59,299 nucleotides of DNA. It comes from Dehalococcoidia bacterium (GTDB taxonomy: Bacteria > Chloroflexota > Dehalococcoidia > UBA2979). Made by a program: the position numbers and the translations under genes. The stretch spans positions 1 through 59,299 of the forward strand of contig DASCRM010000013.1 in NCBI GenBank assembly GCA_034406555.1, written 5' to 3'. The notes under the pieces are model-generated. The model saw only the letters and a list, made by a program, of their open reading frames with translations, was not told where the DNA came from and ran no database searches. Below, piece by piece: positions 1 to 59,299 of the stretch; position 1 is the first letter of the stretch, and the number at the start of each line of letters is the position of its first letter.

Positions 1-1
1 C

Positions 2-607
2 TACGGGCCAGACGGGAAGCCCCCGTATCCGGGCGCAATCTGTTTCTCCGTGAACGAGCAACTGGTGCACGGCATCCCCGGGGATAGCGTGCTGAAGGAC
101 GGCGACATCGTCAGTATCGACCTCGGTGTGACCTACAAAGGGTGGGTCTCCGACGCGGCATTCACGGCCGGCGTCGGCACGATCACGCCCGAAACCGAGG
201 ATCTGCTGAGCGCCACCGAACGAGCACTCGAGCTCGGTATCGAGGCCGCGACGGCGGGTGCCTATCTGGGCGATGTCTCATTTGCTATAGGCAGCGCAGC
301 CGGCCCGTACGGAGTGATCGACGAGTACGGCGGCCACGGTGTCGGCCGTGAGATGCACGAACCTCCGCACATTCTGAACAAGGGGCGGCGCGGCGTAGGC
401 ATGAAGCTGAAGCCGGGCATGGTACTGGCGCTCGAGCCGATGTTCGCGCTCGGCCACCCGTCGACGGTGGAGGGTCCGGATCACTGGACCGTGAGCATGC
501 GTGACGGCAGTCTCAGCGCCCACGTGGAAGAGACGATCGCAATCACCACGGGTGAGCCGCTGGTCCTCACGGCCATCGGCGCACCCATCGTAAGCACGGC
601 GAGCTAA
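2..607 (+). CDS. map: Methionine aminopeptidase type I (5' truncated by window edge)
   Basis: Open from base 2 (YGPDGKPPYPGAICFSVNE...); motifs HGIPG, DIVSIDLG, GHGVG, LEPM, SAHVEET. Confidence 0.95.
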   Translation, partial: YGPDGKPPYPGAICFSVNEQLVHGIPGDSVLKDGDIVSIDLGVTYKGWVSDAAFTAGVGTITPETEDLLSATERALELGIEAATAGAYLGDVSFAIGSAAGPYGVIDEYGGHGVGREMHEPPHILNKGRRGVGMKLKPGMVLALEPMFALGHPSTVEGPDHWTVSMRDGSLSAHVEETIAITTGEPLVLTAIGAPIVSTAS

Positions 608-616
608 GGAGGGTTC

Positions 617-856
617 TTGGCGAAACAGCAGGGCCAGAAGAAGCAAAAAGAGGTCATCGAGGTCGAGGGCACCGTGAGAACGGCGCTGCCCAGTCGGCAG
701 TTCGAAGTCGAACTACCGAACGGGCACAAAGTCCTCGCTCACGTCTCGGGCAAGATGGCGAAACACTACATTCGCATCCTGCTCGGCGACCGCGTACTTG
801 TGGAACTCAGCCCCTACGACCTCAGCCGAGGACGGATCACGTACCGCTTCCGCTAG
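617..856 (+). CDS. infA: Translation initiation factor IF-1
   Basis: VIEVEGTV...LAHVSGKM...[11 protein letters not shown]; AAGGAGG before TTG; conserved gene order. Confidence 0.97.
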
Positions 857-886
857 GGAGCGGCGCGTGCGCAGAAAGACGGACAC

Positions 887-1000
887 ATGAAGGTGTCAGC
901 ATCGGTGAAGAAGCGTTGTGACAAGTGCCAGGTCATCAGGCGGCATGGCCGCGTGCGCGTGATCTGCGTCGTTCCGCGGCACAAGCAGCGGCAGGGCTAG
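887..1000 (+). CDS. rpmJ: 50S ribosomal protein L36, Zn-binding form (absent from ORF track)
   Basis: Manual translation [37 protein letters not shown]. Confidence 0.97.
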
Positions 1001-1009
1001 GAGGCTTAG

Positions 1010-1396
1010 ATGGCACGCATTTCAGGCGTCGACATCCCGGAAGACAAGCAGGTGCAGTTCTCGCTGCCCTACATCTACGGCATCGGTCGCAAGACCGCGA
1101 AGGCGATCCTGGCGCAGACGAACATCGAGCCGGAGCGGACGGTGCGCGACCTCACCGACGAAGAACTGGTGCGGTTGCGAGCGGTGGTCGACAACGAGCA
1201 CATGGTCGAGGGTGACCTCCGTCGCGACGTGCGGCAGAACATCCAGCGGCTGATTGAAATCAACTGCTACCGCGGCGCTAGACACCGTCGCGGGCTCCCG
1301 GTGCGCGGCCAGCGCACCAAGACGAACGGGCGCACCCGCCGCGGTGCGAAGCGTGTTGTCTCTGGGAACCGCAAGACCGCCGTGCGGAAGCACTAA
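1010..1396 (+). CDS. rpsM: 30S ribosomal protein S13
   Basis: [10 protein letters not shown]...IYGIG...[12 protein letters not shown]. Confidence 0.98.
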
Positions 1397-1416
1397 AGAA
1401 AGGCTGCTGACCGGCT

Positions 1417-1803
1417 ATGGGACGATCACGAACACGCAGACGGCGCGAGCGGAAGTCGATTCCGCGTGGCCGCGCCTACGTGAAATCGACGTTCAACAAT
1501 ACGATCGTCACGCTCACGGACCCAAACGGGAACGTGGTCGCGTGGGGGAGCGGTGGCACCGCCGGGTTCACCGGTTCGCGCAAAAGCACGCCCTACGCCG
1601 CCCAGCTTGCCGCGGAGACCGCAGCACAGACGGCGATGGAGAACGGTATGCGTGAGGTGGAAGTGCTGGTGAAGGGGCCCGGATCTGGCCGCGAGGCCGC
1701 GATCCGCGCACTGCAGGCTTCCGGCCTGCGCATCCTCTCGCTGCGTGACATCACACCCGTCCCGCACAACGGCTGCCGCGCTCGTCGCCGACCACGCAAC
1801 TAG
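1417..1803 (+). CDS. rpsK: 30S ribosomal protein S11
   Basis: [30 protein letters not shown]. Confidence 0.98.
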
Positions 1804-1837
1804 CAGCAACGATTCAAAGACAAGGCTCGAGGAACGA

Positions 1838-2446
1838 ATGGCCCGATACACCGGCCCCAAATGCCGCAAGTGCCGCCGATACGGCGTCTCGCTGTGTGGG
1901 AAAGCGCGCTGCGCGATTCTGCGCCGCCAGAACCCGCCCGGCCCGCGTCCGCTGCGTCGCCGCAAGGTCTCCGACCGCGGCCAGCAGTTGATCGAGAAGC
2001 AGAAGGTACGTTTCGCGTACGGGCTGATGGAGAAGCAGTTCCGCGGCTACTACGAGAAAGCGGCCCGCCGCTCAGGCGTCACCGGTGAGGAGCTGATGAG
2101 GCTGCTCGAGGAACGCCTCGACAACGTCGTCTTCCGCCTCGGCTTCGGCAGCACGCGCGCGCAGGCTCGACAGCTCGTGACGCACGGGCACATCGCCGTT
2201 AACGGCAGCAAGCTCAGCATCCCGAGCGCCCACGTGAAGGTGGGTGCGGAGATTGGATTCAGCGACAAGGGCAAGAAGTCCGAATACGTGAAGATTCTTG
2301 CCGAGGAGATCGGCGCTCGCGACACTCCGGGCTGGCTCGAGATCAACCGTGACTCGCTCACGGGCAAGATGATTGCTGAGCCCGGCGCAGGCGATTACGA
2401 GCCGCATTTCAACCCGAACGCAGTCGTGGAGCACTACTCGCGATAG
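1838..2446 (+). CDS. rpsD: 30S ribosomal protein S4 (four-Cys N-terminus)
   Basis: MARYTGPKCRKCRR, EKQKVRFAYG, LEERLDNVVFRLGF; start trimmed to ATG 1838. Confidence 0.97.
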   Translation: MARYTGPKCRKCRRYGVSLCGKARCAILRRQNPPGPRPLRRRKVSDRGQQLIEKQKVRFAYGLMEKQFRGYYEKAARRSGVTGEELMRLLEERLDNVVFRLGFGSTRAQARQLVTHGHIAVNGSKLSIPSAHVKVGAEIGFSDKGKKSEYVKILAEEIGARDTPGWLEINRDSLTGKMIAEPGAGDYEPHFNPNAVVEHYSR

Positions 2447-2528
2447 CAACGAACAGAACTACCGACTGCCCGGCGCTCACGCGGCCGGGATTGATCAAAC
2501 GCATCTGAACTCTCAAGGAGCACAGACC

Positions 2529-3644
2529 TTGGCCGCTGACCTGCTGATGCCAGAACTGAACATCGAAGACCAGGAAGAAGACTACGCGCGCATCGTCGCC
2601 GAGCCGCTGGAAGCTGGCTTTGGCACGACGTTGGGGAACGCGCTACGGCGCGTGCTGCTCTCATCGCTCCCCGGCGCGGCGATCACGTCCGCGCGCATCG
2701 AGGGCATCGACCACGAATTCTCGACGCTGGAGCACATGCAGCAGGACGTGACCGAGTTCCTGCTCAACCTGAAGGAAGTGCGCCTGCGCGCCTTCTCCGA
2801 CCGCCCGGCGCGCCTCTACCTGGAGGCCTCCGGGCTCGGCGAGGTGACGGCGGGGCAGATTCAGGCCACCGCGGATTACGAGATCGTGAACCCCGACCTC
2901 GTAATCGCGACGCTGGACCACACGGACGCCTCGCTGGTCGTCGACATCAACGTCGAGTCCGGCCGTGGCTACTTCCCGGCGACCGTCAGCGAGGGGCTGC
3001 CGATTGGCGTAATCCCGGTCGATGCGCTCTTCACGCCTGTCCGTCGCGTGAACTACAACGTCTCGAACACGCGTGTCGGGCAGGACACGAACTTCGACCG
3101 CCTCGACCTTGAGGTGTGGACGGACGGCTCGATCGGCGGCGAGGCCGCGGCTTCGCTCTCCGCAGAACTGCTGCGCGAGCAGCTGATGCCGTTCTTCCGC
3201 CTCGGCCGGCCGGACGTGGAGGAGATGATCGAGGAGCCGGCGGCGGCGGCGACGCAGCAGGACGGCCACGACACGCCGATCGAGACGCTGAGCCTCTCCG
3301 TACGTGCCTACAACTGCCTGAAGCGTTCCGGCCTGACCACTGTCGGCCTGGTGCTTGAGAAGTCCGAGGAAGAACTGCTGGCGCTTCGCAACTTCGGTGA
3401 GAAGTCGTACATGGAGCTGCGCGACAAGCTCGTCGAGAGCGGGTTCCCGGCACCTCGCATTGACTCCCGACGCGGTGGACTGGCGGCCTCTGAGCCCGTC
3501 GCTGTCGCGGCGGAGCCGGCTGCCGCACCGGCAGCCGCTGTGGCTGACGAGGATGGCGATGCCGTCGGCGTGCTGGGCCAGGCATTGATCGACGCATTGA
3601 AAGAGGCGGGCGGCGACACGTCCGAACTGGTGGAAGATCGCTAA
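2529..3644 (+). CDS. rpoA: RNA polymerase alpha subunit
   Basis: EPLEAGFGTTLGNALRRVLLSS, LSVRAYNCLKR, RNFGEKS; TTG start after CAAGGAG. Confidence 0.97.
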   Translation: MAADLLMPELNIEDQEEDYARIVAEPLEAGFGTTLGNALRRVLLSSLPGAAITSARIEGIDHEFSTLEHMQQDVTEFLLNLKEVRLRAFSDRPARLYLEASGLGEVTAGQIQATADYEIVNPDLVIATLDHTDASLVVDINVESGRGYFPATVSEGLPIGVIPVDALFTPVRRVNYNVSNTRVGQDTNFDRLDLEVWTDGSIGGEAAASLSAELLREQLMPFFRLGRPDVEEMIEEPAAAATQQDGHDTPIETLSLSVRAYNCLKRSGLTTVGLVLEKSEEELLALRNFGEKSYMELRDKLVESGFPAPRIDSRRGGLAASEPVAVAAEPAAAPAAAVADEDGDAVGVLGQALIDALKEAGGDTSELVEDR

Positions 3645-3994
3645 TGCGTCATCGCAAAGCCGGCCGTCGCTTTGATATGGGCACCGCCCAGCGGCGCGCC
3701 ATGTTCCGAAATATCACCACCGCCGTGCTGGAGCACGGCTCCGTGCTGACCACGGAGGCGCGCGCCAAGGAGTCGCGCCGCTTCGTGGAGCAGATGGTGA
3801 CGCTGGGCAAGCGCGGGACGTTGCACGCCCGGCGGCAGGCGCTGGCATTCGTCTACAAGAAGGACATCGTCGATCGGCTGTTCGATGAGATCGCGACGGA
3901 GTACGCCGACCGACCGGGCGGCTACACACGCGTCGTGAAGCTGGTACAGCGCAAGGGCGATGCCTCGCACATGGCACGGCTGGAACTGGTCTGA
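3644..3994 (+). CDS. rplQ: 50S ribosomal protein L17
   Basis: MRHRKAGRR, TTEARAKE, RPGGYTRVVK. Confidence 0.97.
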   Translation: MRHRKAGRRFDMGTAQRRAMFRNITTAVLEHGSVLTTEARAKESRRFVEQMVTLGKRGTLHARRQALAFVYKKDIVDRLFDEIATEYADRPGGYTRVVKLVQRKGDASHMARLELV

Positions 3995-3999
3995 CGCTG

Positions 4000-4815
4000 A
4001 TGACGACACCCGGCACCCCCCACGGCCCGAGCCGCCGAATTGCCCTGCTTGTCGAATACGACGGCACGGACTTCGTCGGGTCGCAGGCGCAGCCCGACCA
4101 GCGCACCGTCCAGGGCGTGTTGGAGGCCGCTGTTGTGGAGTTCACCGGCGAGGCACAGCGCGTGGAATTCGCCGGCCGGACGGATGCCGGCGTGCACGCG
4201 CGCGGCCAGGTCGCGACGCTGACCACCACCGCCGACCACTCGCCGGCGACGTTCCGACGGGCGCTCAACCACTTCCTGCCGGACGACCTCGTCGTCCGCG
4301 CGGCCAGCGAGGTCGTCCGCGACTTCGACCCTCGCCGACACGCCAGCTCGCGGGTCTACCGCTACGAGATCGACTCGGATGGTCGCGAGCCGTTGCGACG
4401 TCATCGGGCGTGGCAGCGCGACGCGGCACTCGATGTCGCGGCGATGGCGGAGGCCGTCGACGCGCTGCCACGTGGCGAGCAGGACTGGGCCGCCTTCGCC
4501 GGGCCGGTGCCGGAGGGCTACTCCACCGTGCGCGAGTTGATGCACATCGATGTCGACCGCTGTACCGCTCGCACGCTCGCTGTGACAATGCAGGCGAACG
4601 GTTTTCTACCGCACCAGGTGCGCCGCACGGTTGGTGCGCTGGAGCGGGTGGGCGCGGGCAAGCTCGGCATCGCCGAATTCGCGAGACTGATCGACGGCCC
4701 GGCGGGCAGTGCCGGACCGACTACGCCACCGCAGGGGCTGACCCTGCTGAGCGTGAACTACGAGCTGGGAACACTGGCCTGGCAGACGGATGGGCAACGA
4801 GGCGGGATCGAATGA
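4000..4815 (+). CDS. truA: tRNA pseudouridine(38-40) synthase
   Basis: EYDGTDFVGSQ, AGRTDAGVHARGQ, GFLPHQVR. Confidence 0.95.
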   Translation: MTTPGTPHGPSRRIALLVEYDGTDFVGSQAQPDQRTVQGVLEAAVVEFTGEAQRVEFAGRTDAGVHARGQVATLTTTADHSPATFRRALNHFLPDDLVVRAASEVVRDFDPRRHASSRVYRYEIDSDGREPLRRHRAWQRDAALDVAAMAEAVDALPRGEQDWAAFAGPVPEGYSTVRELMHIDVDRCTARTLAVTMQANGFLPHQVRRTVGALERVGAGKLGIAEFARLIDGPAGSAGPTTPPQGLTLLSVNYELGTLAWQTDGQRGGIE

Positions 4816-5552
4816 CGACCAAGACTTACCGGCTGAAGCTGGCCGATATCGACAGTAAGTGGCACGTGCTGGACGCGACGGGGACGTCGCTCGGCCGGCT
4901 CGCCTCAGAGGCCGCCAAGCTGCTGCTGGGCAAGCATAAGCCGGATTACGAGCCCCACCTGGCGATGGGCGACCACGTCGTGATCGTGAACGCCGAAGCG
5001 GTGCGCTTCACCGGCAAGAAGGTCAGCCAGAAGGTCTATTACCGGCACTCCGGCTACCCGGGCGGACTGCGTGAGCGCACGCTCAAGAAGCAATTCGACC
5101 TCGACCCCCGACGGGTGATCGAGATCGCCGTGAAGGGGATGCTCCCGCACAACTCGCGCGGACGTGACCTCTTCCGCCATCTGAACGTCTACACCGGGCC
5201 CGACCACCCGCACACCGCACAGGTGATGGCCGGCACCGGCGCTCGAGCACGCAAGCGCGCGACGCAGGAAGCGGCGGCCGCCGCCGCCGCGCCCGAGCCG
5301 AAGGCTGCTGCACCGAAAGCGACGGCCCAGGAGCAGGAGACTGCTCCCGAGGCAACAGCAGAGGCGACTGCCGCGGCACCCGCCAGCGACCAGCCGGCGC
5401 GCACGGGTGCGCTCAGCCGCTGGCTGCGTGGGGAGTTGGACCAGGAGGCGGAACGCCTCGGTATCGAGATTGACGCAAACTGGAAGAAGGCCGACGTGAT
5501 CAGCGCTATTGAGGCGCATCGCGAAGCGGCCGGCGTGGGGGAAGACGGTTAG
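4812..5552 (+). CDS. rplM: 50S ribosomal protein L13 with ~110-aa C-terminal extension
   Basis: ATG 4812 overlapping truA stop; WHVLDA, LGRLAS, GKHKP, YYRHSGYPGGL, HPHTAQ. Confidence 0.95.
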   Translation: MTTKTYRLKLADIDSKWHVLDATGTSLGRLASEAAKLLLGKHKPDYEPHLAMGDHVVIVNAEAVRFTGKKVSQKVYYRHSGYPGGLRERTLKKQFDLDPRRVIEIAVKGMLPHNSRGRDLFRHLNVYTGPDHPHTAQVMAGTGARARKRATQEAAAAAAAPEPKAAAPKATAQEQETAPEATAEATAAAPASDQPARTGALSRWLRGELDQEAERLGIEIDANWKKADVISAIEAHREAAGVGEDG

Positions 5553-5555
5553 CCG

Positions 5556-5951
5556 ATGACGACGGAGCAGTACTACTACGGCCTCGGGCGCCGCAAGACC
5601 TCGGTCGCTCGCGTGCGACTCTACCCCGGAAACGGCGCTGTGGTGATCAACGGCAAGCCGATCGAGGACGTGATCCTGCGCGCCTCGTCGCGTCAGGACG
5701 TGATGCGGCCCTTCGTGGCGACCGATACGCAGAGCAAGTTCAACACTCAGGTGCTCGTGCGCGGTGGCGGAGTCGAGGGCTGGGCGGGCGCGATTCGCTT
5801 CGGCATCGCTCGCGCGCTCGTCGCGTCGGATGAGCTGTACCGCCGGCCGTTGCGCCGCGATGGATTGCTCACGCGGGACGCTCGCGTGAAAGAGCGCAAG
5901 AAGCCCGGCCTCAAGCGCGCACGCAAGGCTCCGCAGTACACCAAGCGCTAG
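5556..5951 (+). CDS. rpsI: 30S ribosomal protein S9
   Basis: [32 protein letters not shown]. Confidence 0.98.
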
Positions 5952-5986
5952 CCGCGACCCGACACTCGAGGCCTCGCGGCGTTTTT
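5951..5986 (+). terminator. Probable intrinsic terminator after rpsI
   Basis: GCCGCGA...TCGCGGC followed by GTTTTT. Confidence 0.5.
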
Positions 5987-6059
5987 GCACGTTGACTCAA
6001 CCTCGTCTGTTGCTTCGCGCCGCCCGTGCCGAGCGGGGCTCGTACGGGCCGTGTGCGGC

Positions 6060-7487
6060 CTAGAGCGTGACTGCGGCGATTTCCTGGCCGACCTGCAGTG
6101 CTTCTTGCACCTGTCCGACGGACGGCATCTCCGCGTAGATGCGTAGCAGCGGCTCCGTGCCGCTGAAGCGCAGCAGCAGCCACCAGCCACCATCGAGGGT
6201 GAAGCGGAAGCCATCGACGGTGTCTCGGGAGAGCACGCGCAGCCCGGCGATCTCGGACGGGTCGGCATCGGCGACGCGCGCCCGGATCTCCTCGTGCTCG
6301 TCCAGGCGGAGCGTGATGTCGACGCGGTCGTACTCGTGCGGGCCAACCATCTCCTGCAGGTCCGCGAGTAATTGCGACGGCGTGAGTTTCGTCTTCGTGA
6401 GGCAGTCGAGTATCATCAGGCCGGAGAGGATGCCATCGCGCTCCGGGATGTGCCCGCGGAATCCGAATCCGGACGACTCCTCGCCAGCGATCAGCGCGTC
6501 CAGCTCCGTCATCTTGATGCTCAGGTGTTTGAAGCCCACAGGGGTCTCCACGACCGGGCAATCGAAGCGTTCGCCCAGCCTGTCGACCATGCGCGTGGTG
6601 TTCATGGAGCGCACTATCGCGCCTCGTTCGCCTCGCACCTCCACCAGGTAATAGACGAGCAGGGCGAACGTCTCGAGCTGCGTGACGAAGCGGCCGTGCT
6701 CATCGCCGAGGCCGAACCGATCGGCGTCACCATCGGTGGCCAGCCCGACGGCGAATTCCTCTTGCGCCAGCAGCGTGAGGAACTCGCCCAGGTTCGAGGC
6801 GATCGGCTCCGGGGCCCGCAGGCCGGGGAACGAGGGGTTACGTTCGCCGTGCAGTTCGCGGACGCGTGTCGAGCCCTCGCCGATCGCGTTCGCCGTCCAG
6901 CCTGCGCCCGTGCCGTACATCGAGTCGACGAGCACGCTGAGGCCGGCGCTGCGGATCGCGTCGATGTCGACGAAGGAGCGGATCGCGTTCAGGTACTGTG
7001 GGGCGGGGTCGAAGCGTTCGATCGCACCTCGCTTCTCCGCGTCGCCGATCTCGACCAGCTTCACGCGACCCTCGGCAAGCACGGAGGGGACCGCGCGCTC
7101 GATTGCGCCCGTCACCGCCTCCGTTGCGGGTGCGCCGGTAGTGAGTTTGATCTTGAAGCCGTTCCAGCGTGCCGGGTTGTGGCTGGCGGTGATCATTACC
7201 CCGGCGACGCCGAGTTCGCGGACCGCGTGCGCGAGCACCGGCGTGGGCACATAGCTCGAGGTGAGGTGCACCGGGATGTCGTTCGCCGCCATCACCTCTG
7301 CGGTGCGGCGGGCGAAGCCGGCGGACTGGAAGCGCGTGTCGTAGCCCACGACGACGCCCTGCGACGCCTCGCCCTGCGCATGGATGTACTCAGCGGTGGC
7401 CTGCGCGACAGCACCCAGGTTCTCAAAGGTGAAGTCGTCAGCGATCACCCCTCGCCAGCCGTCCGTCCCGAACTTGATGTCGGGCAT
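6060..7487 (-). CDS. Phosphoglucomutase/phosphomannomutase family protein
   Basis: FGTDGWRG, ITASHNP, DGDADR, GEESSG, RFSGTEP. Confidence 0.93.
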   Translation of the reverse strand: MPDIKFGTDGWRGVIADDFTFENLGAVAQATAEYIHAQGEASQGVVVGYDTRFQSAGFARRTAEVMAANDIPVHLTSSYVPTPVLAHAVRELGVAGVMITASHNPARWNGFKIKLTTGAPATEAVTGAIERAVPSVLAEGRVKLVEIGDAEKRGAIERFDPAPQYLNAIRSFVDIDAIRSAGLSVLVDSMYGTGAGWTANAIGEGSTRVRELHGERNPSFPGLRAPEPIASNLGEFLTLLAQEEFAVGLATDGDADRFGLGDEHGRFVTQLETFALLVYYLVEVRGERGAIVRSMNTTRMVDRLGERFDCPVVETPVGFKHLSIKMTELDALIAGEESSGFGFRGHIPERDGILSGLMILDCLTKTKLTPSQLLADLQEMVGPHEYDRVDITLRLDEHEEIRARVADADPSEIAGLRVLSRDTVDGFRFTLDGGWWLLLRFSGTEPLLRIYAEMPSVGQVQEALQVGQEIAAVTL

Positions 7488-8542
7488 CAGGCCGGGGCCT
7501 TCGCGTCGAAGTGCTCGCCGGGTGCGACCACGGTGCCTGCGGGAACGTGTGCGCCGTCGGCGATCGAGGCGTTGTCCGCAACTACCGCTCCAATGATCGT
7601 CGCGCCTGCGCCAATCGTCGCCTTGCTCGCGATCACGGAGTCGCTGACCGCTGCGTTAGCGCCAATCGTGACGCTGTTCCAGATCACGCTGCGCGCGACG
7701 TGCGCTCCGCCCTCGATCGTCGTTCCCGCGCCGACGACGAGAGGGCCATCGAGGCGGGCGTCGGCAGCCACCTTCGCGGTTGCGTCGAACAGCCGGCCGT
7801 CCTCGGGCGGGTCGTGCTCCGTCAGGCCGGGGGCCGCGCCGGCGAGCAGTTCCAGGTTCACGCTCAGGTAGCGATCCGTCGTGCCGATGTCCGCCCAGTA
7901 GGTCGCCTGTTGGAACCCGGCGATCATGCGGCCTGCTGCGCAGAGGTCGGGGAACAGCTCGCGTTCGACCATGCTGTACTTGTCGCGATCGAGCTCCTCC
8001 AGCAGTGCGGCCTGGAAGAGCCAGACGCCGGCGTTCGCCTGGTTCGAGGGCGCGGGGTCCTCCGGCTTCTCGTGGAAGTGCACGACGTGTCCGTCCGCGT
8101 TCAGCACCGCGACGCCAAATCGCGAGGGGTCATCGACCGGCTGGAGGAACATCGTGAGTTCCGCGCCCTCCTGGTCGTGCTCCTCGTGCATCGCGGTGAG
8201 ATCGACGTCCGTGATGATGTCGCCGTTGCAGACGAAGAACGGCTCATCCCAGCCAGCGGCGGCGTTTGCGATCGCGCCCCCGGAGCCGAGCGGCGTCTCC
8301 TCGTACGCGTAGCTCAGCCCGAGGCCGAGCGCCGAGCCGTCCCCGAGCGCCGCTTCGAGCGCGACGCTGCTCTCGTTGCGCGTGATCGCGAGCGTGATCT
8401 CATCCACGCCGTGACTACGCAGGTGCAGCAGCAGGTGCTCGATCAGCGGGCGATTGAGGATCGGGACAAGCGGCTTGGGCGTGCGATCGCTCAGCGGCTG
8501 GAGTCGCGTAGCTTCGCCACCGGCAAGGACGATCGCATGCAT
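7487..8542 (-). CDS. NDP-sugar pyrophosphorylase (mannose-1-phosphate guanylyltransferase-like)
   Basis: LAGGEATRLQPL..PKPL, NGD, FHEKP, YWADIGT, C-terminal hexapeptide repeats. Confidence 0.9.
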   Translation of the reverse strand: MHAIVLAGGEATRLQPLSDRTPKPLVPILNRPLIEHLLLHLRSHGVDEITLAITRNESSVALEAALGDGSALGLGLSYAYEETPLGSGGAIANAAAGWDEPFFVCNGDIITDVDLTAMHEEHDQEGAELTMFLQPVDDPSRFGVAVLNADGHVVHFHEKPEDPAPSNQANAGVWLFQAALLEELDRDKYSMVERELFPDLCAAGRMIAGFQQATYWADIGTTDRYLSVNLELLAGAAPGLTEHDPPEDGRLFDATAKVAADARLDGPLVVGAGTTIEGGAHVARSVIWNSVTIGANAAVSDSVIASKATIGAGATIIGAVVADNASIADGAHVPAGTVVAPGEHFDAKAPA

Positions 8543-8612
8543 GGCGCGGATCGTACCTATGCATCACGCGCGGGAACAAGGAGGGGGGCGCTAATGCCCC
8601 GGCCGGGACGGG

Positions 8613-9851
8613 CTACGAGGCGTTCTGTGCCGAGAGACCCGTCGCCTTGCGCAGGTCAGCCACCATGTCGAGCCGTTCCCACGGCAGTTCGATGTCGGTA
8701 CGACCGAAGTGCCCGTATGCGGCGGTTCGGCGGTAGATTGGCCGTCGCAGCTCGAAGCGATCGATGATCGCCGCGGGGCGCAGGTCGAAGTGCGTGTCGA
8801 TCAGCTGTCGCAGCTCATCCTCGTCGATCACCGCCGTGCCGAACGTCTCGAACGCGATTGAGGTTGGGTGTGCGACACCGATCGCGTAAGAGATCTGAAT
8901 CTCGATACGCTCCGCGAGCCTGGCGGCAACGATGTTCTTTGCGACGTGCCGTGCGGCGTACGCCCCGGAGCGATCGACCTTCGATGGGTCCTTGCCTGAG
9001 AAGGCGCCGCCGCCGTGGCGGGCTATGCCGCCGTAGGTGTCGACGATGATCTTGCGCCCGGTGAGCCCGGCGTCGCCCATCGGCCCGCCGGTTACGAAGC
9101 GGCCGGTCGGGTTGACCAGGATGCGCGTCTCATTGAGTAGCTCCGGCGGGCAGATCGGGCGGATCACCATCCCCTCGATGTCACGCTCCAGCACGTCCTG
9201 ACTGACCTCCGGCGCGTGCTGGCTGGAGATCACAACGGTGTCGATACGTCGCGGGACGCCGTAGGCGTACTCCACGGTGACCTGTGACTTGCCGTCCGGG
9301 CGCAGGTACGGCAGCTCGCCGCTCTTGCGCACCTCTGTGAGGCGACGAACGAGGCGGTGGGCGAGCGCGAGCGTGAGCGGCATGTACTCGCCGGTCTCCT
9401 CGGTCTCCGTGCAGGCGTAGCCGATCATCATTCCCTGGTCGCCGGCACCGGCGAGGTCGTACTCGTTGACCTCACCCAGCGTCTCACGCGCCTCGAGGGC
9501 CTGGTTCACGCCCTGAGCGATGTCGGGCGACTGCTCCTTGATCGAAGTGAGGACGCCACAGGTATCCGCGTCGAAACCGACCTCCGAACTCGTGTAGCCG
9601 ACTTCGCGCACCACCTGCCGGACGATCGCTTCGATGTCGACGTACTCGGCGGTCGTAGAGACCTCGCCGAAGACCCAGATCGTGCCGGTGGTCGTCGCCG
9701 TCTCGCAGGCGACGTGGGCGTCGGGGTCGCGGCTGAGGAAGGCATCGAGGACGGCGTCGGAGATCTGATCGCAGAGCTTGTCCGGGTGCCCCTCCGTCAC
9801 CGATTCGCTGGTGAGGAGCAGCGATGGTGCACTGCTGAATGTAGTGGTCAT
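8613..9851 (-). CDS. metK: S-adenosylmethionine synthetase
   Basis: [26 protein letters not shown]. Confidence 0.98.
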
Positions 9852-9876
9852 GTGTCCTCCGGCCGGTGTTCCGGCG

Positions 9877-12091
<2,215 letters not shown>

Positions 12092-12095
<4 letters not shown>

Positions 12096-12982
12096 GATCC
12101 GCCGCCGTCCGCTGGGCCCCGGTAGCGGCGCAGCAGCAGGTCGAGCCGTTGCCGCGTCTCGGCTGGCACGAAGTTGGGTGCGGTGACGAGCGCGCTGGCC
12201 AGCGCATCGCCACAGTCGCAGTCCCGCTGCTGGGGCAGGGCGGCGACGGTGGCGCTGATGATCGCCCGCCCGCTTTCGACGTTGTGCAGCAGGTTCTTCA
12301 AGATCAGATCGGCGCTGACATCGGCTTCCTCTTCATGCCAGACGTCGTAGTCGGTGACGAAGCAGAGCGCGCCGTAGCAGAGCTCCGCCTCGCGGGCGAG
12401 CTTCGCCTCGGGCAGCGCGGTCATGCCGATGATCGCTGCGCCCCACGAGCGGTAGAGCTCCGACTCCGCGCGGGTGGAGAACGCCGGCCCCTCGATCACC
12501 ACGAGCAAGCCTCCGCGGTGGGTCGTCACGTCCGTACGATCGCCCGCGGTGGCAAGCTGCGAGGCGAGCGCGGGACAGAATGGGTCGGCGAAGCCGATGT
12601 GCGCGACCATGCCATCGCCGAAGAATGTCGAGTCGCGGCCGCGCGTGCGGTCGATCAGCTGATCGGGGACCACTGTATGCAGCGGTTCGAGCTCCTGCTG
12701 CAGCGAGCCGACGGCTGAGACGGAGAAGACGCGCTCCACGCCGATCGACTTCAACGCGTAGATGTTCGCCTGCGCCGGCAGTTCGCCCGGCAGCGTCGTG
12801 TGGCCCTCGCCGTGGCGCGCGAGGAAGGCGACGCGGCGGCCGTGCAGCGTGCCGATCGTCAGCGGTGAGCTGGGGGCGCCGAACGGTGTCGAGAGCTCGA
12901 CGGTCTCAGTCTCGGTGAGGTCCGGCATCGCGTAGAAGCCGGATCCGCCGATCACACCGATCTCGGCCTGCGGTTCAGACAA
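12092..12982 (-). CDS. mtnP: S-methyl-5'-thioadenosine phosphorylase
   Basis: GVIGGSG, EGPAFSTRAES, GMTALPEAKLAREAE, TDYD; TTG start at 12982 inferred. Confidence 0.93.
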
Positions 12983-13508
12983 TGGAGTCACTCTTCGCTC
13001 GATTACAGTCACCGCAGAGCACCTGCACATTGTCGGGTGCGTTGCCGCCACCCTTCGCGACCGGGATCACGTGGTCGAACTGCAGGTCGTCCTCCGCACC
13101 GCAGCCCGTGCACTGGCCCCCGTCGCGTTGCCAGGCGAAAGCGCGCACCTCCTCGGGGATGCGCTGCCGCTTCGCTGTCTCAACGTCCGCGTCGCGAGCG
13201 CGGATCGTGCGCAGCCGGTCGAGGCGGGCGTCCTGCCGTCGCGCGCGGTCCCAGATCAGCAGGTCGACATCGTCGGATTCGAGGTCCGTGTCGGCCCAGA
13301 ATGTCCCGGCGTCCGACCACCAGAGCGTGCGGTCGCCGTCTTCGCCGATGCGGCTGACGCCCTGCTCTGTGATCTCGGAGAGGGCGGCGCGGTACTCGCG
13401 GTCGCTGAGCGTGAAGCACTCCCGCTTCGCGTAGTAGAAGCGGTGCGTGGCGAAGAACCAGAAGCCCGAGCGTTCGATGCGCGCGCGGTTCACCTTGCGC
13501 AGCGACAT
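12975..13508 (-). CDS. HNH endonuclease domain protein
   Basis: RDGGQCTGCG..LQFDHVIPVAKGG..NVQVLCGDCNRAKS. Confidence 0.9.
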   Translation of the reverse strand: MSLRKVNRARIERSGFWFFATHRFYYAKRECFTLSDREYRAALSEITEQGVSRIGEDGDRTLWWSDAGTFWADTDLESDDVDLLIWDRARRQDARLDRLRTIRARDADVETAKRQRIPEEVRAFAWQRDGGQCTGCGAEDDLQFDHVIPVAKGGGNAPDNVQVLCGDCNRAKSDSIV

Positions 13509-14546
13509 CTAGCTGCCTCCCGCCAGTGCCGGCGTGGCCAGCGCGTCCGCGATCGACGCTGCGAAAGGTGCGCGCAGCACTCCGCGTTCCGTCACGATCG
13601 AGGCAATCAGCGAGGCCGGCGTGACGTCGAAGGCCGGGTTCAGCGCCTCCGTGCCCTCGGCCGCGAGTGCGTGGCCGTCGACGGTCAGTACCTCGGATTC
13701 GTCGCGCTGCTCGATCGGGATCGCCTCGCCGGTCGGCGTTGCCGGGTCGATCGTGCTCAGCGGGGCGACGATGTGGAACGCGATCTCGTGGTGGGCGGCC
13801 AGAACTGCGAGCGCGTAGGTGCCGACCTTGTTCGCCGCGTCGCCATTGGCAGCGACGCGGTCGGCTCCTGTGAAGACGGCATCGACGCGGCCCTGCGCCA
13901 TCAGTCCGGCCGCCGAGGAGTCGGCGATCAGCCGATGCGGGACGCCGTGCTGTTGCAGCTCCCACGTCGTCAGCCGCGCACCCTGGAGACGCGGTCGCGT
14001 CTCATCGACGAGCACGCCATCGACGAGGCCCCGGCGATGCGCTTCGATCACCACGCCCAGCGCGGTGCCATGGCCGCCCGCCGTCGCCAGCGGGCCCGTG
14101 TTGCAGTGCGTGAGCAGTGTCGAGCCGGGAGCGACCAGCGAGGCGCCGAGTTCGGCCATTTGGCGGTCGGCATCGCGTTGCTCCTCGTGGATGCGCTGAG
14201 CTTCATCGATCGCGGGGTCCGGGCCGTTGTCCCCCTCGATGCGCCGCAGCACGCGTTCGACGGCCCAGCGCAGGTTCACGGCGGTCGGCCTTGCGTCTGC
14301 GAGCGCCTCGGCGGCACGTTTCGTCGCCTGCGCATCGCCGTCACGGGCGACGATCGCGAGCGCGTAGGCGGCGGTGACGCCGATCGCGGGCGCTCCGCGC
14401 ACACGCATAGTCGTGATCGCCTCGATCGCATCGTCGAGCGTCGGAAGAGTGACGTATTCGACGCGCTGCGGCAGCAACGTCTGATCCAGCAGGCGCAGAA
14501 CGCGCCCGTCCCATGACACCGCTTCGTAAGAGGCGTGATCAGTCAA
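13509..14546 (-). CDS. mtnA: Methylthioribose-1-phosphate isomerase
   Basis: LLDQTLLP, VRGAPAIG, RPTAVNL, THCNTG, ETRPRLQGARLT, NPAFDVTP; start uncertain (TTG 14546 or ATG 14567). Confidence 0.95.
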   Translation of the reverse strand: MTDHASYEAVSWDGRVLRLLDQTLLPQRVEYVTLPTLDDAIEAITTMRVRGAPAIGVTAAYALAIVARDGDAQATKRAAEALADARPTAVNLRWAVERVLRRIEGDNGPDPAIDEAQRIHEEQRDADRQMAELGASLVAPGSTLLTHCNTGPLATAGGHGTALGVVIEAHRRGLVDGVLVDETRPRLQGARLTTWELQQHGVPHRLIADSSAAGLMAQGRVDAVFTGADRVAANGDAANKVGTYALAVLAAHHEIAFHIVAPLSTIDPATPTGEAIPIEQRDESEVLTVDGHALAAEGTEALNPAFDVTPASLIASIVTERGVLRAPFAASIADALATPALAGGS

Positions 14547-14657
14547 TGGATTCCCCGCCGGCCCCATTCGGCGCGAGCCGTAGCAGTAATGGTAGGACGT
14601 GGGCTGTGGGCGAAGCCAATCAGGCAGCCTCGCTCAGACTCAGATCGCGAGATTTGG

Positions 14658-15191
14658 TCAGTATTGGACCAGCGCCGTCACCGGCACCTCCGGTAGCCGG
14701 TCGCGGCCACCGAGGTCGGTCAACTCCACGAGGAACGCGAATCCGGCGTTCTCCCCGCCCAGCGCCTGCACCAGCCTGCTCGTCGCCTCGGCGGTTCCGC
14801 CGGTGGCTATCAGGTCGTCGACGATTGCGACGCGCAGGCCCTGCACCGAGGGGTCGCGCTGCAGTTCGAGACTGCCGGAGCCATATTCGAGCTCGTAGTC
14901 GACGGAGGCAAAGGCTGTCGCTAGCTTGCCCGGCTTGCGCACCGGCACGAACGGCAAGCCCAGGCGTTCGGCGACAGCAACGCCGAAGAGGAAGCCACGA
15001 GCCTCGATGCCGGCGACTACCGTCGCTTCCATCGACCGCACCGCCTCGGCCAGCGCGTCGTTCACGCTGCGCAACGCGGCGGCGTCATGGAGCAGCGGTG
15101 TTGTGTCGCGGAAGAGGATGCCCGGCTGCGGAAAGTCCGGTACATCGCGGATTAGTTCGCGCCAGCGGGACTCCTGCGGCTGTCCTGTCAT
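14658..15191 (-). CDS. apt: Adenine phosphoribosyltransferase
   Basis: DFPQPGILFRD, GIEARGF, RKPGKL, LEYG, VDDLIATGGT. Confidence 0.95.
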   Translation of the reverse strand: MTGQPQESRWRELIRDVPDFPQPGILFRDTTPLLHDAAALRSVNDALAEAVRSMEATVVAGIEARGFLFGVAVAERLGLPFVPVRKPGKLATAFASVDYELEYGSGSLELQRDPSVQGLRVAIVDDLIATGGTAEATSRLVQALGGENAGFAFLVELTDLGGRDRLPEVPVTALVQY

Positions 15192-15294
15192 GCAGCCGAT
15201 GCTCCGCGTGATGGACAGCGATGTCAACGCGCTGCGGCACTCGCGGCCCAGTTCGCACGTTGACCGCCCGCTGACCGCTCCATAGCATCGCTCA

Positions 15295-16068
15295 ATGCCT
15301 TCCGACTCTACCGATCCGCTGGCCGCCGTGGCCCCCTTCTACGATCTAGACCTCGACGGCTACGACGACGACATCGCGATGTACCGCGAATTGGTGAAGG
15401 AGCGCGGCACCGACGTCCTGGAACTGGGTTGCGGCACGGGCCGTGTCGTCGAACCACTGGCACGCGATGGCTGCGATGTCACCGCCGTCGACCTCAGCCC
15501 CGCGATGCTCGAGCGGGCGCAGCAGCGGACGGCGGAGTTCCCCGGCGACGGCTCCGTGGCGCTGATCGAGGGCGACATGCGGATCCTCGATGTCGGACGT
15601 CAATTTGACTGCGTCTTCATCCCGCTCGGTGGGTTGCAGCACATGGAGGAGGCGGCGGATGTCGCCGCGACGCTGGCCACGGTGGCCCGTCACCTCAAGC
15701 CGGACGGCCTCGCCGTCATCGATATCGAGGCCGCACATCCGAGTGACCTCACACCGGGGCCGCAGCCGCTGCTCCAGCACTGGACCCGCCCGAGCGGCAC
15801 GGCGGTCGTGACGAAGCTGGTGGCGGTCGATGGGGAGCCCTCGACGCTACTCAAGCACATCACCTGGCACTTCGACGTGCAACTGGAGGACGGGCCGCTG
15901 CGACGGGTCACCGCCGAGTTCCCGCTGCGCGTGATCACCGCCGGCGAGCTGGAGCTGGCGGCTCGCCTCGCGGGCCTGACGGTCACCGAGTGGCATGGTG
16001 GCTACGATGGCTTCCCGGCGGATGATGGTGACGACCGACTGGTGGTGCTGCTGGAGCACGCAGAGTGA
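15295..16068 (+). CDS. Class I SAM-dependent methyltransferase
   Basis: VLELGCGTGR, VDLSPAML, GDMR. Confidence 0.9.
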   Translation: MPSDSTDPLAAVAPFYDLDLDGYDDDIAMYRELVKERGTDVLELGCGTGRVVEPLARDGCDVTAVDLSPAMLERAQQRTAEFPGDGSVALIEGDMRILDVGRQFDCVFIPLGGLQHMEEAADVAATLATVARHLKPDGLAVIDIEAAHPSDLTPGPQPLLQHWTRPSGTAVVTKLVAVDGEPSTLLKHITWHFDVQLEDGPLRRVTAEFPLRVITAGELELAARLAGLTVTEWHGGYDGFPADDGDDRLVVLLEHAE

Positions 16069-17099
16069 GCATCACCGTTGCGCTCGACGCCATGGGTGGG
16101 GACTTGGCCCCGCAGGCCACGGTGGCCGGCGCGATCCGCGCCGCCGAGGCCGGGCACGAGGTTGCGCTCGTCGGCGACGAGGCGGTGCTGGCCGAGGAGC
16201 TTGCGAAGCACGAGATCGTGCCCTCCGGCGTCCGCATCGTGCACGCGCCGGACGTGATCGACATGCACGAACAACCCTCGCTCGCGACGGCGCGCCGCCG
16301 GGGCTCCTCGATCTACGTTGGCCTTGAACTGTTGAAGAACGGGGAGGCTGGGGCGTTCGTCTCCAACGGCAACACCGGGGCAGTGCTCGCGCTCTCGCTG
16401 CTCGTGATCGGCAAGTTGCCGGGCGTCGATCGCCCAGCGCTCGCTGCGTTGATCCCGCCTCGCACCGCCGGCCCCACGCTGCTGCTGGATGTGGGAGCGA
16501 ACGCGGAGTCGCGCCCGCTCCAGCTCGTGCAATGGGGGGCGATCGGCGCGGAGTACATGAAGGTCGCGTTCGGCGTCGCAAACCCGAAGGTGGGGTTGCT
16601 GAACATCGGTGAGGAACCCTCCAAGGGCTCGCCGTTGGTCGTGGAGGCGAACAAGGCGCTGTCGCAGATTCCGATCAACTTCATCGGCAACATCGAGGGC
16701 GGCGACATCGCCCGCCGCGAGATCGATGTGATCGTCACGGACGGGTTCACCGGCAACGTCGTGCTGAAGCTGATCGAGGGGATGGCGACGGCCATCCTCG
16801 GCAGCGTGCGCGATGCGGCGAGCGGATCGATGCGCGCGCGGCTCGGCGGGCTGCTACTGATGCCCGCGGTGCGCGACATCCGGCAGCGCTTCGATTATCG
16901 CCAGTACGGGGGCGCGCCGCTGATCGGTGTGAACGGCATGGTGCTCGTAGGGCACGGTCGCAGCGACGTTGTGGCTGTCGGGAATGCGATCGCCACAGCC
17001 GCGACGGCCGCAGAGCTCGGGGCGCTCGATGCCTTCGCGGCCGCGCTCGAGCGTAGTGGCGTGTCCCTGGGCGAGTCGTCCGAGGAAGGGTCGCGCTAG
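16065..17099 (+). CDS. plsX: Phosphate acyltransferase PlsX
   Basis: ALDAMGGDLAP, GNTGA, LDVGAN, NIGEEPSKG, DGFTGNV, HGRS. Confidence 0.96.
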   Translation: MSITVALDAMGGDLAPQATVAGAIRAAEAGHEVALVGDEAVLAEELAKHEIVPSGVRIVHAPDVIDMHEQPSLATARRRGSSIYVGLELLKNGEAGAFVSNGNTGAVLALSLLVIGKLPGVDRPALAALIPPRTAGPTLLLDVGANAESRPLQLVQWGAIGAEYMKVAFGVANPKVGLLNIGEEPSKGSPLVVEANKALSQIPINFIGNIEGGDIARREIDVIVTDGFTGNVVLKLIEGMATAILGSVRDAASGSMRARLGGLLLMPAVRDIRQRFDYRQYGGAPLIGVNGMVLVGHGRSDVVAVGNAIATAATAAELGALDAFAAALERSGVSLGESSEEGSR

Positions 17100-17437
17100 G
17101 CGGTCTCGACCGGTGCTGCCACCTCGCTCGCATCGTCGGTGGCACCGAGGCCACCGGAGGAGGGAGCGAATCGCCACCACAGGCGCATCGACTCGCGCAG
17201 CGCGTCGATCTGCTCTTCCGGAGTCTCGCTGCTCATCCCGATGCAATTGCCGAGGTGGCTGTCAAGGATCAGGCCGCCGACGTTGTCGATGCCGGAGCGC
17301 ACAGCCATCAACTGCGTGACGACGTCCTCGCAGGCGCGATCGCTGTCGAGCATCTTCGCGATGCCGCGGATCTGCCCCTCGATGCGGCTCAGGCGAGCCT
17401 GAAGCTTCTCTGGGCTCGTCTCTTGTGGCATGGTCAT
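17096..17437 (-). CDS. CsoR/RcnR-family metal/thiol-sensing repressor
   Basis: RLSRIEGQIRGIAKM..C.DVVTQL...HL..C (C-H-C fingerprint); start 17437 or 17431. Confidence 0.9.
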   Translation of the reverse strand: MTMPQETSPEKLQARLSRIEGQIRGIAKMLDSDRACEDVVTQLMAVRSGIDNVGGLILDSHLGNCIGMSSETPEEQIDALRESMRLWWRFAPSSGGLGATDDASEVAAPVETA

Positions 17438-17483
17438 CCCTCGTATCGCGGGAGCGGGGCGGATGCCCTGCTCGTTGGCGGTC

Positions 17484-17512
17484 TTGACATACCCCATGGG
17501 GGTATATAGAAT
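17484..17512 (+). promoter_or_regulatory. Sigma70-type promoter of trxA with CsoR-type operator in the spacer
   Basis: TTGACA-17 bp-TAGAAT; ATACCCCATGGGGGTAT pseudo-palindrome at 17489-17505. Confidence 0.8.
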
Positions 17513-17623
17513 GTAGTTAATTCGGCAGCTGTCTGTCAACCAACCACTGCGATCCGATCGGGCCGGTGGCGACAATCACAGGTAGACGCCCACAGGCAAC
17601 TGAGAGATCAGAAAGGAAGTGGC

Positions 17624-17947
17624 ATGAGCCACCCCACAGACACAACCGACACTACGTTCCAGACCGATGTGCTGGACAACGACACCCCCGTACTCGTTGA
17701 CTTCTGGGCCCCATGGTGTGGTCCCTGCCGCATGGTCGCTCCGATCGTGGAGGAGCTGGCGGAGGAGTACGAGGGCAAGGTGAAATTCGTGAAGCTGAAC
17801 ACGGACGACAACCCGCAGGTCGCCGGCAAGTACGGCATCCGCTCGATCCCCACGCTGCTCGTATTCAAGGGCGGTGAGCCGGTCTCGCAGATCGTCGGCT
17901 TCCGGCCGAAGAGCGACCTGGCGAAGCGGCTGGACGAGGCGCTCTAG
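17624..17947 (+). CDS. trxA: Thioredoxin
   Basis: [17 protein letters not shown]. Confidence 0.97.
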
Positions 17948-17972
17948 GGCGCCTCAACTGGCGGCGAGTACG

Positions 17973-18006
17973 AAACAGGCGGGCCGCATGCGGCCCGCCT
18001 GTTTTT
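17973..18006 (+). terminator. Intrinsic terminator after trxA (possibly bidirectional)
   Basis: Perfect palindrome AAACAGGCGGGCCGCATGCGGCCCGCCTGTTT then TT. Confidence 0.85.
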
Positions 18007-18060
18007 CTCAGTGCGGCTTCTCACTAAGCACGGGGGGTCGAGGTGTCCCGGATGGCCGGC

Positions 18061-18549
18061 TCAGTCGGACCCGTCGGTTGCCTCGTTCGCGCGGACGCCC
18101 TTGTGGATCGTGCGGCCCTGCTTCTCTTCGAGGCGGGTGAGCATTCTCCCCTTGTCGGGATGCGGGTCCTTCACGAGACCGTAAATCTCGCGCCCCTCAT
18201 GTCCCTCTGGCAGATGTTCTGTGATCGGAAGACCTTCCGACGCGACGAAGAGCAGTCAATGACAGTATTTCCAGCGCTGCATCTCCTCGCAGGCGCAGAT
18301 CCACTCCTTCTCGTCGACGGCGGCCTGCTTGTCGACGTAGAAGTTGCAGGGGCAGAGCGGGCGCTTCAGTTCATCGACGTGCTTGGCGAGGCCGATCACG
18401 AGGAACTCGGTGATCTCGCGCTGCGGGTGCAGGTAGGAGCCGCTCTTGCTGGCGAACGCCTCTACGTACTTCCACATCTTCGCCATCGACTTCGACGAGG
18501 CCTGAGCGCGGTCCTCGTCGCTCACATGGTCGAGACCGGGTTGGGTCAC
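18061..18549 (-). CDS. Ferredoxin:thioredoxin reductase catalytic subunit, predicted selenoprotein (TGA 18258-18256 = Sec), 162 aa
   Basis: LCPC...WICAC...YCH-TGA-LLFV matches FTR CPC/CPC/CHC; frame stays open for 64 codons to TGA at 18061; hairpin 15 nt after the TGA. Confidence 0.88.
18225..18258 (-). promoter_or_regulatory. Candidate bacterial SECIS element
   Basis: mRNA UGA-cugcucuucgucgcg-UCGGAA(GGUC)UUCCGA; apical loop starts with GG, 21 nt after UGA. Confidence 0.75.
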
Positions 18550-18633
18550 TCAGCTACTCCCTGGCTGGCGGCCGATCAGCGAAGCGGGCGATCCGCCCGT
18601 TTGCGAAGTGACAGCGTGGTTAATGATTCAGTC

Positions 18634-19179
18634 TTAGCCGATCGTAGCAGCGTCGCAAGTATGGCGGCGTGAGCGCCGACACGCGCCCGTCATGGCGGCG
18701 ACCCGAAACAATGCAACCCCATCGGCCAGCTCCTCGATGTGCGGGTTCAGCACGTCGACGGAACGAGGCGTAAAGGCGCGGTCGACGAGGCGGCGCAGGC
18801 GGTGGTGCTCCGGCAGGTCGAGCTGCAGGATGCTCGGCTCGCGGTCGCTCTGATCTTCCTCGTCGATGAGCAGGCCGGTTCGCCGGACATCACCCTCCGG
18901 GAGTTTGCGGCTGTCTCTGAAGACATCCTTGCTGCGCAGCACCTCGTTGACGTCGTCCCAGTGCGTCAGCACGACTTGGCGGCCGAAGTACGCATCGCGG
19001 TAGTGGATACGCCCGTCCTCGCGCATCGCGCGCAGCGCCGGGTGTGGGTCGGCGATGTAGTCGAGGTTGGTCGGGTCGTACTCCTGTGGGGCCTGTGGGA
19101 TGCCCGCAGTCTCTTCGGGCGTATCGCCTTGCGGTGTCTGGCGCTCTGTCGTGGTCACAGGTGGTTGCGATCCCCTCAC
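18634..19179 (-). pseudogene. Cytochrome P450 N-terminal fragment
   Basis: ADPHPALRAMRE, DDVNEVL, DLPEHHRLRRLVDRAFTPRSV; similarity ends ~18720 with no I-helix, ExxR or heme Cys. Confidence 0.75.
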
Positions 19180-19275
19180 ACTCGCGCCGGGCGGCGCGGG
19201 CGCATCGCTGATGCGGGAATGCTACGCGAAACCGCGCCGAATATGCACTCGATGGCGTGGTGAAATCGCTTCGCG

Positions 19276-19554
19276 TCAGCCTCCTGCGAGCTTTACGCGA
19301 TGGCCAGCGGACTCCAGAAGCTCCAACAACCGTTCCCGATGATCGCCCTGGATCACCAGCACCCGGTCCTGGCGTGTGCCACCGGTCCCCAACTGCCGCT
19401 TGCAGCGCTTCAGCAGCGCGTCGAGATCCGCCTCGCTGCCACTGAGGCCCACGACGAGCGTCCCGGGCTTCCCGCCGCGGGCGGAACTACCGCGATGGAG
19501 ACGCACGAAGCCATCGCCGGGGTCGGTTGGGAGGGGTTGTGAGCGTGCTGCCAT
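19276..19554 (-). CDS. yciH: SUI1/eIF1-like translation initiation factor
   Basis: RGGK..T.V.G, KR.LGTGGT, IQGDHRE, VKLAGG. Confidence 0.85.
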   Translation of the reverse strand: MAARSQPLPTDPGDGFVRLHRGSSARGGKPGTLVVGLSGSEADLDALLKRCKRQLGTGGTRQDRVLVIQGDHRERLLELLESAGHRVKLAGG

Positions 19555-19648
19555 GCCTCCGGATTCTCTCGAACGGGTCGGCTCGGTTCAAGGAACGGGT
19601 GGATGGGCGTGGGCTAGACGGCTCGAATCGAATCTAGCAGGCTGTCGT

Positions 19649-19745
19649 GGGAGTGGATGATGTCCGGTGGTGTCCGCGGTCTTCAAAACCGTTGTGGGGC
19701 TACGTCGTAGTCTTGGGTGGGTTCGACTCCCACGCACTCCCGCCA
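19649..19745 (+). tRNA. selC: tRNA-Sec (anticodon TCA)
   Basis: Acceptor GGGAGTG/CACTCCC + GCCA; 6-bp D-stem with CGGT loop; GCGGT-CTTCAAA-ACCGT; long variable arm; GTGGG-TTCGACT-CCCAC. Confidence 0.95.
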
Positions 19746-19786
19746 GTCGTGCTTGCGCCGCTGGCGCATTCGATCGGAGGCGCATC

Positions 19787-20587
19787 ATCGACCTGCAACT
19801 GAACGGCAAGACTGCGCTGGTGACCGGCGGCAGCCGCGGCATCGGCAAGGCGATTGCGCGCGAGCTGGCGCTTGAGGGCGTGGATGTGGCGATTGCCGCA
19901 CGCGACCGCGCGACGCTCGATGCGACTACCGAGGAGCTGAAGCACGAGACCGGCCGGAAGATCGTGCCGATCGAGGTCGATACCGGCAGCGACGAGTCGG
20001 TGCAGGCGATGGTCGCCGCGGCGCACTCCGAGTTCGGGCACATCGATATCCTCGTCAACAATGCGGCGAAGGCCGGCGGGCAGGGGCCGGTGCCCACGCT
20101 GCCGGAGATCACCGATGAGCACTTCTTCGACGACATGAACGTGAAGGTGCTGGGCTACCTGCGCTGCGCTCGCGAGGTCGCGCCGCTGATGCAGCAGCAG
20201 GGCTGGGGCCGGATCATCAACATCAGCGGGCTGGCGGCGCGGCAGGCGGGTTCCACGATCGGCAGCATGCGCAATGTCGCCGTCTCCGCGCTGACCAAGC
20301 ACCTCGCCGATGAGCTGGGGCCGAGCGGCATCAACGTCACAGTCGTCCACCCCGGCCTCACGCGCACGGAGAAGACCGCTGAGGTGGTCGCCGCACGCGC
20401 ATCGAACTCCGGGCAGTCCGCCGAGGAGGTCGAGGCGCAGATGGCGTCGGGCAACCTGGTGCGGCAGCTGATCGATGCCAGTGATATCGCGAACATCGTC
20501 GTCTTCCTCGCTTCGCCGAAGTCGGTCGCGATCAACGGCGATGCGATCGCGGCTGGGGGCGGCGTTGGCCGAGCGATCCACTACTAA
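19787..20587 (+). CDS. Short-chain dehydrogenase/reductase
   Basis: TGGSRGIG, DILVNNA, GRIINISG; apparent start is ATC after GGAGG (the ORF-track start lies inside tRNA-Sec). Confidence 0.9.
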   Translation: MDLQLNGKTALVTGGSRGIGKAIARELALEGVDVAIAARDRATLDATTEELKHETGRKIVPIEVDTGSDESVQAMVAAAHSEFGHIDILVNNAAKAGGQGPVPTLPEITDEHFFDDMNVKVLGYLRCAREVAPLMQQQGWGRIINISGLAARQAGSTIGSMRNVAVSALTKHLADELGPSGINVTVVHPGLTRTEKTAEVVAARASNSGQSAEEVEAQMASGNLVRQLIDASDIANIVVFLASPKSVAINGDAIAAGGGVGRAIHY

Positions 20588-20715
20588 GCCCCTTCGGCGC
20601 GTGCGTAGTTGGTCGGGGCGATGCTGCGTGCCTCGCGGTGCCGGTTGCGGCGCAGGCGTCTTCGCTGGTACGACAGGGCGAGCGGTACTGCCGCGCTACC
20701 TACGAGGAGGGTGAG

Positions 20716-21471
20716 ATGCCGAAGTTGACTGTACTGATGCACGGCGCGTCGATTGGGACGGACGCCGGGGTGATCGGGTTCTGCAGTGTGATTCTGATCG
20801 AGGGGGAGCGGCGCATCCTCTTCGACTCGGCCCACGTCGGACGGCGCACCTATCTTGAGGCGCAGCTCGCGGCGCAGGGGTTGACGACCGACGACATCGA
20901 TGCGCAGGTGCTGAGCCACGCGCACTGGGATCACGTGCAGAATTGCGACCTCTTCCCGAACGCGCCGATGCTGGTACACCGCGATGAGGTGAGATACGCG
21001 CACAAGCCGCATCGCAACGACTGGGCGACACCGGCGTGGACGGGTGCCGTGTTGGACACGATGGCGCTCGAGGAGGTCGGCGAGGGGCACGAGATTATGT
21101 CCGGCTGCCGCGTGATCGAGCTGACCGGCCACTCGCCCGGCAGCATCGGCCTGGAAGTGGAGACGGAGGACGGCATCTGCATCCTGACCGGCGACGCCGT
21201 GCACAACGCGGGTGTCGCAGTGCGCGGCCGCAGCCCGCTGGTCTTCTGGAACCAGCAGGACGCCGACGCCTCGATCAAGCGCGTCGTCGAATCAGGCGCG
21301 GCGGTCTACCCGGGCCACGACATGCCGTTCCGACTACGCGACGGCGAGATCGATTACATGGCGGAGCAGTCGATCACTGTCAGCGGTCCGCCATCGACGA
21401 TTCTCGACACGACGGTGCGGCCGCCCGGAGAGCCGTGGGTGATGCCCGGCATTGAGGACCAAAAGCTCTAG
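20716..21471 (+). CDS. Metallo-beta-lactamase-fold hydrolase (AHL-lactonase-like)
   Basis: SHAHWDH, GHSPG, TGDA, PGHD; GAGGAGG upstream. Confidence 0.9.
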   Translation: MPKLTVLMHGASIGTDAGVIGFCSVILIEGERRILFDSAHVGRRTYLEAQLAAQGLTTDDIDAQVLSHAHWDHVQNCDLFPNAPMLVHRDEVRYAHKPHRNDWATPAWTGAVLDTMALEEVGEGHEIMSGCRVIELTGHSPGSIGLEVETEDGICILTGDAVHNAGVAVRGRSPLVFWNQQDADASIKRVVESGAAVYPGHDMPFRLRDGEIDYMAEQSITVSGPPSTILDTTVRPPGEPWVMPGIEDQKL

Positions 21472-21581
21472 GCTGCGCCTCGCTCGCAACCTCGAGTGCG
21501 CCTCGTGCCGGAGAACTCCCGATAGGTTCGCGCTTCATTCGCGCGTACCTTCGAATCAGCGACGCGGAACCGCCTCGAACA

Positions 21582-22307
21582 GTGGATGCGCGCGCTGCCT
21601 TTCCCGTGCGTGCGGTGCGGGCTGGCGATCGGGTTGCTGCGGTGAACGTGGGCACGTTCGTCCGGCTGACGGTGTGGACCGCGCTTCCGGCCGCACTGGC
21701 TGCGCTGCCCACCAGCATCAGCTGGGCGGGTCGCGAGGGGCCGTCGGACGAGGCAGCGACGCCGAGCACCGCCGCAGAGGCCGCCGTCAACTCGGCCCTG
21801 TTCACACGCGTCGCGCATGAGGCACGCACACCGCTCGATGCCGTGATCGGAACCGCGGAGCGACTGCTCGACTCCGAGCTGACCGCCGAGCAACACGAGC
21901 AAATGATCGCGATCCAGTCCGCGGGCAGCGCGCTACGCGAGATCCTGAATGATGTCCTGGGCTCCTCCGACGCCGGCTCCGTCGATGTGGAGCAGGAGCA
22001 CTCACCGGTGCCGTTGAGGGCCCTGGTGAGGGCCGAACGCGGAGACGCGGTACGACCTCGGCGAGTGCTCGTCGTCGCACACGCCGCGACCAACCAGCTC
22101 GTCGCGCAACGGATGCTCGAACGCGAGGGCTATGCGGTACAGGTCGCCTCGAACGGTGCGGACGCGCTGATGGCGCTGGAGCGCGGCCGCGAGGCCTCGC
22201 TGGCCGCCGGCATGGACGACACCCTGCAGCGACCGCTCACTCGCGACCCATTGAGCGAGATGCTGAGACGCTGGCTCGACACCGAACCCGAGCAACGCGT
22301 CGCCTGA
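21582..22307 (+). pseudogene. Internally deleted hybrid histidine kinase (HisKA + partial receiver)
   Basis: AHEARTPLDAVIG...ILNDVL, then RVLVV..TNQLVAQRMLE...AAGMDD; no HATPase, no phospho-Asp segment. Confidence 0.6.
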
Positions 22308-22385
22308 GCTGGCCCGGCTGGCGATCAGGGTTCGACGGTCGCCGCGCGACAGCCTCTACTACGCGCATCCCGGTACCAAAGGTAC

Positions 22386-22583
22386 CTACAGAAGGGTCGA
22401 AGACCCTAGACCGTGACGATTTGCAGGCGGGCCGTCCGAGGTGTCGATGCTCGCCAGCGCGTCGGCAAGCTCCGCCAGGTGCATTTCGTGGACGAGCGCG
22501 ATCGCACGGTCGAGCTCACCTTCGTGAACCAGTTCGACCATGCGTACGGTCGTGTGATCGTGATCCGTTGCGTCGGCCATCAA
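22386..22583 (-). pseudogene. Possible N-terminal remnant of an MgtE-like transporter
   Basis: LVHEMHLAELADALASI resembles the MgtE N-domain; ORF ends after 65 aa. Confidence 0.35.
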
Positions 22584-22610
22584 GGTGATTCTCTCACCTC
22601 GCGCGTCGGG

Positions 22611-23066
22611 CTAGCGGCGGCGATCTCCGAAGAAGCCACGGATCGCGCCGAACGCTCCGCCACCGCTCTTCCCACCGATGCCATCGAGGAACTTGGCCCA
22701 CGACTCCTCGGCGGTGGCCGCGCGCTTCAGGCCGCGCACGCGCTCATCGATGATGTCGCGCACCTCGCCAGCCTCACCAGCATCCAGCCAGAAGCCGTGC
22801 TCCTGTTCGCAGCTGTCGAGTTCGACGTTGTAGGCGCGGTAGTTGAAGGCCAGCATGCCCTCGCCGCAGACCGGGCACTTCAGCTCGGACTCACGTTGGG
22901 CGTACTGGATCATGCCGCGGCGCTCTTCCTCATCCGCCTTCCCGGCCTCCAGCTCATCGAGTTCGTGGTGGTCGAGCCAGCGGCCGTTACAGGTCGGACA
23001 GTGGTCGACCTCGATGCCGTGAAGCTGCTCTTCGAGCAGCTCAGTCTCGTCGCGGGGACAGAGCAT
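22611..23066 (-). CDS. Tandem zf-TFIIB-type Zn-ribbon protein
   Basis: CPRD...VDHCPTCNGRWLD and CPVC...LDSCEQEHGFWLD; GGAGG before ATG 23066. Confidence 0.85.
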   Translation of the reverse strand: MLCPRDETELLEEQLHGIEVDHCPTCNGRWLDHHELDELEAGKADEEERRGMIQYAQRESELKCPVCGEGMLAFNYRAYNVELDSCEQEHGFWLDAGEAGEVRDIIDERVRGLKRAATAEESWAKFLDGIGGKSGGGAFGAIRGFFGDRRR

Positions 23067-23164
23067 GCGGGCCTCCGTATGCAGATTCGCGGGTGGTGCG
23101 CGGGAGCGGGGTTGGTACCAGTGTACCGACCGCACCTACCGGGTCGCGTGCTCGCGACCACCCT

Positions 23165-23854
23165 CTAGCGGAACTGTGCAAGCCAATCGTCGACGCGCTG
23201 AACGGCCTTCGGCTCTTCCCGCAGCGAGTTGTGGCCGATGCCGGGGTAGATCTCCAGCTCCGAGCCTTCGATCAGCCGCGAGAGGATCACAGAGCCGCCC
23301 GGAGGTGTCCGCTCGTCGGCACCGCCGACGATGATCAGCGTCGGGACGCTCACCGCGGGCAATTGCTCGTCCATGTTGTAGCTGGCGACCGCGCGCTGGG
23401 CGGCGGCCAGCCGAAGGCTGCCCCCGGACTCGGTCTCGTCCGCCTGCTTCAGCCAGAACTCTTCCGCCGCCGGCCCGACGCGACTGGAGGTGGAGATCAA
23501 GAGGAGCGCATCAAGCTGCTCCGAGTGGTCGATGCTGAAGCGCTGCGCGATCACGCCGCCCATGGAGTGGCCTGCGATGATCGCGCGGTCGATGTCGAGC
23601 GCTGAGAGTAATAGGGACAGGTCGGTCGCCCAGTCGGTGAGCGCGACGGGGCCGTCGGTGCCCTCCGACTCGCCCATCCCGCGCACGTCGTAGCTCAGGT
23701 GCCGAAAGCCCGAGAACTGCGGGAGCAGCTCCTGCCAGTAATCGAGCGAGCCGCCGATGCCATGCACCCAGACCATGGTGCGGTCGCCTTCGCCTGTGAA
23801 CTGGTAGCGGTGCTTGAGCCCGTTCGCTTCGATCACCGGCATCTGCGCCTCCAT
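23165..23854 (-). CDS. Alpha/beta hydrolase
   Basis: VHGIGG, YDVRGMGES, GHSMGG, GH near C-terminus. Confidence 0.9.
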   Translation of the reverse strand: MEAQMPVIEANGLKHRYQFTGEGDRTMVWVHGIGGSLDYWQELLPQFSGFRHLSYDVRGMGESEGTDGPVALTDWATDLSLLLSALDIDRAIIAGHSMGGVIAQRFSIDHSEQLDALLLISTSSRVGPAAEEFWLKQADETESGGSLRLAAAQRAVASYNMDEQLPAVSVPTLIIVGGADERTPPGGSVILSRLIEGSELEIYPGIGHNSLREEPKAVQRVDDWLAQFR

Positions 23855-23934
23855 CTGTGCCGCCTGACGATATGGGCGGCCGCGAGATAGCGCGACCCAG
23901 TGTGCGTTCCCGCCTGCGTGCTAGGATGCCCGCC

Positions 23935-24441
23935 ATGGCAACTTCCGAGGCCGAGAGCAAGCGCTTCCGCGACGTGACCGGTCGTTTCGCGACCGGCGTG
24001 ACCGTGGTCACCCTGCGTGACGACGATCAGCCCGTCGGGCTGACCGCCAATGCGGTCAGCTCGCTGTCGCTCGACCCGCTGCTGGTTCTCTTCTGCGTCG
24101 ACAAAGGCGCGTCCGCCTACGACGCGCTCGCCAGCGCCGAGGGGTTCGCGATCAACCTGCTGGCTCAGGAACAGCGCGACGTCTCGGGTTTCTTCGCCAC
24201 CACCGGCCGTGGCGAGGACGGGAACGCGATGGGCGGCTTCGACTATCGCGAGGGTACGACTCGCGCCCCGCTGCTCGATGGCACGCTCGGCTGGTTCGAT
24301 TGCCGGCCGTGGGCACGGTACGAGGGCGGCGACCACACGATTGTCGTCGGCGAGGTCGTGGATTTTGGACTCTGGGAGCCGGACGGCGACCCGCTGCTCT
24401 TCTTCGGCGGCGGCTACCGCGAGCTTACCCCGGCCGAATAA
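23935..24441 (+). CDS. Flavin reductase family protein
   Basis: FATGVTVVT, SLSLDP, GGDHTIVVGEV, PLLF..GGY. Confidence 0.92.
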   Translation: MATSEAESKRFRDVTGRFATGVTVVTLRDDDQPVGLTANAVSSLSLDPLLVLFCVDKGASAYDALASAEGFAINLLAQEQRDVSGFFATTGRGEDGNAMGGFDYREGTTRAPLLDGTLGWFDCRPWARYEGGDHTIVVGEVVDFGLWEPDGDPLLFFGGGYRELTPAE

Positions 24442-24642
24442 CCACGTCACCGCCTCGACCGTCGACCGCGCGCGAGTCGGGTCGATGCGATCGCGCTCTG
24501 CGGAGTTTTCCGCATTCGGCCTCGCCCGCGCTGCTCATACGCTGATCTCACGATCTCTCCGCGGACTCGATCCGCCCTGTGATGACGATCTGTACTGGAG
24601 CCTCGCGTGCGTATCGGATCAGCCGCACCGTCTGACCCGCTG

Positions 24643-25652
24643 ATGCAGCCGCCGGCTGCCGCCACCGCCCCACGAGATGGTTCGCTGGTCGCCGACTTCT
24701 CCGCAACGCTCGATCGCCACCTCGCCGAGGCACTGTTGCCGTACGGCCCCACAGGCCCATCGACCGACCCGTTTGGCTGGCGTGCGCTCAGCCGCGAACT
24801 GGGCGACGAGCTGGTGACGCCGGGCTTCGGGGCGATCTTCGAACGGCAGATTCAGTAGGAGTCGGGCTTCTCGCCGGAGGTCGCCTTCGGCCTGCGGCGG
24901 TCGAGCGCGGGCGCGGAGGGGATCGCACAGCTGATGCCGGAGTACTATCCGGGCGTCGATCGCGACAACCCGCTGGTGGCGCTGGTGGCGGGCGCTCGCA
25001 CGATGCGGCACTACCTGGAGGTCTTTGAGGGCGACGTGTGCCCCGCGTTGGCGTCCTACAACGCGGGACTGGGGCGGGTGCAGTCGTTGATGGCAAACCA
25101 CGGTGCGAACTGGGAGCAGGCGCTGCCCGCTGAGACGAAGGGCTACCTAGCGGCGATTGCGGGCGACGCGCATCCGCAGGTGCAGCTGGAACCCCGGCGA
25201 GGTCGCGATCTTCGGCGGGCGCGGCCCAGGTGGCGTGCTGACGGCGCCGATCGACCGAGTGCTCACTGAGAAGGTCAGTAACGACATACTGCAACTGCTT
25301 GCGGCGTACGGCGCGACGGTGCGTGCGCCCGCCGACGGACACGTCAGCGCCGTGCAGCACGGCGACGACGGCACGACGGTGACGTTGGACCATGGCAACG
25401 GCTAGCAGAGTTCGTTGCAGGGGCTCGGTGATCTCACCCTCGCGGGCGGCGACACCGTGCGGCGACACCGTGCGACGCGGCGAGGCGCTGGGCACGCTGG
25501 CGCAGGAGGCGGGCCCGAGGCAGGGGCTGCTGCGGTTCGGGGTCTCGCTGAACTCGTTGGCCGTCGATCCTCGGCCGTATCTGCTGCGGACGTGGTCGTC
25601 GCCGCGATCGGGGAGCGTGCGAGGCAATGACCCGACCCTCAGGCGGTGCTAA
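24643..25652 (+). pseudogene. Lytic transglycosylase (SLT) + M23-like peptidase gene, multiply disrupted
   Basis: QIQ*ESGF, GAEGIAQLMP, ALASYNAG, VRAPADG, LDHGNG*, VDPRPYL; TAG 24856, frameshift ~25193, TAG 25403, 13-nt duplication 25448-25473. Confidence 0.8.
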
Positions 25653-25676
25653 GCTTCGCCATCGCGACCGCTTCGT

Positions 25677-25754
25677 GGTGGGTGTCGCCTAGCGGTCTAA
25701 GGCGCCAGGTTGTGGCCCTGGAGATCGGGGGTTCAAATCCCCTCACCCACCCCA
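25677..25754 (+). tRNA. tRNA-His (GTG) with encoded G-1 and CCA
   Basis: G-GTGGGTG/CACCCAC-C-CCA; CCAGG-TTGTGGC-CCTGG; GGTTCAAATCC. Confidence 0.96.
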
Positions 25755-25757
25755 AAC

Positions 25758-26603
25758 ATCATTCGTCCTCGTTCCCGGCTGCACCGGTGGCGTCACGCGG
25801 CGCTGCCGATGATCGCGCTCGCGCTGTTCGCCTGCTCCGGCGATCCTGCCTCGGTGCAGGTCGTCGCGCCGGACGTCGCAGCGACGCCCACCGCACAGGT
25901 GACTCCGCGGCCGATCGTGCAGCCCACGCCCACGCCATCGCCCGTCGTCGTCGCCGGCGATGGCACCGCGACCGCCACCGAGGGCGTCTCTTTGCCGTCG
26001 CTCTTGCCGCAGATCGACGGCGTCGTCGAGTCCGCGACGCAGGCGGACGACGGTTCGATCGTCGTGAACTGGCTGGTCGAGGCACCTCCGACGGAGGTCG
26101 TCTCGGCGCTCGCTGAGGCGATCGCGGCGAGCATGACGGTGCTGCTGGACGAACGCGGCAGCGGGGGCGGACTGATTGTCTTCGAAGGGGACGCGCTTGC
26201 CGGGCACTATTTCGTGACCTCGGTAGATGGCGACGCGCGGATCGAGTTGCGCCTCGATGCCCCTCGTTCACCCTCGGTGGCGGCGGCGCTTGCTCAACCC
26301 CTGCCGGTCGGGTACCCGGTCGAAGCAGTGCCGCGGTTCCCGGGTGCGACCGTCGTCTCGGGTTCCGCGGAGGCACTGACGGAGCGGTCGACGCGCTTTG
26401 TGGTGACGATGGAGACGGAGCGTGCGGCGGTCGACGTACTTGGCTATTTCAGCGACCTCTTTGCTTCGCTCGGGTGGGGGAGCACTGTACGGGGACTGGA
26501 ACTCGATGCGAGTGGCGCGGCGGGGGTGGCCTCGCTGACTGTGCTCTCGGGTCCGCTTACGAGGGCTGTGCTGCTGCTAGATTGGACCGCAGCGCGCCCG
26601 TAA
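25758..26603 (+). CDS. Hypothetical lipoprotein
   Basis: Basic N-region + ALALFAC lipobox, Pro/Thr linker; start uncertain (ATC 25758 or ATG 25809). Confidence 0.7.
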   Translation: MIRPRSRLHRWRHAALPMIALALFACSGDPASVQVVAPDVAATPTAQVTPRPIVQPTPTPSPVVVAGDGTATATEGVSLPSLLPQIDGVVESATQADDGSIVVNWLVEAPPTEVVSALAEAIAASMTVLLDERGSGGGLIVFEGDALAGHYFVTSVDGDARIELRLDAPRSPSVAAALAQPLPVGYPVEAVPRFPGATVVSGSAEALTERSTRFVVTMETERAAVDVLGYFSDLFASLGWGSTVRGLELDASGAAGVASLTVLSGPLTRAVLLLDWTAARP

Positions 26604-26680
26604 CGCGGGCGATGGGTGACGAGAGTCGCGTGCTAGGATGGATTCCCATTCGCTCTCGCCACCGGGTGCGAGGTTCAGCC

Positions 26681-27646
26681 GTGACTGCTGGTGTGACACA
26701 GAGCCGCCCGAGAAGCCGTCCAAGACGCTGGGTTGCGGCCTCGCTCGGCGCGCTGGTGCTGCTGCTCGCTGCGGCGTGTGGCGGCGGCGACGGTGATGTC
26801 GAGACGCCGGGCGTGCTGGCCGATCGCATCCTGCGATTGGGCGAGGACCCCGAGACGATCGTCGATGTGCGCGTGGGCGAGGTGCCCGTCGGACTCAGCG
26901 ATGCGCTGAACGTCGGAGTGGCCCCGGGGACCCCGGACGAAGACCTGATCACGCTGCACGTCTACCGGCCCGACGACCTCGTTGGTTCGTTCCGCATTGC
27001 GCGCGAGGATGGCGTGCAGAGTTTCTGGCTGGTCTATGACCACGCGGAAGATGCAGTCACCGTCGAGGCGGCGCTGCTGCAGAGGCTCGATGAGACGCCG
27101 TGGCAGGTTGTCTGGGGGCAGTTGACCGCCGCCGAGTCTGGCGTGCGGTTCCGGAGCACGGTCTCGCCTGACGTCGATGGCACGGCGATCGTGCACCCAG
27201 TGCGGTCCGCGGATGATGAAGGCGGCGCGCTCACCAACGTCGTCTACATCATCAAGGTGCAGCCCGCCGAACTCGCAGAACTCTCGAAGTTCGTGCTGCC
27301 GGCACCGCGCCCGATCCCGGACCGGTTCCCGGCACAGTTCCTGCTGCTGGACGTGACGATCCCGATCATCGTGTCCTGGGATTCATCCGCGGCCGGGACC
27401 ACCTACCAGATGGTGCTGCTCTGCACCGAATCCGCGTTTGATATCGCGGAGCAGTATCGCGAGGTGCTGGCAGGCCAGGGCTGGGAGCTGACCTCCGACC
27501 GCGCGGTCGGATTCGCGACGCAGCTCGACTTCCAGAGGGATGCCGGGACGCTGCAGGGCACGATCACCACAGACACCTTCGATCAGAACGACGACTACGC
27601 CTCGATCCTGCTCGAGCTGCAGGTTGTTCGCGCCGATACCAACTAG
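26681..27646 (+). CDS. Hypothetical lipoprotein
   Basis: RPRSRPRRW...LLLAAAC-GGG lipobox; GTG 26681 after GAGGT. Confidence 0.75.
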   Translation: MTAGVTQSRPRSRPRRWVAASLGALVLLLAAACGGGDGDVETPGVLADRILRLGEDPETIVDVRVGEVPVGLSDALNVGVAPGTPDEDLITLHVYRPDDLVGSFRIAREDGVQSFWLVYDHAEDAVTVEAALLQRLDETPWQVVWGQLTAAESGVRFRSTVSPDVDGTAIVHPVRSADDEGGALTNVVYIIKVQPAELAELSKFVLPAPRPIPDRFPAQFLLLDVTIPIIVSWDSSAAGTTYQMVLLCTESAFDIAEQYREVLAGQGWELTSDRAVGFATQLDFQRDAGTLQGTITTDTFDQNDDYASILLELQVVRADTN

Positions 27647-27819
27647 CTCCATCTTCGCCACACACGGGCCTCAGCGTTTCTTCTTGGCCACCTCAGGGAC
27701 TCTCCTCAGTGGGTAAACCCGCTCGGGGTCTTTGCCCGGTGGTTTGCGGGCGCGTCCTGATTGGCGGGCAATGCGGTCGAGCGATGATTTTCCCAACACC
27801 AAATGCGGACGAGGGACGC

Positions 27820-28022
27820 TGGGCACGGGCGTGCTTGAGGGTTCGAACACGGACCTGGCGCGTGAGTTCACGAACGTGATCCTCGCGCAAAGCGGATTCT
27901 AGGCATTGAGTCGTGTGATTTCGACATCGGACGAGATGCTTCAGGACCTGGTGAGTCTGATCCGGTAGCGAACCTGAGCCCGCGAGGGCTTCAGACTGAT
28001 CGAGTGCCGTGATCGGTGCTTA
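27820..28022 (+). ncRNA. Candidate 6S-like structured RNA (~200 nt)
   Basis: By-eye end-to-end pairing, central open region, long apical stem, ACCTGAGCCC-GCGA-GGGCTTCAG hairpin, own terminator. Confidence 0.5.
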
Positions 28023-28024
28023 TT

Positions 28025-28059
28025 GCGGAGGGGCCCCGTTCGGGGCCCCTCCGCTGTTT
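28025..28059 (+). terminator. Strong intrinsic terminator
   Basis: 13-bp stem GCGGAGGGGCCCC/GGGGCCCCTCCGC then TGTTT. Confidence 0.8.
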
Positions 28060-28099
28060 CGTGGCCTGCAACATGGTCGGCCCGCCGGAGCGTGTGACA

Positions 28100-28555
28100 A
28101 TGCGCGAGTATGCCTGCCGTGTGGGCGGAGGGGGCTTCGGGATGGTTCGCCCGGTCGAGGGCACCTGCGACACCGGTGGGGGCTTCCTCAGGCAAGCCTG
28201 CCTCAACGACGCCATCGCGAGCTGCGTCTACTGCGGGCGCAAGTTCTGCGACGAGCACGGCGAACGAGGCCCCGACCACATCGACACTTGTTCTCGCAAA
28301 GCCTGCCGCAAGAAGCTGGCCGACGTCCTGGCGCACCAGCAATGGAAGCAGCGCGGCCAGGAGCAGAACGTCGGCGCGATCTGTGCCGTCGAGGAGTGCG
28401 GGGAGCGCATGGGGCATCGCTGCAACCGCTGTCAGCTCATGTTCTGCATCGAGCATGTCCGCAACATGCGCATGGTCAGCCGGTCGAGCATGCGCGACCA
28501 GGGGCGGATCGTGGTCTGCGGCCACTGCCGTGGCCGTCAGGGCATCTGGGACTAG
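28100..28555 (+). CDS. Cys-rich protein with two AN1/B-box-like Zn fingers
   Basis: CVYCGRKFCDEH and CNRCQLMFCIEH plus further Cys pairs; start uncertain. Confidence 0.7.
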   Translation: MREYACRVGGGGFGMVRPVEGTCDTGGGFLRQACLNDAIASCVYCGRKFCDEHGERGPDHIDTCSRKACRKKLADVLAHQQWKQRGQEQNVGAICAVEECGERMGHRCNRCQLMFCIEHVRNMRMVSRSSMRDQGRIVVCGHCRGRQGIWD

Positions 28556-28578
28556 CGCAGCAGTCGAGCGCAGCGAGG

Positions 28579-29349
28579 CTACGAGGCGGTGGCCACCGCG
28601 TTACGGAGCACGCCAACGCCACCGACTTCAACCTCAAAGACATCACCGTCGTGGAGCTCGGCCGTCGTGCCGGGCGTGCCTGTGAAGACGAGGTCGCCGG
28701 GCTCCAGCGTCATCGCGCGGGAGATCGTGGCGACGCACTTGCGGATCGAGTGCACCAGCTCATCCGTCGTCGCGTCCTGCACGACCTCGCCGTTGAGACG
28801 GCCGATCAGGTGCAGGCCCTCCGGGCCGAGGTCGGTCTCGATCCATGGGCCGACAGCGGTGAACGTGTCGGTCGACTTCGCCCGCCACCACTGCAGGTCC
28901 GACTGCTGCCACTCGCGGGCCGAGACGTCGTTACCGCAGGTGTAGCCGGCGATGTGGCGGTCGACATCTGCTTCCTCGATGTTGCGGGCGCGGCGCCCGA
29001 TCACCGCGACGACTTCCGCCTCCGCGTCCACGCGCCCGGCGTCGGGCGGTAGCAGGATCGTCTGATCGTGGCCGATCAGCGAGGAGGGCGCCTTCAGGAA
29101 CGGTTCCGGCTGACCGGGCGCGCTGTGGTCGCCAGCGTGGCTCTGGTAGTTGATGCCGATCGCGATGATCTTACTCGGTCTGGTCGGCGGCAGAAGCTGC
29201 ACGGCTGAGAGCGCCGAGCTCTCCCCCGTCGGCTGGTAGCGTCCCAGCGGCTTGCCGCTGACGAGCTGTACCTGGTCGCCCTGCACGATTGCGGCGGAGT
29301 TGCCGGCCCGCGCGCGGATGCCGCTGTGCCGAACGTATGCCAGTCGCAT
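28579..29349 (-). CDS. Fumarylacetoacetate hydrolase family protein
   Basis: KIIAIGINY..H, FLKAPSS, NDVSARE, GDLVFTGTP. Confidence 0.93.
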   Translation of the reverse strand: MRLAYVRHSGIRARAGNSAAIVQGDQVQLVSGKPLGRYQPTGESSALSAVQLLPPTRPSKIIAIGINYQSHAGDHSAPGQPEPFLKAPSSLIGHDQTILLPPDAGRVDAEAEVVAVIGRRARNIEEADVDRHIAGYTCGNDVSAREWQQSDLQWWRAKSTDTFTAVGPWIETDLGPEGLHLIGRLNGEVVQDATTDELVHSIRKCVATISRAMTLEPGDLVFTGTPGTTAELHDGDVFEVEVGGVGVLRNAVATAS

Positions 29350-29510
29350 GCTGATCCCCCTGCTGCGTTTTCGCTGCGTGCCAAAGCTACATGTTCGTCG
29401 CGCAGCATACGCAGTCCTTCCGTTTGGGGAAGGATGCTACGATGCGAGATAGGTCACTCCGAACCTGAAAACACGTCCGAACCGGATACCGCTCGACAGG
29501 AGCGCCACCG

Positions 29511-30713
<1,203 letters not shown>

Positions 30714-30755
30714 CGACTGGCTGCGGCCGGTCTAGAAGTTGAGCGACCTGCCTCG

Positions 30756-30789
30756 CGAAAAAGACCGGGCACAGCGCCCGGTCTTTTCG
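30756..30789. terminator. Bidirectional terminator between convergent genes
   Basis: AAAAAGACCGGGC-ACAGC-GCCCGGTCTTTT. Confidence 0.85.
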
Positions 30790-30825
30790 TACTCAGTCCT
30801 CGCTGCTCGCTCGGAGCAGTAGGGC

Positions 30826-31452
30826 TCAGGAGTCGTCGGGATCGTCGTCCTTGGGAGGCTTGGGCGGCTTCGGCCCCTTCGCGGCGTGCTTCTCCGCGTG
30901 TTCGGCGTGCTGCCAGGCCTTCTTGTAGTAGTCGTTCGCCTTGTCGGGCTTGTCTTCCAGCGCGGCGTCGCCCTTCGCCAGCTCCTTCTCGACCTTGGTC
31001 AGTTCCTTGTCGACCTTGTCCTGCTTCTTCGGGTCGAGTGCCGTCATCCCCGCCAGATCGACGGCCCCAACCAGCGAACGGCTCTCCGCGACTAGCCGGA
31101 CGATCGCGTCGTTCGCAGCAGCGGCGGCTTCGTCACTGAGCACTTCGTGCTTGTGGCCGTCGATCGCCTTCTTGTGGCGGTCGAAGACCTTCTTGCCGCC
31201 CTTCGAGTCGAGCGCGCCGTCGTCCAGCTAGCCCTTCTCAAGGCTCTTCACGATCTCGCGGACGGCCTTGCCTATCTTCTTCGACTCATCGACGAACGGG
31301 TCGAGGCTCGCGAGCACGAGACCCTTGATCGCCTGAGCGCTCGGGATCGAGGCGGGGCATCCGGGTCGGAGCCGGATGCCCCGCCTCGCCGTCGGTGAAG
31401 CCGTCGCTGTCGCTGTCGGTCTCGGTAGCGAGCGGGACGGGTCGATCGTCAC
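30826..31452 (-). pseudogene. Lys/Asp-rich helical protein fragment split by in-frame TAG at 31230-31228
   Basis: The two ORF-track pieces share a frame: KSLEKG*LDDGALDSKGGKKVF...; 5' part degenerate. Confidence 0.55.
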
Positions 31453-31487
31453 CTGACTGACTTTTCGCCGAACCTATCAGATTCGGC

Positions 31488-32534
31488 TCAAACTTCGGCG
31501 CCGACCGCGTTCACGATGTCCGCGGTCTTGCCGAGCGTCTCGAGGCGTTCGGCAAGTGTCGCACCATGCGGGTCGACGCGCAGGCTGGTGATGCCGGCGT
31601 CGCGGTAGGCACGGATGCGGTCGGCGACCATCTGCTCGTCGCCGAGCATCGAGGTCAGGCGCACCATTTCGTCGGGCACGAGCGCCCGCGCTTCGTCGCG
31701 CTGGCCGTCGAGCCAGAGCCGCTGGATCGCCGCTGCCTCGTCGGCGTAACCCTGCCGTCGGTAGGCCGCGTTGTAGAAGTTGTGCTGGCGCGATCCCATC
31801 GCCCCGAGGCTGAAGGCAAGGCCCCGCTTGCGCGCGTCGATCGCCGCATCGACGTCGTCCGTGAACTGCACGCCGCCGCCCGCCTGCAGGTCGATTTCGT
31901 CCAGCGTGCGGCCCGCGCGCTCCGCGCCAACTCGGATGTGCTCGAAGAAGCTCTCTGCGTGCTCCGGGATGAAGGAGGTACCCAGCCAGCCATCGGCCAG
32001 CTCGCCCGTCAGTTCGAGGTTCTTCGGGCCGAGCGAGGCGATGTAGATCGGCACGTTCTCGGCCGGGGGCGCGCCGGAGCGCAGCGCCTTGCCCTCGCCA
32101 CCGGCCAGCGGCAGCTGGTAGAGGTCGCCGTCGTAGGCGACGGTCTGGCCGCGCATCACCATGCGCACGACCTCTACTAGCTCGCGGGTGCGGGTGACGG
32201 CGCGGGCGAAGGGGACACCGTGCCAGCCCTCGATCACCTGCGGGCCGCTGGTGCCGAGGCCGAGCACGAAGCGGCCGCCGGACATCGAATCGAGCGCCAT
32301 CGCGGTCATGCCGAGCAGCGCCGGGGTGCGCGTGCCGACCTGGAAGATGCCGGCGCCGAGGCGGATGCGGTCCGTCTTCGCGGCCAGGTAGGCGAGCGGG
32401 GTGGCGGCATCGTGTGCCCATGCTTCCGCGGTCCAGGCGGTGGTGACGCCCATGCGTTCCGCTTCGAGGGTGAAGTCGGTGAGCCCATCCCAGTCGTCGA
32501 TCGCGTCGCGGTGGAAGCCAATCGAGACCTGCAT
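31488..32534 (-). CDS. LLM-class (probably F420-dependent) oxidoreductase
   Basis: AEAW..DA.TPLAYLAA.T, GRFVLGLGTSGPQVIEGWHG, GELADGW. Confidence 0.92.
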   Translation of the reverse strand: MQVSIGFHRDAIDDWDGLTDFTLEAERMGVTTAWTAEAWAHDAATPLAYLAAKTDRIRLGAGIFQVGTRTPALLGMTAMALDSMSGGRFVLGLGTSGPQVIEGWHGVPFARAVTRTRELVEVVRMVMRGQTVAYDGDLYQLPLAGGEGKALRSGAPPAENVPIYIASLGPKNLELTGELADGWLGTSFIPEHAESFFEHIRVGAERAGRTLDEIDLQAGGGVQFTDDVDAAIDARKRGLAFSLGAMGSRQHNFYNAAYRRQGYADEAAAIQRLWLDGQRDEARALVPDEMVRLTSMLGDEQMVADRIRAYRDAGITSLRVDPHGATLAERLETLGKTADIVNAVGAEV

Positions 32535-32707
32535 CGCGGCCCCCTTCACGTTCAATCTGTGTGCCGGTCGCCAGACGATAGCAGGCGCACACGAATCGGC
32601 CGCGATGCGTGACGACGCGAGGCCGTGGCGTGAGTGAGGAGCCTCGCCTAACGTGACGCCATGCCCCCGCTCCCCCCTCGACAGGCGCACCCTCTGCACC
32701 CCGGCTC

Positions 32708-33970
32708 GTGAGGGCGCTGGCGGATCGCCTTCCGTTCCACTACGCGTGGGTGATTCTCGTCGCCGGGATCTTCGGGAACGCGGCCTCGACCGGCGGCACG
32801 TTCTGGGTGATGGCGATCTACGTGCCCGCCGTCTCGGACGACTTCGGGATGCCCCGGTTCGGGGTCGTGTTGGCCTTCATGGTCGGGCAGACGCTGGCCG
32901 CCTTCGCCGGGCCGCTCGCCGGGCGGCTGATCGACCTCTACGGCGCGCGGCGGGCGCTGCTCACTTCCGGGTTCCTGCTGCCGTATGCGCTCTTCCTGAC
33001 CTCGTTTTCGACGGAGCTGTGGCAGCTGTTCCTCGGTTGGGGGCTGGCCAGCATCGCCCGCGCCTGGATGTTCCCGATCTCCTACAACTGGCTGATCACG
33101 CGCTGGTTCGAGGGGCGCCGACAGGCCGCGCTCGGCGTCGTCACCGTCGGCTTTGGCGTTGGCGGCGTGGCGCTGTGGCCGCTGGCAGCGATCGAGGAGC
33201 GCTGGGACTGGCGCGCTGTGATGCTGACGACGGCGGTCGTGATTCTGGTCGTCCACACACTTGCGGCGTGGGTGATCGTGCGCAACCGGCCCGACGAGCT
33301 GGGCCTGCGCCCGCAGGGGGCCGCCGAGGGTGATGCGCCGCTGCGAGACGAGGGCGGCTTCACCGCCTCGCAGGCAGTACGCACGATGACGTTCTGGCTG
33401 CTGGCGCCCGGCCTGATGTTCTTTTTCTCCGGTCAGGGCGCAGTGACGACGTTGGCGATCGATTTCTTCGAGAGCCGTGCCGTCGCGGGCGCAGCGACGA
33501 TCGTGGCGCTCACGGCGCTGGTGCGGACGATCGCCCGCCTGCCGTTCGGGCTAGCGCTCTCTCGCATCGATCGCGTCTTCGCGCTGTCGATGGTGGTGAC
33601 GTTCAGTCAGGCGATCGCGCTGCTCGCGCTGGTGGCGGTCGATACGCGGTCCGGCGTCATCGTCTACGTGCTGCTGTGGGGGATCGGCGGGGCCTTCGCA
33701 CCGATGCTGGAGCCACTGCTGGTGACCCGCGCGTTCGGGGTGCGCAATTTCGGTGCGGTCAGCGGGATGGTGGCGATGATCGCGTTCGGCGGGCAGATCT
33801 TCGGGCCGGTCGGTGGGGCGGCGCTGTTCGATGCCACCGGGTCGTACACGCTGGCGTACGTGCTGTTCGCCGCCGGTTTCCTCGTCTCGGTGATGCTGTT
33901 CGCTGGGGCCTGGCTGCGCATCCGCAGTCGCGCACATCGCGAGGCGGCTGAGCGGGCCGGGATGCGCTAG
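32708..33970 (+). CDS. MFS transporter
   Basis: About 12 hydrophobic segments, GRLIDLYGAR motif A. Confidence 0.92.
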   Translation: MRALADRLPFHYAWVILVAGIFGNAASTGGTFWVMAIYVPAVSDDFGMPRFGVVLAFMVGQTLAAFAGPLAGRLIDLYGARRALLTSGFLLPYALFLTSFSTELWQLFLGWGLASIARAWMFPISYNWLITRWFEGRRQAALGVVTVGFGVGGVALWPLAAIEERWDWRAVMLTTAVVILVVHTLAAWVIVRNRPDELGLRPQGAAEGDAPLRDEGGFTASQAVRTMTFWLLAPGLMFFFSGQGAVTTLAIDFFESRAVAGAATIVALTALVRTIARLPFGLALSRIDRVFALSMVVTFSQAIALLALVAVDTRSGVIVYVLLWGIGGAFAPMLEPLLVTRAFGVRNFGAVSGMVAMIAFGGQIFGPVGGAALFDATGSYTLAYVLFAAGFLVSVMLFAGAWLRIRSRAHREAAERAGMR

Positions 33971-34121
33971 GGCACGGCACGGCGGGGCGTTTGGTCGCGG
34001 CTGTGCCGCGTTGTGTCTTTTGGATTGGAGCCCAGCCACCCGCCCTTAGAACTCGAGGGATTCCCCTCCGTACCCCCCTGAACTGGGTGGATTTGGAGCT
34101 GGGCGCTTGGACTCGACGAGC

Positions 34122-34613
34122 CTATGGCGCCTCTGCGTCCGCCCCGGTGCCTTCGGCACCTTTGTCAGTGCCCTGGGCACCTTCGGCCTCCTCGGCGCCC
34201 TCGGGGCGGGTGAGTTCTTCTTCGAAGGCGTCGATGGCGGGGCGGAGGGGGGCCGGGGTGACGCCGCGAGCGGCTACGCGGCCAGCTTTTCCGGCCGCGC
34301 CTTTGATCTCATCCTGGTGCTCACGTGTGTAGTCGACGGCGTCCTTCGCCGCCCGTTCGATGTGCGGGAGGGCGGAGTCGGCTGCGGCCTTTGCGTTACG
34401 CGCGAGGCGCTCGACCTCCGGCTTCGCGGCGTCGGCGGCTTTGCGGACACGCTCCGCGGCGTCGTGGGCCGCGCGCTCGGCCTCGGGGCGGCGCTCCTCG
34501 GCTTCGCGTTGCAGGCGACGCGCGGCGCGTGCCGCACCGCGGGCGAAGCGACCGAGCAGGCCGCCTTCGCTGTCTCCGGTTGCGTTGTCAGGCTTCGCCG
34601 GTTCTTCCGACAT
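34122..34613 (-). CDS. Hypothetical Ala/Glu/Arg-rich helical protein
   Basis: Imperfect repeats (PEAERAAHDA / PEVERLARNA / PHIERAAKDA); co-oriented with upstream genes. Confidence 0.7.
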   Translation of the reverse strand: MSEEPAKPDNATGDSEGGLLGRFARGAARAARRLQREAEERRPEAERAAHDAAERVRKAADAAKPEVERLARNAKAAADSALPHIERAAKDAVDYTREHQDEIKGAAGKAGRVAARGVTPAPLRPAIDAFEEELTRPEGAEEAEGAQGTDKGAEGTGADAEAP

Positions 34614-34634
34614 TTGGGCCGCCTCGCGCTATGG

Positions 34635-34952
34635 CTAGTCGCTCTGCGCCTTCTCGATGGCGCGCACGATCATGCCCTTGTCGGGCACGGGCAGCCAGCC
34701 GGAGGGCGAGTTGTAGTAGCGGCAGTTGGGGCTGGTCTCCGGCGGCTCGCGGTCGGCGTGTTCGACATCCAGGCCATCGACGCGGATGGTCGGCGAGCCG
34801 ATCACCTTCGCGTTGTGCGCTTCCTCGTCGGTGCGTACCTGGATCTCCTCGACCTCGACGTCCACGCCGGTCTCGGCGATCGCCTCCTGGAGGACCTCGC
34901 GCGCCTGGTCGTGGTGGGAACAGCTCTCGGTGAGCATGAGCACAATGTTCAC
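34635..34952 (-). CDS. Small thioredoxin-fold protein (DUF2703-like)
   Basis: N-terminal C, GSPTIRVDG.D, CRYY. Confidence 0.75.
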   Translation of the reverse strand: MNIVLMLTESCSHHDQAREVLQEAIAETGVDVEVEEIQVRTDEEAHNAKVIGSPTIRVDGLDVEHADREPPETSPNCRYYNSPSGWLPVPDKGMIVRAIEKAQSD

Positions 34953-35027
34953 GGGGTACTTCCTCGTCGGTTCGTCGCTCGCGCGGGCGTCATGATGCCA
35001 GTTCCGCGGGGGTTCTGCCTAGGGCGC

Positions 35028-35534
35028 TCACTGGCGGTTCGTGCGCCACTCGCGCCAGGCCGTGAGGATCGCGGGGTCGTGAGGGAAGGCCAGTTCCGGC
35101 AGTTCGTCGGGCGCAAAGAGGCCGACCTCCATCACCTCCTCGTCTCCTGCGCCAGGCTCGCCGGCGGTGGCGGTACCGGCGAAGGCGACGAAGATGGTGG
35201 TCTCGCCGGCGGTGCTGTAGATGCCGAGCAGGCGGTCGATCGTGACCTCCACGCGTGTCTCCTCGCGCACCTCCCGCGCCGCCGCTTCCTCGACGACCTC
35301 GCCCGCGTCGACGAATCCGGAGGGGAACGACCAGCGGCTGTAGGCGGGCTCGTGGTTACGGCGCACGAGCAGCACTTTGCCCTCGTACTCCACGACCACG
35401 CCGGTGGCGACCTTCGGGTCCCACCACTGCACGAAGTCGCACTTCCCGCACATCGGGTTGCCGTGGGGGCCGCCGGTCGGATCCATAGGCCCGCTACAGC
35501 GAGGGCAAAACTTGAAAGGCTCGATCGTGGCCAT
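35028..35534 (-). CDS. NUDIX hydrolase with N-terminal Zn ribbon
   Basis: FCPRC..CGKC; GFVDAGE..EEAAAREVREET. Confidence 0.92.
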   Translation of the reverse strand: MATIEPFKFCPRCSGPMDPTGGPHGNPMCGKCDFVQWWDPKVATGVVVEYEGKVLLVRRNHEPAYSRWSFPSGFVDAGEVVEEAAAREVREETRVEVTIDRLLGIYSTAGETTIFVAFAGTATAGEPGAGDEEVMEVGLFAPDELPELAFPHDPAILTAWREWRTNRQ

Positions 35535-35571
35535 CTGTACCTCGGCGTCGGTCTGTGCGGTGAGCGGCTGG

Positions 35572-36324
35572 TTAGCGGAAGAGCACGATACGGCGGAAGC
35601 GTTCGAGGTAGCGTCCGTCCTCGTTACGTGAGCGGTCGCGGAAGAACGTGATGAACTCTTCGTCGCCGGAGAACTGGCTCTCGTGCGCGATCAGGGCAGC
35701 GAGCTTGGTGTCGATCACCTCGGAGATGTCGAGGTCGAAGGTGGGGCTGTTCGCGCCCCAGAGGTAGAACTCACGCACCTTGTGCGTCTCAAGCCCCTCG
35801 TCCAAGTGCTCCGGGAAGTTGAGGCGGTCACGGGCCGTCGGGTAAACAGCATCGACGGTGGCGAGCCCGGTGATGCGGTGGTCGCTGTGGTTGACGAAGC
35901 CCTCGCTGATGATCACAGGCTCCGGATCATGGGTGTAGACCGCGAAGGGCTGGAACTCGCGAATCTCGCGGGTGATCGCGCCCAGCAGTTCGCGCGAGTA
36001 GACGAGTTCGCCGTCCGTGAAACCGAGGAAGCGCACATCCTCGACGCCCAGCAGGTCGCCAGCGGCTCGCTGCTCGCGTTCGCGCGTCTCGATCAGCGTC
36101 GCCGGGGTGAACTTGGGGTCGTCCGAGCCCTTCGAGCCATCAGTGACGACGACATATCGCACCTCCCAGCCGGACTGCGCGAGCAGGGCGGCGGTGCCGG
36201 CCGCGCCGAAATCGGCATCGTCCGGGTGGGCGGCGACCACCATCGCGCGGCGCAGTTCGCCCTCGGAGTCGTCCGGCTCGCCCGGGTGCTCCTTGCCGAA
36301 GAGGTCCTCGAGTCCGGTCGCCAT
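35572..36324 (-). CDS. PIG-L/MshB-family deacetylase
   Basis: AHPDD, R..EQ.AA, HSDH, HESQF. Confidence 0.9.
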   Translation of the reverse strand: MATGLEDLFGKEHPGEPDDSEGELRRAMVVAAHPDDADFGAAGTAALLAQSGWEVRYVVVTDGSKGSDDPKFTPATLIETREREQRAAGDLLGVEDVRFLGFTDGELVYSRELLGAITREIREFQPFAVYTHDPEPVIISEGFVNHSDHRITGLATVDAVYPTARDRLNFPEHLDEGLETHKVREFYLWGANSPTFDLDISEVIDTKLAALIAHESQFSGDEEFITFFRDRSRNEDGRYLERFRRIVLFR

Positions 36325-36489
36325 GCTTGATCATCCCTCGCCGCGGCCCCCGCGAGCCTCGACTACCGTGCCGTTCGCAGTGCGGGGCAGCGTATCGCAC
36401 CGCCGTACCGCGTGGGTGATGGCGAAGCGCCTGCGACCGCGCGAAGACCTTCGGGTGCGGCGAAGCCTTAGGAGGGTGCCCGCGGCACC

Positions 36490-36536
36490 TTGACGCACAG
36501 ATGTGCGGATGGATAACCTGAACAGAACATATGTAC
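36490..36536 (+). promoter_or_regulatory. lexA promoter with SOS box(es)
   Basis: TTGACG-18-TAACCT; GAAC-ATAT-GTAC at 36525-36536; weaker GCAC-AGAT-GTGC at 36495-36506. Confidence 0.7.
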
Positions 36537-36632
36537 CGCCTGTGAGCGGTGCGTGACTGAACTGAGGACGACCTGGCGGTGGGTTTCACGAGATGACGGC
36601 CCCGGGAGGGGCGATCTCACAAGGGGATAACG

Positions 36633-37271
36633 ATGGCAGACGACCTTTCGGCGAAACAGCAGGGCATCCTCGACTTCCTGCGGGGGTTCATCGAGGACAA
36701 GACTTACCCACCCTCGATCCGCGACATCCAGGCGGGGTGCAGCATCTCCTCGACCTCGGTCGTGGACTACAACCTCAAGCGGTTGGAAGAGAAGGGCTAC
36801 ATCCGCCGCGACCGCGAAGTCTCGCGCGCGATTGAGCTGACCGCAGCCGGTGGCCGCCGAGCGGTCGCCGTGCGCGTCCCGATCGTCGGCAAGATCGCCG
36901 CGGGTTCGCCGATCCCGATGCCCGTGGAGTCGATGGCGCTCGACGCCTACGACGAGTTCGTGGAGGTGACGGACGGCCAGACCGGGGGGCGCGACAACGT
37001 CTTCGCGCTGCGGGTCAAGGGTGAGTCGATGATCGACGCCCTGATCAACGATGGCGACATCGTGCTTATGGAGGCGACGAAGTCGTTCCAGGACGGCGGC
37101 GTCTTCGCTGTCTGGCTGAAGGACGAGAACGAGACCACGCTGAAGAAGGTCTTCCGCGAAGGTGACCGGGTGCGGCTGCAGCCGATGAACACCGAGATGG
37201 AGGCGTTCTACACCGCCGCCGAAAACATCGAGGTGCAGGGGCGCGTACTGGGCTCAATCCGCAGTTGGTAG
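36633..37271 (+). CDS. lexA: SOS repressor LexA
   Basis: YPPSIRDI, ISSTSVV, IAAG cleavage site, GESM (Ser), TLKK (Lys). Confidence 0.96.
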   Translation: MADDLSAKQQGILDFLRGFIEDKTYPPSIRDIQAGCSISSTSVVDYNLKRLEEKGYIRRDREVSRAIELTAAGGRRAVAVRVPIVGKIAAGSPIPMPVESMALDAYDEFVEVTDGQTGGRDNVFALRVKGESMIDALINDGDIVLMEATKSFQDGGVFAVWLKDENETTLKKVFREGDRVRLQPMNTEMEAFYTAAENIEVQGRVLGSIRSW

Positions 37272-37364
37272 CCTGAGCCCCTAGCAAAGCTGGATCCGCG
37301 TGAGTGGGTCTGGCGACGTGATCCCCTGATAATCTGACGGCTCCCACCCCGCTGGAGGTGTACT

Positions 37365-38387
37365 GTCAGTAGTGCCCGTCCTGAGTCCCCGGAGAGTGGC
37401 GGCGACGCCGCACCAATTCTGACCGTGCGTTCGCTCTTCGTCTCGTACAAGGGGCGGGACAGCTCGGTCGATGCGGTGCGTGGTCTCGACCTCGACCTGC
37501 ATCGAGGGGAAGCCGTCGCTCTCGTCGGTGAGTCGGCAGCCGGGAAGTCGACCGCGGCGCTCGCGATCCTGCAGATCCTGCCCGGCAATGCGGAATCGAG
37601 CGGCGAGATCGTCTTCGATGGCTTGACGATGAACGAGGCGACCGAACCTGAGCTGCGGCACGTACGCGGCGACGAGATCTCGATCATCTTTCAGGATGCG
37701 CAGTCCGCGCTGACGCCGACGATGAGCGTGGGTCACCAGATGGCCGAGCTGTTCCGCGAGCACCGCAACATGCGCCAGGACGAGGCGGAGCTGGCCGCCG
37801 TCGAGGTGCTGCGCAAGGTCCTGCCCGACCCTGTACAGGTGGCGCGCTCCTACCCCTTTCAGCTCTCCGGCGGGATGGCGCAGCGGGCGCTGATCGCGAT
37901 GGCGATGGCGCTGGACCCCGCGGTCGTGATCGCCGACGAGCCGACATCGAGCCTCGATGCCAGCGTGCGCCAGGAGATGCTGGACTGGCTCGAGCAGATG
38001 CGCGACGACCGCGATGTCGCGGTGCTACTGATCACCCACGACCTGGGCATCGTCGCGCGATTCGCCGACCGCGTGGCGGTGATGTACGCGGGCGAGATCG
38101 TGGAGAGCGCGGACGTACGCACGATCTTTCGCGAGCCGAAGCACCCGTACACGTTCGGCCTGCTGCAGAGCGTGCCGACGCTCACCGGCGAGCGGGGCAG
38201 GCGGCTGCCGGTGATGACGGGGCAGCCGCCTGATCTGAGCGACCTGCCGCCGCAGTGCCCGTTCCTGCCTCGCTGCAACAAGGCGACCTCGTGCTGCCGC
38301 ACGGACGCCGCACCCGTGCTGGAGGCGACCGGCGAGGGTGGGCTCGTGGCGTGCTACAACCCGATCGTGGTGCCCGTCGCCGGGTAG
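37365..38387 (+). CDS. Oligopeptide/dipeptide ABC ATP-binding protein (OppD-like)
   Basis: GESAAGKST, LSGGMAQR, ADEPT, HPYT, C-terminal Cys cluster; start uncertain (GTC 37365 after GGAGGTG or GTG 37425). Confidence 0.9.
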   Translation, partial: VSSARPESPESGGDAAPILTVRSLFVSYKGRDSSVDAVRGLDLDLHRGEAVALVGESAAGKSTAALAILQILPGNAESSGEIVFDGLTMNEATEPELRHVRGDEISIIFQDAQSALTPTMSVGHQMAELFREHRNMRQDEAELAAVEVLRKVLPDPVQVARSYPFQLSGGMAQRALIAMAMALDPAVVIADEPTSSLDASVRQEMLDWLEQMRDDRDVAVLLITHDLGIVARFADRVAVMYAGEIVESADVRTIFREPKHPYTFGLLQSVPTLTGERGRRLPVMTGQPPDLSDLPPQCPFLPRCNKATSCCRTDAAPVLEATGEGGLVACYNPIVVPVAG

Positions 38388-38417
38388 CGAGGTCGCGGAT
38401 CGCCGCTGCTGCGACGG

Positions 38418-39476
38418 TTAGCGTGCGGGAGCAGCGCGGCGCTGGGTGAGCGAAGCGAGGCGCATCACCAGCAGTTCGAGCGCGAGCACCTCGCTCGTCT
38501 TGCCGGTCTTCACGTCGTTGTCGGAGCGTTCGATCTCGCGCAGGGCCTGCTCGGCCGCGCGTCGGTTCGTCGAGCGCGCCTGCCGCAGCAGCTTGTCGAG
38601 CGGATACTTGGCGCGTACGCCGGTTGCGTCCATCACCGCAGAACGGTCCGCGCCCTGCTCCAGCAGCTCGGTCGCGCGCACGAGGTGCCGAACCTGTCGA
38701 GCGATCATCCCCTGGATGCGGACCGGAGTGTAGGTGCCCTGTTCGAGCATCTTGCGGATCAGCAGCAGGGCGTGCGCCGAGCGCCCCTCCACGACAGAGT
38801 CGACGACGTCGAAGATGCCCTCCTCGCTCGCCTCCGGCGTGAGTAGTCGCACGTCGTCACGGGTGACCGCGCGCACGCCCGCGTACTGCCCGAGCTTCGC
38901 GATCTCGGAGGCGAGGATCCGAAGGTTCGCGCCAACCAGCTCCACCAGTTCCGAGAGCGCGGCCGGCTCAATCTGGATGCCGGTGCTGGCGGCGCGCTGG
39001 CGCGCCCACTCGCCGACCGGGCTCTCGCTCTCGTTGTATCGCGCGTAGGCACGGAGTTCCGGGAAGTCCTGCACGTCCGCGCCCTCGATCTCTCGCAGTG
39101 CGCCGAGCAGGGCGGAGCGGCCGAAGCTGCGTGCGCGGTCCGCGCCGAGCGGTTCGAGCAAGACGAGGTGGTTCGCGGGCGGCAGGTCGGGCAGCAGCTC
39201 GAGCAGCGGTTCCCATGTGCGCACGACCGCCTGCCCGCCGGCGAGCGAGCTGAGCAGGCCTTCGACGACCACGATGCGCGCCTCCGCGAGGAAGGGGAGG
39301 GCCGTGGCGTGCTGGATCAGCTCGGCGGGCTTCAGGCCTCGCCCCGCGAGCTCGGTCGTGTTCGTGGCGAGCAGACCGTCGGTGTCGAGTGCCGTGCGGA
39401 GATCGTCGTACGCCTCGCGCAACGAGAAGTCGTCGCGGCCGTAGTAGAGGTGCAGTCGGGCGGTCGTGTCAGCCAT
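38418..39476 (-). CDS. holA: DNA polymerase III delta subunit
   Basis: LYYG.D.F, LPFLAE.R.VVV, G.NL..L.SEI.KL, IF.VVD, D..VKTG. Confidence 0.85.
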   Translation of the reverse strand: MADTTARLHLYYGRDDFSLREAYDDLRTALDTDGLLATNTTELAGRGLKPAELIQHATALPFLAEARIVVVEGLLSSLAGGQAVVRTWEPLLELLPDLPPANHLVLLEPLGADRARSFGRSALLGALREIEGADVQDFPELRAYARYNESESPVGEWARQRAASTGIQIEPAALSELVELVGANLRILASEIAKLGQYAGVRAVTRDDVRLLTPEASEEGIFDVVDSVVEGRSAHALLLIRKMLEQGTYTPVRIQGMIARQVRHLVRATELLEQGADRSAVMDATGVRAKYPLDKLLRQARSTNRRAAEQALREIERSDNDVKTGKTSEVLALELLVMRLASLTQRRAAPAR

Positions 39477-39485
39477 CGAGCGACC

Positions 39486-39770
39486 TCAATCGATGTCCAG
39501 CTGCCAACCGAGGAAGGTGGCGATCGTGACGAGCACGAAGATACCCGCTCCCGGCCACAGCAGCGTATCGAGGAACAGTGAGCTGCCGCCCATGACGCCC
39601 TCGTAGGCGGCCCAGCCACCCGCGACGGCGAGCCCCGGCAGCGGCACCCACCACGGCAGACGAGGGTCCTTATCGTCAACCAGCGCCTTGCGGGCAACGT
39701 CGCGAGCGCCGGGTAGTGAGCGTGCTCGCTCGTCCGTGCTCTCGCTGTTGGTCGTGTCGCCGTCCGCCAT
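39486..39770 (-). CDS. Small hypothetical membrane protein
   Basis: Two hydrophobic segments, ends FLGWQLDID; tightly spaced with holA. Confidence 0.7.
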   Translation of the reverse strand: MADGDTTNSESTDERARSLPGARDVARKALVDDKDPRLPWWVPLPGLAVAGGWAAYEGVMGGSSLFLDTLLWPGAGIFVLVTIATFLGWQLDID

Positions 39771-39819
39771 GGCGCGATCCTACGGCCGTGGAGCAGCCGT
39801 CGCCAGCGATCGGCGACGG

Positions 39820-40599
39820 CTAGAGGAAGAGGTCGTTCTCGCGGACGCGCACGAGCTCTTCGGACGAGCCCTCACCGGGCGTGTAGTCGAAGCCGCGGAT
39901 GATCGCGACCGGGATGGCGTCCAGCTTGCCCATCACCAGCTCAGAGGTCGCCGCGAGTTCATCCGCGACGCAGATCGTGGTCACATGCAGCTCGCGCCCG
40001 TCCATGTCCGGCATGCCAACGTAGGAGCGCATCGGCTCGAACCCGGCGACGCCGATCGCGATGTTCGTGTGCCCCTCGCGCCACGGCCGGCCGAAGGTGT
40101 CGGTCATCAGCACGGCCACCTCGATGCCCAGCTGTTCGCGGACGGTGACGCGGATGCGTTCGCAGGAAGCATCGGGATCGACCGGCAGCAGGCAGATGAT
40201 CTCGCCCGGGCCGACGTTCGAGCCGTCGATGCCGGCGTTCGCGCAGATGAAGCCGTGGCGTGTCTGCGTGATCAGGATGCCGCCGACCTGTCGCACGACG
40301 CGGATCGACTCCTGCAGGACCGCCTCCACCAGCCGCGGGTCCTTCTCCATGCGCTGCGCGTAGTCCAGCGCAAAGGGGCTCGGGTCGTAGCTGTTCAGCG
40401 GCACGATCTGCCCCTCCGCCTTGGAGGCGATGCGCTGCGTCACTGCCAGCACGTCGCCATCTTCTAGCGGCGTGCCCTGCTCGGCGGCGGCATCGATCAT
40501 CTGGTGCGCGATGTCGTCGCCTTCCTCTACCAGCGGGATGCCGGTGATGCCGATCACGCGAAAGTCGGTGAGCTTCGTCGCGGTGCCATCGTTGCTCAT
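39820..40599 (-). CDS. cofE: Coenzyme F420-0:L-glutamate ligase
   Basis: P.V..GDD, SKAEG, ANAGID.SN, DTFGRPWREG, ADELAA. Confidence 0.95.
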   Translation of the reverse strand: MSNDGTATKLTDFRVIGITGIPLVEEGDDIAHQMIDAAAEQGTPLEDGDVLAVTQRIASKAEGQIVPLNSYDPSPFALDYAQRMEKDPRLVEAVLQESIRVVRQVGGILITQTRHGFICANAGIDGSNVGPGEIICLLPVDPDASCERIRVTVREQLGIEVAVLMTDTFGRPWREGHTNIAIGVAGFEPMRSYVGMPDMDGRELHVTTICVADELAATSELVMGKLDAIPVAIIRGFDYTPGEGSSEELVRVRENDLFL

Positions 40600-41267
40600 C
40601 AGTCGCCTCCGGGAAGTCCGACGATGCGTACGCCGGTGTGTGCGTTGTAGCGGCCGTTGATGCCGACCAGCAACAGCGTGATTTGTTCAACTAAGCGTGA
40701 GAATCGCAGCGGCCCGGCATCGACCGCACGCACGCCATCGATCTGTTCCGCGAGCGCGCAGACGAGGCGTTTCGCGTCGGCATCGTTGCCGGTCACGAGC
40801 ACATCGCCGTCGATCGCCGCCGTCGGATCGAGCAGCCCTCGCGCCGGCAGTGTATGAAAGGCGCCGACGACGCGTGAGTCGGGCAGCAGGCTCGCCGCTT
40901 CCTCGGTGGCCGAGCTCGCTGCGACATCGACGAGCCGCGGGCCGCGTGCGAAGCGAATCGGTACGACGGCATCGACCACGGTCTTGCCGGCGAGCGCCTC
41001 GCGAAGCGACTCGATCGTGCTGGCATGGCCATCGTAGGGGACGGTGATCACGACGACCTCCGCTGCCGCGACCGCCTCCGCGTTGGTCGTGCCGGAGAGG
41101 GACTCGCTGTGGCCGGGGACGCACTCCGCGACGGCGATCGCAGCCGCCGCTCCACGTTCGGCCTGGCGACTGCCGATGATCACGCGATGGCCGGCGAGCG
41201 CGAAGCGAGTCGCGAGGCCCCGCCCCTCTGGACCGGTTCCGCCAACGAGCGCGATCGTGTGGGTCAT
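40599..41267 (-). CDS. npdG: F420-dependent NADP oxidoreductase
   Basis: GGTGPEGRGLA, IGSR, VVGAFHT, DAGPL, IN..Y; adjacent to cofE. Confidence 0.9.
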   Translation of the reverse strand: MTHTIALVGGTGPEGRGLATRFALAGHRVIIGSRQAERGAAAAIAVAECVPGHSESLSGTTNAEAVAAAEVVVITVPYDGHASTIESLREALAGKTVVDAVVPIRFARGPRLVDVAASSATEEAASLLPDSRVVGAFHTLPARGLLDPTAAIDGDVLVTGNDADAKRLVCALAEQIDGVRAVDAGPLRFSRLVEQITLLLVGINGRYNAHTGVRIVGLPGGD

Positions 41268-41388
41268 CGTTCGCAGTCCCCTCGGACCGCCCGACCGGGC
41301 GCGCGAGCGCCGTACAATCGAAACGGTCTGCGAAGCCTACGCGTGGGCTCGCAGCGCCATCAACCAGCGTCGCTCACGAGGTTCCCCC

Positions 41389-42156
41389 ATCACTACCACC
41401 CAGGCCCCGCCCGCAGTCCACGTCGAAGGCCTCACCCACGAGTACCACGCGGGCGCGGGGCCCGTGCTCGCGCTCGACGGCATCGACCTCACGATCGGCG
41501 ATGGGGAGTTCGTCGCGCTGGTCGGGCCGAGCGGGTGCGGCAAGTCGACGCTGCTGCGCATCCTCGCCGGGCTGATCGAGCCCTCGGCCGGCAGCGCGCA
41601 CGTCCATGGCGAGGAGCCACAGCCGGCCCGCCGCTCGCACGCCATCGGGCTGGTGACACAGGATCCCGGACTGCTGCCGTGGCGCACGGTGGAAGGCAAC
41701 GTCGCGCTGCCGCTGGAGGTGACGGGCGCCTCCGCGGACATCCTGGCGCTGCTGGGACGCGTCGGCATCGCCGACTTCGCCGCGTACCACCCTCGCGAGC
41801 TGTCCGGCGGGATGCGGCAGCGGGTCGCACTGGCGCGGGCGCTGGCGCACGGGCCGCAACTGCTGCTGATGGACGAGCCATTCGGTTCACTCGACGAGTT
41901 CTCACGCGAGGAGATGGGGCTGGAGCTGCTGCGCATCTGGGAGCGCGACCGCATCTCCGTGCTGTTTGTGACGCACTCGATCCGCGAGGCGGTGCTGCTC
42001 GCCGACCGTGTGCTGGTGATGAGCCCGCAGCCCGGCCGCATCGTTGCCGACCTGGCGATCACGCTCGACCGTCCGCGGTCGCAGGAACTCGATCAGACCT
42101 CGCAGTTCGCCGAACTGGTGCTGGCGACGCGGGGCGCGATGGGAGGCCGCCCGTGA
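41389..42156 (+). CDS. ABC ATP-binding protein (NitT/TauT family)
   Basis: GPSGCGKST, LLPWRTV, LSGGMRQR, MDEPF, VTHS; apparent ATC start after GAGGT. Confidence 0.92.
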   Translation: MTTTQAPPAVHVEGLTHEYHAGAGPVLALDGIDLTIGDGEFVALVGPSGCGKSTLLRILAGLIEPSAGSAHVHGEEPQPARRSHAIGLVTQDPGLLPWRTVEGNVALPLEVTGASADILALLGRVGIADFAAYHPRELSGGMRQRVALARALAHGPQLLLMDEPFGSLDEFSREEMGLELLRIWERDRISVLFVTHSIREAVLLADRVLVMSPQPGRIVADLAITLDRPRSQELDQTSQFAELVLATRGAMGGRP

Positions 42157-43031
42157 GCGACAGCCCGCGCAGTGCGCCGCCGGGCGCCACCCCGGAGTTC
42201 GCGGATCTGCTGGAGAGCTCCGAGTGGGTGGCGGCGCCATCGAACGGCGATCGCGGCCTCCCTCGAGCCGGCCAGATCGCGGGAGCCGTGCTTCCGGCGC
42301 TCGTGGCAGCGACGGTCGCGCTCGCGCTCTGGGAGCTGTCGGTGCGTGCTCGCGACATCAAGGAGTACCTGGTGCCCGCACCGACCGCCGTGGGCCGGGC
42401 GCTGCTCGATGACCCCTCGCGGTTCATCGAGGCGGGTTCGGTCTCGCTCACGCATGCGCTGGGCGGACTGTTGATCGGAACGGGCGCGGCCTTCCTGCTG
42501 GCCGTCGTGATGGCCCACTCACGTGTGCTGGAGCGCGCGCTCTTCCCGCTCGCGATTCTGGTGAAAGTGACCCCCGTGGTCGCGGTCGCGCCGCTGTTTC
42601 TGATCTGGTTCGGCTTCAACGCCTGGCCGAAGCTACTCGTCGCCGGGCTGATCACCTTCTTCCCGATGCTGGTGAACGCGGTGACGGGGCTACGCACGAT
42701 CGATCCCTCCGCGTACGACTTCATGCTCGCGCTCGATGCGTCGAAGTGGCAGGTGTTCTGGAAGCTGCGGCTGCCGGCCTCGCTGCCGTACGTGCTCGCG
42801 GCGCTGCGCATCTCCGTTCCGCTCTCGCTGATCGGGGCAGTAGTGGCGGAATGGTTCGCCGCCGACAGCGGAGTCGGGCAGATCATAGTGATCGCGAACG
42901 GCGACCTTGATACGCCGGTGCTGTTCGCGGCGGTGACGATGCTGGCGCTGATCGGGGTGACGCTTACCGGTGCGGTCGCCTATATTGAGCGCCGCGTGCT
43001 GTTCTGGCACGAGTCTTCTTCGGGCGTGTAG
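42153..43031 (+). CDS. ABC permease (NitT/TauT family)
   Basis: FFPMLVN...G, KLRLP.SLPY, GAVVAEW. Confidence 0.92.
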   Translation: MSDSPRSAPPGATPEFADLLESSEWVAAPSNGDRGLPRAGQIAGAVLPALVAATVALALWELSVRARDIKEYLVPAPTAVGRALLDDPSRFIEAGSVSLTHALGGLLIGTGAAFLLAVVMAHSRVLERALFPLAILVKVTPVVAVAPLFLIWFGFNAWPKLLVAGLITFFPMLVNAVTGLRTIDPSAYDFMLALDASKWQVFWKLRLPASLPYVLAALRISVPLSLIGAVVAEWFAADSGVGQIIVIANGDLDTPVLFAAVTMLALIGVTLTGAVAYIERRVLFWHESSSGV

Positions 43032-43107
43032 CGCCCGCGATCACATCGCGGATACACGTTCCGGCCAACTACGTAGCGCGTGTAGCGCCCGCGATCACAT
43101 CGCGGAT
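43024..43107. repeat. Two identical 30-bp direct repeats with internal palindrome (GTAG-type REP-like)
   Basis: GCGTGTAGCGCCCGCGATCACATCGCGGAT at 43024-43053 and 43078-43107. Confidence 0.85.
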
Positions 43108-43135
43108 GCACGCACCTTTCATAGGAGGTCGTTGC

Positions 43136-44143
43136 ATGCACCGACGTCTATTCGCGCTAGTCGCTCTCGCCCTTGTCCTCGCTGCCACACTCGCCGTCGC
43201 TTGCGGCGACGACGATGACGCTGGCGAGGTGGAACAGATCACCTTCGTCGCCGGATTTCGCCCGCAGGCCAACCTGCCGTTCGTCGCCGTCTACGTTGCC
43301 GTCGCGAAGAGCTACTTCGCCGACGAGGGACTCGAGGTCACGGTCGAGCACTCGCCGAGCGGCGGGCACCTCCAGCTGCTGCTGGAGAAAGAGATCGCCT
43401 TCACCACCTCCACCGCCGCGCAGGTGATCCGCCGTCGCGCGGATGAGCTGCCGGTGCAGGCCATCGCACTGTTCGGACAGGGCGGCGACCAGGGCTACGT
43501 CGTGAAGGCGGACTCGGGCATCACTGGCCCCGCCGACTTCGCCGGGCGCAGTGTTGGCTTCAAGGGCAGCGTCGTCCCGGCCGAGTTGAAGGCGATGCTG
43601 GCGACCGTCGGTCTGACAATCGATGACGTGAACCTGCAGAACGTCCCATTCGACGTGCGCCCGTTCATCGAGGGCCAGGTCGATGTCTTCCCGGTGTTCC
43701 TGAACAACGAGCCGTTCCAGATTCAGCAGCAGGATGTCGAGATCACGATCATCGATCCGACCGACTTCGGGGTGCCGAGTCTCGGCCTGACCTTCATCGC
43801 GCATCAAGACACGGTCAGCGACAACGCCCAGCTCGTGGAGCGCTTCCTGCGCTCCGCGTTGCGCGGCGTGGAGTTCGCGGCCCACAACATCGATGAGGCC
43901 GTCGAGATCACGCTGCAGTACGCCGAGGGTGCCGACCCCGTGCAGCAGCGCTTCTTGCTGGAGACGGACCTGGCAAACGCGCAGCGCGCAGATGGCATCG
44001 GTCGCACGACCGCCGAGCAGTGGCGAGCGCTGACCGACCTGCTGCTCCAGTACGAAGTGATCGAGGCGGACATCGATGTCTTGCAGGCCTTTTCTGGCTC
44101 TTTCGCGGACGCGCTCTACGATGGAAGTGGCCGCCTGAAGTAG
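43136..44143 (+). CDS. ABC substrate-binding lipoprotein (NMT1/THI5-like)
   Basis: LAVAC lipobox, YVA..K.YF..EGLEV, NEP; AGGAGGT upstream. Confidence 0.88.
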   Translation: MHRRLFALVALALVLAATLAVACGDDDDAGEVEQITFVAGFRPQANLPFVAVYVAVAKSYFADEGLEVTVEHSPSGGHLQLLLEKEIAFTTSTAAQVIRRRADELPVQAIALFGQGGDQGYVVKADSGITGPADFAGRSVGFKGSVVPAELKAMLATVGLTIDDVNLQNVPFDVRPFIEGQVDVFPVFLNNEPFQIQQQDVEITIIDPTDFGVPSLGLTFIAHQDTVSDNAQLVERFLRSALRGVEFAAHNIDEAVEITLQYAEGADPVQQRFLLETDLANAQRADGIGRTTAEQWRALTDLLLQYEVIEADIDVLQAFSGSFADALYDGSGRLK

Positions 44144-44165
44144 GGCGCCGCGACGGCGAGATCGA

Positions 44166-45149
44166 ATGACGGACGAACAGCCGACCGCTCCGTCCTTCGA
44201 CGATGTGCGGCGCGCCACCGAGGTGATCGCGCCGCATCTCTCGCTGCCCACCCCGCTCGTCTACTCGCCGTCGCTCTCGGAGCGGCTGGATGCGCACATC
44301 TCGCTGAAGCTGGAGTTCGCGAACCCAATCGGGGTCTTCAAGCTGCGCGGCGGCATCTTTCTCGCGAACGAATTTTCCGACGAGGAACTACGTGGCGGTC
44401 TCGTGACGGCCTCGACCGGCAATCACGCGCAGTCGGTCGCCTTTGCCGCGCGACTGCGAGGTGTCTCCGCGATGCTGTTCGTGCCGCAGGGCGCGAACCC
44501 GGACAAGATCGCCTCGATCGAACGCCTCGGCGGGACGGTGCGGCAGGTCGGGGAGAGGTTCGACGACGCCCGCCTCGCGGCCGAGGAGTATGCCGCGGAG
44601 ACGGGGGCGTTCTTCGTCTCGGCTGCGGAACCGCAACTCTTGGCAGGCGTCGGCACTGCGGCACTGGAGGTGCTCGAGACGCAGCAACCGGCGACGGAAC
44701 TGGTGATCGTCCCTGTCGGCGGTGGCTCCGGCGCAGCGGGCTGGTTGCTCGTGCGTGATGGGCTTGGCCACGCTGCTGAGGTGTGGGGCACGCAGTCAGC
44801 GCAGGCGCCCGCAGCGTACGAGTCGTGGAAGGCGCGGGAACCGGTCGAACGGCCGAACACGACGAGCGCCGAGGGGCTCGCTACCGCCGTCGGTTTCGCG
44901 CTTACGCAGGAGGTGATGTGGCGCTCACTGGACGACTTCCTGCTCGTCGATGACAGCGAGATCGATGCGGCGGTGGTCACGCTGCTGGAGACGCAGCACA
45001 TTCTGGCCGAACCGGCCGGTGCCGCGTCGCTCGCTGCCGCGTTGGGCGCGGCGGAGCGTGTGCGCGGGCGGCGGGTCGTGCTGGTGATCTCAGGTTCGAA
45101 CATCACGCTGCCCCAGTTGACGGCGCTGCTCGCTCGCGAGTCTGGCTAG
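44166..45149 (+). CDS. PLP-dependent threonine/serine dehydratase family protein
   Basis: LKLE..NP.G.FKLRG, STGNHAQ, PVGGGSG, EPAGAA, SGSN. Confidence 0.92.
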   Translation: MTDEQPTAPSFDDVRRATEVIAPHLSLPTPLVYSPSLSERLDAHISLKLEFANPIGVFKLRGGIFLANEFSDEELRGGLVTASTGNHAQSVAFAARLRGVSAMLFVPQGANPDKIASIERLGGTVRQVGERFDDARLAAEEYAAETGAFFVSAAEPQLLAGVGTAALEVLETQQPATELVIVPVGGGSGAAGWLLVRDGLGHAAEVWGTQSAQAPAAYESWKAREPVERPNTTSAEGLATAVGFALTQEVMWRSLDDFLLVDDSEIDAAVVTLLETQHILAEPAGAASLAAALGAAERVRGRRVVLVISGSNITLPQLTALLARESG

Positions 45150-46816
45150 GGCAGACTGATGCCCTTCGCGCCTCGACTGATTGGCTGAGACTGAAGCGGG
45201 CTGTCGAGGTAGATCTCGAACTCCCAGAACCCGGCCCCGATCGGGCCGTCCGTCTGGTAGCCGATCCACCACTTGCCGCTCTCGCCTCCTCGCCACAACA
45301 CGGGCGGCGACTGGTAGACCACGCGGCCGTCGCGGAAGACGATCCAGCGCAATCGGGTCGCGCCGCGCGCATCCGAATAGTCGAAGAGCGCCAGCAGCTG
45401 CGGCTCGAAGCTCGCGGGGAAGGTTGCGATTGCACCGGTGGCTGTGGCCTTCGCGCCGAACGCCAGCTCGTCGATCACCGGCTCGTCCGCGAGCGGGACG
45501 GCGATGTATGAGGTCGACGAGGCTCGTCGCGTGCCGTCGATCCAGACCTCCAGCACCCACAGCCCGGCCGGCAGCCCCCGTGCCTGCGGTGCGACCACGC
45601 GGTCGGTGACGACAGCGAATGAGCCGCCCGTCCACGTGTAGGAGGACGAGACGGAGTCCTGGAAGATGCCATCGAGGAACCAGCGCTCCTCAACGAGCGC
45701 GCCATCGTTCACGCGCTGCGCCGCGTATTCGTAGTAGATCGTGGATGGGCCAGACGGGAACTGCGAGGAGTAGTCGAAGAGGTCGAAGATGCCGTTGCTC
45801 TCTACTGCATTCTGCGCGAAGGCGGGGGCGGCAACGGTCACGCCATCGGCCGCGATCGGCTGCGCGTCGGGGACGGCCGATCGCTCGAGCGGCGGACGGT
45901 AGCGTGCCTCCGGCCCCGCGCCACGGGCGAGCGTGATCGACTCGTCGGCGAGGGTGAGCGGGCGAATCTGGGCCACGACTGCGTTCGGGTCGTAGCGGAG
46001 CTGGGAGGCGATGCCGATCAGTGCCCCGTTTGCGTCGAATGCGGGCCCTCCGGCGATGCCGTAGGGCATGCGAGCGTCGGTGCGGATCCAGGCGCGCCCG
46101 CCGGTCAGTTCGTGCCCCCCGAAGCCGCTGACGCTCGCCGTCGTCGCCGCGACCGCCTGCGACCCCTCGCTCGCTTCGCCGGGGTGGCCGAGGATGCGCA
46201 CCGCGTCGCCGCGCTCAAGGTCGTCTGGCGCGCCGAGGGTGGCCGCCGGGAGCGTGAAGTCGTCTGCACCGATCGAGCCGCCGCGGAACAGTCGCACCGC
46301 TCGCAGCACCGCGATGTCCCGCAGCGGGTCGGCGGCGACCAGCTCCGCCTCGAAGGTCAGCGAAGGCTCCTCGCCCGCCGCGCGGTTGATGCCGATCGCG
46401 ATCGACGAGAACGATGCGCTGCCGTCGCCGAGGTACGGATTGACGAGGGTGTAGGAGGTGAGAATCAGGCGGAGGTCCGCATCGATCACGACGCCCGACC
46501 CGTCGCGGACCACGCGCACGATCCCGGTCGTGGCGTTCAGCAGCTGGATCAGCACCACGGAGCGAGCCAGCTCGCTGTCCGGGATCACCTCGGTGGTGCC
46601 GTTCTGGCGCGTCTGCTTGCCGGTAGGGCTGACCGTGGTGGGGGCGAGGATCGGGGGTGCGATCACCGGCGTGGGGCTCGCCTCGCCGGACGCCGCCGTC
46701 GGGGCGCTGACGTCGCCCGGGATCAGACCGGCCGTGCCTGAGCACGAGAGGGCAAGCGCCGCCAGTCCGACCGCGAGGAGGGCGATCGCTCCGCGAGTGC
46801 GCGCGAATCGAAGCAT
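45146..46816 (-). CDS. Lipoprotein with trypsin-like domain lacking catalytic His and Ser
   Basis: LALSC lipobox; GSGVVID..ILTSYTLV, DIAVL, TDARMPYGIAGGP. Confidence 0.8.
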   Translation of the reverse strand: MLRFARTRGAIALLAVGLAALALSCSGTAGLIPGDVSAPTAASGEASPTPVIAPPILAPTTVSPTGKQTRQNGTTEVIPDSELARSVVLIQLLNATTGIVRVVRDGSGVVIDADLRLILTSYTLVNPYLGDGSASFSSIAIGINRAAGEEPSLTFEAELVAADPLRDIAVLRAVRLFRGGSIGADDFTLPAATLGAPDDLERGDAVRILGHPGEASEGSQAVAATTASVSGFGGHELTGGRAWIRTDARMPYGIAGGPAFDANGALIGIASQLRYDPNAVVAQIRPLTLADESITLARGAGPEARYRPPLERSAVPDAQPIAADGVTVAAPAFAQNAVESNGIFDLFDYSSQFPSGPSTIYYEYAAQRVNDGALVEERWFLDGIFQDSVSSSYTWTGGSFAVVTDRVVAPQARGLPAGLWVLEVWIDGTRRASSTSYIAVPLADEPVIDELAFGAKATATGAIATFPASFEPQLLALFDYSDARGATRLRWIVFRDGRVVYQSPPVLWRGGESGKWWIGYQTDGPIGAGFWEFEIYLDSPLQSQPISRGAKGISLP

Positions 46817-46979
46817 GGTCACAACGTAGCCGTGTCCCGTCGGGTAGGCCAGTGCACTGATCGATCCAACCACCACGGGTGCGCGCCGTCGAGGGTGATA
46901 CCCCTCGGTGGCGCCGCACCCGTGGTGGTTGGGCGGTCGCGAGGAAGCTGTCGTATAGTCCGCTGCGGCAGGAGGCCCC

Positions 46980-47792
46980 ATGACGACCAACGAACAAGAG
47001 GTCCTGTATTCGGTCGAAGACCGAATCGCGACGATCACTCTCAACCGCCCGGAGCGCATGAATTCGTTCAGCGGCGGGCTGCTTGATGGTTGGTACGATG
47101 GCATCAAGCGCGCGACCGATGACGACGACGTTCGCGTCGTGGTGGTAACCGGCAACGGCCGCGCTTTCTGCGCGGGTGCTGACCTGAAGGCGCGCGACGA
47201 GGAAGACACGGTGCTGCAGCAGAACCGCACGCCGGGCGAGCGTCGGAACTCGCTGCGCTATACGGTGCACCGCGTCCCGCAGGCCCTTCAGTACCTCGAC
47301 AAGCCGTACATCGCTGCGATCAACGGTGCGGCCGTTGGCGCGGGCATGGACATGGCCTCGATGGCGGACATCCGTATCGCCTCCGATGCGGCGCGTTTTG
47401 GGATGTCGTACATCAACGTGGGGCTGATTCCGGGCGATGGCGGAGGGTGGCTCTTGCCGCGCATCGTCGGCACGCCGAAGGCGCTCGAACTGATCTGGTC
47501 GGGCGAAATTTTCGGCGCGGACGAGGCATTGGCGATGGGCTATGTGAACCGCGTGGTGCCCGCCGATCAGCTGATGGACGAGACGTACGCGCTGGCTCGC
47601 AAGCTCGCTGACGGTCCGCCGATCGCGATGCAGCTGGCGAAGCGGCTGGTCTACCGGGCAGCGGAACAGACCTTCATGGAAGGTCTTGAGGCCGCGCAGG
47701 CTGCGATGACGATCGTGCAGTCGACCGACGATGCGGTCGAGGGGCCTCGCGCCTTCGTTGAGAAGCGAAAGCCGGACTTCGCGGGCCGCTAG
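46980..47792 (+). CDS. Enoyl-CoA hydratase/isomerase family protein
   Basis: LNRPERMN, AFCAGADL, INGAAVGAG, AFVEKRKPDF. Confidence 0.95.
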   Translation: MTTNEQEVLYSVEDRIATITLNRPERMNSFSGGLLDGWYDGIKRATDDDDVRVVVVTGNGRAFCAGADLKARDEEDTVLQQNRTPGERRNSLRYTVHRVPQALQYLDKPYIAAINGAAVGAGMDMASMADIRIASDAARFGMSYINVGLIPGDGGGWLLPRIVGTPKALELIWSGEIFGADEALAMGYVNRVVPADQLMDETYALARKLADGPPIAMQLAKRLVYRAAEQTFMEGLEAAQAAMTIVQSTDDAVEGPRAFVEKRKPDFAGR

Positions 47793-47989
47793 CGCGGGTC
47801 GCAGCACCGAACGAGGGCGCCGCCCCAGTCGCCAGGTTCAGGCCACCTCGGTCACGCCGCCTCATTTGCGGCGTCGGGAAGCCGAGGATTAGCAACTTCC
47901 CTACAATCAATACAAGCGAGCTTGATGCTCGTCTGTCACGGTCGATGGGCAAGCCATGCCCCTCGCGGGGCCGATCGACGAGGTGAGCG

Positions 47990-49213
47990 ATGACCGGTAG
48001 GAACTGGGCACAGACACTGATTCAGGCGGCGGTTGTCGTCGTGGCGATGGTGGCCGGCGGCGTCCTCGCCGTGAACTTCGCGGATGGCGACTCAGCCCCT
48101 GCGGCGACCGGTGCGACACTGGAGCCGGGTGCGACACAGTCGGTCTCACTGACCGCCACGGAGGCGCCAGCCGCGACCGCAGACGCCGCCGTTTCGGCGG
48201 CGGCGCTCGTGCCACTCGCAGACGTTGTGGACGATGTGAAGCGCTCGGTTGTTTCGATCCACGTCGTCGAGCAAGGGACGACTCAGACGCGATTCGGTGC
48301 GCGGGAGTTCCGCCCGGAGAGTGAAGGCTCGGGCATCGTGCTCGACAGCGAAGGTCACATCCTCACGAACTATCACGTGATCGAGGGTGCGGACGAGATC
48401 GCGGTCACGCTCTGGGACGGCACCGCAGTGCGGGCGCAGCTCCTGGGCGTTGACCCGGCGAACGACCTTGCGGTGCTGAAGGCCTCGTTCCAGCCGCAGC
48501 GGCTGATACCGGCCCGGATCGGCGACTCGGAAGCGGTGCGCCCGGGCGAGCCGGTCTTCGCCATCGGCAGCCCGTTCTCGTTCGACTTCAGCGTGACGCA
48601 GGGCATCGTCAGCGGGATTGGTCGCGAGACGAGCGCGAGTTCGACTGGGCGGGCGATCCGAGGGGTGATCCAGACGGATGCAGCCGTGAACCCGGGCAAC
48701 TCCGGCGGGCCCCTCTTCAACGCCGCGGGCGAGGTGATCGGCATCAACTCCGCGATTCACAACAACAACCAGGAGCCTGATGGCAGCCCGAGCAGAGTTT
48801 TCGTCGGCATCGGCCTCGCGATCCCGATCAACACGGCGATACGCTTCCTTCCGCAACTGATCGCCAGCGAGGAGATCGTCCACACGCAGCTCGGCATCGC
48901 GGGGGTCACGATCAGTGCGCTGAACGCGGCCGACGCGAAGGTCGGCATCGAGCGAGGCGTCTACGTCACCGGCGTTGGTGCGGACTCGGCGGCCGACCGG
49001 GCCGGCCTCATTCCCTCCGATCGCAACGATGGCGGCTTCTTGTTCGCGGGCGGCGATGTGATTACGGCGATCAATGGCGTCGAAGTGACCTCGATCGAGG
49101 AGCTGGCACGGATCGTCGATGGCCACGATGTCGGCGACGAGGTCACGCTCTCCGTCTACCGTGACGGGCAGACGATCGAGCTGGTCGCGACGCTGCTGGA
49201 GTGGAACGGCTAG
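47990..49213 (+). CDS. HtrA/DegP-like serine protease with PDZ domain
   Basis: TNYHVI, DLAVL, QTDAAVNPGNSGGP, PDZ GDVITAING. Confidence 0.95.
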   Translation: MTGRNWAQTLIQAAVVVVAMVAGGVLAVNFADGDSAPAATGATLEPGATQSVSLTATEAPAATADAAVSAAALVPLADVVDDVKRSVVSIHVVEQGTTQTRFGAREFRPESEGSGIVLDSEGHILTNYHVIEGADEIAVTLWDGTAVRAQLLGVDPANDLAVLKASFQPQRLIPARIGDSEAVRPGEPVFAIGSPFSFDFSVTQGIVSGIGRETSASSTGRAIRGVIQTDAAVNPGNSGGPLFNAAGEVIGINSAIHNNNQEPDGSPSRVFVGIGLAIPINTAIRFLPQLIASEEIVHTQLGIAGVTISALNAADAKVGIERGVYVTGVGADSAADRAGLIPSDRNDGGFLFAGGDVITAINGVEVTSIEELARIVDGHDVGDEVTLSVYRDGQTIELVATLLEWNG

Positions 49214-49250
49214 CGCCCCGCTTCGCCTGACCCGTCTGCACTGTCTTTGC

Positions 49251-49285
49251 GAACGACCCCGTCGGCTCAACCCCGGGGGTCGTTC
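49251..49285. terminator. Inverted repeat between convergent htrA-like gene and cobU
   Basis: GAACGACCCC...GGGGTCGTTC. Confidence 0.5.
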
Positions 49286-49286
49286 C

Positions 49287-49841
49287 CTATTCGCCGGGCG
49301 GCAGTTCCAGCGGCCGTCCGGAGACCATCAGCCAGGCCCGGGCAGCGTGCGCCGCGACTCGCTGGTTCGTCACGCCCAGCAGGTCGCGGTAAGCACGACC
49401 GAGCGCGTACTCAGGCACGACGCCCGCCCCGACCTCGTTAGTGACGGTGACCGTGGGGCCCTCGCGCTCGCTCGCTACGCGCACCAGCGAGGCGGCCTGA
49501 TCCAGCAGCGCCGTTTCCAGCGCCTCAATCGCCGCGACATCGGGCTGATCGCCCAGTGCCATCAGGCGGTTCGCGACCCAGAGCGAGAGGCAGTCGACGA
49601 GCGCGCAGGCGTCGCCGTCCGTGCTGGCGAGCGCCGAGCTGAGCTCGACCGGCGCCTCGATCGTCTGCCACGCGCTTGGACGGTCGTTGCGGTGGCGCTC
49701 GACGCGGCGGCGCAGTTCGTCGTCGCGCGGCTGCATCGTGGCGATGTAGACGACGGGCCGACCGCTCTCCCGTGCCAGCCCCTCGGCGAAGCGGCTCTTG
49801 CCGCTGCGCGCGCCGCCGGTGACGAACCAGAGGTCACCCAT
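49287..49841 (-). CDS. cobU: Adenosylcobinamide kinase/guanylyltransferase
   Basis: GGARSGKSRFAE, YIAT, VDCLSLW, NEVGAGVVP, RDLLG..NQ. Confidence 0.95.
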   Translation of the reverse strand: MGDLWFVTGGARSGKSRFAEGLARESGRPVVYIATMQPRDDELRRRVERHRNDRPSAWQTIEAPVELSSALASTDGDACALVDCLSLWVANRLMALGDQPDVAAIEALETALLDQAASLVRVASEREGPTVTVTNEVGAGVVPEYALGRAYRDLLGVTNQRVAAHAARAWLMVSGRPLELPPGE

Positions 49842-49847
49842 CGTCGG

Positions 49848-50621
49848 TCAGGTGAGCAGGGTGGGGTCGAGCCACCCTCGCGTACCGGCGGCGACGATCG
49901 CGAGCACGACCGTGGCCTGCGCGATCTCGATCGCCGCGCCGTACGTGTCGCCGGTGACGCCCTGCAACATCCGGCTGGCCGCGCCCGCGACGATCACCAC
50001 CGTCACCCCGGCGACGGCCACCAGCACCAGCCCCGCCGGGCCGAACAGCACGACGGCGGCTACGGCGACGATCAGCGTCGAGATTGGGGCAGCGAGGGGA
50101 AAGGCCGCCGCATGCAGCGCATGTCCGAGCCCTCGCCGTCGCGCCGGCGGAAAGAGCACGACGACGGGCACGACCGACCAGCGCGCGAGCGCCGGGGCGA
50201 GCATCAGGCCGGCGGAGCGCACTGGCGGGGCCATCGATGCCAGTCCCGTCCACAGCACGAGCAGCACGATCACCAGCGCCATTACACCCGCCGGGCCGAT
50301 GTTGCCTTCGCTCATCACGCCCAGCCGATCGGCGCGATCGCCCTGCAAAGCCATCCCGTCGGCGGTGTCGGCGACGCCATCGAGGTGTAGGCCACCACTG
50401 AGCAGCGCCACCAGCGCGACCTCCAGCGCCGCGGTTGGGCCGACGGGAAGCAGCCGTTCGAGCCCGCGATCGGCGAGCAGCAGCAGCGCGCCCATCAGCA
50501 GCCCGATCGCCGGGTACCACGCCAGCGCGGCGCCGAAGGTGGCGTCGTCCCACTGCTGCACGCGGCGCAGGCGCAGCGGTGTGAGGAATTCCAGTGCGAT
50601 CAGGGGCGATGAGAGCTTCAT
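49848..50621 (-). CDS. cobS: Cobalamin synthase
   Basis: FLT, GGLHLDG.ADTADG, GVTGDTYGA..E. Confidence 0.95.
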   Translation of the reverse strand: MKLSSPLIALEFLTPLRLRRVQQWDDATFGAALAWYPAIGLLMGALLLLADRGLERLLPVGPTAALEVALVALLSGGLHLDGVADTADGMALQGDRADRLGVMSEGNIGPAGVMALVIVLLVLWTGLASMAPPVRSAGLMLAPALARWSVVPVVVLFPPARRRGLGHALHAAAFPLAAPISTLIVAVAAVVLFGPAGLVLVAVAGVTVVIVAGAASRMLQGVTGDTYGAAIEIAQATVVLAIVAAGTRGWLDPTLLT

Positions 50622-50642
50622 AAGCCTGACCAGGTAGCCTCG

Positions 50643-51740
50643 CTACGCTTCGGGAGCGACGACATCGTCGGAGTTGTCGACGCCGGCTTCGTCGAAGGTC
50701 GCCATCTCGTCGAGCAGACGGCAGGCGGCGACGCAGATCGTGATGCCGAGCGCCGCGCCGGTACCTTCGCCGAGTCGCAGCCCGAAGTCGAAGAGCGGTT
50801 CGAGGCCCAGGTGATCCAGCGTCGCCGTGTGCCCCGGCTCGACCGAGAGGTGCGACGCGATCAGGTACGGCCGCACGGTCGGTTCTACGGCCTCCGCGAC
50901 CAGCGCGGCTGCGCCGGAGATCAGCCCGTCGACCACGGCCGGCACGCGCGTAGCTGCGGCAGCGAGGTAGACCCCGGCCAGTACGCCGACCTCGAAGCCC
51001 CCGATCGACGCGAGCAGCGCGACTCCGTCGGTCACGTCCGGGCGGTTCACCTCCAGCGCGCGCTCGATCGCCGCCACCTTCAGCTCGAAACGCTGGTCGT
51101 CGATCCCGGTGCCGCGCCCGGTCACCGTGCGCGGCGGGCGGCCGGTGACGGCGGCGACGATCGCGGCGGCGGAGGACGAGTTCGCGATCCCCATCTCGCC
51201 GAGCCCCACAATATCGACGCCCTCGCCCGCCTGCTCCGCCTCGAAGAGTTCGATGCCCGCGACGATTGCTCGCTCGGCGAGCTCGCGTGTCATCGCGGGG
51301 CCGACGGTGATGTCGTCCGTGCCGGGAGCGAGGCGCAGTCGGGTCAGGCCGAGGGCCGCGCTGGTCTCTTCCGCGACGCCCGCATCGACGACGTGCACAC
51401 GCGCCCCGGCGTGGTCGGCGAGCACGTTCACCGCCGCGCCGCCCGCTGCGAAGTTGGCGACCATCTGCGCGGTCACCGACTGCGGGTAAGCGGAGACGTC
51501 CTGCGCGGCGACACCATGGTCACCGGCCGCGACGACGAGCAGCCGCTGCTTCAGCCGAGGGCGATCGACGCCCGTGATGCCCGCGATGCGCGTCTCGAGG
51601 CTCTCGAGGCGGCCGAGCGAGCCCGGCGGCTTCGTCAGCCGGCCCTGCCGCTCCGCCGCTCGTGCAGCGGCCGCCTGATCGGGCGGCGCGATCGCGGCGA
51701 CGGTGCGTGCGATCGCCTCGGTAGGTGGCTGGCCGGGCAT
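50643..51740 (-). CDS. cobT: Nicotinate-nucleotide:dimethylbenzimidazole phosphoribosyltransferase
   Basis: LTKPPGSLGRLE, GDHGV, GEMGIAN, LRLGEGTGA. Confidence 0.96.
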   Translation of the reverse strand: MPGQPPTEAIARTVAAIAPPDQAAAARAAERQGRLTKPPGSLGRLESLETRIAGITGVDRPRLKQRLLVVAAGDHGVAAQDVSAYPQSVTAQMVANFAAGGAAVNVLADHAGARVHVVDAGVAEETSAALGLTRLRLAPGTDDITVGPAMTRELAERAIVAGIELFEAEQAGEGVDIVGLGEMGIANSSSAAAIVAAVTGRPPRTVTGRGTGIDDQRFELKVAAIERALEVNRPDVTDGVALLASIGGFEVGVLAGVYLAAAATRVPAVVDGLISGAAALVAEAVEPTVRPYLIASHLSVEPGHTATLDHLGLEPLFDFGLRLGEGTGAALGITICVAACRLLDEMATFDEAGVDNSDDVVAPEA

Positions 51741-52369
51741 CAGTAGTCGATCCCGGGCTGGGCCTTGATGCCCTCCTGGAAGGGGTGCTTCACCTCGGTC
51801 ATCTCGGTCACGAGGTCGGCGAACTCCACCAGCTCGGCGGCGGCGTCGCGGCCGGTCATGATCACATCGACGTGTTCGGGGCGGTTGCGCAGCGTCTCGA
51901 CCACCTCCTGCACGTCCAGCCAGCCGTAGGTAACGGGGTACGTGATCTCGTCCAGCACGACGAGGTCGTACTCGGCGGACTCAATCTTTTCGCGCGCCAG
52001 CGCCCAGCACTCGCGGGCTAGCGCCTTGTCTTTTTCGATGTCCTCGGAGAGCCAGGTGAAGCCGTCGCCGAGCGGGATCATCTCGATGCCCATGCGCTCC
52101 GCCGCGCGCGTCTCGCCGTAGTGCGATGTCTTCGACTTGATGAACTGGAGCCAGCAGATCTTCCAGCCGCGGCCCCATGCGCGCATAGTCACGCCGAGTG
52201 CGGAGGTGGTCTTGCCTTTGCCGTCGCCCGTGTAGAGCAGCACGAGCGGGTGCTTCTTCGGGAAGAGCCCTTCCCAGCGGCCCTGCCACTGTTCAACATC
52301 GGCGCCATCGCTCGCGTCGTCGTCCGGGCGATCGCCGGCGAACTTCTGCTCGGCCTGCTCGTCGCTCAT
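51740..52369 (-). CDS. cobO: Cob(I)yrinic acid a,c-diamide adenosyltransferase (BtuR/CobO type)
   Basis: YTGDGKGKTT, QFIK, LDEI, TGR, KHPF..GI.AQ.GIDY. Confidence 0.94.
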   Translation of the reverse strand: MSDEQAEQKFAGDRPDDDASDGADVEQWQGRWEGLFPKKHPLVLLYTGDGKGKTTSALGVTMRAWGRGWKICWLQFIKSKTSHYGETRAAERMGIEMIPLGDGFTWLSEDIEKDKALARECWALAREKIESAEYDLVVLDEITYPVTYGWLDVQEVVETLRNRPEHVDVIMTGRDAAAELVEFADLVTEMTEVKHPFQEGIKAQPGIDY

Positions 52370-53178
52370 CGACCGTCCTCCAGCACCGACGGTACGACCA
52401 CCGGCGCGCCGCTCCGCGGATGGCGCATCACGCTCACCCGCTCCCCGTAGACGCGTCGCACGGTCTCCGCCGTCAACACGTCCGAGGGCGTACCCGTCGC
52501 GACGATGCGCCCGCCGTCTATCAGTGCGATGCGATCGCAGTATGCGCCCGCCAAGGTGAGGTCGTGCACCACAACCAGCACGCCCGCGCCCTCCTGAGCG
52601 AGTTCGCGCAGCGTCTCGAAGATCGCGCCCTGCGCCTCCGGATCGAGGTTCGCCGTCGGCTCGTCGAGCAGCAACAGCGAGGGCTCCTGCGCCAGCGCGC
52701 GGGCGATGAACGCGCGCCGCCGTTCGCCGCCCGAGAGGGTGCCGAGGGCGCGGTCGGAGAACATCTCGCAGCCCGCTCGCCGCATCGCCTCGTCGACGAC
52801 GCGGTAGTCGTGCGCCGACTCGCGGCCGAGCAAGCGGAGGTACGGGTTGCGGCCGAGCAGTACGAGTTCGCCGACGGTGATCGTCGAGGGCGCCTCAGGC
52901 AGTTGCTGCACGACGGCGATGCGGCGGGCCAGCTCGAGCCGGCTGAAGCTATCGAGCGCGCCACCATCGAGCTCGATCTGGCCTCGATCGGCCGGCACCA
53001 CGCCGGTCGTGGCGCGCAGCAGCGTCGTCTTGCCCGCGCCGTTCGGCCCGGCGAGGCCGAGCAGCTCGCCACCGCGCAGATCGAGGTCGACGCCATCGAG
53101 GATGTGCGCGTCGCCGATCGTGACGTGCAGGTCGCTGACCGCTAGCAGCGGAGCCTCGGTTGTGGTGACGGCGGTCAT
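52366..53178 (-). CDS. Cobalamin/iron-chelate ABC ATP-binding protein (BtuD-like)
   Basis: GPNGAGKTT, LSGGERRR, LDEPTANLD; ATG 53178. Confidence 0.92.
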   Translation of the reverse strand: MTAVTTTEAPLLAVSDLHVTIGDAHILDGVDLDLRGGELLGLAGPNGAGKTTLLRATTGVVPADRGQIELDGGALDSFSRLELARRIAVVQQLPEAPSTITVGELVLLGRNPYLRLLGRESAHDYRVVDEAMRRAGCEMFSDRALGTLSGGERRRAFIARALAQEPSLLLLDEPTANLDPEAQGAIFETLRELAQEGAGVLVVVHDLTLAGAYCDRIALIDGGRIVATGTPSDVLTAETVRRVYGERVSVMRHPRSGAPVVVPSVLEDGR

Positions 53179-54275
53179 CGCAGGCCGTCCACACGACGGG
53201 TCGTGAGCAGGTAGAGGAAGAAGGGGGCGCCGGCGGCGGCTGTGACGATCCCGACCGGCACCTCCTGCGGGACCAGCACGGTACGCGCCAGCACGTCCGC
53301 CAGAATCAGGAATGCAGCGCCCAGCAGCGCCGTCAGCGGCAACAGGCGGCGGTGATCCCCTCCGAACAGCATGCGTACGACGTGGGGGACGATCAGGCCG
53401 ACGAAGCCGATCACTCCCGCGATCGCCACTGCCGTGGCGGCGACCAGCGAGGCGCCGGCGAGCACGATCAGCTTCACCTTCGTCACATCGACGCCCAGCT
53501 GCGTCGCCTGCTCGTCGTCCAGTTGCAGCACGTTGAGGATGCGACTGAAGGCGGCAACCACGCCCGCGCCGACCAGCAGGTACGGCAGCGCGAACAGCAG
53601 GCGGTCCCAGCTCGATGTGTTGAAGCTGCCGAAAAGGAAGCTGAGGATCGGCCGCGCCAGCTCTCCGCCCGTGATCAGGATGAACGAGGTGGCAGCGCCG
53701 AAGATCGCGGAGACGGCGACCCCCGCGAGAACCAACGTCGTATTCGAGCCCGCCCGCCCGACGCGCGAGACGACGTAGGCGATAGTGACGGCGATCGAGG
53801 CCCCGACGAAAGCGAACACGGGCACCCAGCCGAATCCGTAGCTGCTCCCTCCGAGCGGCGAGATCACCGCGATTGCCGCGCCCAGCCCTGCACCGGCCGC
53901 GACGCCCAGCAGGAATGGGTCGGCTAGCGGGTTGCGGAAGACGCCCTGGTAGGCCGCCCCCGAGAAGGAGAGCGCCGCGCCCACCACGCCGGCCGTCAGC
54001 ACCCGAGGCAGGCGGACATCGACGACGATGCGCTCCCACGACGCCGGCGCCGAGACGTCGAGCTCGATGAGCGGCAACTGGTCGATCAGTAGTGCAAGCG
54101 TCGTGCGGGCGGGGATCGCCGCCGCGCCCTGCGTCAGCGCGAAGGCGCCCACTGCAGCGAGCACGACCCAGCCGAGCGTGACCGGGCCAAAGCGTGCGAA
54201 CGAACCTCGACGGTACGCGCCCGCCTCGGCGGCCGGGGTCTGCGGTGCCGGGGTTTGGGAGGTCGTCGACTGCAA
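53175..54275 (-). CDS. FecCD/BtuC-family permease
   Basis: RLPRV, FRNPLADP..LG, IGFVGLIVPH, GAPFF; TTG 54275 after GAGGGG. Confidence 0.93.
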   Translation of the reverse strand: MQSTTSQTPAPQTPAAEAGAYRRGSFARFGPVTLGWVVLAAVGAFALTQGAAAIPARTTLALLIDQLPLIELDVSAPASWERIVVDVRLPRVLTAGVVGAALSFSGAAYQGVFRNPLADPFLLGVAAGAGLGAAIAVISPLGGSSYGFGWVPVFAFVGASIAVTIAYVVSRVGRAGSNTTLVLAGVAVSAIFGAATSFILITGGELARPILSFLFGSFNTSSWDRLLFALPYLLVGAGVVAAFSRILNVLQLDDEQATQLGVDVTKVKLIVLAGASLVAATAVAIAGVIGFVGLIVPHVVRMLFGGDHRRLLPLTALLGAAFLILADVLARTVLVPQEVPVGIVTAAAGAPFFLYLLTTRRVDGLR

Positions 54276-54374
54276 CGAAAACCCCCTCGATATCGCGAGG
54301 GGCCGCGGACAACGGCCGGCCGGAGCGGGATCGCTCTGGCGGTGCGTCGCTCGGTCCTCGCGAGCTCTGACACT

Positions 54375-54473
54375 GACGCAGCCGGTACTCTGGCTTCGCT
54401 GCTCCGTCGTCGTCGGGCGGCTCACAGTTGCGGGACAGCGCCGGAATTGCACCGGCTTCCCCGAATCTGCGTC
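54375..54473 (-). ncRNA. Cobalamin riboswitch (compact form)
   Basis: GGGAAGCCGGTGCAATTCCGGCGCTGTCCCGCAACTGT...AGCCAG closed by GACGCAG/CTGCGTC, upstream of btu/cob genes. Confidence 0.92.
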
Positions 54474-54537
54474 GAGTGATCCGACCTTACCACGGGGCCG
54501 TGTACGCAGCCTGCTCCGTGCCCTCCCGTGCCTCGCG

Positions 54538-54566
54538 TTGACGGCAATCACGACTGTGAGTAACCT
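54538..54566 (+). promoter_or_regulatory. Sigma70-type promoter for leader/GNAT operon
   Basis: TTGACG-17-TAACCT. Confidence 0.6.
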
Positions 54567-54575
54567 CGCTCGACC

Positions 54576-54668
54576 ATGCAGAAGCTCTTCTCCGGTCGTA
54601 CGAACGAGCGCCGCGATCTGATGATCGCGTCGACCCCGTACACCCGAGGGGCCGGGGGCATGACCTAG
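54576..54668 (+). CDS. Putative 30-aa leader peptide MQKLFSGRTNERRDLMIASTPYTRGAGGMT
   Basis: Short ORF between promoter and terminator; its last codons overlap the antiterminator arm. Confidence 0.55.
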   Translation: MQKLFSGRTNERRDLMIASTPYTRGAGGMT

Positions 54669-54725
54669 TCGACACCGACAGTTCTGCCAGCCGACCGGCC
54701 CCTCGAATGACGGGTCGGTTTTTTT
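54645..54725 (+). terminator. Attenuator with competing antiterminator and terminator
   Basis: CGAGGGGCCGG (54645-55) is complementary to CCGGCCCCTCG (54695-705); GCCGACC/GGTCGGT stem + T7. Confidence 0.7.
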
Positions 54726-54771
54726 GTGTAGCGCCTCGAACGGCAGCCGAGGCGAATCGAAGGAGCGAGCG

Positions 54772-55356
54772 ATGCCACTGACCGGAGAGCGCGTCCAACT
54801 ACGGGCGATCGAACGTTCCGATGCCCCGAAGTTCTACGAGTGGGTCAACGACCGCGAGGTGACCGAGCACCTGGGCCTCTTCTACCCGGTTTCGCTCAGC
54901 TCCGAGGAGGAGTGGGCGGAGCAAGCCGCGAAGGCGAACGCCTACGGCGATGCGCAGTTCGCGATCGAGATCGCCGAGACCGGCGAGCACATCGGCAACT
55001 GCGACATGCACCAGGGCAGCGTGGAGAACCGCTCATGCGAGATCGGCATCCTGATCGGCGCGAAGGAGCACTGGGGCAAGGGTTACGGCACGGACGCCTT
55101 TCGTGTCCTCGTCACTTTCGCCTTCCGCCAGCTGAACATGCGGCATGTGGTGCTGCTCGTCGACGAAGATCATCCCGGGGGGATCACGGCGTATGAGCGT
55201 GCAGGCTTTCAGCAGGATGGGCGCGATCGCGCCGCGCACTGGTCACGTGGTCGTGCGGTCGACTTCGTCACCATGAGCATCCTGCGCGAGGAGTTCGATG
55301 CGCAGTACGGGGCGCATGACGATTGGGTGAAGGAGGCGGTCGATGCTTCCGGCTAA
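54772..55356 (+). CDS. RimJ/RimL-like GNAT acetyltransferase
   Basis: LTGERVQLRAIE, EIGILIG...WGKGYGT, YERAGF. Confidence 0.9.
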   Translation: MPLTGERVQLRAIERSDAPKFYEWVNDREVTEHLGLFYPVSLSSEEEWAEQAAKANAYGDAQFAIEIAETGEHIGNCDMHQGSVENRSCEIGILIGAKEHWGKGYGTDAFRVLVTFAFRQLNMRHVVLLVDEDHPGGITAYERAGFQQDGRDRAAHWSRGRAVDFVTMSILREEFDAQYGAHDDWVKEAVDASG

Positions 55357-55915
55357 CGCAGGGCTGATCGGCCAGCGTGTGCGCTTGCGCCCGTTCGAGG
55401 AGGGCGACGCGACGCTGTTTCAGCAGTGGTTCAACGACGCAGAGACGCTGAGCTGGCTCGGCAACGTCGGCTATCAGATCTCGCTGTCGGCGGAGGAGCA
55501 ATTCATTCGCAACCAGAACGAGAACGATTGGGAGCACGGCGTCGCGCTGGCGATCGAGGCGACCGACCGGGGCGATCAGCCGGTGCTGATCGGCAATATC
55601 GTGCTACGCGGCCTCAGCGCGGAGCATCGCCACGCCGAGGTTGGGATCGCCATCGGCGACGGCGAGAGCCGCGGGCGGGGCTATGGCGAGGATGCGATGC
55701 GCACGATCTGCCGCCATGGGTTCGAGGATCTGGACCTCCACCGCATTGAACTGACCACGCTCTCCTATAACGCGCGGGCCGTGCGTAGCTACGAGAAGGT
55801 GGGCTTCGTGCTCGAAGGTCGCAGGCGCGAGCACAGTTACAAGGGCGGGCGCTACTGGGATCTGCTGCACATGGGACTGCTGCGCAGCGACTTCAGAGCG
55901 GCTGAAGGGGAGTAG
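55343..55915 (+). CDS. RimJ/RimL-like GNAT acetyltransferase (paralogue of upstream gene)
   Basis: LIGQRVRLRP, EVGIAIG..RGRGYG, N.RA...YEKVGF..EG. Confidence 0.92.
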   Translation: MLPANAGLIGQRVRLRPFEEGDATLFQQWFNDAETLSWLGNVGYQISLSAEEQFIRNQNENDWEHGVALAIEATDRGDQPVLIGNIVLRGLSAEHRHAEVGIAIGDGESRGRGYGEDAMRTICRHGFEDLDLHRIELTTLSYNARAVRSYEKVGFVLEGRRREHSYKGGRYWDLLHMGLLRSDFRAAEGE

Positions 55916-55919
55916 GGCA

Positions 55920-56702
55920 GTGTCCTCACCCGCCCGCCGTCCGCTGCTCGACCCGCTCTACAGCGAGTTTGCGGAGCAGTACGACGAGCGCTACTCCGGG
56001 CAGACGAGCATCGGCGTGGATGGCGATATCGCCTTCTACACGAGGCTCGCGAGGGAGGCGAACGGGCCGGTGGTGGAGCTGGCCGTCGGCACCGGTCGCG
56101 TCGCGATCCCGATCGTGCTCGCGGGCGTGCGGGTGCTGGGACTCGATCTCTCACCTCAGATGCTCTCGATCGCCCGGCGTAAGGCGGCCGAGCAACAGAT
56201 CGAGCGTGAGTTGAGCCTCGTCGTGGCCGACATGCGTCGGTTCGCGCTGACGCGGCCAGCGGCGCTGATCACAATCCCGGCGCGGGCGTTCATGCACAAC
56301 CTGACCACGGACGACCAGCTCGCGACCCTCGCTGCCTGCCGGGCGGCGTTGCGGCCAGGCGGGCGGCTGGCGCTGAACATCTTCAACCCGGACCTGGAGC
56401 TGATCGCGCACTGGATGCAGCTCCCACCGGAGGACCGCGAGCAGCCGGGCACACAGCTGCCCGGAGAGCTGGAGGCGCGCGACTATGACCCCTCGGAGCA
56501 GTGCGTCGACACGCGGCTCCGGATCAAGGGCTCAGACGGTCGCAGCGTGATCGCGTTCCGGCTGCGCTGGGTCTATCGCTTTGAGATGCAGCACCTGCTC
56601 GCGCGCAGCGGATTCGAGGTGGAGGCACTCTACGGCGACTTCGTCGGGAGCCCCTTCGGTACCACCTCGACGGAGCTAGTCTGGGTCGCGAAAGCGGTGT
56701 GA
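55920..56702 (+). CDS. Class I SAM-dependent methyltransferase
   Basis: VELAVGTGR, GLDLSPQML, ADMR, LRPGG. Confidence 0.9.
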   Translation: MSSPARRPLLDPLYSEFAEQYDERYSGQTSIGVDGDIAFYTRLAREANGPVVELAVGTGRVAIPIVLAGVRVLGLDLSPQMLSIARRKAAEQQIERELSLVVADMRRFALTRPAALITIPARAFMHNLTTDDQLATLAACRAALRPGGRLALNIFNPDLELIAHWMQLPPEDREQPGTQLPGELEARDYDPSEQCVDTRLRIKGSDGRSVIAFRLRWVYRFEMQHLLARSGFEVEALYGDFVGSPFGTTSTELVWVAKAV

Positions 56703-56789
56703 AGCGCTGTGAGGCGGCTGAAGAAGTGGCGGTTGAACGGGGAAATGGAACAACGAAAGTAATGGTCAGGAATGTTTCAGAGTGGCCGG

Positions 56790-56853
56790 TTGACATTCCT
56801 CGCGGGCTCAGTATGCTCTTGTAGTCACAATCACTAATCAAACGCGATTGTGA
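56790..56853 (+). promoter_or_regulatory. Promoter plus downstream inverted repeat
   Basis: TTGACA-16-TATGCT; TCACAATC-N13-GATTGTGA at 56825-56853. Confidence 0.6.
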
Positions 56854-56871
56854 TAGACGCAAGGTGCGTCA

Positions 56872-56987
56872 TGCCGAATTCGTCTGTAAGGACGGACCGG
56901 GGGAACCACTCACTGGGGTGAATCCTCTCTTCGGAGAGGTAGGGTCAAATCTGCTCGACCCGAACCCGTCAGCTAACCCCGGAGGCA
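56872..56987 (+). ncRNA. c-di-AMP (ydaO-type) riboswitch
   Basis: GCCGAAT...CGGGGGAACC...GGGGTGAATC...GTAGGG...CCCGAACCCGTCAGCTAACCCCGGAGGC. Confidence 0.92.
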
Positions 56988-57047
56988 GAGGAAAGCAGGC
57001 CCAGTCGGTGGGATACCGACGGCTCAGGTTCCTACAGGAGGCGCGAA

Positions 57048-57260
57048 GTGATCACTTCCGCACCGCCAAAGAATTGTCCCCGCTGCAACGGCCTGATCAT
57101 CGTTGAAGACGATGCGTACGGTCAGTTCGGCACCTGCATCGCCTGTGGATTCGTCCACGAGTCGCAGCGTCCCGACCCGCAGGAATTGCTCGAGGAGGAG
57201 CGACTGGCTGCCGGCAAGCAGCGCCGTCGCCAGCCCTCACACGGCAAGCTTCGGCTCTAG
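57048..57260 (+). CDS. Small Zn-ribbon protein
   Basis: CPRC-x16-CIACG, basic tail; AGGAGG before GTG. Confidence 0.8.
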   Translation: MITSAPPKNCPRCNGLIIVEDDAYGQFGTCIACGFVHESQRPDPQELLEEERLAAGKQRRRQPSHGKLRL

Positions 57261-57314
57261 ATCGATGACGGCCGCGGACTGAGTTCGCTCGGTTCCGCCG
57301 GCGTCAGCGCTGAT

Positions 57315-57342
57315 GAAGGCCCGCCTACTCTGGGGGGCCTTC
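57315..57342 (+). terminator. Possible terminator hairpin
   Basis: GAAGGCCC...GGGCCTTC; weak U-tract. Confidence 0.45.
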
Positions 57343-57549
57343 TGTGTGCCCCGAGTTTCTGAGTGATCGCTGACGGAGTGCTCAGCTTCGCTCCGGGCAG
57401 ACGCGTAACGCGTAGGCTAACGAGCGATTGATGCGTCAGGGAATATCCGAATTCAATCAGGGACTACTGGTTGGAATCACGGGGGTTCCCCTATGCGGTC
57501 AATCAGGGGCGACACATAGGCTTCTCGTCGTTGGAGAGCGAGGTGCTTC

Positions 57550-57759
57550 GTGCCAGAACTTGAGATCGTTACATCGGAACGCAACAGTTGTGTGCACCAC
57601 TGGGTCCTCAACGACCCGGCGGGCGGCGAAGTTCAGGGGGAGTGCCGGCGATGCCTTGCGACCAGGGCGTTCCCGGCTAGCCCGGAGTCGACCCAGCGAT
57701 TCGACGACTACAGAGAGATGACCGCGCCCACCGGTTACCCGCAGCGGCTATCGGCCTAG
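57550..57759 (+). CDS. Small putative Zn-binding protein
   Basis: CVHHW...GECRRC; GAGGTG before GTG. Confidence 0.7.
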   Translation: MPELEIVTSERNSCVHHWVLNDPAGGEVQGECRRCLATRAFPASPESTQRFDDYREMTAPTGYPQRLSA

Positions 57760-57862
57760 CGATCGTCTGAGGGTTCCCGCATCGTCTCGGGTTTCGACCC
57801 GGATCTTTGCGCCGTTGTTCCCGACGATTTGAAACAATCGATAGCTTCCCATTGGTGGTGGT

Positions 57863-58423
57863 ATGACCAGCAACGAGCGTCGCCGAGACATGGCTCCGGT
57901 GACCCGCACACGTACCGGCAGAAACGGTGTGCAGAGGCTGGGCCTCCTGATTGTCGATGATCACGCACCGCTCCGGCAGGCGCCGAGAGCGCTGATCGAT
58001 GGCCAGGAAAACCTGGAGGTGATCGGCGAGGCGACGAACGGCCGCGACGCGGCCGAGGAAGCCGAGCGGCTGCGCCCCGACGTCGTGCTGATGGACATGG
58101 TGATGCCCGGCCGGAACGGTATCGAGGCGACCCGCCAGATCCACACGCGTGCGCCGTCCTGCCGCGTGCTGATCCTGACTCGTAAGGCTGATCAGGCCGT
58201 CGTGATCGATGGCACCACCACCGTGCGTGTGCTCTCGATTGATGGTGACCGCGTAAAGCTGGGCATCGATGCCCCGGCCGAGATCGCCGTTGTGCGGGAC
58301 GAGTTGCTGCGCGAGGTCGCCGACGAGAATCAGCAGGCGGCGCGAACGGCCAGCGGTCCGGCGCTCCAGGATTCGCTGCGCTCACTCGGACGCGCCGCCG
58401 GGGGCTCCCGACGGGCTGACTAG
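57863..58423 (+). CDS. csrA: Chimeric ORF: partial NarL-type receiver fused in frame to CsrA (CsrA part 58166-58423)
   Basis: IVDDH...PDVVLMDMVMP..NGIEATRQI then VLILTRK...VKLGIDAP....V.RDEL..EV..EN; start uncertain. Confidence 0.8.
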   Translation: MTSNERRRDMAPVTRTRTGRNGVQRLGLLIVDDHAPLRQAPRALIDGQENLEVIGEATNGRDAAEEAERLRPDVVLMDMVMPGRNGIEATRQIHTRAPSCRVLILTRKADQAVVIDGTTTVRVLSIDGDRVKLGIDAPAEIAVVRDELLREVADENQQAARTASGPALQDSLRSLGRAAGGSRRAD

Positions 58424-58670
58424 CCTCCTCGAGCCACCCCGTAGCCAAAAGCTGCGCGGCCGGATCACAGATTGTTTACACTTTTGGCGCGGGGGGCCAA
58501 CGTCTCGTGTTCATGATTGGACGCAGGACGGACCGGTCCACCCGGCGTTTGCGTAAAAACCAGTGGTGGGAGCGATTGCGAATGACGGCGTGACCCCTTC
58601 GGGGTACGTGGACCGGTCCGTACTCATCCTCTTCACTCACCACGGCTGGGACTGAGCCAAGAGGCCTCCG

Positions 58671-59299
58671 ATGTCCGCCAAGATTCTTGTCGCCGACGAC
58701 GAACAGAACATCGTCCGGCTGCTGCGCCTCTATCTCCGCAACGAGGGCTACGAGGTGGTGGCCGCTTCTGATGGCCGGCGGGCGCTCGACCGCTTCGCGA
58801 CAGAGTCGCCCGACCTCGTACTGCTCGACCTGATGATGCCGGAGCTCGGCGGCTTCGAGGTCTGCACGGAAATTCGCAAGAGTTCCGATGTGCCGGTGAT
58901 CATGCTCACCGCGCGCTCCGACGACGTCGACAAGATCGTCGGTCTGGAGATGGGCGCGGACGACTACATCACCAAACCGTTCAACCCTCGCGAGGTGATC
59001 GCGCGCGTGAAGGCGGCACTGCGCCGTCGCGACTGGGATCGTACGGAGCCCGCAGAGCCCGTGGCCGTGACGGTCGACAACGTCACGCTCGACCCATCGA
59101 GCAGAGACGTCACCGTCGCTGGCGAGAAGGTGCGGCTGCGCCAGCGTGAATTCGACCTGCTGGAGGCGTTCCTGAGACACCCGAACGTCGTGCTTGACCG
59201 TGAGCGTTTGCTGACGATGGTCTGGGGTGCCGACTACTACGGTGACCCGCGCACGATCGATGTCCACGTCGCGTGGCTACGCGACAAGCTGAAGCAGAG
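58671..59299 (+). CDS. OmpR-family response regulator (3' truncated by window edge; absent from ORF track)
   Basis: MSAKILVADDE, DLVLLDLMMP, PVIMLTAR, GADDYITKPF, REFDLL, RTIDVHV. Confidence 0.95.
   Translation, partial: MSAKILVADDEQNIVRLLRLYLRNEGYEVVAASDGRRALDRFATESPDLVLLDLMMPELGGFEVCTEIRKSSDVPVIMLTARSDDVDKIVGLEMGADDYITKPFNPREVIARVKAALRRRDWDRTEPAEPVAVTVDNVTLDPSSRDVTVAGEKVRLRQREFDLLEAFLRHPNVVLDRERLLTMVWGADYYGDPRTIDVHVAWLRDKLKQ

Follow-up and report, generated by a model that had tools for sequence, protein, structure and literature searches.

The window analysed here is a stretch of 59,299 nucleotides from an uncultured, high-GC (67%) Chloroflexota bacterium of the class Dehalococcoidia, from soil or water, whose genome assembly measures 2.35 Mb and is 82% complete. 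On its left the locus has a conserved border, plsX, encoding phosphate acyltransferase (16065..17099, plus strand; PF02504, 319 bits). It is followed on the minus strand by a gene for a 113-residue paralogue of the CsoR/RcnR repressor family (csoR, 17096..17437; PF02583, E 3.8e-24, 85 bits). The trxA gene (17624..17947, plus strand) encodes a canonical WCGPC thioredoxin of 107 residues (PF00085, 119 bits; TIGR01068, 136 bits) and converges with a minus-strand gene (18061..18549) for a 162-residue homologue of the catalytic subunit of ferredoxin-thioredoxin reductase (FTR), which matched PF02943 with E 4e-19 and 69 bits (cut-off 22) and with 62.9 bits in a whole-genome search. The two genes share a hairpin terminator (17972..18009, with the hairpin at 17972-18005; dG -42.5 kcal/mol, z -5.75), matched in stability by none of 200 shuffles and retaining a z of -5.0 on the minus strand, with a U-run on the trxA side; it corresponds to the terminator-like palindrome seen there by an earlier note on this DNA. 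Beyond the FTR gene lie a truncated cytochrome P450 gene (18634..19179, minus strand), a yciH/SUI1-family gene (19276..19554, minus strand; PF01253, 46.7 bits) and, 1.1 kb from the FTR gene, selC (19649..19745, plus strand), the gene for tRNA-Sec with anticodon TCA (ARAGORN; Rfam RF01852, 69 bits). The P450 remnant covers about 165 N-terminal residues; it gave weak NCBIfam P450 matches and no Pfam match, and tblastn aligned about 85% of the open reading frame to annotated P450 genes at 30-34% identity. Every feature listed by the earlier note (CsoR-like repressor, operator, trxA, convergent selenocysteine-containing FTR, palindrome, yciH and selC) was recovered at or near the same position; the P450 remnant was not among them.

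The FTR reading frame contains a single in-frame TGA (18256..18258, minus strand). The encoded motif, CPC-x16-CAC-x8-CH-U, has the exact spacing of the FTR pattern CPC-x16-C(P/A)C-x8-CHC, which provides four cluster ligands and the redox pair (here C66-P-C68, C85-A-C87, C96-H-U98), and gapless alignment with PDB entries 1dj7, 2puk and 7bzk placed residue 98 opposite the final cysteine of CHC, position 87 of the 1dj7 chain. The 64 codons 3' of the TGA are strongly conserved at the protein level and near-invariant in Cys homologues: the residues LLFV..EGLPITEHLPEGHEGREIYG..DPHPDKGR are shared with Cys-type homologues of 62-76% overall identity. Of 30 loci compared, 27 have a TGA at this position, as do 68 of the 80 in a wider sample.

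Bacterial SECIS elements are hairpins located shortly 3' of the UGA, with a G or U in the apical loop. A hairpin of this kind, GUCGGAA-GGUC-UUCCGAU (18224..18241, minus strand), starts 14 nt 3' of the UGA and carries a GGUC loop. It is specific to Sec loci, its core GGAAGGUCUUCC being present at 67 of 68 of them and at one of 11 Cys loci. A bulged-stem model paired 89% of cells, with compensatory changes at three pairs, and the covariation score of the stem (0.187, versus 0.074 in shuffles) was equalled in none of 500 shuffles and exceeded all slid controls. Searches of the assembly retrieved selA (529 bits), selB (304 bits) and selD (360 bits), the last with an in-frame TGA of its own, so that with the selC of the window the host encodes the complete set. 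Judged from these comparisons, the conserved codons after the TGA, the covarying GGUC-loop hairpin, the nearby selC and the presence of selA, selB and selD together identify TGA 18256-18258 as a genuine selenocysteine codon at the redox-active site of the FTR, as the earlier note had suggested.

The enzyme type itself has been known since 2008, contrary to the view that an undescribed system lies here. Sec-containing FTR homologues were reported in that year from the GOS metagenome by Zhang and Gladyshev (PMC2398784), "Ferredoxin-thioredoxin reductase, CxU" is listed in reviews of 2022 and 2026 (PMC9312934, PMC13188914), and NCBIfam holds a double-Sec model; the available parts of the report and of both reviews present the enzyme from sequence only. 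As far as the available part of the 2008 report goes, the GOS proteins share with ours the FTR catalytic fold, a Sec at a redox-active Cys (CxU being CHU here) and a bacterial SECIS; they differ in resting on two reads, without genomic context (PMC2398784). The new detail is the tight placement of the Sec-FTR within a thioredoxin locus. The NCBIfam double-selenoprotein family (NF041072, FtrB) belongs to the same superfamily and has Sec at CH[C/U]. Membership was ruled out, the window protein scoring 33.6 bits where the cut-off is 160 and having a single TGA; since Cys is kept in its CPC motif, it contains one Sec, not two.

Compared with the classical cyanobacterial and chloroplast enzymes (1dj7, 2puk, 2pu9, 7bzk), the window protein aligned without gaps over residues 15-104 and conserves all six Cys positions, the last one as Sec, and the His of CHC. 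It differs from them in this Sec and in a conserved 60-residue C-terminal extension, and its host is a non-phototroph. A heterodimer of the classical type was rejected, as the 82%-complete assembly gave zero matches to the FTR variable subunit (PF02941), which according to a review is restricted to oxygenic phototrophs. The ferredoxin:disulfide reductase (FDR) of Methanosarcina acetivorans (PDB 4tpu) is likewise an FTR-like enzyme that is encoded by a single gene, lacks a variable subunit and belongs to a non-phototroph; its match to the window protein was weak (E 1e-5) and reached into the C-terminal region. According to the part of the literature available to us, FDR differs in having a rubredoxin domain, all-Cys chemistry and a non-canonical thioredoxin as substrate. 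PF02943 was the sole Pfam match of the window protein, which has no rubredoxin domain, and an FDR-type fusion was therefore discarded.

Upstream of trxA, divergent and overlapping sigma-70-like promoters were predicted at 17484..17539, TTGACA-17-TAGAAT for trxA and TTGACA-18-TACATT for csoR (two sites versus 0.2 expected). The predicted operator is a 17-bp palindrome, ATACCCC-ATG-GGGGTAT (ATACCCCATGGGGGTAT; 17489..17505), located between the -35 TTGACA and the -10 TAGAAT of trxA on the plus strand; it also overlaps the csoR promoter on the other strand. A search of the 2.35-Mb assembly gave a single exact copy of the palindrome and no copy of the reversed control pattern. Among relatives (ATACCCC-N3-GGGGTAT), the arms are invariant and the three central nucleotides vary; at least 17 of the 20 csoR-bearing relatives have the palindrome 5' of trxA, versus none of five loci without csoR. 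This predicted operator of a CsoR-family protein over the trxA promoter is thus a conserved one. The FTR gene, in turn, has a promoter-like region of its own and no operator box, so the predicted gating is limited to trxA, plus probably csoR itself; of the regulated circuit drawn by the earlier note, the part concerning trxA stands and the part concerning the FTR does not. The same box was found 15-31 nt upstream of a nifS-like cysteine desulfurase gene in the host genome, and also beside the orthologue of this gene in five relatives.

We then compared 36 loci of relatives, comprising 29 Sec-FTR, five Cys-type and two unclassified loci. At the Sec-FTR loci, trxA was adjacent to and convergent with the FTR gene in 25/29, plsX was adjacent in 25/29 and csoR in 20/29, while selC lay less than 7 kb from the FTR gene in 16/29, in 10 of those directly upstream of it (about +525 to +625). 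None of plsX, csoR, trxA, trxB and selC neighboured the FTR gene at the five Cys-type or the two unclassified loci. This is a real, well-conserved Sec-FTR locus: the single-Sec FTR dominates a large Dehalococcoidia clade (68/80 loci), and one family carries it within a trxA locus beside selC. The csoR-trxA-FTR-selC synteny, whose recurrence the earlier note had proposed as a check, accordingly recurs within the family, with plsX, and is less regular among the more distant carriers, where trxA was found within 3 kb at only 21 of 68 Sec-FTR loci and the other 47 have a PAC2-family gene and an ABC transporter as neighbours. The yciH gene, counted by the earlier note as part of the cluster, had no homologue at any of the 36 relatives' loci.

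A trxB gene, encoding the NADPH-type reductase, lies directly upstream of the FTR gene at 10 of the 29 Sec-FTR loci, including both loci that come from same-genus genomes; in the host, this slot is occupied by the P450 remnant and yciH. The conserved unit is therefore a full thioredoxin-system locus, and the notion of a pure ferredoxin to Sec-FTR to thioredoxin circuit has to be given up. The search for trxB elsewhere, also proposed by the earlier note, revealed no orthologue in the assembly, a result bounded by its 82% completeness; the best match was a fragment of a TrxR-type ferredoxin-NADP reductase (FNR), at 35-38% identity (208 bits against PDB 3lzw). When TrxB and FTR were both searched in 24 family genomes, four (G002, G018, G020, G022) had TrxB, with at least 335 bits each, and no FTR match. 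Four others lacked a strong TrxB match; three of them carry Sec-FTR (G004, G006, G011), and the assembly of the remaining one (G024, 91% complete) contained neither. Because neither the host locus nor the rest of the assembly yielded a trxB, the Sec-FTR may carry much or all of the thioredoxin reduction in this bacterium. The earlier note had seen neither a variable subunit nor a ferredoxin gene, and indeed none lies within the 17096..19745 span; a small Fer4_15 ferredoxin is encoded in the assembly, together with 2-oxoacid:ferredoxin oxidoreductases (nine POR_N matches over cut-off).

The reading that we favour, with a probability of about 0.6, is that of a thioredoxin-system locus in which trxA is gated by the CsoR paralogue and a convergent, single-subunit [4Fe-4S] Sec-FTR reduces thioredoxin with ferredoxin electrons. 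The CsoR paralogue would sit on the palindrome and repress trxA and itself, until occupation or modification of its Cys36/His61/Cys65 site takes it off the DNA; candidates for its effector are Cu(I) and thiol-reactive species. SelB and tRNA-Sec would decode the UGA as selenocysteine, guided by the GGUC-loop hairpin. The many 2-oxoacid:ferredoxin oxidoreductases of this heterotroph, or the TrxR-type FNR, would supply reduced ferredoxin, and two successive ferredoxin electrons would reach the FTR cluster. The Cys68-Sec98 selenenylsulfide would then open, Cys68 attacking oxidised TrxA while Sec98 is transiently bound to the cluster. The respective roles of the FTR cysteines Cys57 and Cys87, one attacking thioredoxin and the other binding iron, were reportedly assigned by Dai et al., in 2000 and 2007. 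The convergent arrangement of trxA and the FTR gene, which precludes co-transcription, and the lack of an operator box at the latter count against this reading. In the classical enzyme, according to the available part of the source, the Cys matching Sec98 is one partner of the active-site disulfide and, in the one-electron intermediate, coordinates one iron of the cluster as its fifth ligand (PMC3838966).

An alternative is that the locus is a module against copper stress: as an ordinary sensor of Cu(I), the CsoR paralogue would increase thioredoxin and cysteine desulfurase upon copper damage to thiols and Fe-S clusters, and the Sec-FTR would be incidental to the regulation. The protein has the PF02583 fold of the known CsoR-family repressors (4m1p, 4adz, 2hh7; 7mq1; InrS 5fmn) and the Cys/His/Cys ligand positions of Cu(I)-CsoR, Cys36/His61/Cys65 being retained in 19 of 20 relatives; its best NCBIfam match was RicR, with a score of 63.7 bits that is below the cut-off. 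The operator, like those of the family a GC-rich palindrome overlapping a promoter, resembles CsoR boxes of the TACCCC..GGGGTA type. A tyrosine before the first Cys is a second-shell residue of Cu(I)-sensing CsoR. The trxA-linked protein has Ala at this position (35), whereas Tyr is found in a second CsoR of the same genome, encoded on another contig immediately 5' of a CopA-type ATPase gene. Unlike known CsoRs, the trxA-linked copy also bears an additional C-terminal WWRFAP...GG tail and is linked, through its predicted control, to trxA and the nifS-like gene and not to a copper exporter: the box was found at no copper gene in the assembly, and the locus contains none. Among PDB entries, 7mq1, deposited as a persulfide sensor, and the nickel sensor InrS matched as well as or better than true CsoRs. 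We consider a copper-stress module possible, if rather unlikely.

Somewhat more doubtful is the view that the Sec-FTR, as a ferredoxin:disulfide reductase, acts in the cell on something other than TrxA: a different redoxin, a disulfide or persulfide of low molecular weight, or a selenium species. Its gene would then adjoin trxA because it inserted, perhaps beside selC, into a csoR-trxA-trxB locus that was already there, and not because the two proteins work together. Five genomes (G005, G021, G020, G042, G046) have the csoR-box-trxA-trxB arrangement without FTR; this trxA-trxB pair under the same repressor suggests that the FTR gene may have inserted into a pre-existing locus. The strand and separate promoter of the FTR gene, and the absence of trxA within 3 kb at the 47 loci of the wider sample, point the same way. 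In addition, the Methanosarcina-type archaeal FDR, according to the available part of the source, reduces a non-canonical thioredoxin and not WCGPC ones (PMC6262447), which makes it unsafe to infer substrate choice in this superfamily from homology. On the other hand, convergent trxA is kept in the 25 family loci despite rearrangements beyond the FTR gene that involve trxB, selC and others, and trxA adjoins none of the five Cys-type paralogues. Identity to thioredoxin-reducing FTRs spans the whole catalytic core, and Sec-FTR is present in three of the four family genomes in which TrxB gave no strong match. Finally, a true stop or a decaying gene, leaving a 97-residue fragment without the last redox residue, is hardly credible: gene callers do stop at the TGA, and the nearest database proteins (87-95% identity) all end at 97 residues, directly 5' of it, but the conservation of the 64 following codons across the loci sharing the TGA, the covariation in the hairpin and the full Sec machinery argue against it.

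Beyond the thioredoxin-system locus that we favour, it is conceivable, though improbable, that the Sec-FTR is the sole thioredoxin reductase of the lineage and that the CsoR paralogue senses thiol, persulfide or selenium stress instead of copper, co-regulating trxA and a NifS-like desulfurase or selenocysteine lyase. The animal thioredoxin reductase is an unrelated NADPH flavoprotein with Sec in a C-terminal GCUG tail; selenium-dependent thioredoxin reduction via a selenenylsulfide would be common to both enzymes, by analogy only. If the Sec-FTR were indeed the sole reductase, the entire thioredoxin system of these bacteria would depend on selenium and reduced ferredoxin, and the enzyme, forming an Fe-Se bond transiently during catalysis, would be the bacterial Fe-S equivalent of the animal selenoenzyme. 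Through the co-regulation by the CsoR paralogue, one regulon anchored beside selC would link the supply of selenium to Fe-S repair and to the reduction of thiols.

The gene for a homologue of the catalytic subunit of ferredoxin:thioredoxin reductase, FTR (18061-18549, minus strand; PF02943, E 4e-19) was translated with TGA read as selenocysteine (U). This gave a protein of 162 residues carrying the motif CPC-x16-CAC-x8-CH-U and a C-terminal extension of 60 residues. The protein aligned without gaps to the catalytic chains 7bzk, 1dj7 and 2puk (E ~1e-19), and the alignment set U98 opposite the last Cys of the CHC motif, position 87 of the 1dj7 chain. Full-length database homologues of 62-76% identity have a Cys at this position, and the next 40 residues are nearly identical. 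At 87-95% identity, the three nearest entries each end at 97 aa; since public gene calls stop the protein at 97 residues, the Sec-FTR family is systematically mis-annotated. TGA was found at the U98 codon in 27 of 30 loci from related genomes, and the best 80 loci of a species-level genome collection comprised 68 with TGA, 11 with TGC or TGT and one that was unreadable at this codon. The assembly (2.35 Mb) encodes selA, selB and selD. Judged from sequence, the TGA of the FTR gene is a selenocysteine codon.

A hairpin, GUCGGAA-GGUC-UUCCGAU, starts 14 nt after the UGA. Among the best 80 loci, 67 of the 68 with Sec keep its core, GGAAGGUCUUCC, unchanged even at synonymous sites, versus 1 of the 11 with Cys. 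A bulged-stem model of the hairpin was 89% paired, with compensatory changes at three pairs, and its covariation score (0.187, versus 0.074 in shuffles, 0/500 being as high) exceeded that of every slid control. The unbulged register, which is the one used by the window itself, suits a minority of sequences only. Single-sequence folding of the window's 73 nt after the UGA gave a stability no greater than that of shuffles (z -0.5), so it is conservation and covariation, and not folding energy, that make the case for a SECIS-like element. The structure proposed by RNAalifold for 30 Sec loci was different, long-range and devoid of covariation; it was dropped for the local hairpin, of which the two registers were tested. 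The selD gene (contig C67 of the assembly, ~932-1870, plus strand) encodes a selenoprotein itself, with a TGA at 962 in a SCAG-U-AGK motif and a hairpin, GGGUC-UCGG-GACCC, ~13 nt after it, a spacing similar to that of the FTR hairpin.

The earlier note had listed csoR, its operator, trxA, the convergent FTR with a terminator-like palindrome between the two, yciH and selC in this span. All were confirmed, a cytochrome P450 remnant being the only addition. The gene plsX (16065-17099, plus strand; PF02504) is followed by the CsoR/RcnR-family gene (17096-17437, minus strand; PF02583) and by trxA (17624-17947, plus strand; profile matches), whose product has a WCGPC site. Beyond FTR lie the P450 N-terminal fragment (18634-19179, minus strand; weak NCBIfam P450 matches, and tblastn to annotated P450s), the SUI1/YciH gene (19276-19554, minus strand; profile matches) and the tRNA-Sec gene selC (19649-19745, plus strand; ARAGORN and Rfam). 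The csoR-trxA spacer contains two overlapping, divergent promoter-like sites (2 found versus 0.2 expected), and the perfect palindrome ATACCCCATGGGGGTAT, present as a single copy in the assembly, lies at 17489-17505 between the -35 and -10 elements of trxA. One strong hairpin (17972-18005; dG -42.5 kcal/mol, z -5.75), followed by a U-run on the trxA side, occupies the point where trxA and FTR converge.

The P450 remnant is truncated to ~165 N-terminal residues, and ~85 nt separate its end from the start of FTR. It sits in the slot held by trxB in two genomes of the same genus (G001 and G003), which points to deletion or rearrangement there. In G003, trxB and genes for an MFS transporter and for ChsH2-like, thiolase-like, SocA-like and PAS proteins separate FTR from selC; the remnant matched none of them and was rejected as their counterpart. 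A short-chain dehydrogenase ORF (19667-20587, plus strand), taken from its first GTG, overlaps selC, so its real start must be downstream of 19745. The tblastn matches in relatives to its first 27 residues are actually the tRNA-Sec gene.

From related genomes we took 36 FTR homologues (29 Sec-FTR, 5 Cys-type and 2 unclassified) with ~7 kb of flanking sequence to either side, scoring neighbours with the window's proteins and ARAGORN. Counts are minima, as some loci end at contig edges: 25 of the 29 Sec-FTR loci have a convergent, adjacent trxA, 25 have plsX, 20 have csoR, 16 have selC within 7 kb (directly upstream of FTR in 10), and 10 have, directly upstream and divergent, a trxB scoring at or near the TIGR01292 cut-off. 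None of these five neighbours was found at the Cys-type (0/5) or unclassified (0/2) loci, and neither yciH nor the P450 fragment was found in any of the 36. Five genomes have plsX, csoR, the palindromic box, trxA and trxB without FTR at the locus, which suggests that the older unit was a repressor-gated trxA-trxB pair; in the window's family, FTR is placed between the two genes of this unit. The synteny of csoR, trxA, FTR and selC that the earlier note proposed to look for recurs in relatives; however, yciH is not kept, and among the best 80 loci trxA lies within 3 kb of Sec-FTR in only 21 of 68. At Sec-FTR loci without trxA (L142-L220), the next gene upstream on the same strand encodes a PAC2-family protein in ~25 of 47, a CMD-family (AhpD-like) gene occurs in ~15 of 47, and genes for an ABC-transporter binding protein and permease lie downstream. 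No ferredoxin or redoxin was found among the neighbours of these loci.

The CsoR paralogue retains Cys36, His61 and Cys65 in 19 of 20 relatives. The sole orthologue without this ligand set (Ser36, Tyr61) is that of locus L054 (G034 contig C7), a genome in which trxA lies 3.8 kb from FTR. The arms of the palindrome are invariant and its three central bases variable. A regular expression detected it upstream of trxA in 14 of 20 csoR-bearing loci, a genome-wide pattern search added three more (G008, G014 and G015, the last with one mismatch), and it was absent from all five loci without csoR. The CsoR paralogue very likely represses trxA and itself. FTR upstream regions share a promoter-like CTTGCG...GAGACT pattern, and no operator was seen in them; the regulation attributed to the whole circuit would therefore hold for the trxA promoter, where a conserved palindrome lies beside csoR, and not extend to FTR. 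The stretch 15-31 nt upstream of a gene for a nifS-like cysteine desulfurase (434 bits to TIGR03402, under the model's cut-off) holds a copy of the palindrome with one mismatch (contig C17:53232-53248; L085 1501-1517), and the palindrome also adjoins the orthologous gene in G001, G003, G009, G016 and G019 (loci L122, L123, L129, L131 and L134). A second csoR of the assembly (contig C90; L093 1835-4510, minus strand) is directly upstream of a gene for a CopA-type P-type ATPase with an HMA domain. Its product, of 87 aa, looks canonical (Tyr-Cys, His, Cys); the residue before the first Cys is Tyr in the CopA-linked CsoR versus Ala in the trxA-linked one. By sequence, the trxA-linked protein scores similarly against its nearest solved structures, which are those of InrS, of the 7mq1 deposit and of CsoR.

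Disulfide cleavage by an Fe-S cluster has its textbook case in FTR. In the classical enzyme, as a mechanism review describes (PMC3838966), ferredoxin reduces the cluster, after which thioredoxin is attacked by one active-site sulfur and the other binds a cluster iron as its fifth ligand. By alignment, Sec98 stands where the CHC pair has its second residue. Its counterpart, Cys87, is presumably the iron-binding residue of classical FTR. In the mechanism that we propose, a one-electron reduction would open a Cys68-Sec98 selenenylsulfide, Cys68 would form a mixed disulfide with TrxA, and Sec98 would bind the iron until the second electron comes.

As the earlier note had remarked for the window, no variable subunit gene was found, here in the whole assembly (82% complete). 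The assembly encodes nine POR_N matches above cut-off and a small Fer4_15 ferredoxin. Its best trxB-like match is a fragment of a TrxR-type ferredoxin-NADP reductase at a contig end (C34:2-622, minus strand), comprising the N-terminal 207 residues (208 bits to 3lzw) and lacking a CxxC. The NADPH-dependent trxB that might have been encoded elsewhere was not found in canonical form in the assembly. In G001 and G003, trxB stands directly beside FTR. Among 24 family genomes searched for FTR and TrxB, four were without a strong TrxB match, three of which have Sec-FTR; in G024 neither was found. Because the assembly is 82% complete, this absence and alternation of trxB is suggestive only.

In a quick tree, a single group (SH-aLRT 94) took in 86 Sec rows together with one Cys row, L190. 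L190, a Cys-type (TGC) FTR nested in the Sec clade, retains the hairpin core GGAAGGTCTTCC and looks like a recent Sec-to-Cys reversion. The Sec row L042 (also L144; G021 contig C79) fell among the Cys rows and may represent a second origin of Sec; its hairpin, GAUGG-CGUGC-CCAUC, differs from that of the others, and trxA is not among its neighbours. The tree being a quick one, a single origin of Sec and the exception of L042 are both provisional.

The Sec-FTR locus is real and well conserved. The earlier proposal of an undescribed system does not apply to the protein type, already known from Sec-containing FTR homologues in two GOS reads reported in 2008, one with two Sec (PMC2398784). NCBIfam NF041072 models a double-Sec FtrB, and the window protein scores far under its cut-off. 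The family also appears with the motif CxU in two reviews (PMC9312934 and PMC13188914); these and the 2008 paper were the only relevant literature found on Sec and FTR, and gene context is unmentioned in the portions consulted. The literature so covered did not yield the conserved position next to selC in the trxA locus, the way Sec-FTR alternates with trxB, or the CsoR paralogue's regulon of trxA and nifS; this regulatory and genomic wiring is the new detail.

A natural Sec at the cluster-binding position would open a selenenylsulfide and Fe-Se version of FTR chemistry to study, and the clade offers hundreds of natural Sec/Cys pairs, including the apparent reversion L190 and the possible second origin L042. 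With its trxA and nifS regulon, the CsoR paralogue is a candidate for a new specificity within a family of sensors that has been well studied. For abundant, uncultured aerobic Dehalococcoidia, the locus hints at the means of keeping thioredoxin reduced: oxidation of 2-oxoacids would supply low-potential electrons to replace or supplement NADPH.

What the first reader, a model, noticed from the sequence alone, without database searches (positions are those of the whole stretch)
18061..18549. Hidden selenoprotein: FTR catalytic subunit with CH-U in place of CHC
Seen: the ORF track stops at YCH*, but the stop is TGA exactly where the third FTR motif needs Cys. The next codons read LLFV (FTR-like CHCxLF), and the frame continues 64 codons (..PITEHLPEGHEGREIYGLVKDPHPDKGR..). 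A perfect UCGGAA/UUCCGA stem with a GG-led loop starts 15 nt after the UGA. Known: the last CHC cysteine is the redox-active residue that contacts the [4Fe-4S] cluster. Inference: a selenenylsulfide FTR with a long C-terminal extension. Sec-type FTRs may already appear in metagenomic selenoprotein surveys, so novelty of the family itself is not claimed.
Basis: partly seen in the sequence, partly recalled or inferred. Interest (0 to 1): 0.85.

Follow-up and report, generated by a model that had tools for sequence, protein, structure and literature searches.

The report
Selenocysteine ferredoxin-thioredoxin reductase gene
This is a real gene for an iron-sulfur thioredoxin reductase in which an apparent stop codon is read as selenocysteine at one active-site cysteine; such enzymes were already reported from ocean metagenomes, so it is a well-supported but not new kind of selenoprotein.

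Summary
The minus-strand ORF 18549..18256 ends YCH-TGA. Reading TGA as Sec gives a 162-aa FTR catalytic-subunit (FtrB) homologue that ends at 18061.

The Sec reading is strongly supported:
- Full-length homologues carry Cys at this position and share the downstream tail.
- 79 of 91 distinct related loci carry TGA at the same codon.
- 113 distinct Sec-form tails stay open for 42 codons, with median dN/dS 0.19.
- 78 of 79 Sec forms hold an invariant GGAA-GGUC-UUCC hairpin 21 nt after UGA. It is built from otherwise rare codons, its flanks covary, and 11 of 12 Cys forms lack it.
- tRNA-Sec lies 1.1 kb away, and selA, selB and a Sec-containing selD are in the genome.
- A DNA contig from a separate study shows the same TGA.

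Sec replaces the Cys87-equivalent of the redox-active pair.

The "extension" is a conserved, confidently folded tail that Cys forms share.

Sec-FTRs were published in 2008 (PMC2398784), and NCBIfam models a double-Sec form. This protein fails that model and belongs to a separate single-Sec clade, found in 41 of 301 sampled genomes of its class.

The parts
18061..18549 (-). ftrB(Sec): a 162-aa ferredoxin-thioredoxin reductase catalytic-subunit homologue. It has a GTG start at 18549, an in-frame UGA (Sec98) and a terminating TGA at 18063..18061.
   Evidence: Searches give the ORF and read-through. PF02943, 68.7 bits; full-length Cys homologues at 65-76% identity over 90% of the length; model pLDDT 89.7, rmsd about 1 A to FTR catalytic chains.
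18256..18258 (-). UGA codon read as selenocysteine (U98), in place of the last Cys of the CHC motif.
   Evidence: this column is Cys in all 19 full-length homologues. TGA at the same codon in relatives; it aligns to position 87 of 1dj7_A; the X2 DNA contig covering 18111-18421 has 0 differences.
18224..18241 (-). Bacterial SECIS-type hairpin inside the coding sequence: G.U, U-A, C-G, then GGAA/UUCC, closing a GGUC tetraloop (18234..18231). The loop starts 21 nt after the UGA.
   Evidence: One search gives the fold; the 12-mer core is invariant in 78 of 79 Sec forms; the rare codons GAA/GGT/CTT are fixed in 78 of 79; covariation in the flanking pairs; the motif is unique; the published 16-37 nt rule is met.
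19649..19745 (+). tRNA-Sec (selC), anticodon UCA, 1.1 kb upstream of the ftrB start.
   Evidence: Rfam RF01852, 69 bits against a cut-off of 47. ARAGORN calls tRNA-SeC; tRNA-Sec lies within 1.5 kb of the gene in 9 of 27 Sec-form loci.
17624..17947 (+). Thioredoxin gene (107 aa, WCGPC), convergent with ftrB(Sec). It is the likely substrate.
   Evidence: PF00085, 119 bits; the same convergent trx lies within the locus in 30 of 79 distinct Sec-form loci and 0 of 12 Cys-form loci.

Best explanation
The gene at 18549..18061 (minus strand) encodes a 162-aa selenoprotein, an FTR catalytic-subunit (FtrB) homologue.

How UGA98 is decoded (inferred from the parts found): SelB carrying Sec-tRNA(Sec) is recruited by an in-frame SECIS hairpin. 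That hairpin is a GGAA/UUCC stem with extra flanking pairs and a GGUC loop that starts 21 nt after the UGA.

How the protein is built:
- C66, C85, C87 and C96 hold a [4Fe-4S] cluster (assignment recalled).
- C68 and U98 form the adjacent redox-active pair, here a selenenylsulfide instead of a disulfide.

How it most likely works, inferred from the FTR mechanism: one electron from a ferredoxin-type donor opens the C68-U98 bond, and the selenolate of U98 becomes the fifth ligand of a cluster iron. C68 then attacks the disulfide of thioredoxin, most likely the product of the convergent neighbouring trx gene. A second electron releases U98, which resolves the mixed disulfide.

The 45-residue conserved tail after U98 is an integral folded part of this clade. 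No variable subunit is encoded in the genome as far as it is assembled.

What is shown: the gene, the conserved UGA, the conserved SECIS, the Sec machinery, the fold, and the trx and selC linkage. What is inferred: actual Se incorporation, cluster binding, the electron donor, the thioredoxin substrate and the Fe-Se intermediate.
For: 1. Position. The UGA aligns with a Cys that is present in all 19 full-length homologues of alignment A1. The two 97-aa rows stop just before it.

2. Same codon in relatives. 27 of 30 loci from related genomes read CHU. 79 of 91 distinct loci do so after adding 80 loci from GTDB species genomes titled Dehalococcoidia or Chloroflexota MAGs. In an even sample of 301 genomes of the class, 75 carry this FtrB type and 41 of them were verified as CHU.

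3. The read-through frame is coding. 113 distinct Sec-form tails have no stop in the 42 codons after UGA. HEG, LP, GR and other residues are invariant. Median dN/dS against the window is 0.19 and the maximum is 0.38, over 104 pairs.

4. SECIS.
- The GGAAGGUCUUCC core is present in 78 of 79 Sec forms.
- Codons +7 to +9 are GAA/GGT/CTT in 78 of 79. Elsewhere in the same genes these codons make up 24%, 9% and 4% of Glu, Gly and Leu codons. In Cys forms GGT and CTT each occur in 1 of 12.
- The structure with one bulged base is 91.8% paired. Three pairs change on both sides. 0 of 500 shuffles reach it, and slid controls reach at most 62.5%.
- Three lineages replace the core by other hairpins at the same place.
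- The loop lies 21 nt after UGA, within the 16-37 nt stated for bacteria (PMC10778597, passage read).

5. Machinery.
- tRNA-Sec lies in the window, at 69 bits.
- selA scores 529 bits, selB 304 bits and selD 360 bits.
- selD has its own in-frame UGA in the context CAGU, followed by a hairpin.

6. Not an assembly error. An X2 DNA contig from a different study than the best holder covers 18111-18421 with 0 differences.

7. Family and fold. PF02943 scores 68.7 bits. The ungapped alignment to 1dj7_A puts U98 at position 87. The AF2 model has pLDDT 89.7 and pTM 0.82, and superposes on 7bzk_A and 1dj7_A at about 1 A over about 88 columns.

8. It is the only PF02943 gene found in the genome, so no Cys paralogue was found to substitute for it.

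9. Linkage. A convergent trx lies in 30 of 79 Sec loci, and selC lies within 1.5 kb in 9 of 27.

10. Precedent. Sec-FTR with Sec at the redox-active Cys positions is published (PMC2398784).
Against: - No direct evidence of selenium in the protein exists. The organism is known only as a metagenome-assembled genome (82% complete, 130 contigs).
- The window's own hairpin is short (7 bp), and the local folding energy is not better than shuffles (z = +0.91).
- The window's copy fits the uninterrupted (no-bulge) pairing rather than the one-bulge pairing that fits most relatives.
- The hairpin coincides with the conserved residues E-G-L-P, so part of its conservation is protein-level. The synonymous-site argument answers this, but rests on only 12 Cys-form controls.
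- Relatives are not independent samples.
- The RNA-library contig that spans the UGA (X18) shows neither transcription for certain nor translation.
- The roles assigned to individual cysteines, the Fe-Se intermediate and the ferredoxin donor are recalled or inferred from plant and cyanobacterial FTR. They were not tested here.
- No variable subunit was found, so the enzyme is not a classical FTR heterodimer, and its donor may differ.
Confidence: 0.93

Rival explanations
1. UGA98 is an ordinary stop. The cell makes a 97-aa truncated FtrB fragment, or the gene is a decaying pseudogene, and the downstream frame is not translated.
For: Gene callers produce exactly this 97-aa product: P0065 and P0069, at 93-94% identity. 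The same gene also ends with TGA as its terminator. The local folding energy is unremarkable.
Against: The fragment would lack one of the two redox-active residues. The downstream 42 codons are open in 113 of 113 distinct Sec forms, with median dN/dS 0.19, and match the tail of Cys forms residue for residue. TGA is conserved at this exact codon across seven family codes of the class. No other PF02943 gene was found in the genome.
Confidence: 0.03
2. UGA98 is read through, but as a standard amino acid rather than selenocysteine. This could be Cys or Trp, inserted by a suppressor or near-cognate tRNA or under an altered genetic code.
For: Cys is the residue in homologues, so a Cys-inserting read-through would be functional. 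Se incorporation was not measured.
Against: The genome holds a tRNA with anticodon UCA that scores as tRNA-Sec (69 bits against a cut-off of 47), not as another type. It also holds selA, selB and selD. TGA terminates this same gene and its relatives, so TGA is not globally reassigned. A position-specific hairpin at SECIS distance is conserved only in the TGA forms, which is what SelB-dependent decoding requires.
Confidence: 0.03
3. The TGA is a sequencing or assembly error for TGC or TGT in this bin.
For: The genome is a fragmented metagenome bin with 4.4% contamination.
Against: A DNA contig of another study (X2) matches 18111-18421 with 0 differences. 78 other distinct loci have TGA at the same codon. 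Same-genus genomes G001 and G003 also read CHU.
Confidence: 0.01

Closest known systems
Sec-containing ferredoxin-thioredoxin reductase catalytic subunit. Zhang and Gladyshev 2008, GOS survey, PMC2398784 (passages read). Listed in reviews PMC9312934 (2022) and PMC13188914 (2026) (table rows read).
   Same: It is an FTR catalytic-subunit homologue in which an in-frame UGA replaces a redox-active Cys (motif CxU). A bacterial SECIS is predicted downstream. The source is marine metagenomic: the runs that hold this window are labelled marine, seawater or vent metagenomes.
   Different: The 2008 paper had two sequences, one of them with two Sec. I could not see its figure or dataset, because figures are not held and supplements are closed. 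I therefore cannot tell whether its single-Sec read belongs to the present clade. The present work adds the clade-wide distribution, the conserved hairpin, and the selC and trx linkage.
NCBIfam NF041072 FtrB_double_U (FtrB family double-selenoprotein)
   Same: It belongs to the same Pfam family and has Sec at the position equivalent to U98. It occurs in the same class: 30 of 301 genomes score over the cut-off, all with 2 TGA.
   Different: The window's protein scores 33.4 bits against a cut-off of 160. NF041072 proteins are about 121 profile positions long. In the 6 loci read they show the motifs CPU...CPC...CIU, with two Sec, no His and other hairpins. None was found in the 16 sampled genomes of the window's family. 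The window's clade reads CPC...C(A/P)C...CHU, has one Sec, and carries a conserved tail of about 45 residues.
Classical FTR of cyanobacteria and chloroplasts (PDB 1dj7, 2pu9, 7bzk)
   Same: The catalytic fold matches (rmsd 0.9-1.0 A over 83-89 columns). The spacing of the three Cys motifs matches. It has a thioredoxin partner.
   Different: The classical enzyme has all Cys and is a heterodimer with a variable subunit. PF02941 was not found in this 82%-complete genome, although the control rang in Synechococcus. Its C-terminus is shorter and different: alignments that include the tail give rmsd of about 10 A.
Ferredoxin-dependent disulfide reductases of anaerobes: Methanosarcina acetivorans FDR (4tpu) and the Desulfotalea glutaredoxin-FDR fusion (7pwe)
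   Same: They are FtrB-like [4Fe-4S] disulfide reductases that work without a variable subunit. The sequence match to 4tpu_A runs over residues 20-141, into the tail.
   Different: Those proteins are fused to rubredoxin or glutaredoxin domains and contain Cys only. The matches are weak: 28.6 bits and TM 0.39-0.41. The window's protein has no second domain.

Membership tests
Pfam PF02943 FeThRed_B (FTR catalytic chain) | Profile match above the gathering score | tested here: met
   68.7 bits against a cut-off of 22, residues 22-105. The genome search gave 62.9 bits.
FTR catalytic subunit (functional family) | Three Cys motifs, CPC-X16-CPC-X8-CHC, carrying four cluster ligands and the redox-active pair | tested here: met
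   The motifs are C66-P-C68, X16, C85-A-C87, X8, C96-H-U98. The alignment to 1dj7_A and 7bzk_A is ungapped across all three motifs. The variations are Ala for Pro in motif 2 and Sec for the last Cys. Which Cys ligate the cluster is recalled, not tested.
FTR catalytic subunit (functional family) | Binds a [4Fe-4S] cluster and reduces thioredoxin with electrons from ferredoxin | not testable with these tools
   Only indirect evidence is available: the fold match and the conserved convergent trx neighbour in 30 of 79 Sec loci.
Classical heterodimeric FTR | Partner variable subunit (PF02941 FeThRed_A) encoded in the genome | tested here: not met
   No match in G000 (82% complete). The control rang in Synechococcus elongatus. 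Absence from an incomplete genome is not proof.
Bacterial selenoprotein | In-frame UGA aligned with Cys in homologues, with a conserved coding frame downstream | tested here: met
Bacterial selenoprotein | SECIS stem-loop with its apical loop 16-37 nt after UGA (PMC10778597) | tested here: met
   The loop lies 21 nt after UGA. The element is conserved, with covariation and suppression of synonymous sites, in Sec forms only.
Bacterial selenoprotein | selA, selB, selC and selD in the genome | tested here: met
   All four score above the curated cut-offs.
Bacterial selenoprotein | Selenium demonstrated in the polypeptide | not testable with these tools
   This needs 75Se labelling or mass spectrometry.
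NCBIfam NF041072 FtrB_double_U | Score at or above 160 bits and two Sec (at the CPC and CxC redox positions) | tested here: not met
   The score is 33.4 bits, and there was no match at E<=1e-15 in G000. The protein has one Sec only, and no U occurs in the first motif in any of 91 distinct loci.
Rubredoxin- or glutaredoxin-fused FDR (4tpu, 7pwe) | Second redox domain fused to the FtrB-like domain | tested here: not met
   The only Pfam family at E<=0.01 is PF02943, and the protein is 162 aa long.

The most novel reading that the evidence does not exclude
The long-tailed, single-Sec FtrB of this Dehalococcoidia lineage is a selenoprotein subfamily of its own. It is separate from the curated double-Sec family, and gene callers routinely cut it to 97 aa.

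In it, selenium sits only at the cluster-contacting residue and not at the nucleophile that attacks thioredoxin. The catalytic intermediate would therefore carry a direct Fe-Se bond to a [4Fe-4S] cluster.

Sec at this codon was gained or rebuilt more than once, as three different hairpin sequences occupy the same place, and was lost again at least once, leaving a fossil SECIS behind a TGC codon.
Probability: 0.5. Interest if true: 0.55.

Novelty: new member of a known kind. Interest (0 to 1): 0.4.

Why it matters
For annotation, the gene is called as a 97-aa fragment, as shown by P0065 and P0069. The only NCBIfam hit for it is the double-Sec FtrB model, far below its cut-off. Verified copies occur in 41 of 301 sampled genomes of the class, so many related genomes probably carry a mis-called thioredoxin reductase.

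For biochemistry, Sec replaces the partner of the redox pair that, from recall of the FTR mechanism, binds a cluster iron during turnover. A natural Se-for-S swap at that site would be a useful probe of the unusual one-electron disulfide chemistry of FTR. It may also explain how these marine bacteria couple low-potential donors to thioredoxin.

For evolution, the clade offers a clean case of SECIS constraints written into codon choice. It includes a Cys revertant that still carries the hairpin.

None of this changes the fact that Sec-containing FTR as such has been in print since 2008.

Tried and rejected
- Single-sequence folding: the 68-nt stretch folds no better than shuffles (z = +0.91). 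It is no support by itself.
- Uninterrupted (no-bulge) pairing applied to all relatives: only 65.3% of cells are paired, and the version slid by -1 scores higher. I rejected it as the family consensus. The pairing with one bulged base fits the family, although the window's own copy pairs best without the bulge.
- 'stops_inside' counts of the genome search as a direct tally of Sec forms: rejected. In G093 and G317 the TGA is the terminator and the site reads CHC, and the '2 TGA' rows include the real stop. I therefore fetched and read the loci.
- Membership in NF041072: rejected.
- Promoter and terminator scan: it found nothing at the ftrB-trx junction. The GC-rich inverted repeat visible there was not picked up.
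- Tree of 237 sequences: FastTree on 121 columns. 103 of 234 inner branches are unresolved. Sec rows come from genome loci and most Cys rows from a protein database that cannot hold full-length Sec forms. I use it only to say that the trait is clustered (5 changes against a shuffled mean of about 78). It does not establish direction or the number of gains.
- RNA evidence: one 215-nt contig of an oligo-dT RNA library (X18) spans 18185-18398. Contigs cannot show strand or level, and DNA can be present in such libraries, so expression is not claimed. The places of its one C>T difference, and of 19 unlisted difference rows, were not shown. For X3 I can therefore say only that no listed difference falls on 18256-18258.
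- Papers: a search for a Dehalococcoidia-specific description of Sec-FTR (9 papers listed, passages of one read) found none. BSepDB (PMC13326102) mentions Dehalococcoidia with 46-49 selenoproteins, but its main text holds no 'ferredoxin' or 'FtrB'. A search for the archaeal FDR paper found nothing. The Cys57/Cys87 search gave only a general mechanism passage in PMC3838966. PMC5424206 was not relevant. Supplements are closed, so Dataset S2 of PMC2398784, which holds the 2008 sequences, could not be compared.
- Complex prediction (FtrB with Trx, or a homodimer) was not run. A textbook pair would pass by likeness to solved complexes, and the dimer question lies beside the finding.
Full report
**Observation.** The minus strand carries an ORF from a GTG at 18549 to a TGA at 18258..18256. 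It is 97 aa long and ends ...EEMQRWKYCH. Reading TGA as U continues the frame with LLFVASEGLPITEHLPEGHEGREIYGLVKDPHPDKGRMLTRLEEKQGR... for 64 more codons. It stops at a second TGA at 18063..18061, which gives a 162-aa product with U98. Fifteen nucleotides after the UGA lies UCGGAA-GGUC-UUCCGA, and RNAfold adds a G.U pair for 7 bp in all. The local folding energy is not exceptional (z = +0.91), so the case rests on comparison with relatives.

**What the protein is.** Pfam FeThRed_B matches residues 22-105 at 68.7 bits against a cut-off of 22. The motif spacing is C66-P-C68, X16, C85-A-C87, X8, C96-H-U98. phmmer aligns residues 18-104 without gaps to positions 7-93 of Synechocystis FTR chain 1dj7_A, and equally to Arabidopsis 7bzk_A, so U98 falls on position 87. 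An AlphaFold2 model built on 58 sequences has pLDDT 89.7 and pTM 0.82, and confidence stays at 93-97 through residue 150. Foldseek superposes the model on FTR catalytic chains at 0.9-1.0 A over 83-89 columns. The ferredoxin-dependent disulfide reductases 4tpu and 7pwe match more weakly.

From recall of Dai et al. 2000/2007 (not read here), Cys55, 74, 76 and 85 ligate the cluster, and Cys57-Cys87 is the redox-active disulfide. In that account Cys87 becomes a fifth iron ligand in the one-electron intermediate. A review passage I did read states the general scheme: one sulfur attacks thioredoxin while the other ligates an iron (PMC3838966).

**Is UGA98 read through?**
- A search of 5.8 billion proteins gave 1762 hits. 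The best are 145-175 aa proteins at 65-76% identity over about 90% of the query. Two 97-aa proteins at 93-94% identity stop exactly at H97.
- In the 22-row alignment, all 19 full-length homologues have Cys at column 98 and share the tail LLFVxxEGLPITEYLPExHEGREIYGLVKDPxPDKGRALGRLEE.
- In whole genomes read in six frames, 37 of 61 relatives have the gene. Of the 30 loci fetched, 27 read CHU and 3 read CHC. Rows with '2 TGA' simply include the terminator.
- I added 80 loci from GTDB species genomes, whose record titles read Dehalococcoidia, Chloroflexota or Chloroflexi MAGs. That gave 109 motif hits and 91 distinct stretches, 79 with TGA and 12 with TGC or TGT. None has U in the first motif.
- Over all loci held, 113 distinct Sec-form tails have no stop in the 42 codons after UGA. 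LF, G, P, T, LP, HEG, Y, D and GR are invariant. Median dN/dS against the window is 0.19 and the maximum 0.38, over 104 pairs.

The downstream frame is therefore translated and under purifying selection.

**SECIS.**
- In 78 of 79 distinct Sec forms, nucleotides 21-32 counted from the U of UGA are GGAAGGUCUUCC: GGAA/UUCC closing a GGUC loop.
- These 12 bases encode E-G-L-P. The codons are GAA, GGT and CTT in 78 of 79. Elsewhere in the same genes these codons make up 24%, 9% and 4% of their amino acids' codons. In the 12 Cys forms GGT and CTT each occur once.
- The pairs below the core vary and compensate: 16-36 is GC 30, AU 7 and UA 1; 18-34 is UA 46 and CG 5; 19-33 is GC 26, UG 22 and CG 7.
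- With base 20 bulged, 91.8% of cells pair. No shuffle out of 500 reaches this, and slid controls give at most 62.5%. Pairing without the bulge fits fewer sequences (65.3%), but it is the better fit for the window's own copy (C20-G33, U19-A34, G18.U35).
- Three lineages carry other hairpins at the same place. L020 has GAUGG-CGUGC-CCAUC. Six genomes of family code f35 have AUGGGGA-CGGGC-UCCCCAU, and L134 and L135 have GGAA-GGC-UUCC.
- One Cys form still carries the full GGAAGGUCUUCC hairpin behind TGC (L096, which is the same genome as L141). This is a fossil SECIS.
- The loop begins 21 nt after UGA, inside the 16-37 nt given for bacterial SECIS (PMC10778597, passage read). From recall, GGUC is also the apical loop of the E. 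coli fdhF element.
- The 12-mer is unique in the window, with 0 expected. With its spacing to TGA it is unique in the genome.

**Machinery and data quality.**
- A tRNA-Sec (anticodon UCA; Rfam 69 bits against a cut-off of 47; ARAGORN agrees) lies at 19649..19745, 1.1 kb from the gene's start.
- selA scores 529 bits, selB 304 bits and selD 360 bits, all above their cut-offs.
- selD itself has an in-frame UGA in the context CAGU, followed by a hairpin.
- The genome is a bin of 2.35 Mb in 130 contigs, 82% complete.
- A contig from a run of a different study than the best holder matches 18111-18421 with no difference. A contig of an RNA library spans 18185-18398. The latter does not prove expression.

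**Context.**
- A thioredoxin gene (PF00085, 119 bits) ends 113 nt from the ftrB stop, on the opposite strand. The same convergent trx lies within the fetched locus in 30 of 79 distinct Sec loci and in 0 of 12 Cys loci.
- tRNA-Sec lies within 1.5 kb in 9 of 27 Sec loci and in 0 of 3 Cys loci.
- No variable-subunit gene (PF02941) and no second PF02943 gene were found in the genome.

**Distribution.** In an even sample of 301 genomes of the class, 75 have this long-tailed FtrB at E<=1e-20. Their best matches divide as follows:
- 44 contain a TGA.
  - 41 of these I verified by reading as CHU.
  - 2 are CHC, with the TGA as terminator.
  - 1 (G270, unpublished) I did not fetch.
- 31 have no TGA.

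Verified Sec forms fall in seven family codes: f1, f20, f23, f35, f49, f53 and f74.

A FastTree of 109 Sec and 128 Cys sequences, with the Sec/Cys column masked, needs at least 5 changes of state against about 78 after shuffling. The trait is therefore strongly clustered. However, the tree is poorly resolved and the two groups were sampled differently, so I do not count gains and losses from it.

**Comparison with what is known.**
- Zhang and Gladyshev (2008) reported FTR catalytic-subunit homologues as one of 7 new selenoprotein families in the GOS data. They had 2 Sec sequences and 10 Cys homologues. One read had two Sec at both redox-active Cys positions, and SECIS elements were predicted (PMC2398784, passages read).
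- The 2026 inventory of 119 families lists a single FTR entry: NF041072, CxU, two Sec.
- The window's protein scores 33.4 bits on NF041072 against a cut-off of 160. That family does occur in the same class: 30 of 301 genomes score over the cut-off, all with two TGA, and none of the 16 sampled genomes of the window's family has it.
- In the 6 NF041072 loci I read, the motifs are CPU...CPC...CIU on a short protein with different hairpins.

The window's gene is therefore a selenoprotein of a known kind, but it belongs to a separate clade. That clade has a single Sec, keeps the His, has a long tail, and is not covered by a curated model. Whether the single-Sec GOS read of 2008 belongs to this clade I could not check, because figures are not held and supplements are closed.

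**Mechanism.**

Shown here:
- the conserved UGA, the hairpin and the Sec genes;
- the FTR fold;
- U98 at the position of the second redox-active Cys;
- the trx and selC linkage.

Inferred:
- SelB-dependent insertion of Sec;
- a C68-U98 selenenylsulfide next to a [4Fe-4S] cluster held by C66, C85, C87 and C96;
- electron input from a ferredoxin-type donor;
- attack of C68 on thioredoxin while the U98 selenolate ligates a cluster iron;
- resolution of the mixed disulfide by U98 after the second electron.

The conserved tail is part of the fold in both Sec and Cys forms. It may take over the shielding role of the missing variable subunit, which is speculation.

**Verdict.** The probability of a real, Sec-decoded gene is about 0.93. 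The kind has been in print since 2008, so I rate novelty as a new member of a known kind and interest as moderate (0.4). The moderate interest rests on three points: the clade is widespread, it is systematically truncated by gene callers, and it places selenium only at the cluster-contacting site.

Noticed in passing
L096 (also fetched as L141 from genome G093), codon equivalent to window 18256-18258: This Cys form (TGC) of the long-tailed FtrB still carries the complete GGAAGGUCUUCC hairpin with the rare GAA/GGT/CTT codons. It is apparently a recent Sec-to-Cys reversion with a fossil SECIS.
   Followed up: partly
L127-L132 (family code f35), L134/L135, L020: These Sec forms have different hairpins at the same distance from UGA: AUGGGGA-CGGGC-UCCCCAU, GGAA-GGC-UUCC and GAUGG-CGUGC-CCAUC. 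The SECIS was either rebuilt or gained independently.
   Followed up: partly
G066:C120:22357-23382 and G141:C122:110418-111471: In these two genomes a Cys-type long-tailed FtrB and a double-Sec NF041072 FtrB lie side by side on opposite strands.
   Followed up: no
G000:C67, TGA at about 962 (locus L014): The genome's selD is itself a selenoprotein. It has an in-frame UGA in the context SCAG-U-AGKMG, followed by a GGGUC-UCGG-GACCC hairpin.
   Followed up: partly
window 19649-19745 versus ORF 19667-20587 (+): The longest ORF call of the downstream gene starts inside the tRNA-Sec gene, so its real start must lie further downstream. Its family was not tested.
   Followed up: no
window 17978-18006: A GC-rich inverted repeat (about 10 bp arms) followed by a T-run on the + strand sits between the convergent trx and ftrB genes. 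It looks like a shared terminator, but the consensus scan did not report it.
   Followed up: partly
window 18634-19179 (-): This 181-aa ORF lies between ftrB and tRNA-Sec and has no Pfam family at E<=0.01. It was not examined further.
   Followed up: no
Family code f16 genomes (for example G051, G241, G161) and L160 (G317): The FtrB match is split into two pieces (query 13-76 and 67-148), or lacks the first CPC motif in frame. This could be a frameshift, an insertion or a split gene in that family. All of these are Cys forms.
   Followed up: no
window 19672-19745 in runs X2, X3 and X7: Summed contig depth over the tRNA-Sec is many times that of the flanks (76 to 301 against about 6). Many contigs end at 19745/19746. 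This suggests that many related organisms in these samples share the tRNA sequence but differ beside it.
   Followed up: no
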